From the IMG/VR virus record IMGVR_UViG_2671180724_000011: a stretch of DNA of 9,872 nt. The stretch is one strand, 5' to 3'. Origin of the DNA: a virus. Taxonomy: Duplodnaviria; Heunggongvirae; Uroviricota; Caudoviricetes. How positions within the stretch are numbered: position 1 is the stretch's first letter; each line of letters opens with the position of its first letter. Shown here one piece after another: positions 1 to 9,872 of this stretch. The position numbers and the translations under genes were made by a program. A model generated the notes under the pieces. It saw only the letters and a program-made list of their open reading frames with translations. It was not told where the DNA came from and made no database searches.

Positions 1-183
1 AACGACAGGCTATCTATGAACCAGCTACCTCGCCGTGCGCTTTCGCGTTATGGTCTGACTTTTCAGGGAAATATCCTTTCAGTAAACTGTCAATGCCGGA
101 TGCTCACCCGTGTCCGGCGCACGCACTCCACCTCACCCGTGGAGAACTCCTTAATTACTAACCTTAGCTTTGTTGATTAGCTA

Positions 184-402
184 CTAACGCGGGTATGTAA
201 TCATTCTGGCAATGCTTAATGCCGCTGCTTTTTCCAGATTGGTGATATCCTGCTCCAGAGCGGACAGATTTTCAGCCTGCTTAGCTCTGGCTTCATTGGC
301 CCATTTCAGATCCTGCGCTGCATTAATTTTCTGGTGCATCCACTCATAAAGTTCATCATCGGTATAGTCTGGCGCGATGATGACGGGTTCTCGTTTCTGC
401 AT
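184..402 (-). CDS. ydfC: small prophage protein, YdfC-like (72 aa); distal gene of leftward dicB-type operon
   Basis: 219-nt ORF in the six-frame track; GAGGAA about 7 nt upstream of the ATG at 402; size and 29-nt gap to the upstream gene match my recollection of the K-12 Qin ydfA-ydfB-ydfC cluster. Name from memory, not from a search. Confidence 0.7.
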   Translation of the reverse strand: MQKREPVIIAPDYTDDELYEWMHQKINAAQDLKWANEARAKQAENLSALEQDITNLEKAAALSIARMITYPR

Positions 403-431
403 ACTGATTCCTCGCGGTGCTGTTTCGCTTA

Positions 432-560
432 TCAGCCGTTAGATTTTGCCGAACTGGAAAGCGCCTGTTTAAATTCGTTGAAGCTGAGAGCTTCTTCGCC
501 TTCGGCAAGACCTTCGAAGTATTCTTCGTAAGCCTTTTCCATGATTGTGTCGAAATCCAT
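432..560 (-). CDS. ydfB: small prophage protein, YdfB-like (42 aa, MDFDTIMEKAYEEYFEGLAEGEEALSFNEFKQALSSSAKSNG)
   Basis: Not in the ORF track (below its size cutoff). Found by reading the minus strand: ATG at 560-558 with AGGTGA upstream, TGA stop at 434-432; starts 1 nt after the stop of the upstream gene; 129 nt as I recall for K-12 ydfB. Confidence 0.6.
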   Translation of the reverse strand: MDFDTIMEKAYEEYFEGLAEGEEALSFNEFKQALSSSAKSNG

Positions 561-561
561 A

Positions 562-717
562 TCACTCACCTGAGTTTCTTTCCAGCCAGCGACGGGCACC
601 ATTTTCGGTTTTAAACGTTTTGCTTTTGGTATACGTCATCGCGGTGAACGTACCGTCCTGGTTGGGAAACACGCCGTACACCAGAGATTCGTTGTTGCCA
701 AGATCGATAGTATCCAT
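562..717 (-). CDS. ydfA: small prophage protein, YdfA-like (51 aa, MDTIDLGNNESLVYGVFPNQDGTFTAMTYTKSKTFKTENGARRWLERNSGE)
   Basis: Internal ATG at 717-715 preceded by GAGG 4-5 nt upstream; the track ORF extends to an ATG at 798 (78 aa) that also has a GAGG upstream, so the start is ambiguous; the 156-nt version matches the size I recall for K-12 ydfA. Confidence 0.65.
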   Translation of the reverse strand: MDTIDLGNNESLVYGVFPNQDGTFTAMTYTKSKTFKTENGARRWLERNSGE

Positions 718-900
718 GTTGACCTCATTTCCCCTTAACGCCGGGGTAGCGGAACAAAAACCTGCTGCATAGTTATTAAAGTTGAACCCTGCCGTCATGT
801 TCTTACGCCTCGGGCTGGCTACTTAACCCCTGACCACTGCCTGGTAACTCGAAGTATTGCCCTGCATTCTGTGGGGTGGGGTGGGTTGGTATGAAAGGAA

Positions 901-918
901 GGATACCCATGGGTATCC
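901..918. promoter_or_regulatory. operator: perfect 18-bp palindrome GGATACCCATGGGTATCC (left operator site 1)
   Basis: Sequence is its own reverse complement; lies between the repressor gene 3' end and the leftward small-gene operon; same core recurs at 928-941 and degenerately at 1437-1450 and 1462-1475. Confidence 0.6.
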
Positions 919-927
919 AAAAAGTAA

Positions 928-941
928 ATACCCATGGGTAA
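928..941. promoter_or_regulatory. operator: ATACCCATGGGTAA, 13/14 palindromic (left operator site 2)
   Basis: Near-identical core to 903-916; centre-to-centre spacing to site 1 is 25 bp. Confidence 0.55.
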
Positions 942-982
942 TTTTTTGATGTGTCTTAACTGGTGACTGGTTGTTTGGTGAG

Positions 983-1402
983 TTATGATGCGTTTTGTGC
1001 TTTCTTTTTACGGATTTCTTCGTAGATCATATTGTAATACTGTTTTTTCTCTTCAAGAGTTTTTAATAAGTTATCCGCTTCACTTTCTGGCAGTTCGTCT
1101 AAGAGATCTAAAAAAATACGTTGTCGTGGCGTTAGAACCCTTGTTTCATAATTGGAGGCTGTGTTCGTTGATGATGAAACGATACCATCCATCCATCCCC
1201 GGGGTAACCCAAAGGACTCTTCTATAATCTCCACCATATCATCAGCGATCCGTTTTTTTCCTTTTTTCCCCTCTGGGTACAACATTCTTGATACATAAGA
1301 AGGCTCGCGACCGATCTTTCTGGCCACGTTAACCGCTTTACCATCGCATTTCTCATCACGAATTTTGATGAGTTGTTGTCGTCTAAATTCATATTTGTCC
1401 AT
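983..1402 (-). CDS. prophage repressor, CI/DicA-like HTH (XRE family), 139 aa from ATG at 1402
   Basis: Minus-strand ORF; product has an HTH-like N-terminal half and a C-terminal LTPRQRIFLDLLDELPESEADN segment reminiscent of DicA-type repressors; divergent from a cro-like gene with operators on both sides. The track's 153-aa version begins at a TTG (1444); the first ATG is 1402 and has no Shine-Dalgarno, consistent with a leaderless repressor mRNA. Confidence 0.8.
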   Translation of the reverse strand: MDKYEFRRQQLIKIRDEKCDGKAVNVARKIGREPSYVSRMLYPEGKKGKKRIADDMVEIIEESFGLPRGWMDGIVSSSTNTASNYETRVLTPRQRIFLDLLDELPESEADNLLKTLEEKKQYYNMIYEEIRKKKAQNAS

Positions 1403-1436
1403 AGGTAAATAATAGATGCGATTACCGCAAGGTAAA

Positions 1437-1478
1437 CAACCCAAGGGTATTGACTTTTGTTTACCTGTGGGTATTCTT
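1437..1478 (+). promoter_or_regulatory. right operator/promoter region: two degenerate operator sites (CAACCCAAGGGTAT 1437-1450; TTACCTGTGGGTAT 1462-1475) overlapping a candidate -35 TTGACT (1451-1456) and -10 TATTCT (1473-1478)
   Basis: Each site matches 11/14 to the left-operator core; centres 25 bp apart, same as the left pair; -35/-10 with a 16-nt spacer lie about 25 nt upstream of the cro-like AAGGAG/ATG. Confidence 0.45.
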
Positions 1479-1502
1479 TGCTGTGTTTACTAAGGAGTAG
1501 CT

Positions 1503-1784
1503 ATGGAAGAATTAAGAATATTTCTCAATTCTCTTTCGTCAGATGAACAGCGTATGTTTGCATGTGAGTGTGGTACTAGCATCGGTTATCTAAGAAAGGC
1601 ATTGAGTAAAGGTCAAATGTTAGGGGCATCGTTATGTGTCCTTATTGAGCGAGCCAGTAATGGTGAAGTTACACGTCAGCAACTAAGGCCTTTTGATTGG
1701 ATGAATATTTGGCCCGAGCTGGAAGATACCAAAACGTTAACACAACCACTTACTAGGAGCTTGATTCATGAAAATCAAGCATGA
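1503..1784 (+). CDS. Cro/YdaS-like small HTH regulator (93 aa)
   Basis: ATG at 1503 with AAGGAG 6 nt upstream; divergent from the repressor; the IERASNGEVTRQQLRPFDW segment resembles YdaS/Cro-family proteins as I recall them. Confidence 0.75.
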   Translation: MEELRIFLNSLSSDEQRMFACECGTSIGYLRKALSKGQMLGASLCVLIERASNGEVTRQQLRPFDWMNIWPELEDTKTLTQPLTRSLIHENQA

Positions 1785-2193
1785 ACACATCCGCATGGCG
1801 ATGAATGCCTGGGCGCGTCCTGATGGCGAAAAAGTTCCAGCAGCTGGAATAACCCAGGCTTATTTTGAGTTGGGTATGACGTTTCCTGAACTGTATGACG
1901 ACAGCCATCCGGAAGCCCTGGCTCGCAATACCCAGAAAATTTTCCGCTGGGTAGAGAAAGACACCCCTGATGCAGTTGAAAAAATTCAGGCGTTGTTACC
2001 AGCGATCGAAAAGGCAATGCCACCTTTGCTGGTGGCCAGAATGCGCAGCCACAGTTCAGCTTATTTTCGGGAGTTGGTGGAGACGCGGGAGCGACTGGTG
2101 AGAGACGCTGATGATTTTGTCGCAGTGGCAATCGCCGGTTTCAATCAGATGAACCGTGGTGGCCCGGCAGGAAATGCTGTGGCAGTACATTGA
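1768..2193 (+). CDS. YdaT-like protein (141 aa), the cII-position gene of Rac-type prophages
   Basis: ATG at 1768 with AGGAG 7 nt upstream; overlaps the upstream gene by 17 nt (translational coupling); N-terminus MKIKHEHI and ~140 aa length match my recollection of Rac YdaT. Confidence 0.75.
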   Translation: MKIKHEHIRMAMNAWARPDGEKVPAAGITQAYFELGMTFPELYDDSHPEALARNTQKIFRWVEKDTPDAVEKIQALLPAIEKAMPPLLVARMRSHSSAYFRELVETRERLVRDADDFVAVAIAGFNQMNRGGPAGNAVAVH

Positions 2194-2264
2194 CTGACAA
2201 TAGCCATATCGAATCGCTTCCGGCAATTCGTGAGTAAAAAGATTCGGTATCAGAAGAGGTGAGT

Positions 2265-2423
2265 ATGGCTAACGCCTGGCTCAGATTATGGCATGACATG
2301 CCAAATGACCCTAAGTGGCGAACAATTGCCAGGGTGTCAGGGCAGCCAATTGCAACAGTGATGGCAGTGTATATCCACGCTCCTGGTGAGCGCGTCACGA
2401 AATGTCACGCGAGGTCACATTGA
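2265..2423 (+). CDS. N-terminal segment of replication initiator / replisome-organizer-like protein (52 codons), out of frame with the downstream ORF
   Basis: ATG at 2265 with GAGGTGAG just upstream; MANAWLRLWHDMPNDPKWRTIARVSGQPIATVMAVYIH resembles N-termini of phage replication-initiator proteins; ends at TGA 2421-2423 inside the first iteron cluster. Confidence 0.5.
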   Translation: MANAWLRLWHDMPNDPKWRTIARVSGQPIATVMAVYIHAPGERVTKCHARSH

Positions 2424-3336
2424 TGTCACGACAGAAGATTTGGCAAGTGCGCTCGACGTGACAGAAGAGGTAATTGATTCAATTTTGCAGACGATGCAGG
2501 GGCGGGTACTTGATGGTGATTTAATCACTGGATGGGAAAAACGCCAGGTGCTTAAAGAGGACAACGGCAATATTTCGCAAACCGCAAAATCTCCGGCAGA
2601 GCGCAAGAGGGCGCAGCGTGAGAGGGAAAGAAAGCGGGAACAAAATGGCGATTGTCACGGCGCGTCACGAAATGTCACGCACATGTCACGACGAGTCACG
2701 ACAGATAAAGATACAGATAGAGATACAGATAAAGAAGATCAAAACACTATGGTCCATGGCGTAAAAAACGCCACGAACCATGTAGGGGATGTTCAGACCG
2801 TCACTCCTGGCCAGCCCGCAGGCACGACACCGGAAGCCGATTCAGCGTATGCGCTGAAAGCCGATTCGGGCGCTGTGCAGCAGGCGATGACCGCTGGGCC
2901 GGAGCAATCACACCAACTGCAGCAGCCTGAAGCCGATTCCGCCATTCAGCGGGAAGCCGATCGGGTAGTCCCGGAAAACACCGGGCAGCCTGTGGGACGA
3001 GTGGATTATCCGGATGTGTTCGAACAGGTCTGGCGGGAATACCCGTTACGAGCCGGGGCAAACCCGAAGAAATCCGCTTTCAGTGCCTGGAAGGCCAGAT
3101 TACGCGAGGGGGTGCCACCAGAGGCCATGCTGGATGGTGTAAGGCGTTACACAAGATACCTGGCTGCTACCGGGAAAACGGGAACGGAATTTGTTCAGCG
3201 AGCGACGACGTTTTTTGGACCGGACCGGAATTTTGAAAACCCCTGGTTGCTCCCGGTAAGCGGCACGAACAACCAGCGTTGTGTTAATCATATTTCTGAA
3301 CCGGACACCGAAATTCCGCCGGGATTCAGAGGGTAA
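2386..3336 (+). CDS. replication initiator protein, main body (316 codons from GTG at 2386; probably continuous with 2265-2423 via a frameshift)
   Basis: Long ORF whose frame is open from 2362; no convincing RBS at the GTG; contains both iteron clusters in the same frame, an Asp-rich hexamer-repeat stretch, and a C-terminal FEQVWREYPLRAGANPKKSAFSAWKARL-type segment seen in phage replication proteins. Confidence 0.65.
   Translation: MSASRNVTRGHIDVTTEDLASALDVTEEVIDSILQTMQGRVLDGDLITGWEKRQVLKEDNGNISQTAKSPAERKRAQRERERKREQNGDCHGASRNVTHMSRRVTTDKDTDRDTDKEDQNTMVHGVKNATNHVGDVQTVTPGQPAGTTPEADSAYALKADSGAVQQAMTAGPEQSHQLQQPEADSAIQREADRVVPENTGQPVGRVDYPDVFEQVWREYPLRAGANPKKSAFSAWKARLREGVPPEAMLDGVRRYTRYLAATGKTGTEFVQRATTFFGPDRNFENPWLLPVSGTNNQRCVNHISEPDTEIPPGFRG
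2394..2430. repeat. iteron cluster 1: four GTCAC(G/A) hexamers at 2394, 2404, 2414, 2425
   Basis: 10-11 bp phasing (one helical turn); about 45 bp near-identical to cluster 2. Confidence 0.7.
2654..2700. repeat. iteron cluster 2: five GTCACG hexamers at 2654, 2664, 2674, 2685, 2695; candidate origin of replication inside the initiator gene
   Basis: 10/10/11/10 bp phasing; immediately followed by AGATAN hexamer repeats; arrangement analogous to lambda ori inside gene O. Confidence 0.7.
2703..2732. repeat. five tandem AGATAN hexamers (AT-rich stretch adjacent to iterons; encodes a DKDTDRDTDK repeat)
   Basis: AGATA at 2703, 2709, 2715, 2721, 2727. Confidence 0.6.
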
Positions 3337-3373
3337 CAGATTTCAGGTCATGGGGTAATTTTCAGGAGGGCTT

Positions 3374-3649
3374 GTGGCAAAAGTTTTTACTCCCGAACTG
3401 CGGGAAGAAGTGAAGGCGCGCATTGTGGAACTGGTACGCAGAGATGGGCGAAAAACGCGTAAACAACTGGAAAATGAAACCGGGGCGACGAGACACCTGA
3501 TAGAAGTTCTGGTGAAAGAGCTGGTAGTTAGTGGCGCAGTATATGGTTCAGGACATGGAATATTTCCTTCGGAGCAGGCTCGTAAGGACTGGGGAAAAGC
3601 CCGCAAAAAAAATGTCGAGAGCGGCAGTGAAAAAGAAGAGCGACCCTGA
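3374..3649 (+). CDS. hypothetical protein (91 aa, GTG start), likely the N-terminal part of a gene interrupted at an A8 run
   Basis: AGGAGGG 4 nt upstream of GTG 3374; ORF stops shortly after the A8 homopolymer at 3605-3612. Confidence 0.5.
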   Translation: MAKVFTPELREEVKARIVELVRRDGRKTRKQLENETGATRHLIEVLVKELVVSGAVYGSGHGIFPSEQARKDWGKARKKNVESGSEKEERP

Positions 3650-3782
3650 CCTGATTTATTCATTGCTAGATGGCGAAATACGCCGTTACAACAGACGACA
3701 GAATATAATTTGTCGCGAGTGTCGTCAGAGCGAAGTTATGCAGCGCATACTGGAATTTTATCAGGGAAATGTTCGGTATTAA
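3612..3782 (+). CDS. hypothetical protein, C-terminal part (MSRAAVKKKSDPDLIYSLLDGEIRRYNRRQNIICRECRQSEVMQRILEFYQGNVRY); probably fused to 3374-3649 in an intact allele
   Basis: Other frame is open from 3531 and overlaps the 3374 ORF; removing one A from the A8 run joins the two frames into one ORF of about 136 aa. Confidence 0.4.
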   Translation: MSRAAVKKKSDPDLIYSLLDGEIRRYNRRQNIICRECRQSEVMQRILEFYQGNVRY

Positions 3783-3927
3783 TTGAAGTGACGAAATTAA
3801 AGAGCATTAGTTCAGATATTAATTGACACTTCGATGGCACAGGCCCAGACCTAGTCTGGTTGTCAGCTTTGAGCTAGGTGAACGTTGGTATCGTTAGTTT
3901 GTATTAATCAACGGAGAATAGGCCAAA

Positions 3928-3958
3928 TGACTTTTCTTTGCCTCTTTTAATTATAATT
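3928..3958 (+). promoter_or_regulatory. candidate promoter for the large cargo gene inside the AT-rich spacer (-10 TATAAT 3953-3958; weak -35 TGACTT 3928-3933)
   Basis: Consensus -10 hexamer; the -35 is weak and the spacer is about 19 nt, so this is tentative. Confidence 0.25.
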
Positions 3959-4025
3959 CAAGTTCAATTGATTACATTGAAGTACTAATGTGAGTCCGTC
4001 AAACAAATAGCTCAAGGAATAGGTC

Positions 4026-6824
4026 ATGTGGGGAAGTGAAAACAAACAAAATCTGGACGTACTGGATCCTGTGCAGTTGGTGCGTATCGAAGCGGTACAC
4101 CGGGGGTTCCTTTACCAGCATCTTTACGCTGTAGGCTGCTTACTTTTGGCGCAGAGGGCAGCTATGGACTCAGTAACTGTCGAGCTTGATGAGGATATTG
4201 AGCTGAAATCCAAACAGGAACGTCTCTACATTCAGGTTAAAACCCGTTCAAAACCTATTATGCCCAACGATGTGTCGGGGGCTCTGGAGCGATTTGTAAA
4301 GCTCAGAAATGAGCATACTTCGGCAAACCGCGAAGGGGTGGCTTCTTTTGTGATTATTGTAAACCAGGCGCCTGGACCGCTGCTTCAGAAGATGATTGAC
4401 GATAAAAAGCTTCCTTCTGATGTTCTTATTGTCTGGCCCCAGTCGACAGCTGGACGTCACCCGGCACTTCCGCCCGCATGGAGTACTCTGGCTGATGCGG
4501 CCACATGGTGTATCGCAGAAGCAGAAAAGCTGAAATTTTCACTATTGTCCCCAGAATCCTTGATTTGGAAGTTAGCAGGATTGGTTCAGCTTGCCGCCAC
4601 CGGAGGCGATACCAATGGACAACATACGTTTTTCACGGAAGAACTTACTGAACTATTTGAACAGTTGATCGTTCAGCTACAGGACTTTCCTGCACCACCA
4701 GCACTGTACCGCCCACAGAACGAAGAACCTTCTCTCACATCTGGTGAGCGGATCCGTATCCTTTGTGGACTCTCAGGTGCAGGCAAGACAGCTTGGGCCG
4801 CACAGGCCGCATTACACTCCACTGCACTTTGTGCTTATTACGACACCGGTGATCTTCCCGGTCCAGCTCTGGCCAGTACGCTGGTGCGCGAGATGGCTGC
4901 TAGATTTACAGCCCGTGACCAAGACGGTTTGCGCAGGATTTTGCTCCCCGGTGCCAGTGGTTTTGAGGCTCTTAGGAGTTTTGATACCTACCTGAAAGAG
5001 CAGGGTACCACCTTGGTGCTGGTTCTGGATAACGCCCATCGTGTACCTGCGGAAAATCTACTGGATGTTCTGAATGCAACTACACATATTCGTTTTGTGC
5101 TGTTGTGCCAGCCTCACGAAAACGTTCGCGAACTGGAGGTCATGACGGGGCTACAGCGCGAGGGCCTGCAGGGATGGAATCTCGATACGGTAGCTGTCGT
5201 TGTAAACGATATCGGAGGATTTGCCACCGCTATGGGATACGAGCAGCTACGGGCTTACACTGGTGGTCTTCCCCTGTATGTAGAGAGCGCCGCAAAAATC
5301 GCCGTTTCTGATTATGAGCGTAATGTCGATGCTCTGTGTGCTGAACTCCAGCAACAAACCCATACTGCGGAAACCGCCCAAGAAATTATTCTGTCACGTG
5401 TATTTCAGGGATTTGAATCACTACTTCAGAGCGCGCTGGCATTGTTCAGTCTCTCTGACGTAGGGCTGAGTCGCGAAGAGATTTCTACGCTCCTAATCAA
5501 TTCGCTGAACATTTCACCAAGCAGTGCTGCTTCTTTAATTAGGAAAATGCGCGCTACTGGCACTATTGAAATTTATGGAAACCAGACCCTGAAGGTACAT
5601 GATGCTGTCAGGGGGCTAGGACTGCAACATCTGGAACTGATGGATCAGGGTATATCGAACAAAGCGCTACTAGCGCTGAAAGACCTTTTAGTTGAAAGTC
5701 TTCATAATACCCGCAATACAAAACGGTTATCGTTGTTGACTCAACTTTATATTAAGCTCAATGATGTCACGACGTTGATCGAACTCTCAGGCCAAGAAAT
5801 GTTTTATGAGATGGGCGTGACGGTCGACATTCTTGCAAGCTTGGAGCGTGCTGCAACATCGGACTTATTGGGACCTGTTCATAAATTCTGGGCATTGGAT
5901 GGCCTTGTTTTCGTTGAGCTTAAAGACGGAATATCCGACCACATTGCTCAGAGGTTAAACATCATGGGAGCTTTACTTGCGGAGCACAAGTTCGGCTATC
6001 AAGAAGAGATGGCCTATGCAATGAAACGAATGTTATTTTCGGCAGAAAGCAATGATGCACGAGAAGTTCAAAAGCTGGCACAGGAAGTCCGCCCCCAACT
6101 CCCAGATGAAGAACATAAACGCATCTTTGACTACAACCATGCCATTGCACTCTGGAGATTAAAAAAACTCAAGGATGCTGAAACATTAAGCTGTAATGTT
6201 ATACAAGGGTACTATTCTTTATTTGGTATCACACCTGCTGATGTCATAGGAAAAAACGCCGACGCATTATGGAAAACTATTAATCATTCCGAAAATATGC
6301 AGGAACACTTTAAACATATGGCTGATGCTCTGGAGTTGCTGGCCAGAATTCGTGATGCGCAGGGAAAACTGTCACCATTACTGCGTATTCATTCGATGAA
6401 GTTCTACAATCTGGCCATGGCCCCGGAATCCATGGTCAGGGTGGGCCAAGATCTGGCGGATGAGTTTGTTGCCATAAAGGATTACGACGGTGCCAAGGAA
6501 GTCATGGAGCAACATGTCCTGCCGGTTGTCAATGAGGCAGGTCTAGTACATCGACTGATTCAGGTTCGAAGCCAATACGCAGTCATATTAGCACTATCGG
6601 GTCAGCATAAAGCAGCTGATGTCGAAATGCAGCGCCTTGCTCCCTATATCGAAGGCCTCACAGGTGTACAGCGTCAAGAAATCCAAAATCAATCAAATTA
6701 CATCGTACAGCTTGCCCATAAAGCAGCAAAGACTAAATTAACTGAAGTTTTTGGTGCGGTCGGCCGGAATGAACAATGCCCCTGTGGCTCGGGAATAAAG
6801 TACAAAAAATGTCACGGTGCCTGA
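4026..6824 (+). CDS. 932-aa multidomain P-loop NTPase: N-terminal restriction-endonuclease-like region, central Walker A/B NTPase (STAND/AAA+-like), helical C-terminal region, terminal SEC-C-type zinc motif; candidate antiphage defense protein
   Basis: ATG 4026 with AAGGA 7 nt upstream; uninterrupted 2799-nt ORF; Walker A GLSGAGKT (aa 248-255, nt 4767-4790); Walker B-like LVLVLDNAH (aa 330-338); N-terminal RGFLYQ...VELDEDIEL...IQVK (aa 26-72); C-terminal CPCGSGIKYKKCHG (nt 6777-6818). Confidence 0.9.
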   Translation: MWGSENKQNLDVLDPVQLVRIEAVHRGFLYQHLYAVGCLLLAQRAAMDSVTVELDEDIELKSKQERLYIQVKTRSKPIMPNDVSGALERFVKLRNEHTSANREGVASFVIIVNQAPGPLLQKMIDDKKLPSDVLIVWPQSTAGRHPALPPAWSTLADAATWCIAEAEKLKFSLLSPESLIWKLAGLVQLAATGGDTNGQHTFFTEELTELFEQLIVQLQDFPAPPALYRPQNEEPSLTSGERIRILCGLSGAGKTAWAAQAALHSTALCAYYDTGDLPGPALASTLVREMAARFTARDQDGLRRILLPGASGFEALRSFDTYLKEQGTTLVLVLDNAHRVPAENLLDVLNATTHIRFVLLCQPHENVRELEVMTGLQREGLQGWNLDTVAVVVNDIGGFATAMGYEQLRAYTGGLPLYVESAAKIAVSDYERNVDALCAELQQQTHTAETAQEIILSRVFQGFESLLQSALALFSLSDVGLSREEISTLLINSLNISPSSAASLIRKMRATGTIEIYGNQTLKVHDAVRGLGLQHLELMDQGISNKALLALKDLLVESLHNTRNTKRLSLLTQLYIKLNDVTTLIELSGQEMFYEMGVTVDILASLERAATSDLLGPVHKFWALDGLVFVELKDGISDHIAQRLNIMGALLAEHKFGYQEEMAYAMKRMLFSAESNDAREVQKLAQEVRPQLPDEEHKRIFDYNHAIALWRLKKLKDAETLSCNVIQGYYSLFGITPADVIGKNADALWKTINHSENMQEHFKHMADALELLARIRDAQGKLSPLLRIHSMKFYNLAMAPESMVRVGQDLADEFVAIKDYDGAKEVMEQHVLPVVNEAGLVHRLIQVRSQYAVILALSGQHKAADVEMQRLAPYIEGLTGVQRQEIQNQSNYIVQLAHKAAKTKLTEVFGAVGRNEQCPCGSGIKYKKCHGA

Positions 6825-7044
6825 GTCTTTGTACGACCATGCGGGCCTTATTGTCTTGCTATTGCTCTTATGGTTCGCCTTTCTGATTGATTTCATATTG
6901 GCGAGGTGACGGGAGTTAAGTAGAATGGCTGCGGGTGCTTGAGGCTATCTGTCTCAGGCATGAACACCAAAGGCAGATAGAGAAAAGCCCCAGTTAACAT
7001 TACGCGTCCTGCAAGACGCTTAACATTAATCTGAGGCTCAATCT

Positions 7045-7257
7045 ATGAACGGCAAATCTAGGTTAGCCTCTTACGTGCCGAAAGGCAAGGAGAAGCAGGC
7101 TATGAAGCAGCAAAAGGCGATGTTAATCGTCCTGATCGTCATCTGTTTAACCGTCATAGTGACGGCACTGGTAACGAGGAAAGACCTCTGCGAGGTACGA
7201 ATCCGAACCGGCCAGACGGAGGTCGCTGTCTTCACAGCTTACGAACCTGAGGAGTAA
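7045..7257 (+). CDS. mok-like in-frame upstream extension of hok (70 aa)
   Basis: ATG 7045 in frame with hok and sharing its stop, as I recall for chromosomal mok/hok pairs such as mokC/hokC. Confidence 0.45.
   Translation: MNGKSRLASYVPKGKEKQAMKQQKAMLIVLIVICLTVIVTALVTRKDLCEVRIRTGQTEVAVFTAYEPEE
7102..7257 (+). CDS. hokD: Hok/Gef-family type I toxin, HokD (RelF)-like, 51 aa
   Basis: MKQQKAMLIVLIVICLTVIVTALVTRKDLCEVRIRTGQTEVAVFTAYEPEE is near-identical to the HokD sequence as I remember it; single transmembrane helix and conserved C-terminal Cys/Tyr segment; stop TAA 7255-7257. Confidence 0.85.
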   Translation: MKQQKAMLIVLIVICLTVIVTALVTRKDLCEVRIRTGQTEVAVFTAYEPEE

Positions 7258-7327
7258 GAGACCAGGCGGGGGAGAAATCCCTCGCCACCTCTGATGTGTC
7301 AGGCATCCTCAATGCACCCGCACTTAA

Positions 7328-7352
7328 CCCGCTTCGGCGGGTTTTGTTTTTT
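7328..7352 (+). terminator. Rho-independent terminator after hok (CCCGC-TTCG-GCGGG followed by TTTTGTTTTTT)
   Basis: GC stem 7328-7332 / 7337-7341 with 4-nt loop and an 11-nt T-rich tract. Confidence 0.75.
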
Positions 7353-7424
7353 CCTGGCATTCTGGTTTACAATTCGCACGCCAGCCTGAACAACTGGCAC
7401 CTGCTGCGCCAGCAGAGACAACCG

Positions 7425-7703
7425 ATGGCGCACGATACCAAATTACACAATTCTAATGATTCTGCTGTCTTTGCCAGCAGGTGCGGACGGCGTTTTCACG
7501 CATTCACATCAGACTGGTTCCAGCATCCTCCATGCACTGAAGAGCAGGCTGAATGGATAATTCAGTGTTACCGCAGGCGTGGATACGAGGTTAAGAAAGC
7601 TCTTAGTCTCGACTATCGTCACTGGATAATCTCAGTCAGACTCCCTTACTCCGAACGCCCACCGCGTCCGTCCCGCACATTCCAGCAACGCATCTGGAGG
7701 TAA
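7425..7703 (+). CDS. small prophage protein, copy 1 (92 aa), in the rem position downstream of hokD
   Basis: ATG 7425; the track's longer 7296 start would run through the hok terminator; C-terminal 70 aa nearly identical to copies 2 and 3, N-terminal 24 aa diverged. Confidence 0.65.
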   Translation: MAHDTKLHNSNDSAVFASRCGRRFHAFTSDWFQHPPCTEEQAEWIIQCYRRRGYEVKKALSLDYRHWIISVRLPYSERPPRPSRTFQQRIWR

Positions 7704-7704
7704 C

Positions 7705-8076
7705 GTGCGGGTATTACTTCGACCTGTTCTGGTACCGGAACTCGGGCTGGTGATCGTTAAGCCGGGCCGTGAATCCATGCCGGTATTCCACAATACCCGG
7801 GTACTGGTGGAGCCGGAACCGAAAAGCATGCGTAATCTGCCGTCCGGGGTCGTTCCTGCCGTTCGCCAGCCGCTGGTGGAAGACAAAACATTGCTGCCGT
7901 TTTTCAGTAACGCACGGGTGATTCGTGCTGCTGGTGGTGCTGGTGCATTGTCTGACTGGCTGTTGCGCCATATTAAATCCTGCCAGTGGCCACACGGCGA
8001 TTATCATCACAGCGAAACCGTCATTCACCGTTATGGTACCGGCGCAATGGTGTTGTGCTGGCACTGCGACAACCAG
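7705..8076 (+). CDS. GTG-start protein, copy 1, truncated by an N-run; possibly DUF968/YdfU-like
   Basis: GGAGG then TAA stop of the upstream gene then GTG 7705 (coupled); Cys/His-rich segment HIKSCQWPHGDYHH...CWHCDNQ; ORF runs into Ns at 8077. Confidence 0.55.
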
Positions 8077-8087
8077 NNNNNNNNNNN
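8077..8087. other. run of 11 N (gap or masked bases)
   Basis: Literal n characters in the sequence. Confidence 1.
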
Positions 8088-8182
8088 CAGGCTTTTCAGC
8101 TTTTGCAGAAGAATAAACTCATCTACAATCTTGCGCGGGGCTGAACTCCCGCTGAGTAACACCGTGCCACCGGAGAAAACCG

Positions 8183-8461
8183 ATGGCACGCAACGTAAAA
8201 TATTACAATTCTGATAATTCGCCCGTTCTTGCCTGCACGCACGAGCGGTATTCTCACGCATTCAAGTCTGAATGGTTCCAACACCCTCCATGTACTGAAG
8301 AGCAGGCTGAATGGATAATTCAGTGTTACCGCAGGCGCGGATACGAGGTTAAGAAAGCCCTTAGTCTCGACTACCGTCACTGGATAATCTCCGTCAGGCT
8401 TCCTTACTCTGAACGCCCACCGCGTCCGTCTCGCACATTCCAGCAACGCATCTGGAGGTAA
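8183..8461 (+). CDS. small prophage protein, copy 2 (92 aa)
   Basis: ATG 8183 with GGAG 7 nt upstream; identical in protein sequence to copy 3 over its full length. Confidence 0.7.
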   Translation: MARNVKYYNSDNSPVLACTHERYSHAFKSEWFQHPPCTEEQAEWIIQCYRRRGYEVKKALSLDYRHWIISVRLPYSERPPRPSRTFQQRIWR

Positions 8462-8462
8462 C

Positions 8463-9076
8463 GTGCGGGTATTACTTCGACCTGTTCTGGTACCGGAACT
8501 CGGGCTGGTGATCGTTAAGCCGGGCCGTGAATCCATGCCGGTATTCCACAATACCCGGGTACTGGTGGAGCCGGAACCGAAAAGCATGCGTAATCTGCCG
8601 TCCGGGGTCGTTCCTGCCGTTCGCCAGCCGCTGGTGGAAGACAAAACATTGCTGCCGTTTTTCAGTAACGCACGGGTAATTCGTGCTGCTGGTGGTGCTG
8701 GTGCATTGTCTGACTGGCTGTTGTGCCATATTAAATCCTGCCAGTGGCCACACGGCGATTATCATCACAGCGAAACCGTCATTCACCGTTATGGTACCGG
8801 CGCAATGGTGTTGTGCTGGCACTGCGACAACCAGCTGCGTGACCAGACATCCGAATCACTCGGGCAACTTGCTCATCAAAACCTGTCAGCATGGATGATT
8901 GACGTCATCGGTCACGCAATAAGCGGTACGCAGGAGCGTGAATTATCTTTGGCTGAATTATCCTGGTGGGCGGTCCGCAATCAGGTGGCGGACGCGCTAC
9001 CGGAAGCGGTATTACGTCGTTCGCTGGGGTTGCGTGCGGAAAAAATCCGCTCAATGTACCGTGAAAGCGACATCGT
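8463..9076 (+). CDS. GTG-start protein, copy 2, truncated by an N-run after about 204 codons; possibly DUF968/YdfU-like
   Basis: Same coupled GTG start; extends about 80 codons beyond the point where copy 1 is cut; runs into Ns at 9077. Confidence 0.6.
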
Positions 9077-9087
9077 NNNNNNNNNNN
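9077..9087. other. run of 11 N (gap or masked bases)
   Basis: Literal n characters; exactly 1000 bp from the first N-run. Confidence 1.
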
Positions 9088-9182
9088 CAGGCTTTTCAGC
9101 TTTTGCAGAAGAATAAACTCATCTACAATCTTGCGCGGGGCTGAACTCCCGCTGAGTAACACCGTGCCACCGGAGAAAACCG

Positions 9183-9461
9183 ATGGCACGCAACGTAAAA
9201 TATTACAATTCTGATAATTCGCCCGTTCTTGCCTGCACGCACGAGCGGTATTCTCACGCATTCAAGTCTGAATGGTTCCAACACCCTCCATGTACTGAAG
9301 AGCAGGCTGAATGGATAATTCAGTGTTACCGCAGGCGCGGATACGAGGTTAAGAAAGCCCTTAGTCTCGACTACCGTCACTGGATAATCTCCGTCAGGCT
9401 TCCTTACTCTGAACGCCCACCGCGTCCGTCTCGCACATTCCAGCAACGCATCTGGAGGTAA
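9183..9461 (+). CDS. small prophage protein, copy 3 (92 aa)
   Basis: Exactly 1000 bp downstream of copy 2; identical protein sequence. Confidence 0.7.
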   Translation: MARNVKYYNSDNSPVLACTHERYSHAFKSEWFQHPPCTEEQAEWIIQCYRRRGYEVKKALSLDYRHWIISVRLPYSERPPRPSRTFQQRIWR

Positions 9462-9462
9462 C

Positions 9463-9872
9463 GTGCGGGTATTACTTCGACCTGTTCTGGTACCGGAACT
9501 CGGGCTGGTGATCGTTAAGCCGGGCCGTGAATCCATGCCAGTATTCCACAATACCCGGGTATTGATGGAGCCGGAACCGAAAAGCATGCGTAATCTGCCG
9601 TCCGGGGTCGTTCCTGCCGTTCGCCAGCCGCTGGAGGAAGACAAAACATTGCTGCCGTTTTTCAGTAACGCACGGGTGATTCGTGCTGCTGGTGGTGCTG
9701 GTGCATTGTCTGACTGGCTGTTGCGCCATATTAAATCCTGCCAGTGGCCACACGGCGATTATCATCACAGCGAAACCGTCATTCACCGTTATGGTACCGG
9801 CGCAATGGTGTTGTGCTGGCACTGCGACAACCAGTTGCGTGACCAGACCTCCGAATCACTCGAGCAACTTGC
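9463..9872 (+). CDS. GTG-start protein, copy 3, partial (runs off the window end); possibly DUF968/YdfU-like
   Basis: GTG 9463 with the same coupled context; no stop before the window end, so absent from the ORF track; a handful of substitutions relative to copy 2. Confidence 0.6.
   Translation, partial: MRVLLRPVLVPELGLVIVKPGRESMPVFHNTRVLMEPEPKSMRNLPSGVVPAVRQPLEEDKTLLPFFSNARVIRAAGGAGALSDWLLRHIKSCQWPHGDYHHSETVIHRYGTGAMVLCWHCDNQLRDQTSESLEQL

What the first reader, a model, noticed from the sequence alone, without database searches (positions are those of the whole stretch)
2394..2732. Helically phased GTCACG iterons in two clusters inside the replication gene: probable ori
Four (2394-2430) and five (2654-2700) GTCAC(G/A) hexamers recur at 10-11 bp intervals, so they sit on one face of the helix. 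The two clusters are about 45 bp near-identical and about 260 bp apart, and the second is followed by AGATAN hexamer repeats. This is the architecture of an initiator-bound origin embedded in its own gene, as with lambda ori in O. The duplication is notable, and both clusters are read in the same protein frame (ASRNVT...VTT).
Basis: partly seen in the sequence, partly recalled or inferred. Interest (0 to 1): 0.5.

Follow-up and report, generated by a model that had tools for sequence, protein, structure and literature searches.

The report
Two-part replication origin inside initiator gene
Two groups of a six-base motif, one copy per turn of the DNA helix, plus an adjacent A+T-rich stretch sit inside a prophage replication-initiator gene and are conserved as DNA, not as protein code, across distantly related bacteria, so this is very probably the phage's replication origin: a familiar design, here in an unstudied, widespread initiator family.

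Summary
GTCAC(G/A) occurs at 2394, 2404, 2414, 2425 and at 2654, 2664, 2674, 2685, 2695. An inverted copy lies at 2457-2462, and ACAGATAAAGAT x3 at 2701-2735. "Near-identical 45 bp" is overstated: 21 nt are exact and 31 of 45 match.

The host gene (2265-3336) is a lambdoid-prophage replication initiator. In this window an extra G at 2379 frameshifts it.

In 21 relatives (locus GC 0.34-0.69) the codons under the hexamers never vary synonymously. Equally invariant residues elsewhere use 3-6 codons. The 30 nt after cluster 2 are always A+T- and purine-rich.

More distant relatives carry a different unit (CGAACGC, GTAACG, AACGC, GTGACGC) at the same two sites, and each gene uses one unit in both clusters. 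The initiator is the only gene shared by all 22 GTCAC loci. Lambda-P-like or DnaB-like genes often follow it.

Cluster 2 and the AT tract fall in a predicted disordered linker. Cluster 1 falls in a loop of a winged-helix-like N-domain.

The origin reading is supported by comparison only. Binding and origin firing are untested. I rate it a new variant of a known kind: lambda O/ori and SPP1 G38P/oriL logic, without detectable homology to either.

The parts
2265..3336 (+). Replication-initiator gene, 356 aa once the extra base is removed. It has a winged-helix-like N-domain, a disordered linker and a C-terminal domain. In this window it is frameshifted.
   Evidence: phrog_3729 'replication initiation protein', E 5.5e-253, 1-356/356. 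96-97% identical to intact genes of phages Tritos, Evi and vB_EcoS-640R1. AlphaFold on a relative identical through about aa 155 gives helices 3-14, 16-25, 29-45, 56-63 and 67-77 plus a wing, with aa 130-161 disordered.
2379..2379 (+). Extra G that frameshifts the initiator gene 15 nt upstream of cluster 1.
   Evidence: Alignment to phage Tritos. The closest genome, NZ_CP148579, lacks it. It is absent from all 1,728 complete E. coli genomes carrying the segment.
2394..2430 (+). Cluster 1: four GTCAC(G/A) units at 2394, 2404, 2414 and 2425 (spacing 10, 10, 11). It encodes aa 43-55, the end of helix 29-45 and the loop before the helix-turn-helix.
   Evidence: Units sit at the same gene offsets (128, 138, 148, 159) in most of 22 relatives. 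Synonymous entropy is 0 at V47, T48, G50, H51 and V54, and 0.28 bit at S44 and T55.
2457..2462 (-). Inverted copy of the unit (GTCACG on the minus strand), 32 nt after the last unit of cluster 1.
   Evidence: GTGAC is at the same offset (192, or 180 where the match starts at residue 5) in 17 of 22 relatives. Val65 is always GTG wherever it is valine.
2654..2700 (+). Cluster 2: five GTCACG units at 2654, 2664, 2674, 2685 and 2695 (spacing 10, 10, 11, 10). It encodes aa 130-145 of the disordered linker.
   Evidence: Three to five units are present at the equivalent place in all 22 GTCAC-type relatives. pLDDT is below 50 for aa 130-161.
2701..2748 (+). A+T-rich, purine-rich tract (ACAGATAAAGAT x3, then AGATCAAAACACT). 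Proposed DNA-unwinding element. It encodes DKDTDRDTDKEDQNT.
   Evidence: This is the GC minimum of the gene, 0.30 at 2700-2739. In 22 relatives the 30 nt after the last unit have GC 0.17-0.37 and purine 0.67-0.87, at locus GC 0.34-0.69. Codon counts there are GAT 77 to GAC 4 and AAA 65 to AAG 11, against 213:240 and 154:166 elsewhere.
2749..2781 (.). Imperfect inverted repeat (14-nt arms, 5-nt loop) directly after the AT tract. It may belong to the origin. Weak evidence.
   Evidence: DNA hairpin of -9.5 kcal/mol, z = -3.0. Relatives mostly have some inverted repeat of different sequence at this place, but only 8 of 23 reach z < -2 and the mean z is -1.8.
3259..3333 (+). Last 25 codons of the initiator (...NHISEPDTEIPPGFRG). 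They resemble the extreme C-terminus of host primosomal protein DnaT and are a candidate host-recruitment peptide.
   Evidence: PDB DnaT chains 6aep, 2ru8 and 9zbt, E 0.016-0.057, aligned end to end. NCBIfam PRK02854 positions 156-179 of 179. The same tail ends relatives with other C-domains.

Best explanation
The two hexamer arrays and the adjacent A+T-rich tract form the replication origin of a lambdoid prophage, embedded in the gene of its own initiator.

Proposed mechanism:
- The initiator's winged-helix-like N-terminal domain binds one GTCACG unit per helical turn. Three to five protomers therefore line up on one face of the DNA at cluster 2 (2654-2700).
- This array strains the neighbouring (A)GATAAAGAT tract (2701-2748) until it opens.
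- The C-terminal domain then brings in the host helicase. In relatives this would go through a lambda-P-like loader or a phage DnaB-type helicase encoded next door. In this phage, which has neither, it may go through its DnaT-like C-terminal tail.
- Cluster 1 (2394-2430, plus the inverted unit at 2457-2462), 260-270 bp upstream, is a second, accessory array. It could pair with cluster 2 by looping, or sequester initiator to limit firing or read-through.

Shown here:
- The units, their spacing and the AT tract are conserved as DNA, independently of the protein code.
- The unit co-varies between the two clusters.
- The initiator is the only protein always linked to them.

Inferred: binding by the initiator, melting of the tract, helicase recruitment, and the role of cluster 1.

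In this particular window the initiator gene carries a frameshift. If that base is real, the origin could fire only with initiator supplied in trans.
For: 1. Positions and phasing. Across relatives, 120 of 126 neighbour spacings below 30 nt for GTCAC are 10 or 11. For AACGC-type units the figure is 75 of 80.

2. DNA-level constraint. In 21 genes from loci of GC 0.34-0.69, the codons under the hexamers are fixed: S44 TCA 95%, V47 GTC 100%, T48 ACG 100%, G50 GGT 100%, H51 CAC 100%, V54 GTC 100%, T55 ACG 95%, V65 GTG 100%.
- Invariant residues elsewhere (R7, L8, P13, R19, T20, R23, P28, V32, R80, V81, R93) use 4-6 codons, at 1.8-2.3 bits.
- R49, whose third base lies in a spacer, is free at 1.76 bits.
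- Serine inside hexamers is TCA in 52 of 52 cases, against 52 of 363 elsewhere.
- Within a cluster the units fall in all three reading frames.

3. AT tract. GC is 0.17-0.37 in every relative. GAT and AAA are strongly preferred there only. In L009, L025 and L004 the AGATAAG motif is kept but read as other amino acids.

4. Co-variation. Other sub-families carry CGAACGC, GTAACG, (T/A)AACGC or GTGACGC at the same two gene positions. Each gene has the same unit in both clusters. Different unit types occur in the same host genus. Two examples are Pseudomonas (L009, L025 against L032) and Serratia (L007, L013 against L045). This argues against a host factor as the binder.

5. Linkage. The initiator is the only ORF family present in all 22 GTCAC loci within +/-3 kb. 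The next most common family is in 10 of 22.

6. Replication-module context. The gene is phrog_3729 'replication initiation protein'. It follows genes in the cI-like position, cro-like (YdaS) and cII-position (YdaT). Downstream genes in relatives are Phage_lambda_P (E 5e-16 and 3e-10) or Toprim/DnaB_C helicases.

7. Protein anatomy. Cluster 2 and the AT tract lie in a disordered linker (pLDDT below 50, aa 130-161) between a confident N-domain and a C-domain. Lambda O likewise has a flexible linker between its two domains, and ori-lambda lies in the middle of O (PMC6022878, PMC7466680).

8. Extra amino acids track extra units. A 7-aa loop insert (21 nt) in E. albertii and O157-type relatives adds two hexamers. 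Stx-phage O proteins likewise have 13 extra residues alongside two extra iterons (PMC7466680).

9. Module boundary. E. coli relatives share either the part up to window 2723 or the part from 2741 onwards, so the N and C modules are exchanged at the origin.
Against: - There is no experimental evidence of initiator binding, strand opening or origin activity for any member of this family. Nothing was found in the searchable literature.
- The N-domain has no significant match to a characterised origin-binding protein. Phage_rep_org_N is below cut-off. hhalign finds nothing against lambda O or SPP1 G38P. Foldseek gives only generic winged-helix hits at E >= 0.49.
- The distance between the two clusters is not conserved in helical phase. 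From the positions it ranges over 249-339 nt, which does not favour a rigid looped complex.
- The residues that would set hexamer specificity were not identified.
- A few relatives lack cluster 1, so it is dispensable for whatever the core function is.
- The initiator gene in this window is frameshifted.
Confidence: 0.8

Rival explanations
1. The arrays are initiator-binding sites used for control rather than for initiation. They would act as an autoregulatory roadblock or operator inside the gene, or as titration or handcuffing sites, while the true origin lies elsewhere in the phage.
For: Cluster 1 has no adjacent AT-rich tract (GC 0.45-0.60 over 2380-2459). It is missing in some relatives. 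Iteron-mediated control is established for plasmid origins (general knowledge; cited in PMC2647930). SPP1 G38P also binds a second site, oriR, that is not the early origin (PMC5737612, PMC3485210).
Against: Cluster 2 is invariably joined to an A+T- and purine-rich tract that is itself under DNA-level selection. That is the classic iteron-plus-unwinding-element signature. No other cluster of the unit exists in the window or in 13-15 kb of close relatives. This rival is plausible for cluster 1 alone and is compatible with the main explanation.
Confidence: 0.1
2. The sites are bound by another phage regulator. One candidate is the cII-position YdaT-like protein encoded just upstream, which might recognise 10-bp-spaced direct repeats to drive an antisense or internal promoter. 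Another is a host DNA-binding protein.
For: From memory, lambda CII recognises direct tetramer repeats spaced 10 bp apart, at sites that lie inside coding sequence. A weak minus-strand promoter-like match overlaps cluster 2 at 2678-2651, with 9 of 12 positions.
Against: No ORF family other than the initiator is shared by the 22 loci carrying identical hexamers; the best is 10 of 22. Unit type differs between prophages of the same host genus. The region has 3 promoter-like hits against 2.0 expected by chance. There is no DnaA-box enrichment.
Confidence: 0.05
3. The similarity is only a by-product. It could be an internal duplication of a peptide motif (ASRNVT...VTT) needed at the protein level. 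Or it could be conserved DNA kept as a homologous-recombination joint for swapping N- and C-terminal modules.
For: Both clusters are read in the same frame over the shared 21-nt core. SRNVT-type peptides are invariant in the protein alignment. In E. coli relatives the N/C module breakpoint falls at 2723-2741, right after cluster 2.
Against: Synonymous sites under the hexamers are frozen, while invariant residues elsewhere vary freely. Units occupy all three frames and encode S-R, V-T, G-H or C-H. The 10-11 bp phasing is strict. The AT motif is kept even when it is read as different amino acids. A recombination joint would not need helical phasing, or conservation from Entomomonas (GC 0.34) to Pseudothauera (GC 0.69).
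Confidence: 0.03

Closest known systems
Bacteriophage lambda O protein and ori-lambda, including Stx-phage variants with six iterons
   Same: The origin lies inside the initiator gene, as repeated initiator sites followed by an A+T-rich tract. The initiator has an N-terminal DNA-binding part, a flexible linker and a C-terminal recruitment part. A P-type loader gene follows in many relatives. Extra iterons go with extra amino acids. The operon position after cro and cII is the same (PMC7466680; PMC6022878).
   Different: No detectable sequence similarity to O, and no Pfam Phage_rep_O hit. Lambda has one group of four 18-bp inverted-repeat iterons about 20-24 bp apart, each bound by a dimer (PMC6022878). 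Here the unit is a 6-7-bp direct repeat, one per helical turn, in two groups 260-270 bp apart. The first group lies inside the DNA-binding-domain coding region. This phage has no P gene; DUF977 follows.
Bacillus phage SPP1 replisome organizer G38P and oriL
   Same: oriL is embedded in gene 38. It consists of repeats (AB boxes) bound by G38P plus an adjacent AT-rich unwinding element. G38P also binds a second, separate repeat region (PMC5737612). NCBI names close relatives of the window protein 'phage replisome organizer'. A weak full-length alignment to Phage_rep_org_N exists (5-122 against 1-118 of 121).
   Different: The Pfam and TIGRFAM scores are far below cut-off (12.8 against 23.3 bits; 15.5 against 49.8 bits). 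None of 66 relatives reaches E 0.01. hhalign against G38P finds nothing. SPP1's second site, oriR, lies elsewhere in the genome rather than in the same gene.
Satellite phage P4 alpha protein with ori and crr (recalled from memory, not tested here)
   Same: A bipartite cis element: two separated groups of a short direct repeat (an octamer in P4), both bound by the initiator and both contributing to replication.
   Different: In P4 the two groups are kilobases apart and lie outside the initiator's DNA-binding-domain coding sequence. Alpha is a primase-helicase unrelated to this protein. None of this was checked with the tools.
Iteron origins of theta plasmids (RepA and pi type)
   Same: Directly repeated initiator sites next to an AT-rich tract. 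A possible control role for additional iteron groups (general knowledge; PMC2647930 for the definition).
   Different: Plasmid iterons are about 20 bp and intergenic. Here the conserved unit is 6-7 bp at a 10-11-bp period and lies inside coding sequence.

Membership tests
Origin embedded in the initiator gene (lambda O / ori-lambda type, a functional class) | Repeated candidate initiator sites inside the initiator's own reading frame | tested here: met
   Nine GTCAC(G/A) units in two arrays lie inside the 2265-3336 gene. They sit at the same offsets in 22 relatives.
Origin embedded in the initiator gene (lambda O / ori-lambda type, a functional class) | Repeats are constrained as DNA, beyond what the protein needs | tested here: met
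   Synonymous entropy is 0-0.28 bit at hexamer codons, against 1.5-2.5 bits at other invariant residues. Spacer codon R49 is free. Observed GTCAC count is 10, against 2.5 +/- 1.4 under synonymous resampling.
Origin embedded in the initiator gene (lambda O / ori-lambda type, a functional class) | A+T-rich unwinding tract directly beside the repeats | tested here: met
   GC is 0.30 at 2700-2739. GC is 0.17-0.37 in all 22 relatives whatever the host GC, with a local GAT and AAA codon bias.
Origin embedded in the initiator gene (lambda O / ori-lambda type, a functional class) | Origin lies in the linker between the DNA-binding and recruitment domains | tested here: met
   Cluster 2 and the AT tract correspond to aa 130-161, where pLDDT is below 50. 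Cluster 1 does not fit this: it lies within the N-domain (aa 43-55).
Origin embedded in the initiator gene (lambda O / ori-lambda type, a functional class) | Initiator binds the repeats, and the segment fires as an origin | not testable with these tools
   This needs EMSA or footprinting and a plasmid-replication or marker-frequency assay. No published data were found.
Lambda O protein family (Pfam Phage_rep_O) with lambda-type iterons | Sequence homology to lambda O | tested here: not met
   No Pfam hit. hhalign of the family profile against lambda O gives probability 0.04%.
Lambda O protein family (Pfam Phage_rep_O) with lambda-type iterons | Iterons are roughly 18-bp inverted repeats, each bound by a dimer, in a single group | tested here: not met
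   Lambda iterons are 18 bp, at 39034-39118, spaced 20-24 bp apart (PMC6022878). Here the unit is a 6-bp direct repeat at 10-11 bp, in two groups.
Lambda O protein family (Pfam Phage_rep_O) with lambda-type iterons | P-type helicase-loader gene immediately downstream | tested here: not met
   In the window the next gene is DUF977. In relatives the next gene is Phage_lambda_P in representatives of clusters covering 8 + 4 of 22 loci, or a DnaB-type helicase.
Phage replisome organizer, N-terminal domain (Pfam PF09681 / TIGR01714; SPP1 G38P) | Score above the curated family cut-off | tested here: not met
   PF09681 scores 12.8 bits against a cut-off of 23.3. TIGR01714 scores 15.5 bits against 49.8. 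None of 66 relatives reaches E <= 0.01. hhalign against G38P finds nothing.
Phage replisome organizer, N-terminal domain (Pfam PF09681 / TIGR01714; SPP1 G38P) | Winged-helix N-domain whose gene contains its own repeats plus an unwinding element | tested here: inconclusive
   The repeats and AT tract are present. The model is winged-helix-like, but Foldseek gives only non-significant generic hits (E >= 0.49).
Primosomal protein DnaT | Full-length similarity to DnaT (NCBIfam PRK02854 cut-off 201 bits) | tested here: not met
   18.2 bits, covering only the last 24 residues. PDB DnaT chains match residues 292-316 of the 316-aa ORF at E 0.016-0.057. The shared element is a C-terminal peptide, so this is not family membership.

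The most novel reading that the evidence does not exclude
The iteron arrays and the initiator's specificity determinant may be the same nucleotides.

Between iteron classes, the otherwise highly conserved N-domain differs most clearly in three places. Two are the stretches encoded by the iterons themselves: the loop at aa 44-55 (SRNVTRGH... against SNATERGRTQ...) and the linker peptide. The third is the basic segment after the wing.

If the iteron-encoded loop helps read the hexamer, then binding site and reader would be written in one overlapping stretch of DNA. They would change together, which would explain how this family switched origin specificity at least five times while keeping the same two-array layout.
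Probability: 0.1. Interest if true: 0.8.

Novelty: new variant of a known kind. Interest (0 to 1): 0.5.

Why it matters
- Reach. The segment around cluster 1 is present in 1,728 of 5,426 complete E. coli genomes. The initiator family extends across gamma-, beta- and alpha-proteobacteria, with hits also in MAG contigs labelled Acidobacteriota and Planctomycetota. Its origin has apparently never been described.
- A practical marker. The signature is precise and portable: two arrays of a 6-7-bp unit at a 10-11-bp period, the second followed by (GATAAA)n. It could be used to locate origins in thousands of prophages. It also explains why the SRNVT and DKDKD peptides look 'conserved' in a disordered linker.
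- Overlapping codes. This is an unusually clean natural case. DNA-binding-site selection freezes synonymous sites and dictates amino acids across a GC range of 0.34-0.69.
- Specificity switching. Five iteron classes on one protein scaffold give a ready-made system for studying how initiator and origin specificity co-evolve.
- Annotation. The frameshift in this window and the split gene calls in some phage records show that the gene is easily mis-called.

Tried and rejected
- Pfam on the two ORF fragments as they stand in the window gave nothing, because the frameshift splits the domain.
- Homology to known origin binders was not found: lambda O, SPP1 G38P, and Pfam/NCBIfam replisome-organizer models below cut-off. 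Foldseek against the PDB gave only generic MarR, ArsR and CAP-type winged-helix hits at E >= 0.49. I therefore do not file the protein in any characterised family.
- DnaA boxes: no perfect TTWTNCACA. One-mismatch hits are at the chance level, 19 against 17.6.
- Promoter and terminator scan: hits are near the chance level. The minus-strand 'terminator' is the 2749-2781 inverted repeat.
- Rfam: the only hit in the window is sok at 6933-7107, and nothing lies at the finding. I dropped an RNA-structure reading.
- A fixed helical phase between the two clusters would have supported a rigid loop. It is not there: distances from the positions range over 249-339 nt with no common remainder.
- A conserved hairpin after the AT tract is suggestive but weak (mean z -1.8; 8 of 23 below -2). 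I list it as a possible part only.
- Specificity-determining residues were sought by comparing iteron classes, without a decisive result.
- Literature searches for oriJ/Rac, iterons with replisome organizer, GTCACG iterons, and lambdoid iterons found nothing on this family.
Full report
**1. The observation**

The + strand carries GTCAC(G/A) at 2394, 2404, 2414 and 2425, and again at 2654, 2664, 2674, 2685 and 2695. Spacings are 10 or 11 nt throughout. One inverted copy lies at 2457-2462. Tandem Repeats Finder reports a period-10 array at 2653-2703 and ACAGATAAAGAT x2.9 at 2701-2735.

The two clusters share an exact 21-nt core, GCGCGTCACGAAATGTCACGC, at an offset of 270 nt. Only 31 of 45 positions match, so "near-identical" is too strong. 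Within a cluster the hexamers fall in all three reading frames and encode S-R, V-T, G-H or C-H.

If the codons of the (repaired) gene are redrawn synonymously, GTCAC is expected 2.5 +/- 1.4 times, with a maximum of 8 in 20,000 draws. It occurs 10 times. There is no further cluster of the unit in the window or in 13-15 kb of two close relatives.

**2. The gene and its state**

The surrounding gene (2265-3336) is 96-97% identical to intact 1,071-nt genes of the E. coli phage records Tritos, Evi and vB_EcoS-640R1. It matches PHROG 3729, "replication initiation protein", end to end (E 5.5e-253).

It lies in a lambdoid early-right operon. The order is a divergent ORF in the cI position, a YdaS/Cro-like gene, a YdaT-like gene in the cII position, this gene, DUF977, and a large SEC-C/AAA/Cap4-nuclease protein.

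In the window an extra G at 2379 shifts the frame 15 nt before cluster 1. This is why the ORF finder reports two ORFs, 2259-2423 and 2386-3336. None of the 1,728 complete E. coli genomes holding this 91-nt segment has that base. The closest genome also has a frameshifted integrase and a frameshifted DUF977 gene. The element therefore looks like a decaying prophage, although a sequencing error cannot be excluded.

**3. Comparative test of a DNA-level function**

The N-terminal 165 residues have 936 detected relatives at E <= 0.001. A scan of one genome per species returned 57 loci. They come from gamma-, beta- and alpha-proteobacteria, plus a few MAG contigs labelled Acidobacteriota and Planctomycetota, with locus GC of 0.33-0.69.

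In 22 of these loci GTCAC sits at essentially the same gene offsets: 128, 138, 148, 159, then about 388, 398, 408 and sometimes 418. An inverted copy usually lies at 192.

Synonymous variation in 21 of these genes gives the key result.
- The hexamer codons are fixed: S44 TCA 95%, V47 GTC, T48 ACG, G50 GGT, H51 CAC and V54 GTC all 100%, T55 ACG 95%. V65 is GTG in 100% of cases, and this codon is the inverted copy.
- Equally invariant residues elsewhere (R7, L8, P13, R19, T20, R23, P28, V32, R80, V81, R93) use four to six codons, at 1.8-2.3 bits.
- R49, whose third base falls in a spacer between two hexamers, is free at 1.76 bits.
- Because synonymous sites elsewhere are saturated, shared ancestry cannot explain the frozen codons.

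The 30 nt after the last unit of cluster 2 always read (A)GATAAAGATAAAGA-like. GC is 0.17-0.37 and purine content 0.67-0.87, even in a locus of 0.69 GC. Locally GAT outnumbers GAC 77 to 4, and AAA outnumbers AAG 65 to 11, against 213:240 and 154:166 in the rest of the genes. In three loci the motif is kept but read as different amino acids.

**4. Co-variation and linkage**

More distant family members have no GTCAC. They carry a different unit at the same two positions and with the same 10-nt period:
- CGAACGC in about 15 loci;
- GTAACG in L022, L024 and L033;
- (T/A)AACGC in L031, L042 and L050;
- GTGACGC in L054.

In each gene both clusters use the same unit, and cluster 2 again ends in CCAGATAAAGAT-like sequence. 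L037 has no cluster 1 and carries seven or more units in cluster 2; L028, L030 and L044 also show no phased cluster 1. L045 and L055 have a GIY-YIG-like insertion instead of cluster 2. The two-array layout is therefore ancestral. Cluster 2 plus the AT tract is the constant core.

Within +/-3 kb, the only ORF family common to all 22 GTCAC loci is the initiator itself. The next most frequent is in 10 of 22.

In relatives the gene just downstream is lambda-P-like (Pfam PF06992, E 5e-16 and 3e-10 for representatives of clusters covering 8 + 4 loci) or a Toprim/DnaB-type helicase. The protein thus occupies the "O" slot of O-P-type replication modules.

**5. Protein anatomy**

An AlphaFold model was built from 66 aligned sequences, for a relative identical to the window protein through about residue 155. 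It shows a confident helical, winged-helix-like N-domain (residues 3-95, pLDDT about 90), a basic helix at 110-127, a disordered stretch at 130-161 (pLDDT below 50), and a helical C-domain.
- Cluster 1 encodes residues 43-55: the end of helix 29-45 and the loop before the helix-turn-helix.
- Cluster 2 and the AT tract encode the disordered linker.

A 7-residue loop insert (21 nt, two repeat periods) in E. albertii and O157-type relatives adds two hexamers to cluster 1. Stx-phage O proteins show the same kind of link, with 13 extra residues alongside two extra iterons (PMC7466680).

In E. coli, relatives share either the part up to window 2723 (with a DnaT-like C-domain) or the part from 2741 onwards (Stx-type phages). 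The N and C modules are therefore exchanged exactly at the putative origin.

**6. Most likely mechanism**

I propose four steps.
1. N-domains bind one unit per helical turn on one face of the DNA.
2. The array at cluster 2 stresses and opens the adjacent GATAAA tract.
3. The C-domain recruits the helicase.
4. Cluster 1 is an accessory array, used for looping, cooperative loading or control.

What is shown is the DNA-level selection on units, spacing and AT tract, the co-variation, and the exclusive linkage to the initiator. Binding, melting and recruitment are inferred by analogy with two systems:
- Lambda: four iterons plus a 39-bp high-AT region in the middle of O, an N-terminal DNA-binding domain, a flexible linker, a C-terminal P-binding domain, and O-some torsional stress (PMC6022878, PMC7466680; coordinates).
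- SPP1: oriL embedded in gene 38, with AB boxes bound by G38P plus an AT-rich unwinding element (PMC5737612).

**7. Comparison with known systems**

The element works like lambda O/ori and SPP1 G38P/oriL, but membership in those protein families is not supported.
- There is no Pfam Phage_rep_O hit, and hhalign against lambda O gives nothing.
- Phage_rep_org_N and TIGR01714 score far below cut-off (12.8 against 23.3 bits; 15.5 against 49.8 bits). None of 66 relatives reaches E 0.01, and hhalign against G38P gives nothing.
- Foldseek finds only generic winged-helix regulators at E >= 0.49.

The iterons also differ from lambda's. They are 6-7-bp direct units at a 10-11-bp period, in two groups, one of them inside the DNA-binding-domain coding sequence. 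Lambda has a single group of four 18-bp inverted repeats.

I found no paper describing the origin of this family. The phage collection holds it in only 25 of 50,697 records, none a classical model phage.

**8. Rivals**

- A purely regulatory role (roadblock, titration or handcuffing) is plausible for cluster 1. It does not account for the selected AT tract at cluster 2.
- Another phage regulator or a host factor is disfavoured by the linkage and same-genus results. Promoter-like and DnaA-box hits are also at chance level.
- A protein-level repeat or a mere recombination joint is contradicted by the frozen synonymous sites, the three-frame usage and the strict phasing.
- No Rfam family matches the site.

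**9. Verdict**

This is a new variant of a known kind: a bipartite, hexamer-per-turn origin inside the initiator gene of an uncharacterised but very widespread initiator family.

Interest is moderate at 0.5. The principle is classical. The comparative signal is unusually clean, the family is common in E. coli, and the five iteron classes on one scaffold make specificity evolution directly testable.

The most novel reading still open is that the iteron-encoded loop is itself part of the hexamer-reading surface, so that site and reader share nucleotides. I give that about 10%.

Noticed in passing
window 3259-3333 (last 25 codons of the initiator): The C-terminal peptide ...NHISEPDTEIPPGFRG aligns end to end with the extreme C-terminus of E. 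coli primosomal protein DnaT (PDB 6aep, 2ru8, 9zbt, E 0.016-0.057; NCBIfam PRK02854 positions 156-179 of 179). Relatives with unrelated C-domains end in the same ...PD..IP.GFRG tail. This phage has no P-like or DnaC-like gene, so the tail may connect the initiator to the host PriA/PriB/DnaT-DnaC pathway.
   Followed up: partly
window 2379: A single extra G frameshifts the initiator gene. It is absent from phage Tritos, from the closest genome NZ_CP148579 and from all 1,728 complete E. coli genomes carrying the segment. It is either a private inactivating mutation or a sequencing error, and it is not in a homopolymer run.
   Followed up: yes
window 7408-8076, 8166-9076 and 9166-9872: Three tandem, diverged copies (93-99% identical) of a segment holding a 92-aa ORF and the start of a DUF968 gene. 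The segment is single-copy in the closest genome (L059 12208-13118). Copies 2 and 3 are offset by exactly 1000 nt, which suggests an amplification or an assembly artefact.
   Followed up: partly
window 3374-3782: The DUF977 (LygF-like) gene after the initiator is split into two overlapping ORFs in different frames (3374-3649 and 3531-3782). It is annotated as frameshifted in the closest genome, as is the integrase there. This fits a decaying prophage.
   Followed up: partly
window 2749-2781: An inverted repeat (14-nt arms, 5-nt loop; DNA hairpin -9.5 kcal/mol, z -3.0) lies directly after the AT tract. Many relatives have an inverted repeat of different, often G+C-rich, sequence at the same place, but the signal is weak overall (mean z -1.8; 8 of 23 below -2).
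   Followed up: partly
window 4026-6824: A 932-aa ORF combines a Cap4-type dsDNA nuclease domain, an AAA ATPase and a C-terminal SEC-C motif. It looks like an anti-phage defence gene inserted in the prophage early region. Phage Tritos has a different gene at this position.
   Followed up: no
window 6933-7107: An Rfam sok antitoxin RNA (110 bits, E 6e-25), part of the hokD/sok type I toxin-antitoxin locus annotated in the closest genome.
   Followed up: no
L045 (Serratia MAG) and L055 (Pantoea), initiator gene after about residue 105: These two relatives have a GIY-YIG-like segment (YVYYV...GISRNPWAR) where other members have cluster 2 and the AT tract. It may be a homing-endonuclease-type insertion at the origin.
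   Followed up: no
E. coli genomes and phages, relative to window 2723-2741: The N-terminal module (up to 2723) and the C-terminal module (from 2741) of the initiator gene occur separately, joined to other partners. One partner is a DnaT-like C-domain, and others are Stx-type phages POCJ13 and 75/02. The mosaic joint therefore coincides with the putative origin.
   Followed up: partly

Follow-up and report, generated by a model that had tools for sequence, protein, structure and literature searches.

A hypervariable slot between a Ren-like gene and hok/sok in Qin-type lambdoid prophages and its probable Avs-like STAND occupant

The window, a stretch of 9,872 nucleotides assigned to a Caudoviricetes virus (IMG/VR record IMGVR_UViG_2671180724_000011), carries between a Ren-like DUF977 gene and a hok/sok locus one large gene for a protein of 932 amino acids (Table 1). 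Positions 3300-7400 are 100% identical to the complete genome NZ_CP148579.1, so the region is genuine and no assembly artefact. The DUF977 gene is labelled "frameshifted" by PGAP, and alignment to intact copies locates an extra A in a homopolymer (A8 instead of A7, at about 3605-3612); the intact copy of the SC418 prophage matches PHROG 142, "Ren-like exclusion protein" (E 5e-39). The gene ends at 3782 and is followed by a spacer of 243 bp with 37% GC (3783-4025) and by the intact reading frame of the large gene, much as the preliminary description had it (an AT-rich spacer of ~245 bp plus an NTPase gene upstream of mok/hok). On the other side the hok/sok locus is complete, with the Hok peptide (Pfam HOK_GEF, E 1e-22; named hokD by PGAP), the overlapping mok and the sok RNA/leader structure all present; the Rfam sok model was matched in full (positions 1-157) at 110 bits (gathering score 59). 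Compared with E. coli K-12, the YdfA, YdfB and YdfC proteins of the window are 94-100% and HokD 98% identical, the DUF968 protein has 80% identity to YdfU, and the gene in the position of rem has no homology to Rem.

Table 1. Features of the slot, its occupant and its borders in the window.
Feature	Position	Strand	Basis or detail
Left flank: DUF977 / Ren-like gene (PHROG 142)	3374-3782	+	Pfam DUF977 on both half-ORFs
Conserved left-junction element, downstream of DUF977	3783-3877	+	TTGACA box and short hairpin
AT-rich cargo-specific leader of the 932-aa gene	3878-4025	+	34% GC
Intact 932-aa cargo gene	4026-6824	+	AAGGA ribosome-binding site
3' tail of the cassette; right boundary 6847/6848	6825-6847	+	Homology limits
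Remnant of small hydrophobic ORF (last 13 codons and stop)	6849-6890	+	Junction alignment
hok promoter-like site TTGGCG-17-TAGAAT	6898-6926	+	Promoter scan
hok mRNA leader / sok antisense RNA region, intact	6933-7107	+	Rfam RF01794
mok ORF, right flank of the slot	7045-7257	+	Contains hokD 7102-7257

The left-junction element has 71-83% identity to 22 IMG/VR loci, the match stopping at about position 89-96 of the spacer, and in related prophages the cargo differs right after it. Its hairpin is degenerate in the window and forms a 9-bp stem when folded in other loci; a LexA box in the hairpin was ruled out by wrong spacing, and neither the spacer nor the element had a match in Rfam. The following leader contains a TATAAT at about 3951-3956 in addition to the ribosome-binding site and presumably holds the gene's own promoter. 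No sigma-70 promoter preceded the 932-aa gene in a consensus scan, and no terminator followed it. The leader travels with the gene, as a copy with 92% identity, located in an island outside prophages (locus L131), shares window positions 3845-6848. At 6848 the homology to this copy stops and the homology to other prophages begins, and there the right end of the cassette truncates a small hydrophobic ORF that elsewhere lies intact (~29 aa) upstream of the hok promoter, the full peptide being found by tblastn in 33 loci. Breakpoints are discrete, on the left after ~3877 and on the right at 6848, 6868 and 6910-6929; the last, at the hok promoter-like site, is the commonest mosaic breakpoint over all loci in a pairwise breakpoint histogram. 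Positions 3878-6847 are in our assessment probably a compact cassette with a single gene, lodged in an accessory slot where Qin-type lambdoid prophages are prone to recombine. Base composition, proposed earlier as a check, did not set the insert apart (48.0% GC versus 48.3% and 53.2% in the flanks), and codon usage gave no useful signal (RSCU correlation between insert and flanks r = 0.37, from small samples).

To the window and an identical copy in a complete genome (L001) we added 71 loci of an IMG/VR sample, which is non-random, being made up of the first 120 loci with an exact match to a single 29-mer. In the resulting 73 slot loci DUF977 forms the left flank with 70-90% nucleotide identity and hok/sok the right flank with 94-100%; complete genomes showed the same flanks. 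The DNA between the DUF977/Ren-like gene and hokD falls into 49 unrelated clusters among the 73 loci (Simpson diversity ~0.97), whereas the neighbouring hok-DUF968 interval of the same locus set has 11 clusters in 89 loci (diversity ~0.62), 75 of these loci belonging to only two clusters. The variability of the slot is far above chance, which bears out the earlier proposal of a variable cargo hotspot, with dozens of unrelated cargos that include validated defence families.

The preliminary description had given a gene order parallel to the Qin prophage of K-12, with relB-relE-hokD as a module, and this agrees with the MG1655 annotation: dicB-dicF-ydfC-ydfB-ydfA-dicA / dicC-ydfX-ydfW-flxA-ydfV-relB-relE-hokD-rem-ydfU-ydfT. 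It had further equated the slot with the position of relBE, which holds at the level of gene order. The SC418 prophage, which adjoins rspB and has the Qin integrase, cspB/F/I, ydfU and ydfT, carries the 932-aa gene in the place that ydfX-ydfW-flxA-ydfV-relBE takes in K-12, between the replication module and hokD; it is a true Qin-site relative and confirms the position of the gene. At the nucleotide junction, however, the equation fails. The flxA-ydfV-relBE segment of K-12 is an insertion into hok/sok at the equivalent of window positions 7088-7093, inside mok, where the K-12 homology to the hok locus of the window begins (at 7088). This point lies ~240 bp to the right of the cassette's junction and not upstream of the hok promoter, and the insertion removes the hok promoter, the mok start and sok. 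In one locus (L049) the severed 5' half of hok/sok is still present 3.3 kb upstream, and two others (L097, L107) have a 1.1-kb IS at the same insertion point. RelB and RelE homologues were detected by tblastn in K-12 and in four IMG/VR loci only, with none in the window; relBE lies upstream of hokD in these 4 of the 120 loci. Both insertions are accessory cargo, toxin-antitoxin in K-12, and share a place in the gene order between the replication module or its remains and the hokD coding sequence; the difference is that relBE entered hok/sok itself together with flxA-ydfV, while hok/sok is undamaged by the 932-aa cassette, whose end is at 6847. The textbook relBE-hokD arrangement of K-12 is thereby explained: an ancestral hok/sok locus received an insertion. 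Qin has indeed decayed in K-12, where ydfX and ydfW survive as remnants and hok/sok is truncated, as one would expect if the 932-aa gene were a conserved core gene of the prophage lineage and the difference merely K-12 decay. This reading is refuted, as only 16 of the 5,426 complete E. coli genomes have the gene, each time in the slot with the same flanking genes, none of the 120 IMG/VR hokD loci has it, and the same flanks enclose 49 alternative contents.

As a raw count, about 10 of the 49 cargo types match PADLOC defence systems or candidates. The matches comprise KwaA and KwaB of Kiwa (E 1e-100 and 1e-158), PD-T7-1 (E 1e-157), Hp1-3 of Rst_3HP, a CBASS cyclase (E 5e-143), FRG/PDC-S15 (E 2e-98), PDC-S39 (E 1e-101), PD-Lambda-2_C/beta with cll (gop-beta-cll-like genes) and a C5 methylase with an OLD/PtuA-like ATPase. 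The Kiwa, PD-T7-1 and Rst_3HP families have been validated against phage in the literature, in copies other than those in the slot. In complete genomes the PGAP names of the slot cargo include FRG, ImmA/IrrE with HTH, QueH and DUF7167. Some 39 clusters are not recognisable as defence genes; the contents without a defence label are QueH, IS elements, small nin-type phage ORFs (DUF4406, Ead/Ea22, DUF551, HNH, orphan methylase) and unknowns, and several large cargos had no Pfam or PADLOC match, among them a 484-aa gene (L080), a pair of 365 and 234 aa (L095) and a DUF5677 gene (L023). The suggestion that toxin-antitoxin and defence genes are exchanged at this place is supported, with defence systems recognisable in only about 10 of the cargo types.

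The lambda ren/nin region lies directly after the replication genes, has a Ren-like gene first and is non-essential and mosaic between lambdoid phages. The slot likewise follows replication genes and starts at a Ren-like gene; it differs in the presence of hok/sok and in an upstream part that carries large defence-type genes and not small nin ORFs alone. Ordinary mosaicism of the nin region, with the 932-aa gene as one more "moron" of unspecified benefit and no special link to defence, would account for the left flank, whose PHROG 142 match marks the start of the nin-equivalent region, and for the many small phage ORFs and QueH among the cargos. It also accords with a survey of all hok loci in which DefenseFinder systems were not enriched within 20 kb (12% versus 9.4%; bioRxiv 10.1101/2025.08.07.668861). 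Against it, known or candidate defence systems account for at least 10 of the 49 cargo types, several matching at E < 1e-100; in an unmatched comparison we judge this rate to exceed that of a typical gene set by far. The architecture of the 932-aa protein is also of a defence type, and elsewhere the protein occurs in defence islands. We consider this explanation rather unlikely and favour an accessory slot that holds an antiviral protein.

In the 932-aa protein, Pfam matched Cap4_nuclease (aa 25-77), AAA_22 (aa 239-364) and SEC-C (aa 914-931). The predicted domain plan runs from a Cap4-like PD-(D/E)xK nuclease (aa ~15-200) through a STAND NTPase with winged helix (aa ~239-540) and a TPR-like helical array (aa ~541-910) to a SEC-C zinc motif (aa 914-931). 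The structure was predicted with confidence, aa 541-910 being all-helical with pLDDT mostly 80-95. A structural search with this model returned STAND and NLR proteins as top matches; the N-terminus matched Cap4, LmuA and HamA, and aa 541-910 matched TPR proteins, e.g. LGN, kinesin light chain and Rap. The nuclease, Walker A and zinc residues are invariant over 78 homologues of 49-92% identity. The central NTPase, of NB-ARC/MalT type, retains an intact Walker A; its Walker B is D-N and not D-D/E, so ATP hydrolysis may be weak. A PDB sequence search with the protein and with a profile of the 78 sequences matched the SEC-C motif and nothing else, NCBIfam gave SEC-C-tail families and a sub-threshold DUF4297 match only, and PHROG gave no family beyond the SEC-C tail. 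PADLOC-DB 2.0 (2023 models) has no model for the protein and gave a weak N-terminal match to LmuA (E 5e-7); no Avs model (Avs1-5 in PADLOC) was among the matches at E up to 0.01, thus the protein is not Avs1-5. By domain matches and predicted structure its architecture is nevertheless Avs-like, and the protein looks like an antiviral sensor.

The length of 932 aa is conserved in Enterobacterales, Vibrio, Shewanella and Pseudomonas. Five other genera have homologues in defence islands: those of Yersinia, Vibrio and Enterobacter adjoin Gabija, that of Pseudomonas has an AbiH gene directly downstream, and the neighbours in the five other contexts are Gabija, AbiH, PIN, type I R-M, TIR/SEFIR and DUF5677 genes. 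Next to the 92%-identical copy are an integrase and a type I R-M system. Proximity to Gabija suggested a link to "type II Gabija", which was rejected, as the third component of that system, GajC, is MazF-like and the window gene stands alone. Judged by its sequence matches, the gene is not a usual phage gene: among 50,697 phage records only two matched the protein, both distantly. A role in the phage's own biology, as MalT-like STAND regulator, replication/recombination NTPase or host-takeover nuclease, would agree with its location directly downstream of the replication module in identical orientation. This we regard as very unlikely, as no DNA-binding HTH domain was found in the protein, the Cap4/LmuA/HamA-like nuclease has invariant catalytic residues, the gene is missing from ~99.7% of E. 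coli genomes and nearly all sequenced phages, and the homologues lie on chromosomes or ICE-type islands, next to Gabija, AbiH and R-M genes, not in phages.

Slot and occupant probably belong to known kinds, a prophage defence hotspot and an Avs-like STAND nuclease. In P2-like prophages and P4-like satellites, defence hotspots (Rousset et al. 2022, PMC9122126; Vassallo et al. 2022, PMC9519451) likewise have conserved phage genes around a short interval whose content varies between related elements; in those hotspots it is rich in known and unknown anti-phage systems. The slot shares with them several systems that were discovered there, namely Rst_3HP, gop-beta-cll, PD-T7-1 and PD-Lambda-2 components. 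In contrast, the backbone here is lambdoid, of the Qin/DicB type, with the Ren-like DUF977 gene and hok/sok as flanks, and the contents are more heterogeneous and include QueH and many small nin-type ORFs. Like SeAvs3 and SeAvs7, Cap4-nuclease types among the Avs (antiviral STAND) pattern-recognition proteins (Lee et al. 2026, PMC13581612, where 198 defence-associated STAND clades are defined), the 932-aa protein would combine a Cap4-like nuclease, a STAND module and a TPR-like sensor in a single polypeptide, and it shares their association with defence islands and prophages. It differs in size (SeAvs3 has 2,028 aa), in the C-terminal SEC-C zinc motif and D-N Walker B, and in the lack of a match to the PADLOC Avs1-5 profiles or, SEC-C apart, to a PDB chain. 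Lamassu (LmuA-LmuB) was rejected, since there is no SMC-like LmuB partner and the neighbours are DUF977 and hok/sok, and so was a CBASS Cap4 effector, there being no SAVED domain and no adjacent cyclase operon; unlike LmuA and Cap4, the nuclease here is fused to a STAND-TPR module. The literature searched contains no mention of accession WP_000264572, no family that joins SEC-C, Cap4 and STAND as this protein does, and no account of this particular slot, which Brenes & Laub 2025 may cover.

Taken together, the region is probably an accessory slot of Qin-type lambdoid prophages holding a stand-alone Avs-like antiviral STAND protein. The slot would open at the start of the nin-equivalent region, bordered on the left by the Ren-like DUF977 gene and the ~95-nt conserved intergenic element and on the right by the hok/sok locus. 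Recombination in the conserved flanks may swap cassettes between lambdoid phages, co-resident or superinfecting, and new ones may arrive by illegitimate or one-sided homology events. Prophages at two attachment sites, with different immunity, integrase and late genes, share a 6.7-kb block of replication genes, cargo and hok at 97.6% identity. For the 932-aa protein we infer a defence role by analogy with Avs3, Avs4 and Avs7: the C-terminal TPR array would bind a phage-derived protein, the ATP-bound STAND module would oligomerise, and the N-terminal Cap4-like PD-(D/E)xK nuclease domains, thereby brought together, would cleave dsDNA and abort the infection, so that the host of the lysogen and its prophage would be shielded from other phages.

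More tentatively, and with considerable doubt, the protein might found an uncharacterised compact single-gene Avs-like family, Gammaproteobacteria-wide, that moves as a ~3 kb cassette with defined ends. In favour of such ends, the right end at 6848 is common to the prophage slot and the unrelated integrase/R-M island, and a short hairpin-containing element stands at the 5' border in both contexts. If so, the hairpin element, and not chance, would guide the capture of cassettes at the hotspot. The SEC-C motif of SecA binds SecB and ribosomes, and the SEC-C tail could then give a STAND sensor a new input or localisation. The lambdoid-prophage slot, from the Ren-like gene with its conserved element to the hok promoter, is now defined to the base and could be mined for new anti-phage genes, as the P2 and P4 hotspots were, and its compact single-gene STAND nuclease is a candidate for testing.

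The window represents the early part of a lambdoid prophage of Qin/DicB type, and in the complete genome that matches it (NZ_CP148579.1) the prophage site is tRNA-Ser/mtfA. The PGAP gene order is dicB, ydfC, ydfB, DUF1391 (ydfA), repressor, YdaS-like cro, YdaT, replication initiator, a frameshifted DUF977 gene, the gene for a 932-aa "SEC-C metal-binding domain-containing protein", hokD, a small hypothetical gene, DUF968 (ydfU-like), RusA and Q. The slot considered here lies between the DUF977 gene and the hok/sok locus, which is complete; the coordinates in the preliminary description agree with the sequence. Two runs of 11 N stand exactly 1,000 bases apart, each followed by a paralogous copy of one stretch, i.e. 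the rem-position gene and the 5' part of DUF968 (corresponding to 13109-14019 of L001, the identical copy of the window in the complete genome). The complete genome holds this stretch in a single copy, and the repeats look like scaffolded or collapsed repeat variants, not a real tandem triplication.

Features of the slot and its surroundings, in coordinates of the window
Feature	Position	Details
DUF977 gene, 3' end	3782	
Spacer after DUF977		243 bp, 37% GC
Conserved left element	3783-3877	
Homology to island locus L131	3845-6848	
932-aa ORF	4026-6824	
STAND Walker B	5028-5033	hhhhD-N, aa 335-336
Remnant of ~29-aa ORF	6849-6890	last 13 codons
Promoter-like sequence	6898-6926	TTGGCG-17-TAGAAT
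Dominant right breakpoint	6910-6929	within hok promoter
sok (Rfam)	6933-7107	110 bits
mok/hok	7045-7257	hok from 7102
K-12-type junction (equivalent)	7088-7093	within mok, immediately 5' of hok start codon
N runs	8077-8087, 9077-9087	
Copies after the N runs	8166-9872	93-95% identical

The region upstream of hokD had been proposed to be a variable cargo hotspot, occupied by relBE in the Qin prophage of K-12. Some portion of window 3300-7400, mostly hokD, has a match in 4,976 of the 5,426 complete E. coli genomes, but only 16 of them carry the 932-aa gene, with flanks identical in kind every time and an ISEc52 interruption of the gene in one of them. Other complete genomes with both flanks contain in the slot an FRG-domain protein, ImmA/IrrE with an HTH protein, QueH, DUF7167 with several hypotheticals, or other unnamed genes. 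Scanning IMG/VR with one hokD 29-mer yielded at least 120 loci; a DUF977 gene lies 0.9 to 6.2 kb upstream of hokD in 71 of the 120 matches listed, none of which has the 932-aa gene. Using 80% reciprocal coverage, the slot DNA of these 71 loci, the window and L001 fell into 49 clusters, the largest comprising six loci among the matches listed, whereas the adjacent control interval from the hok stop to the DUF968 start gave only 11 clusters in 89 loci, with 75 loci in two of them. Cargo at this site is variable, and the 932-aa gene is not a conserved core gene here.

The K-12 gene order given in the preliminary description is correct according to the MG1655 annotation (dicB-dicF-ydfC-ydfB-ydfA-dicA / dicC-ydfX-ydfW-flxA-ydfV-relB-relE-hokD-rem-ydfU-ydfT). 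Between the window and K-12, the YdfA/B/C proteins are 94-100% identical, HokD is 98% and YdfU/DUF968 80% identical; the rem-position gene is unrelated to Rem, and nucleotide similarity is confined to window 1-755 and 7088 onward. The equivalence of the slot with the relBE site holds for gene order: the prophage of strain SC418 resides at the true Qin site, adjoining rspB, matches Qin in the integrase (99.4%) and in exo-dicB, hokD, ydfU-ydfT, cspF/B and ess-ydfR-rrrQ (95-98%), and has the 932-aa gene in place of K-12's ydfX…relE. It does not hold for the nucleotide junction, since relBE is inserted inside hok/sok, at a point some 240 bp beyond the right end of the 932-aa cassette. In locus L049 the 5' half of hok/sok (6914-7103) is kept 3.3 kb upstream, separated from the 3' half by an IS, flxA, ydfV, relB and relE, the two halves overlapping by 6-16 nt, and two other loci (L097 and L107) contain a 1.1-kb IS alone at the K-12-type junction, which together indicate that relBE was placed by insertion into hok/sok. 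The 5' half is wholly lost in K-12 (L002), whose truncated hokD, judging from these sequence comparisons, arose by insertion into mok/sok. With this caveat on the relBE junction, the preliminary observation is confirmed and its interpretation is supported. Furthermore, a 6.7-kb block from YdaT to DUF968 is 97.6% identical between the SC418 Qin-site prophage and the mtfA-site prophage, which differ in immunity, integrase and late genes, providing direct evidence of modular exchange.

On the left, the slot is bounded by a conserved element of approximately 95-100 nt after the DUF977 stop, 71-83% identical in 22 loci, with a TTGACA box and a short hairpin at its end, directly 3' of which the cargo sequences diverge. 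The element is present in L042, L016, L078 and others; its hairpin reads GTCCGCTTT-N6-AGAGCGGAC, and stem variants (GTCTGCTTT/AAAGCAGAT; CTGCTC/GAGCAG) preserve pairing. The hairpin is degenerate in the window, and folding yields only modest z-scores (-0.7 to -2.6). An insulator, a terminator or a recombination site are candidate roles. On the right, homology to the window resumes at 6848, 6868, 6910-6914 or 6920, and one breakpoint within the hok promoter dominates over all locus pairs. Just 5' of this promoter, the reading frame for a hydrophobic peptide of about 29 aa is intact in some 33 IMG/VR loci; the window retains only its last 13 codons, so the right end of the cassette cut into it. 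The peptide (VLVLKCALAIAAVMAIYCLAVVLMDRLSD; divergent variant LAMEGALAVIAVVGVYCLVVFLMDRLGN) is kept at the protein level despite divergent DNA, with intact copies e.g. in L042, L015 and L066, some 420 nt 5' of the hok 29-mer, and may represent a further small membrane or toxin peptide. In a non-prophage island (L131), a copy of the 932-aa gene with 92% identity lies between a P4-type integrase and a type I R-M system; the exact extent of its homology to the window points to a mobile unit of about 3 kb made up of the leader, the gene and a 23-nt tail. A related hairpin is located 5' of this copy (L131 1990-2040).

The ORFs of the 49 cluster representatives formed 107 protein families, and the 81 of their representatives that reach 95 aa, leaving aside the 932-aa protein, were scanned against Pfam and PADLOC as linker-joined polyproteins.

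Cargo of the slot recognised as defence systems or candidates
Cargo	Locus	Match
Kiwa (KwaA, KwaB)	L016	E 3e-100, 3e-158
PD-T7-1	L042	E 8e-157
Rst_3HP (Hp1-3)	L003	PADLOC: Hp1 E 3.5e-40; Hp2, Hp3 E ~6e-10
CBASS-type cyclase (SMODS)	L015	E 5e-143
FRG protein = PDC-S15	L066	E 2e-98
DUF7380/DUF4209 = PDC-S39	L078	E 1e-101
beta (Beta_protein / PD-Lambda-2_C) + cll	L019	E 2e-39 (beta), 4e-27 (cll)
C5 methylase + OLD/PtuA-like ATPase	L117	PADLOC
SMEK-domain protein	L044	PADLOC

By these matches, about 10 of the 49 cargo types are recognisable defence systems or candidates. The remainder, non-defence or of unknown kind, includes QueH, NUDIX with HAD, IS elements, a 6.2-kb block (BCCT transporter, DUF2254, Mrr-like nuclease) and small phage ORFs (DUF4406, Ead/Ea22, DUF551, HNH, orphan methylase). 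The content of the slot is mixed rather than purely defensive, and the majority of cargos cannot be recognised as defence genes, which counts against a defence link. So does a preprint in which hok loci as a whole showed no enrichment close to DefenseFinder systems (bioRxiv 10.1101/2025.08.07.668861). The commonest single occupant is QueH, an epoxyqueuosine reductase (IMG/VR loci L068, L022, L016, L105, L007, L116), found in one locus together with Kiwa; odd for a prophage accessory site, it may be related to queuosine or 7-deazaguanine metabolism. Sizeable genes lacking a PADLOC match, and mostly a Pfam match, in L080 (484 aa), L045 (298 aa), L095 (365 aa and 234 aa, minus strand), L023 (DUF5677, 345 aa) and L024 (310 aa and 184 aa) are candidate new defence genes.

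The 932-aa protein contains Pfam domains Cap4_nuclease (aa 25-77), AAA_22 (aa 239-364) and SEC-C (aa 914-931), and its AlphaFold2 model has a mean pLDDT of 81.9. Full-length homologues, 49-99% identical and almost always 927-944 aa long, make up at least 120 clusters, distributed over Enterobacterales, Vibrio, Shewanella, Alteromonas, Pseudomonas and a few Betaproteobacteria. Invariant in 78 aligned sequences are the nuclease residues E53, D55, D57, E59, Q70 and K72, the Walker A motif G248-x2-G251-x-G253-K254-T255, D335-N336 and the zinc ligands C918, C920, C929 and H930. The invariant N336, in place of the usual D/E of Walker B, suggests ATP binding with little hydrolysis by the STAND module. 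Like Avs proteins, the 932-aa protein combines a nuclease effector, a STAND switch and a TPR sensor, but differs in its added SEC-C tail, and on sequence grounds it is not one of Avs1-5. PADLOC gave only a weak LmuA N-terminal match, and no PDB chain except SEC-C peptides matched by sequence. Among defence-associated STAND proteins, 90 or more families that differ in structure have been described, with mention of prophage-encoded ones (Lee et al. 2026, PMC13581612).

Homologues lie directly beside GajA/GajB of Gabija (OLD-TOPRIM ATPase and UvrD helicase) in Yersinia enterocolitica, Vibrio cholerae and Enterobacter hormaechei (L123, L124, L132-L135), with AbiH, PIN, AAA_13, TIR/SEFIR or DUF5677 genes nearby, while in Pseudomonas (L125-L128) an AbiH gene is located directly 3' of the homologue on a metal-resistance element. 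This pairing may recur because the genes are transferred together on an island or because they are functionally linked. The 932-aa protein belongs to no PHROG family and has just two distant relatives among 50,697 phage records, which argues for bacterial defence-island cargo acquired by the prophage. By analogy with Avs3, Avs4 and Avs7, the TPR array would recognise a phage protein; ATP-dependent oligomerisation would follow, activating the nuclease and leading to abortive infection. The D-N Walker B speaks against this scheme. The AT-rich leader would drive expression in the lysogen, against which counts that a consensus promoter was not found 5' of the gene, and cassettes would be exchanged by recombination within the conserved flanks. 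Neither prophage hotspots nor Avs-like STAND nucleases are new as concepts; the value of these findings lies mainly in the slot as a well-delimited mining site and in the 932-aa protein as a testable compact STAND nuclease.

Follow-up and report, generated by a model that had tools for sequence, protein, structure and literature searches.

The window, the whole 9,872-nucleotide stretch of viral DNA that was analysed, carries an open reading frame whose product is identical to RefSeq WP_000264572.1, named there "SEC-C metal-binding domain-containing protein". The gene belongs to a Rac-like E. coli prophage, where DUF977 and hokD flank it, and its neighbours in the early-right operon are YdaS/YdaT, DUF977, DUF968 and RusA genes. 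A promoter and terminator scan around the gene returned nothing above shuffled expectation, and its GC content is not distinguishable from that of its flanks. A minus-strand ORF of 70 aa (4248..4460) lies inside the gene just 3' of the predicted catalytic core and is taken as spurious. The structural model and Pfam together give a three-part layout within a single gene, consisting of an N-terminal effector, an NTPase and a C-terminal repeat sensor. The features are collected in Table 1, with codons numbered from the ATG at nt 4026.

Table 1. Predicted domains and motifs of the gene (residues of the product; nucleotide positions in the window)
Feature	Residues (aa)	Position (nt)	Strand	Basis or remark
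Whole gene	932 aa	4026..6824	+	Predicted Cap4-nuclease / STAND NTPase / TPR-like / SEC-C
Predicted Cap4-type PD-(D/E)xK nuclease domain, N-terminal	~12-220	4059..4685	+	
Helix alpha-1 with HRGFLYQH motif, HRGFLYQHLYAVGCLLLA	25-42	4098..4151	+	Model, alignment, conservation
Predicted catalytic core, strands 1-3, VTVELDEDIELKSKQERLYIQVK	50-72	4173..4241	+	Invariance; alignment to HamA and LmuA
Key codons	E53; D55; D57; Q70; K72	4182-4184; 4188-4190; 4194-4196; 4233-4235; 4239-4241	+	
STAND/AAA+ nucleotide-binding domain	240-375	4743..5150	+	Pfam AAA_22 and AAA_16; model; Foldseek
Walker A, GLSGAGKT	248-255	4767-4790	+	
Walker B, LVLVLDN	330-336	5013-5033	+	
Helical (ARC-like) domain		5181..5447	+	GLPL motif aa 414-417 (5265-5276)
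Winged-helix domain		5472..5639	+	Invariant K523, H525, D526; VHD = aa 524-526
TPR-like solenoid, all-helical, C-terminal; presumed sensor	541-909	5646..6752	+	Model pLDDT mostly 85-95
SEC-C zinc-binding motif, CPCGSG...KCH	914-931	6765..6818	+	Pfam SEC-C 38.8 bits

A preliminary description of this DNA had proposed that nt 4173-4241 encode the core of a PD-(D/E)xK-like nuclease, and the codon count does place this segment at aa 50-72 of the 932-aa ORF. By itself, the loose acidic/QxK motif is at chance level: the bare pattern [DE]x[DE]x8-20[EQD]xK has 1 end position in the protein, whereas 1000 shuffles that keep its composition give 1.16 +/- 1.07. It is raised above that level by profile membership, conservation, predicted fold and alignment with known catalytic sites. 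The Pfam Cap4_nuclease profile (PF14130) matches aa 25-77 of the full-length protein with 27.1 bits and, in the search of the N-terminal 230 aa alone that had been suggested, aa 25-82 with 29.0 bits, thereby exceeding the curated gathering cut-off of 26.2 bits by 1-3 bits and spanning only positions 7-68 of the 200 in the profile. The same region is matched by the PADLOC models of LmuA (aa 26-119, E 1.6e-7) and HamA (aa 23-75), as well as by the model of the DUF4297 defence nuclease. Against PDB sequences, a profile of the N-domain reaches HamA (E 0.058) and LmuA (E 0.62) weakly, and searches that started from the protein itself or from its full-length profile returned SEC-C peptides only.

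Conservation singles out the same residues. D57, Q70 and K72 are fully invariant among 116 close relatives, in 33 divergent N-domain fragments, and throughout a set of 102 sequences made up of the query and 101 representatives of 50% clusters that are 34-57% identical to it. E53, D55, E56 and E59 are each at least 95% conserved in the distant family members of this set, as are H25, G27, Q31 and H32 of helix alpha-1. This helix carries the HRGFLYQH motif, whose likeness to the start of Cap4 domains had been noted in the preliminary description; the alignment bears this out, pairing the motif with GFLFQ in HamA and GFNYQ in LmuA. In the profile alignment, D57, Q70 and K72 fall on D45, Q58 and K60 of HamA, E53 and E59 have acidic counterparts, and D55 is paired with T in the HamA sequence and with Q in that of LmuA. 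Glutamine at the middle catalytic position is usual for Cap4-type domains, unlike the D/E of classical restriction enzymes. Thus, D57 together with Q70-x-K72 is the predicted metal-binding catalytic triad, with the clustering of these residues expected from homology to solved active sites. Of the residues originally named (D55, D57, Q70 and K72), D55 lacks an equivalent in both HamA and LmuA; the canonical metal-binding aspartate is thus D57, and D55 is a conserved acidic residue specific to this family. E53, E56 and E59 are probably accessory acidic residues. The equivalent positions are functionally important in HamA: D45A and K60A abolish the nuclease activity of HamAB, and alanines at these sites abolish defence (PMC11914072). 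For LmuA, K57 is reported to be required for DNA degradation and phage protection (PMC12663957).

Structure prediction points the same way. The model of the N-domain (pLDDT 82.4, and at least 90 across most of aa 30-140) consists of a helix (29-42), three strands (49-52, 58-61 and 65-72), a second helix (80-98) and a further strand (105-112), and this alpha-beta-beta-beta-alpha-beta layout is that of a restriction-endonuclease core. D57 lies just ahead of strand 2, and Q70 and K72 lie at the end of strand 3. In fold searches with the model, Cap4-type nucleases rank first, with TM-scores of about 0.5 to solved Cap4 domains. All checks that were run on the Cap4-type nuclease interpretation of the preliminary description were favourable, and we regard it as supported.

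One may argue that the Cap4 fold is catalytically dead and serves as a scaffold for oligomerisation or DNA binding, with the protein acting in another way, for instance by depleting ATP or by sequestering a host factor through its SEC-C tail. Inactive PD-(D/E)xK scaffolds do occur in defence proteins, with the DUF1837 domain of type I-B HamA as a precedent (PMC11914072), and the Pfam Cap4 profile is matched over one third only. Nevertheless, all equivalents of the HamA triad are present and 100% invariant in the family, the four neighbouring acidic residues are highly conserved as well, and a domain kept only as a dead scaffold would not be expected to show such purifying selection on its acidic cluster and QxK, which makes this alternative improbable. 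Moreover, neither the profile searches nor the full-length model reveals another effector domain in the protein.

Downstream of the nuclease head come, in this order, a P-loop domain with Walker A and B motifs, a GLPL helical domain and a winged helix in which a His is conserved. K254 is invariant (102/102), and so are D335, G414, P416, H525 and D526; the VHD of the winged helix is read as MHD-like, which we take from NB-ARC proteins. A Foldseek comparison of the full-length model with known structures gives as the best match the STAND-TPR protein 6mfv (E 1e-13, target TM 0.47), followed by SeAvs3 (8dgc, E 2.7e-11) and then by CED-4 and plant NLRs; the pTM of this model is 0.52, and its inter-domain packing is therefore uncertain. 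Besides 6mfv, the C-terminal solenoid has TPR, APC and LGN structural matches. The PH0952-type protein 6MFV is alike in its NTPase, winged-helix and TPR part, but has neither a nuclease effector head nor a known defence role. The protein is a single-polypeptide STAND NTPase with an Avs-like architecture, a bacterial relative of NLRs.

SeAvs3 (PDB 8DGC) and SeAvs7 likewise carry an N-terminal Cap4-type nuclease on a STAND protein, and the Cap4 heads of SeAvs3, SeAvs7 and LmuA are activated by tetramerisation (PMC13581612; PMC12663957). In contrast to the 2028 residues of the SeAvs3 chain, the protein described here has 932 aa, and its sensor only ~370-390 aa. The PADLOC models for Avs/AVAST, NLR and bNACHT (PADLOC 2023, Avs1-5) gave no match to the NTPase and sensor at E<=1, and no sequence match to the solved Avs2, Avs3, Avs4, Avs5 or Avs7 was found. 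Kinship with the named Avs proteins is thus architectural and structural only.

A further difference from the Avs proteins is the C-terminal SEC-C zinc motif, which is unmentioned in the Avs paper (PMC13581612). Its residues C918, C920, C929 and H930 are at least 90% conserved, and among PDB entries the tail matches peptides of SecA and YchJ. It is almost the same as the metal-binding peptide of SecA, which docks on SecB and the ribosome. By analogy, the tail might tether the sensor to SecB or the ribosome, or might use either of these host factors as a co-sensor or structural part, comparable to EF-Tu in the case of SeAvs7; the protein would then belong to a small, unnumbered Avs-type family with host-factor-dependent activation, a proposal that we consider tentative and rather unlikely. 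SEC-C tails are also found on other defence proteins, namely on Rugutis and in the regions that the PADLOC E2/E1-E2 and PDC-S12 models match.

The matches of the nuclease head also raise the question of whether the gene is part of a known multi-gene Cap4-nuclease system (Lamassu, Hachiman, CBASS or HerA-DUF4297) with its partners elsewhere. LmuA is the best PADLOC match, the HamA and DUF4297 models match too, and the top structural neighbours belong to those systems. These matches are limited to the nuclease head (aa 23-119), however, and Pfam and the model show that the protein lacks a SAVED, DUF1837 or ABC-3C C-terminal domain and has an NTPase and a sensor of its own. In E. coli, none of the adjacent genes encodes an SMC/LmuB protein, a HamB helicase, a CD-NTase or HerA, and among the 150 N-domain matches listed nearly all full-length ones are ~880-1100 aa long, that is, of the same architecture. 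A word-index homologue search with aa 1-235 returned only shortened copies of the same family and no new architectures. Membership in such a system is thus extremely improbable. Unlike CBASS Cap4 (PF14130; PDB 6VM6/6WAN/7YIB), the protein has neither a SAVED/CARF sensor nor a CD-NTase operon, and a role as a CBASS effector was ruled out by the lack of a SAVED match in Pfam and PADLOC and by the identity of the neighbours, DUF977 and hokD; activation is presumably by STAND oligomerisation and not by a cyclic oligonucleotide as in CBASS Cap4. LmuA of Lamassu (PDB 9UX7/9NXX) works with the SMC-like partners LmuB and LmuC and has an ABC-3C C-terminal domain, and HamA of type I-B Hachiman (PDB 8ZUE) has a HamB helicase partner and a DUF1837 C-terminal domain, whereas here the NTPase and sensor are in cis; LmuA was ruled out on its partial model match and the lack of an adjacent SMC gene, and HamA on its still shorter match and the lack of an adjacent helicase gene in E. 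coli. A HerA-DUF4297 system was ruled out as well, the defining partner domains and genes being missing.

The distribution of the gene is that of variable cargo. It is carried by 16 of 5426 E. coli genomes, and nearly all related prophages lack it, with QueH or other, unrelated genes in the slot instead. A megablast search of 50,697 phage records with the gene gave no match, and in PHROGs only the SEC-C tail has a match, with none for the N-domain or the rest. The family extends over Enterobacterales, Vibrio, Shewanella, Pseudomonas and beyond. In the four contexts inspected, homologues adjoin Gabija-like OLD/UvrD pairs, AbiH, PIN and AAA_13 genes (Vibrio, Yersinia, Pseudomonas), and they also occur outside prophages, in chromosomal defence islands and in one metal-resistance island. 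These observations bear on whether the gene is non-immune and acts in the prophage life cycle as a replication, recombination or regulatory factor, either a STAND-type regulator or a DNA-processing nuclease. Its site in the early-right operon among YdaS/YdaT, DUF977, DUF968 and RusA genes, between the replication genes and RusA/Q, would fit such a role, but its absence from almost all related prophages and from the phage records, the replacement by unrelated cargo and the homologues in islands outside prophages argue against it, and no helix-turn-helix output domain was found. A life-cycle function is thus highly improbable.

Taken together, the most probable explanation, to which we assign a probability of roughly 0.8, is that the gene encodes an active Cap4-type nuclease head on an Avs-like STAND NTPase and is trigger-gated anti-phage cargo of the prophage. 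The analysis shows the sequence with its profile membership and conservation, the predicted fold, the layout of the domains and the genomic surroundings, and from these we infer catalysis, a trigger, oligomerisation and a phenotype of defence and toxicity. In the resting protein, the nuclease would be kept inactive. A phage-derived trigger may bind the C-terminal TPR-like solenoid, and binding would make the NTPase exchange its nucleotide and oligomerise, which would join the nuclease heads into an active, probably tetrameric DNase. The active DNase would degrade double-stranded DNA and cause abortive infection, and the cargo gene would in this way protect the lysogen against other phages. The protein would then be a rather unexceptional representative of an established type of anti-phage protein, for which DNase activity, toxicity and abortive infection, as anticipated in the preliminary description, would be expected.

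Full-text literature searches returned no published description of an architecture combining SEC-C, Cap4, STAND and TPR, and no published experiment on this Cap4-STAND-SEC-C family was found. SEC-C and Cap4 are absent from both the domain-centric discovery paper and the DefensePredictor paper, and in the latter "STAND" occurs only within other words. In addition, the RefSeq name masks the likely function of the protein. Provided that its nuclease is active and gated by a trigger, the protein, at 932 aa, would be one of the more compact STAND immune receptors with a Cap4 nuclease, carried as exchangeable cargo of E. coli prophages. The Avs-type repertoire would thereby gain one more family, and the protein, being small and tractable, would serve as a model of how a Cap4 nuclease is turned on when a STAND protein oligomerises. 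Moreover, a SecA-like zinc tail on an immune sensor poses a concrete question about the role of this tail.

The 932-aa protein (RefSeq WP_000264572.1) encoded by the one large ORF of the window, on the + strand, carries an N-terminal domain that profile, fold and catalytic residues all place in the Cap4 nuclease family. The Pfam profile Cap4_nuclease (PF14130; curated cut-off 26.2 bits) matches residues 25-77 with 27.1 bits when the full-length protein is the query, and residues 25-82 with 29.0 bits when the N-terminal 230 residues are searched alone, covering only positions 7-68 of the 200 in the profile; a Cap4-type inference was already reachable with such public profiles. Among PADLOC models, LmuA matches residues 26-119 (E 1.6e-7), HamA and DUF4297 match more weakly, and all three are limited to the head of the protein; the NCBIfam model DUF4297_antiphage gives another weak match to the protein. 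The segment that the preliminary description had likened to the start of Cap4-type domains, HRGFLYQHLYAVGCLLLA, spans residues 25-42, and codons 50-72, proposed there as a PD-(D/E)xK-like nuclease core, correspond to VTVELDEDIELKSKQERLYIQVK; counting from the ATG at 4026 shows its coordinates and residue numbers to be exact. The bare pattern [DE]x[DE]x8-20[EQD]xK means little by itself: it ends at a single position in the actual protein, where shuffled versions (n=1000) give 1.16 +/- 1.07, so the argument depends on profiles, conservation and fold.

The family, of about 930 aa, is well defined and occurs in Enterobacterales, Vibrio, Shewanella, Aeromonas, Pseudomonas, Alteromonas and others. 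Across 116 full-length members with 49-99% identity to the query, D57, E59, Y68, Q70, K72 and R74 are all 100% conserved, and E53, D55 and E56 reach 97-99%. Only 19 columns are invariant in a more divergent set of 33 N-terminal fragments (39-76% identity), and E53, D55, E56, D57, E59, Q70 and K72 are among them. When 1.84 billion cluster representatives were searched exhaustively with a profile, 439 proteins scored E<=1e-3; in a set of 102 sequences drawn from that search (the query and 101 representatives of at least 800 aa, 34-57% identity over the first 300 residues), D57, Q70, K72 and the Walker A lysine K254 are each present in 102/102, D55 in 101, E53 in 100 (D in the other two), and E56 and E59 in 97 each. 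Among the 150 matches listed, the full-length proteins are nearly all 880-1100 aa, which suggests that this nuclease subtype is essentially dedicated to one architecture.

An AlphaFold2 model of residues 1-235, built on an alignment of 40 sequences, is confident (mean pLDDT 82.4, pTM 0.81, at least 90 across most of residues 30-140). Its predicted helix 29-42, strands 49-52, 58-61 and 65-72, helix 80-98 and strand 105-112 correspond to the alpha-beta-beta-beta-alpha-beta core of PD-(D/E)xK enzymes, with D57 directly preceding strand 2 and Q70 and K72 at the end of strand 3. Foldseek against the PDB matches this model to HamA of Hachiman (8zue_A, E 2.3e-6), Acinetobacter Cap4 (6wan, 6wam, 6vm6), MspJI, LmuA (9nxx, 9ux7, 9hr5), SeAvs3 (8dgc_A) and HerA-DUF4297 (9c1m); the restriction-endonuclease-like fold on which the nuclease reading depended is thus present in the model, with Cap4-type nucleases among its matches. 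Residue equivalences (table) were obtained by aligning the N-domain profile to the PDB sequences of HamA and LmuA. HamA D45, Q58 and K60 are Cap4-type active-site residues common to CBASS Cap4, DNA cleavage by HamAB is lost with D45A and with K60A, and alanine at the active-site positions abolishes phage defence (PMC11914072). K57 of Vibrio LmuA is likewise reported to be essential, both to break down DNA and to protect against phage (PMC12663957). Since D57, Q70 and K72 align with the tested HamA residues, their assignment in the preliminary description is right; D55, also named there, does not hold as the canonical aspartate and is a family-specific invariant. The profile score above cut-off, the conservation, the fold and the HamA/LmuA alignment together bear out the Cap4-type inference, and it is by homology that the motif residues are predicted to cluster at a metal site. 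The predicted active site is very probably intact, and these data disfavour the explanation that the domain is a dead scaffold.

Features of the 932-aa protein, its window and related loci (for single residues, the detail gives the equivalent in HamA, 8zue_A, then in LmuA, 9ux7_C)
Feature	Residues (aa)	Position (nt)	Detail
932-aa ORF	1-932	4026..6824 (+)	
Proposed nuclease core	50-72	4173-4241	
Nuclease head	1-220		
E53	53		E; E
D55	55		T; Q
E56	56		D; E
D57	57		chain D72 (native D45; 27-residue tag offset); D
E59	59		D; E
Q70	70		native Q58; Q
K72	72		native K60; K
Alpha/beta P-loop domain	240-375		Walker A GLSGAGKT 248-255; Walker B LVLVLDN 330-336; Pfam AAA_22 and AAA_16 at 239-364
Helical domain	386-474		GLPL motif 414-417
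Winged helix	483-538		K523, H525, D526 invariant
TPR-like solenoid	541-909		all-helical
SEC-C tail	914-931	6765-6818	Pfam SEC-C motif
DUF977 gene		3374-3782	ORFs 3374..3649 and 3531..3782
DUF977-hokD interval		3782 to 7045	
hok/sok locus		6933-7257	sok 6933-7107; hokD frame end 7257
DUF968-region copies		7296-9872	
Runs of 11 N		8077-8087; 9077-9087	
Cargo slot in a related prophage		L006 2135-2800	
Vibrio cholerae neighbourhood		L002 3754-7778	
Yersinia enterocolitica neighbourhood		L007 4511-7655	
Pseudomonas neighbourhood		L003 10860-11762	

The full-length model (pLDDT 80.5, pTM 0.52) places behind the head the domains listed in the table, including a winged helix whose K523/H525/D526 region we take to be MHD-like, as in NB-ARC proteins. 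Its best Foldseek matches are the STAND-TPR protein 6mfv_A (E 1e-13) and SeAvs3 (8dgc_A, E 2.7e-11), followed by a wheat resistosome, CED-4, Cdc6, Roq1 and RPP1. The protein thus shares the tripartite plan of Avs proteins, with effector, STAND NTPase and repeat sensor, and the Cap4 heads of several of these are switched on by tetramerisation (PMC13581612). Sequence similarity to solved Avs proteins is undetectable, the PADLOC Avs, NLR and bNACHT models have no match, and the protein therefore falls in none of the named Avs families represented by the PADLOC Avs models and the solved Avs sequences. By analogy, it may work like an Avs outside the named families so compared, unusual in its small size and SEC-C zinc tail. 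The head-limited matches to LmuA, HamA and DUF4297 could suggest that the protein is a detached part of a Lamassu, Hachiman, CBASS or HerA-DUF4297 system, a reading disfavoured by the architecture together with the profile, conservation and fold data. The SEC-C motif, CPCGSG..KCH, differs very little from the metal-binding peptides of SecA and YchJ, is matched by the PADLOC E2/E1-E2 and PDC-S12 models, and is at least 90% conserved in the family, with a few members lacking it. [quoted passage not shown]

Copies 99.4-100% identical occur in 16 of 5426 complete E. coli genomes, chromosomal in every case and annotated as 'SEC-C metal-binding domain-containing protein'. Related E. coli prophages keep the flanks and differ in the cargo between DUF977 and hokD, which may be QueH (strain KE51), two to four hypothetical genes or DUF7167; this interval is a variable cargo slot. 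A prophage housekeeping function for the gene is disfavoured by this context and by the other lines of evidence. Immediately downstream is a complete hok/sok type I toxin-antitoxin locus, in which Rfam sok (RF01794) scores 110 bits, and the upstream DUF977 gene consists of two overlapping ORFs, annotated as a frameshifted pseudogene in an identical RefSeq genome. Further downstream, the window holds several near-identical copies of a hypothetical/DUF968 region. Two N runs are spaced exactly 1000 nt apart, the stretches of 300 nt counted from the start of each run (N included) are identical to each other, and colinearity with the complete genome ends at about 8076; the pattern looks like an artefact of scaffolding or assembly, with joins made at a repeated prophage segment, and not like a genuine tandem array.

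Homologues in Vibrio cholerae and Yersinia enterocolitica adjoin a Gabija-like pair (OLD-TOPRIM/AAA_15 and UvrD-helicase) and AAA_13 genes; PIN and AbiH genes are present at the Vibrio locus as well, and in three Pseudomonas loci AbiH comes next, some 60 nt downstream. The E. coli, Vibrio cholerae, Yersinia enterocolitica and Pseudomonas contexts share no conserved partner gene, so the family is most simply a one-gene system. In the Klebsiella pneumoniae complex, a widespread 144-aa protein (P0225, on 234 contigs) is an in-frame deletion remnant that fuses residues 1-90, with the ELDEDIEL...QVK core intact, to 878-932 with the SEC-C tail; the family has many further truncated copies, and ISEc52 interrupts the gene in one E. 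coli genome, leaving an N-fragment named 'dsDNA nuclease domain-containing protein'. These cases suggest that the gene decays often.

By analogy to SeAvs3, SeAvs7 and LmuA, we propose that the TPR-like solenoid would bind a phage product, whereupon the NTPase would exchange nucleotide and oligomerise and the Cap4 heads would assemble into an active DNase. We put the probability of the whole picture, a Cap4-headed STAND protein with a trigger-driven DNase and abortive infection, at roughly 0.8, in which case cutting of double-stranded DNA would abort the infection.

Follow-up and report, generated by a model that had tools for sequence, protein, structure and literature searches.

The window (the whole 9,872-nucleotide stretch that was analyzed, from IMG/VR record IMGVR_UViG_2671180724_000011) comes from a lambdoid prophage, in which a single gene in a moron position between the replication genes and hokD/rusA/Q encodes a 932-aa protein. 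The RefSeq entry for that protein is WP_000264572.1, with the name "SEC-C metal-binding domain-containing protein". The layout of the gene is given in Table 1. A scan for promoters and terminators near the gene found nothing on the + strand within the 243-bp gap upstream, with counts at or under the shuffled expectation. The composition profile has only a modest GC dip. Farther downstream, repeats within 6800-9872 with a 758/1000-base offset flank N gaps, and Tandem Repeats Finder returned nothing over the same interval.

Table 1. Layout of the gene and its encoded domains, in window coordinates.
Feature	Position	Strand	Residues and remarks
Whole gene, 932-aa ORF	4026..6824	+	Cap4 nuclease - STAND NTPase - TPR-like sensor - SEC-C tail
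N-terminal Cap4-like PD-(D/E)xK nuclease domain	4026..4670	+	aa 1-215
STAND NTPase module	4731..5645	+	aa ~236-540: nucleotide-binding domain, helical domain, winged helix
Walker A / P-loop GLSGAGKT	4767..4790	+	aa 248-255
Walker B LVLDNA	5016..5033	+	aa 331-336, D335-N336 invariant
C-terminal all-helical TPR-like repeat domain	5646..6704	+	aa ~541-893, presumed ligand sensor
Variable linker VQLAHKAAKTKLTEVFGA	6705..6758	+	aa 894-911, little conserved
SEC-C / SecA-like metal-binding domain (MBD) VGRNEQCPCGSGIKYKKCHGA	6759..6821	+	aa 912-932
TGA stop codon	6822..6824	+	abuts SEC-C motif

The N-terminal domain passes the Pfam threshold for the Cap4 dsDNA endonuclease domain (PF14130) with the PD-(D/E)xK catalytic residues present, and the nuclease residues E53, D55, D57 ... 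Q70-x-K72 are invariant in the family. The next module scores 32.6 bits to the AAA_22 profile of Pfam against a cut-off of 27. Its Walker A residues G248, G251, G253, K254, and T255 are family-invariant, and Walker A (248-255) together with Walker B LVLDN (331-335) is unchanged across 49 sequences. What places the protein among the STAND NTPases is a P-loop with both Walker motifs, a module of nucleotide-binding, helical, and winged-helix domains like that of MalT, Apaf-1, and NLRs, and a C-terminal sensor of the repeat type, all of which are present. The fold matches of the body are MalT, PH0952, NRC, Apaf-1, SeAvs3, and Cap4. A sequence-only reading of this DNA had proposed an NTPase in a defense context, and it was right in this on the P-loop, the AAA_22 score, the STAND fold, the Cap4 nuclease, and the prophage and defense-island setting. 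We regard the identity of the protein's domains, the SEC-C tail included, as very nearly certain.

The end of the protein carries the feature of main interest. Positions 6777-6821 translate to CPCGSGIKYKKCHGA, beginning with TGC at 6777-6779, which is Cys918, and ending immediately before the stop codon, so the motif does lie at the extreme C-terminus, as had been claimed. Pfam PF02810 SEC-C aligns with residues 914-931 over profile positions 1-18 of 19 at 38.8 bits (E = 8e-10), against a gathering cut-off of 20.4 bits, and the motif earns its earlier description as textbook, with CXCX8CH ligands and the conserved Ser and Tyr. The span first given to it was correct for the motif and late for the domain, which begins four to six codons upstream and includes VGRNEQ (6759-6776). 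The predicted metal ligands are C918, C920, C929, and H930, the other conserved positions are S922 and Y926, and the basic residues of the MBD are R914, K925, K927, and K928. The MBD signature with a conserved Ser, as defined in 10.1101/2020.07.21.215244, is CXCXSX6CH plus an aromatic residue, and it is matched as C918-P-C920-G-S922-...-Y926-...-C929-H930. From this pattern, the tail is predicted to hold Zn or Fe. In a phmmer search of PDB sequences, the best matches are zinc peptides from the SecA C-terminus (1SX0, 1OZB, and 1TM6) and YchJ-C 9L6B. NCBIfam models for YecA, YchJ, and similar proteins match the tail only, far under their cut-offs. By sequence comparison, the resemblance of the tail to SEC-C and to the SecA MBD is far above chance.

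Among representatives of the family, 67 bear the tail, and in these CxCxSx6C[H/C] is invariant at 27-47% overall identity to the query. The Ser is conserved in 67/67, as is the Y/F position, and R3, N4, K14, K16, and Y/F15 of the tail are conserved at 90-100%. Mean net charge in this set is +3.9 for the MBD and about +3.6 for the linker, which is Arg/Pro-rich and non-conserved. In other branches of the family, the linker is also Arg/Pro-rich and much longer, with a median of 37 aa between column 893 and the first Cys.

The family is found in 230 of 185,579 species genomes and forms 392 clusters at 50% identity. The gene is present in IMG/VR prophage contigs, and a family gene is carried on 54 plasmids. 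Against phage genomes, megablast with the gene gave no match, and the only tblastn matches, at 34-39% identity, were in two metagenomic phage records without annotation. Immediate neighbors of relatives include LmuB (4 times), AbiH (4 times), GajB (3 times), GajA, MkoA, IetS, and also Ppl, the corresponding defense systems being Gabija, Lamassu, AbiH, Mokosh, and Ppl. No partner gene common to the whole family was found across 84 loci.

Of 105 full-length representatives, 37 have no tail (about one lineage in three), nor do about 20 of 80 genome loci, and a neighbor-joining tree implies at least 25 changes by gain or loss. Downstream of the tail-less genes among the 80 genome loci checked, there was no frameshifted SEC-C remnant; for tail-bearing loci that check is meaningless, as one of the tested frames is the gene frame. 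Three SEC-C-less lineages end instead in Lys/Arg-rich tails (P0153, P0244, and P0245). A 151-aa partner protein is fused in one relative (P0145) and convergently encoded in a tail-less clade. In a rare effector swap, TIR replaces Cap4 in another relative (P0267), with the NTPase-TPR-SEC-C part unchanged. Tail-bearing members also occur in Sporomusa and in one cyanobacterial MAG. The tail is the ancestral and majority state of this widespread family, and the SEC-C motif on the 932-aa protein is not new, as the RefSeq name already carries it; to call such a tail unusual, as had been done, was to overstate the case. Because it has repeatedly been lost in nature, we take the tail to be an accessory, unneeded for core activity, and for the same reason the suggestion that a deletion without effect would refute a function for it needs care.

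To which established defense systems the protein might be joined can be asked with PADLOC. The v2 models for Avs (Avs1-5 and others) give no match at E ≤ 1, which leaves the protein outside those named types, and the designation Avs-like therefore rests on architecture and fold. The PADLOC matches obtained are to the N-terminal LmuA/DUF4297/HamA nuclease and, through SEC-C only, to E2, E1-E2, and PDC-S12, with no full-length system. SEC-C-like segments thus occur in the PADLOC profiles for CBASS E2 and E1-E2 proteins and for PDC-S12. In common with Avs proteins, the family has an N-terminal defense effector that can be swapped, Cap4 here and TIR in P0267, and a location in defense islands and mobile elements. 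The nearest solved Avs structure is Avs3. Both Avs3 and Avs7 are antiviral receptors with the same Cap4 nuclease - STAND NTPase - TPR architecture, but at >1,500-2,000 aa, so that the protein here is about half their size. The 932-aa protein is probably a single-gene, Avs-like antiviral STAND receptor, its anti-phage activity being predicted from these features. In the main text of PMC12803255, there are 0 occurrences of "SEC-C", "SecC", "SecA", or "zinc", and no description of a SEC-C/MBD tail on an Avs-like receptor, or of WP_000264572, was found in the literature searched.

Other known systems share parts of the design. MalT and PH0952 are likewise STAND NTPases with helical or TPR sensors, but they are DNA-binding or have no effector, and have a regulatory role; the 932-aa protein adds the nuclease, the MBD tail, and the defense setting. 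The nuclease is that of CBASS Cap4 and Lamassu LmuA (PF14130, DUF4297), here without a SAVED domain and without an SMC partner. We considered whether the protein is a CBASS Cap4 effector proper and rejected it, there being no SAVED domain and a STAND NTPase following the nuclease. Activation, in contrast to that of CBASS Cap4, would be by STAND oligomerization and not by a cyclic nucleotide. The lactococcal plasmid protein Rugutis is an experimentally supported single-gene antiphage protein with a SEC-C motif (PMC11381338), but that protein, which has 359 aa, carries the motif at its N-terminus, lacks an NTPase, has a fold that is new apart from the motif, and is no homolog of the 932-aa family.

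For the function of the tail, the most informative comparisons are with known MBDs. The last 20 residues are identical to the MBD of E. coli K-12 SecA (PF02810; 1SX0, 1TM6, 1OZB) at 16/20 positions, with the same CXCX8CH, the Ser and Tyr, the basic surface residues, and the placement at the C-terminal end behind a poorly conserved linker. The differences are that the MBD in SecA is on a translocation ATPase and here on a nuclease-STAND-TPR protein, that partner binding is known for SecA, and that Ile stands here in place of the Lys that follows GSG in SecA, a position that is hydrophobic throughout the gamma-proteobacterial clade of this protein. YecA/AscA and YchJ, the remaining E. coli proteins that have an MBD like that of SecA, also carry it as a portable C-terminal unit on an unrelated body. 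That body is a chaperone-like UPF0149 domain in YecA and an NTF2-like regulator in YchJ, both without an NTPase, a nuclease, or a defense context. The earlier statement that SEC-C tails in SecA bind zinc and interact with SecB and the ribosome is backed by papers showing that MBDs of this type bind metal, SecB, and ribosomes (PMC6620043; 10.1101/613315; 10.1101/2020.07.21.215244). Fused to SUMO, the MBD by itself is enough for co-sedimentation with 70S ribosomes; the MBD also binds SecB, and SUMO-CTT crosslinking products react with anti-uL23 (PMC6620043). In YecA, the MBD confers binding to both SecB and ribosomes (10.1101/2020.07.21.215244).

In the mechanism that we propose, the Cap4-type DNA nuclease would be the effector, the STAND NTPase the switch and oligomerizer, and the TPR-like solenoid the sensor of a ligand that is probably phage-encoded. 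If it works as Avs3 and Avs7 do, the NTPase would open once the ligand is bound, the protein would oligomerize, and DNA cleavage would be turned on. The MBD on its variable linker would serve, like the MBDs of SecA and YecA/AscA, as an accessory module for docking, tethering the receptor to a polyanionic host surface, which may be the ribosome near its exit tunnel, the acidic face of SecB, or both. Docking would bring the sensor to the sites at which new phage proteins arise, or ready it there, and the MBD may double as a releasable latch. Counted for this proposal is the SecA tail's own layout of a flexible, poorly conserved linker followed by a highly conserved MBD (10.1101/613315), which the 932-aa family repeats. 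The Lys/Arg-rich ends of SEC-C-less lineages are counted for generic polyanion binding, and the incorporation of EF-Tu by SeAvs7 is a precedent for a host translation factor in Avs sensing (PMC12803255). Also in favor of docking elsewhere, AlphaFold2 does not seat the tail on the body with confidence. Against the proposal, the loss of the tail in so many representatives means that core activity is independent of it, the conserved Cys, Ser, Gly, and aromatic residues could reflect the fold alone, and the basic tails would suit DNA binding beside a DNase equally well. The SecB contact could be altered here because of the Ile after GSG. SecB is mainly proteobacterial, and the tail-bearing members in Sporomusa and the cyanobacterial MAG therefore make it disfavored as the only partner. 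That the tail docks the sensor to ribosomes and/or SecB is, on this analogy, a plausible proposal that we hold tentatively, at somewhat less than an even chance; the partner and the mode of activation are likewise suggested by comparison with the known systems. Tethering, sensing, and autoinhibition, which the earlier reading had offered as possible roles of the tail, are all conjectural for this protein.

Two other uses of a basic MBD seem to us unlikely but deserve weighing. The linker and MBD might fold back on the protein's own sensor or NTPase as an autoinhibitory latch until a ligand displaces them, which could coexist with docking. The SecA tail does autoinhibit, with relief by the MBD ligands SecB and ribosomes (PMC6620043; 10.1101/613315), the C-terminal helix of SeAvs7 takes part in the switch from the autoinhibited to the active state (PMC12803255), and a toxic nuclease needs tight control. 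Yet AlphaFold2 gives no confident placement of the tail on the body (pLDDT falling from 53 to 39 over the last two 10-residue blocks), and the MBD keeps its likeness to SecA even on very divergent receptors, where a latch ought to have co-varied with the receptor surface. Loss of the tail would be tolerable if other autoinhibitory contacts exist, but tail-less variants persist and spread without obvious compensating changes, a risky course if the tail were the main brake. The similarly improbable second use is as a zinc knuckle, the MBD and linker binding DNA or RNA and aiding either the hold of Cap4 on its substrate or the sensing of phage nucleic acid. The positive net charge of both parts, about +4 for the MBD and +3.6 for the linker, fits this, as do the effector being a predicted dsDNA nuclease, the substitution of pure Lys/Arg tails in three lineages, and the report that the SEC-C protein YchJ is a DNA-binding regulator (PMC13377102). 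On the other side, the partners shown for SecA and YecA are SecB and ribosomes and not free DNA (PMC6620043; 10.1101/2020.07.21.215244), the tail is at the opposite end from the nuclease, and the TIR variant P0267 keeps it though it has no DNase.

Much less probable is an integrated decoy, in which the tail would mimic the C-terminus of SecA or YecA and trap a phage factor that attacks the Sec/SecB pathway. Plant NLRs do carry integrated domains, the tail is nearly identical to the host SecA MBD and sits on an NLR-like receptor, and modules in an arms race are typically gained and lost often, as the tail has been; but no report was found of a phage protein targeting the SecA MBD, the large TPR domain is already a sensor, and with a decoy SecA would face a competitor for SecB and ribosomes. 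A metal or redox sensor, with the Cys3His site reading iron, zinc, or oxidative status and tuning the receptor, is more doubtful again. SecA-like MBDs co-purify with iron, and the Ser tied to iron preference (10.1101/613315) is invariant here; YchJ is a reported ROS sensor, although by a separate Cys149 disulfide and not by the SEC-C site (PMC13377102). Nor is there an evident tie between phage infection and metal status, and Lys/Arg tails cannot replace a metal sensor. A neutral relic or chance motif without function in a 932-aa protein would agree with the tail being dispensable in a third of lineages, but we give it hardly any credence because of the conservation pattern, the tail being near-invariant, with its strong Pfam E-value, at such low overall identity while the adjacent linker varies.

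Returning to docking, a more specific form, which we think rather unlikely as it stands, is that the MBD parks the NLR-like receptor at the ribosomal exit tunnel or on SecB, inspecting nascent or unfolded phage proteins. If so, pattern recognition would here be co-translational or aided by a chaperone, and bacterial immunity would co-opt the machinery of translation and targeting in a second case, Avs7-EF-Tu being the first; the Lys/Arg tails and the 151-aa partner protein would be interchangeable C-terminal adaptors. If all that the tail does is stabilize the fold or bind DNA as an appendix, this amounts to ordinary domain annotation. With one 932-aa protein, found in E. coli prophages and plasmids, the system is a small one, and its natural tail-less, Lys/Arg-tailed, and domain-fused variants make the docking hypothesis directly testable. 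The usual assumption is that Avs and NLR-like receptors meet phage proteins through free diffusion. A conserved, portable tail docking to ribosomes or SecB would, if true, suggest that the cellular location of the sensor matters, and that immune sensing draws on the translation or chaperone machinery of the host, a possibility at which the need of Avs7 for EF-Tu hints.

The SEC-C motif at the end of the STAND gene is real and no chance match. Read directly from the DNA, the TGC at 6777 is Cys918, and 6777–6821 translates to CPCGSGIKYKKCHGA, with TGA next. Pfam SEC-C (PF02810) aligns to aa 914–931 at 38.8 bits (curated cut-off 20.4 bits; E = 8e-10), which bears out, by the Pfam search it had proposed, the zinc motif that the sequence-only reading claimed for the extreme C-terminus. 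Of its coordinates, 6777–6821, the end stands and the start does not, because the Pfam match has the domain begin a few codons upstream, at VGRNEQ (6759–6776). Among PDB sequences, significance is reached only by three zinc peptides from the SecA C-terminus (1SX0, 1OZB, 1TM6) and by the YchJ C-terminal peptide 9L6B. The C-terminus of E. coli K-12 SecA, read from the genome, is identical to the tail at 16 of 20 positions.

Features of the STAND gene and of the ORF accompanying its tail-less relatives (positions in the window unless a protein or locus is named)
Feature	Location	Strand	Remark
ORF encoding the tail-bearing protein, 932 aa	4026–6824	+	single long ORF in the window
Cap4_nuclease domain	aa 25–77		Pfam 27.1 bits against a cut-off of 26.2, barely above
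AAA_22 domain	aa 239–364		Pfam 32.6 bits against a cut-off of 27
Stop codon TGA	6822–6824	+	directly 3' of the motif; direct DNA reading
151-aa ORF	L048 12734–13189	−	just downstream of the tail-less STAND gene; same position in loci L050, L053, L055, L058, L061, L062, L065, L068, L070, L072, L076, L083, L086, L087
151-aa ORF	L092–L096 6001–6456		stop 14 bases from the STAND-gene stop

Three Pfam domains score above threshold in the protein: Cap4_nuclease, AAA_22, and SEC-C. An alignment of 49 homologs with 49–81% identity has among its invariant residues a PD-(D/E)xK-type set, E53, D55, D57 ... Q70-x-K72, the Walker A residues G248, G251, G253, K254, and T255, and the Walker B pair D335-N336. 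The Walker B motif, at 5016–5033 (aa 331–336), reads hhhhD-N, and Asn336 is invariant across the family. At this position a second acidic residue is common in P-loop NTPases; Asn336 may mean that hydrolysis is slow or absent and that nucleotide binding serves as the switch. The AlphaFold2 model from the same alignment has a mean pLDDT of 81, with an N-terminal domain of alpha/beta type, a P-loop domain plus winged helix, and an all-helical region at about aa 541–909, and with low confidence over the tail (pLDDT 53, then 39, in the last two 10-residue blocks). Foldseek against the PDB finds the STAND-TPR protein PH0952 (6MFV) at E = 3.9e-13 and terminase-bound Avs3 (8DGC) at E = 1.9e-12, and also matches plant NRC-type NLRs. 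Since Pfam, the conserved residues, the model, and Foldseek concur, we assign the protein as a Cap4-like nuclease, STAND NTPase, and TPR-like sensor.

The antiviral STAND (Avs) receptors Avs3 and Avs7 share that architecture, to which the query adds the SEC-C tail. None of the PADLOC Avs models matches the protein, which places it outside the named Avs types represented in PADLOC. Families Avs8–24 were named in a 2026 preprint (PMC12803255), and in searches of its main text the terms 'SEC-C', 'SecC', 'SecA', and 'zinc' did not turn up. Existing annotation already records the motif: RefSeq gives the product name as 'SEC-C metal-binding domain-containing protein'. Other defense-associated proteins have SEC-C-like segments too: PADLOC profiles for CBASS E2 / E1-E2 and for PDC-S12 match the tail, and the lactococcal defense protein Rugutis has such a segment (PMC11381338). 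The literature searched gave no description of a SecA-type metal-binding domain (MBD) as a conserved C-terminal appendage of an Avs-like family, nor any test of the role of such an appendage on Avs-like receptors. In our reading the protein is a Cap4-STAND-TPR receptor of Avs-like type whose SecA-like tail is accessory, with docking as the tail's tentative role.

Members of the family occur widely: 392 clusters pass E < 1e-30 in a profile search over 1.84 billion representative proteins, and relatives are encoded in 230 of 185,579 species genomes, mainly of alpha-, beta-, and gamma-proteobacteria, but also of Desulfobacterota, Sporomusa, and one cyanobacterial MAG. The gene itself is present at ≥99% identity in 16 of 5,426 complete E. 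coli genomes. In one E. coli genome (NZ_OZ546984.1 361511–365562) an annotated IS3-like ISEc52 splits the gene into two parts, 'dsDNA nuclease domain' and 'SEC-C', and an IMG/VR copy spanning 4,049 bases instead of 2,796 (L105 6001–10049) suggests a similar insertion. A Desulfobacterium MAG match of 3,307 bases against about 2,796 (L017 10001–13307) suggests that ~500 bases have been inserted within the gene, yet P0065, the protein predicted in that genome, is 932 aa long and has its SEC-C tail. Pseudomonas sp. MPB23 (L011/L012) and Sphingopyxis sp. H053 (L077/L078) each have two copies at separate places on the same replicon or contig.

The sequence-only reading had put this NTPase in a defense context, and the Walker motifs, the STAND fold, and the neighbors of its relatives uphold this. 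The Vibrio cholerae relative immediately follows a Gabija-like pair, with PIN/AbiH genes in the vicinity, the Pantoea relative adjoins another Gabija-like pair, and the Pseudomonas relative adjoins AbiH. Among 129 immediately flanking ORFs from 67 distinct contexts are LmuB (4), AbiH (4), GajB (3), GajA, MkoA, IetS, PDC-S51, and MADS components, and a Ppl-like protein is close by in several loci. No neighbor gene common to the whole family was found, which fits a single-gene system. A rare relative, P0267 (893 aa, a singleton cluster), combines an N-terminal TIR instead of Cap4 with the family's NTPase, sensor, and SEC-C tail; such an effector swap is typical of defense STANDs. In the window, the STAND gene is directly followed by a Hok/Gef-type toxin ORF (...MKQQKAMLIVLIVICLTVIVTALVTRKDLCEVRIRTGQTEVAVFTAYEPEE) at 7045–7257 (+), annotated hokD in an identical prophage copy. 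Beyond it, 7536–9872 contains two 11-N gaps (8077–8087 and 9077–9087), and the blocks flanking them recur exactly 1000 and 758 bases away and duplicate the hypothetical/DUF968 genes that follow hokD, a pattern that suggests an artifact of scaffolding or assembly and not a biological tandem repeat.

Where the tail is present it is under strong constraint, yet it is dispensable. The ending VGRNExCPCGSGxK[YF]KKCHG plus zero to two residues is found in 108 of the 120 closest homologs, with free variation immediately before it. Among 105 full-length representatives at 50% clustering, with just 25–47% identity to the query, the tail is present in 68 and missing from 37. The 67 alignable tails share the signature CxCxSx6C[H/C], whose C, C, S, and C are invariant and whose fourth ligand is split between His (34) and Cys (33); N is kept in 63, R in 60, Y/F in all 67, and each Lys flanking Y/F in 64. 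Their mean net charge is +3.9, and the preceding 30 residues are unconserved, Arg/Pro-rich, and charged at about +3.6. The SecA C-terminal tail is built likewise, its highly conserved MBD preceded by a flexible linker of low conservation (10.1101/613315). A betaproteobacterial subclade of Variovorax, Polaromonas, Massilia, Paracidovorax, and Roseateles (L029, L030, L031, L033, L035, L036, L052, P0121) has a variant tail (with CDC in L030) in which the fourth ligand is displaced by one residue and has five or six residues after it.

The tail is found in all major branches of a neighbor-joining tree of the protein body, on which its presence or absence changes at least 25 times. In the genome loci, the stop codons of tail-less genes are genuine, and no other frame downstream encodes a SEC-C. 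In one alphaproteobacterial-type clade the linker retains its PPPPQWQMP stretch, as in tail-bearing relatives, but the protein stops before the MBD, a pattern that looks like tail loss. Just downstream of such tail-less genes lies a conserved, convergent 151-aa hypothetical ORF, forming with the STAND gene a two-gene cassette in the differing contexts of Ralstonia, Pseudomonas, and many alphaproteobacteria. It has no match in Pfam or PADLOC and may be a partner, an alternative C-terminal adaptor, or a regulator. In P0145 (locus L090) the SEC-C motif is followed, as an in-frame fusion at about 6878–7309, by a domain 42% identical to this ORF. The P0145 gene adjoins an integrase and a second STAND protein (DUF4062 + NB-ARC, 483–2654, −) in a small island with two NLR-like genes. 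Three proteins without SEC-C (P0153, P0244, and P0245) end instead in extremely Lys/Arg-rich low-complexity C-termini, e.g., ...KNRKNKLKEQKIQRRKNRRK, suggesting from composition that the C-terminal appendage may act via polyanion binding.

If the body follows the standard Avs scheme (Avs3 structure 8DGC; PMC12803255), a phage-derived ligand would engage the TPR sensor, the ligand-bound receptor would swap nucleotide at its NTPase and oligomerize, and the gathered Cap4 domains would become an active DNase that aborts infection. The tail would be a docking module that tethers the receptor to a polyanionic host surface. We consider this possible, and the best-supported reading: a polyanion tether fits the flexible, basic nature of the linker, the SecA-like residues on the surface, a tail that the model leaves undocked and at low confidence, and the Lys/Arg tails that replace it in nature. 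In SecA, a SUMO-MBD fusion alone co-sediments with 70S ribosomes, crosslinking products of a SUMO-CTT fusion react with anti-uL23, modification of the metal-binding cysteines abolishes binding, and the MBD also binds SecB (PMC6620043). YecA likewise owes its binding of SecB and ribosomes to its MBD, and MBDs have been proposed as a toolkit that connects the Sec and ribosome machinery with new functions (10.1101/2020.07.21.215244). Iron, as well as zinc, is bound by MBDs of the SecA type, with a conserved Ser setting the preference (10.1101/613315), and this Ser is invariant in the query family. SeAvs7 requires EF-Tu as a scaffold, so Avs receptors can co-opt translation factors (PMC12803255).

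Against any essential role of the tail are its repeated natural loss and the change of the SecA Lys after GSG to Ile or Leu in the query's clade. A SecA-style autoinhibitory latch, which could coexist with docking, seems unlikely. Equally unlikely is a knuckle that helps the nuclease by binding DNA or RNA; another SEC-C protein, YchJ, is reported as DNA-binding (PMC13377102). We hold a metal or redox sensor to be very improbable, an integrated decoy of SecA quite improbable, and a tail without function scarcely credible. Docking, as the favored reading, might extend to surveillance of nascent phage proteins coupled to the ribosome or SecB; that is not likely, though if true its interest would be high.

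Follow-up and report, generated by a model that had tools for sequence, protein, structure and literature searches.

The last part of the analyzed sequence (IMG/VR record IMGVR_UViG_2671180724_000011; 9,872 nucleotides in total, hereafter the window) shows the same pair of genes three times in a row on one strand, with a period of exactly 1000 bp between the last two units. This arrangement raises the question of whether an E. coli prophage carries a tandem array of paralogous genes or whether the array arose only during the assembly of the draft sequence. Based on the sequence itself and on the comparison with contiguous relatives described below, we consider it very probable that the apparent array is a mis-scaffolded paralogous prophage repeat, i.e., an assembly artefact and no real feature of the genome.

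Three copies of a gene pair in the window

The repeated pair consists of a 92-codon open reading frame (ORF) followed by a gene with a GTG start codon. An earlier note, made from the sequence alone, had described three copies of this pair, and all three were recovered at the same offsets, with ATG codons at 7425, 8183 and 9183 and GTG codons at 7705, 8463 and 9463. The start-to-start spacing, as determined with a repeat finder, is 758 nt between the first two units and exactly 1000 nt between the last two, as the note had stated for the latter. Copies 2 and 3 had been reported to differ at only a few positions; we counted differences at 9 of the 785 compared positions, all of them in the downstream gene from 8540 on. 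The first copy had been called more diverged, with another N-terminus of the small protein, and the alignment bears this out (MAHDTKLH... versus MARNVKYY...): its identity amounts to 63–80% per 30-nt window in the first ~100 nt of the small ORF. From 7679 to 8076, every 30-nt window is 97–100% identical. Overall, the likeness among the copies is far above chance.

The repeated genes belong to a common lambdoid module

As judged from annotated relatives, the repeated genes are part of an ordinary lambdoid (Qin-like) prophage module with the order hokD-(rem)-orf92-DUF968/ydfU-rusA-Q, located between the replication genes and the antiterminator gene Q. In closed E. coli genomes, the matching DNA is annotated as hokD, rem, a 279-nt gene for a hypothetical protein (the 92-codon ORF, here orf92), a gene for a DUF968 domain protein (ydfU), a RusA family resolvase and antiterminator Q. 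The ydfU/DUF968 gene has a length of 1050–1056 nt in these genomes.

From position 7258 on, the window is composed of three pieces, the first reaching to 8076, the second extending from 8088 to 9076 and the third from 9088 to the window end; all pieces and the features located on them are given on the + strand. The first piece is the end of contig 1 (1–8076), which represents a lambdoid prophage early region and stops inside the DUF968 gene. This contig harbors the mok/hokD type I toxin gene (7045–7257, hokD proper at ~7102–7257), recognized as an ORF, from the hokD annotation in an identical closed-genome locus and from the Pfam family HOK_GEF, as well as a terminator-like hairpin with a T run after hokD (7326–7353; consensus scan). 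Piece 1 is a rem-less variant of the module, in which hokD and the terminator are directly followed by an orf92 with a different N-terminus. This first orf92 copy (7425–7703, MAHDTKLH...) corresponds to WP_032351946.1, a hypothetical protein in NZ_CP148374.1, and precedes the first 372 nt (124 codons) of the DUF968/ydfU gene (7705–8076), which is cut by the end of contig 1; the full gene measures 1056 nt in the related locus L003. The rem-less type is naturally common, with a 50-mer across its orf92 start occurring in more than 120 IMG/VR contigs.

Pieces 2 and 3 represent the rem type of the module. Piece 2 starts with the last 29 nt of rem (8088–8116, encoding ..AGFSAFAEE and the stop codon), corresponding to position 4001 of locus L001, where rem occupies 3778–4029. 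It continues with orf92 copy 2 (8183–8461, MARNVKYY...), which matches the gene of WP_023147795.1 (hypothetical protein) in L001 and L004, and with the first 614 nt of the DUF968 gene (8463–9076), cut by the end of contig 2; this gene is full length in two closed genomes identical to the window over 8520–9076. The preceding sequence, 8088–8539, is identical to locus L004. Piece 3 likewise begins with the last 29 nt of rem (9088–9116), its first base being the same as that of piece 2. According to the ORF comparison, its orf92 (9183–9461) is identical to copy 2, and it is followed by the first 410 nt of the DUF968 gene (9463–9872), which runs off the window end and shares 99.6% identity with the copy of the rem type in NZ_CP148374.1.

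For the product of the 92-codon ORF, no family was found in Pfam or PADLOC. The full-length DUF968 relatives in L003 and L004 match the Pfam family DUF968 (PF06147) at residues 160–346 with 215.9 and 258.1 bits, respectively (cut-off 27.8), and full-length relatives of the gene also match Pfam HNHc_6. DUF968 has been grouped with YdfU and YbcO in group 7 of the His-Me finger (HNH) nucleases (PMC5714182), and an Orf-like N-terminal part was proposed for some of its members (PMC4118853). The DUF968 fragments of the window, comprising 124, 204 and 136 codons, end before the DUF968 domain or barely enter it.

Unit boundaries coincide with runs of N

The window contains two N runs of exactly 11 N each, at 8077–8087 (scaffold gap 1) and 9077–9087 (scaffold gap 2; both without strand), and no other N. 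These two runs, which the earlier note had not mentioned, are also the two junctions of the supposed array. A search of viral and genome contig collections with the junction pattern, its 11 N included, gave 0 hits, which carries no weight because N in a record may fail to match and the source may lie outside these collections. Their equal length suggests that they are placeholders rather than measured gaps. Since pieces 2 and 3 share their start base, the period is simply the length of piece 2 (989 nt, 8088–9076) plus the 11 N. Read in this way, the 1000-bp period is without biological meaning, and its round figure is a coincidence of 989 + 11.

The same boundaries account for the different truncations of the downstream gene described in the earlier note. 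The cut points do differ, with the DUF968 gene ending at nt 372 in unit 1 vs nt 614 in unit 2, and the junctions are unequal in this respect. However, the cuts are contig ends at N runs: the terminal residues ...CDNQ and ...RESDI are encoded by the final bases ahead of the respective run. The earlier note had correctly concluded against a simple head-to-tail duplication, but had overlooked the actual cause, namely contig ends at scaffold gaps. Masking of 11 real bases by the N runs was considered as well and rejected, as the bases after each run belong to the 3' end of rem and do not continue the DUF968 gene. On these grounds, the "three tandem copies" are a property of the scaffold text and not of contiguously sequenced DNA.

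A real array would imply that two successive partial rem-orf92-DUF968 modules from other prophages were inserted into the resident DUF968 gene by illegitimate recombination, with ~11 nt left unread at each junction. The tandem order of the scaffold on one strand is in agreement with this scenario, and recombination of prophage modules does occur: among the relatives, three neighboring sites are found in at least five haplotype combinations, and the related locus L131 joins the same upstream prophage to a rem-type module. However, neither junction is crossed by a sequenced base, and although the two junctions interrupt DUF968 at separate positions, the sequence after each of them sets in at one and the same rem base. 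Units 2 and 3, being of the rem type, do not descend from the rem-less unit 1, so that two independent illegitimate insertions would be needed, both of which would also have to be unsequenceable. Furthermore, it would consist of truncated copies without the whole DUF968 domain (residues 160–343).

Contiguous relatives carry a single copy

Next to these internal features, the organization of related loci bears on the copy number. The window from 1 to 8076 shows 100.000% identity, without gaps, to a 288-kb contig of GCA_037641125.1 (L136) and 99.99% identity, with one 1-nt gap, to the closed chromosome NZ_CP148374.1. In both sequences, the DUF968 gene extends over 351 codons, with rusA, Q and tRNA genes downstream of it, and the gene pair is single at the locus. 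NZ_CP148374.1, which is the nearest closed genome, contains a second, rem-type copy at 4.878 Mb, located in another prophage ~3.9 Mb away. This copy shares 99.1% identity with piece 2 and 99.6% with piece 3. In total, 4–6 places of this genome match the queries, and E. coli genomes have up to 9–11 places matching the module per genome.

The analysis was extended to 136 related loci, comprising 120 IMG/VR proviruses, closed-genome loci, a phage and 10 contigs with the exact 932-aa protein of the window. In every one of them (136/136), the conserved core is present exactly once and N is absent, and 103 of the 136 have at least 1.8 kb of downstream sequence, which is enough to reveal a second copy. 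In phage records, the three query copies collapse onto one place, as in the top record HannyBb, which carries a single copy with a span of ~1.8 kb. Similarly, all three pieces of the window align onto one and the same 1–1.8 kb of single-copy references, meaning that they overlap in content. The copy number in related prophages had been put forward as a check of the array, and the single pair at all 136 loci speaks against it.

The exact 932-aa protein is found in 549 blocks of public assemblies, and in 280 of these 549 blocks the longest carrying contig has a size of 5–10 kb. This suggests that short-read assemblies usually break up at repeats in this region.

Neither junction is found in closed E. 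coli genomes

We further looked for the junctions themselves in 5,426 closed E. coli genomes. For this purpose, 60 or 100 nt from each side of an N run were joined into one query, with lengths set in such a way that the two halves merge into one place only when they are close together. For junction 1, none of the 5,426 genomes covers at least 80% of the query. For junction 2, 57 of the 5,426 reach 80% coverage, all of them with the same 590-nt span in two pieces. E. coli strain C, the sole one of the 57 that was inspected, shows rem, orf92 and DUF968 in their normal order, the last of them as a pseudogene lacking ~400 nt of its 5' part. This deletion brings the two halves of the query within range of each other, but in an order opposite to that of the query. 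The 57 apparent positives, mostly B/BL21-derived strains and strain C, were therefore rejected as cases of a ~400-nt 5' deletion of DUF968 in normal gene order. As far as this search is concerned, neither junction is present in any of the 5,426 closed genomes.

The real, recombination-prone paralog array that the earlier note had suggested as one of its readings is thus not supported, with N-run junctions at unequal points, a first unit of another module type, no closed E. coli genome with either junction and one copy at each of the related loci.

Contigs end directly ahead of variant sites

The positions of the contig ends offer a clue to how the scaffold came about. The end of contig 1 at 8076 corresponds to 8834 in piece 2, and the next site, 8835/9835, is one of the nine differences between pieces 2 and 3 (C vs T). 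The chance of contig 1 ending one base ahead of such a site is ~1%. Across related loci, this site is a common polymorphism, with 77 loci carrying C and 52 carrying T. Contig 2 also ends one base before a variant site, where A is present in 107 and G in 18 related loci. As a background, a minor-allele fraction of at least 0.1 is reached at ~16% of the sites in the first 700 nt of the gene. In a real array, both cut points would have to fall just ahead of common variant sites, and, together with the evidence from the junctions and the relatives, we regard this alternative as extremely improbable.

At the shared start of pieces 2 and 3 within rem, no variant site was found in five rem-type references. 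An IS3-family element (CDS to locus position 5827) splits rem in NZ_CP148374.1, where the annotated right-hand rem fragment starts at 5871. Such an IS element was rejected as the cause of the common start, as the pieces begin 130 nt downstream of the start of the right-hand fragment.

Altogether, contigs ending at divergence points, a common start node, overlapping content and equal N spacers point to the product of an assembler and scaffolder confronted with a multi-copy module. In the favored scenario of a mis-scaffolded repeat, three contigs of one conserved module would have been laid end to end with a fixed 11-N spacer. Piece 1, up to 8076, would be the true continuation of the prophage of the window and of the rem-less type. 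Pieces 2 (8088–9076) and 3 (from 9088 on) would be rem-type versions, most likely originating from other prophages of the same E. coli genome. As the module is ~99% identical between prophages, the assembler would have broken the contigs where the copies differ. A scaffolder or contig-ordering step, guided by read pairs or by a reference, may then have set the overlapping pieces side by side with a placeholder gap between them. The N runs, the single-copy organization elsewhere and the contig ends at variant sites are direct observations, and we infer this exact step and the paralogy of the variants within one genome.

Origin of pieces 2 and 3

Both pieces are mosaics that combine alleles from the two module copies in the closed genome NZ_CP148374.1. 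Over their whole length, their haplotypes have no 100% match in closed genomes, the best identities being the abovementioned 99.1% and 99.6%. Two closed genomes contain the DUF968 part of piece 2 (8520–9076) at 100% identity, and a single IMG/VR contig has its 200-mer; by these matches, this part is a natural allele. For piece 3, no 100% match to a stretch of 353 nt was found in the 5,426 closed genomes, and no exact one to its final 200 nt in IMG/VR. The three-site T-C-A combination of piece 3 is present only in two IMG/VR contigs, each of which is just 85% identical overall. Piece 3 may be a chimeric consensus or a rare allele.

One further possibility is that the same artefact was formed from allelic variants of different strains in a mixed sample or metagenome, joined through shared read-pair links. 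Pieces 2 and 3 with their mere 9 differences over 785 sites and their common start base would fit such a mixture, and so would the haplotype of piece 3, for which we found no exact match in the closed genomes and, for its end, none in IMG/VR. However, several copies of the module per E. coli genome are common, with up to 9–11 places, and both module types coexist in the closed genome nearest to piece 1, so that paralogy suffices as an explanation. In addition, piece 1 is 100% identical to isolate assemblies. We therefore consider a strain mixture unlikely, although far less so than a real array. That pieces 2 and 3 stem from other prophages within the same genome is plausible and favored over an origin from co-occurring strains. 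In this respect, the second reading of the earlier note, a collapsed or mis-scaffolded repeat made from population variants, holds for the mis-scaffolding, but the variants are most simply explained as paralogs from different prophages.

Comparison with known systems

The main value of this locus is one of caution: N runs in draft scaffolds can mimic tandem arrays with truncated genes and oddly exact periods. In scans of raw sequence, repeats whose unit boundaries fall on N runs should be counted as unproven. The biology seen here is that of the well-known mosaic, multi-copy lambdoid prophage modules of E. coli, and nothing beyond.

With regard to its genes, the locus resembles the Qin-type module hokD-rem-(orf92)-ydfU(DUF968)-rusA-Q in gene order and sequence, with pieces 2 and 3 being 99% identical to the annotated rem, hypothetical protein and DUF968 loci. 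It differs from this module in piece 1, which lacks rem and has another orf92 N-terminus, and in its DUF968 copies, all three of which stop at a contig end or at the window end. With regard to its arrangement, a genuine tandem amplification by unequal crossing-over would also produce head-to-tail copies on one strand with a high identity, as between units 2 and 3. Such amplifications, however, have identical, readable junctions and units derived from one another, whereas here the two N-run junctions differ in position and unit 1 belongs to another module type. The closest counterpart is the mis-scaffolded or fragmented lambdoid prophage repeat of short-read E. coli assemblies, in which near-identical modules are present in several prophages of one genome, contigs of typically 5–10 kb end where the copies differ and the pieces are joined by fixed N spacers; from this, the locus differs in nothing essential.

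Module exchange and haplotype mosaicism

The lambdoid (Qin-type) module hokD-(rem)-orf92-DUF968/ydfU-rusA-Q occurs in a rem-type and a rem-less version, and we compared its arrangement in the window with that in related sequences. An ENA contig (ERZ27273445; 13072-15104 of that locus) carries the upstream prophage of the window and an identical gene for its 932-aa protein, followed by the rem-type rather than the rem-less module; identity with the window ends at approximately window position 7351. This arrangement shows natural module exchange directly 3' of hokD. In the closed Escherichia coli genome nearest to the window (NZ_CP148374.1), an IS3-family element disrupts rem in the second prophage (4465-6029 of that locus).

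The haplotype of the last rem-type piece (9088-9872) is a mosaic, mixing alleles of both module copies of NZ_CP148374.1. It was matched exactly in none of the 5,426 closed E. coli genomes, and a search of IMG/VR for the last 200 nt likewise returned no exact match. Possibly, this piece represents a chimeric consensus of paralogs.

In the search with the second junction as query, 57 closed genomes, including E. coli strain C, share the same 590-nt two-piece match. These are mostly derived from B/BL21, with strain C and some wild isolates among them. In strain C, the one inspected of the 57 (2472-3026 of the strain C locus), DUF968 is a pseudogene lacking approximately 400 nt of its 5' part, within the normal gene order rem-orf92-DUF968.

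Replication region and cargo gene

Clustered direct repeats containing GTCACG (repeat family D4) are located at 2394-2432 and 2654-2702 within the O-like replication gene (2386-3336) and are probably origin iterons. The DUF977 gene (3374-3782) is divided between two overlapping open reading frames (3374-3649 and 3531-3782), and the matching locus of NZ_CP148374.1 is annotated as a frameshifted pseudogene.

Between DUF977 and hokD, the prophage, whose integration site adjoins tRNA-Ser/mtfA, carries the gene of the 932-aa protein as cargo (4026-6824, plus strand). The identical protein is common, being found in 549 blocks. A Cap4-type dsDNA nuclease domain lies near its N-terminus (residues 25-77), residues 239-364 form an AAA_22 ATPase region, and a SEC-C zinc motif lies at the C-terminus (residues 914-931). 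The protein looks like a moron-borne, single-gene candidate for anti-phage defence. PADLOC matched it weakly to LmuA (5e-07) and, also weakly, to HamA.
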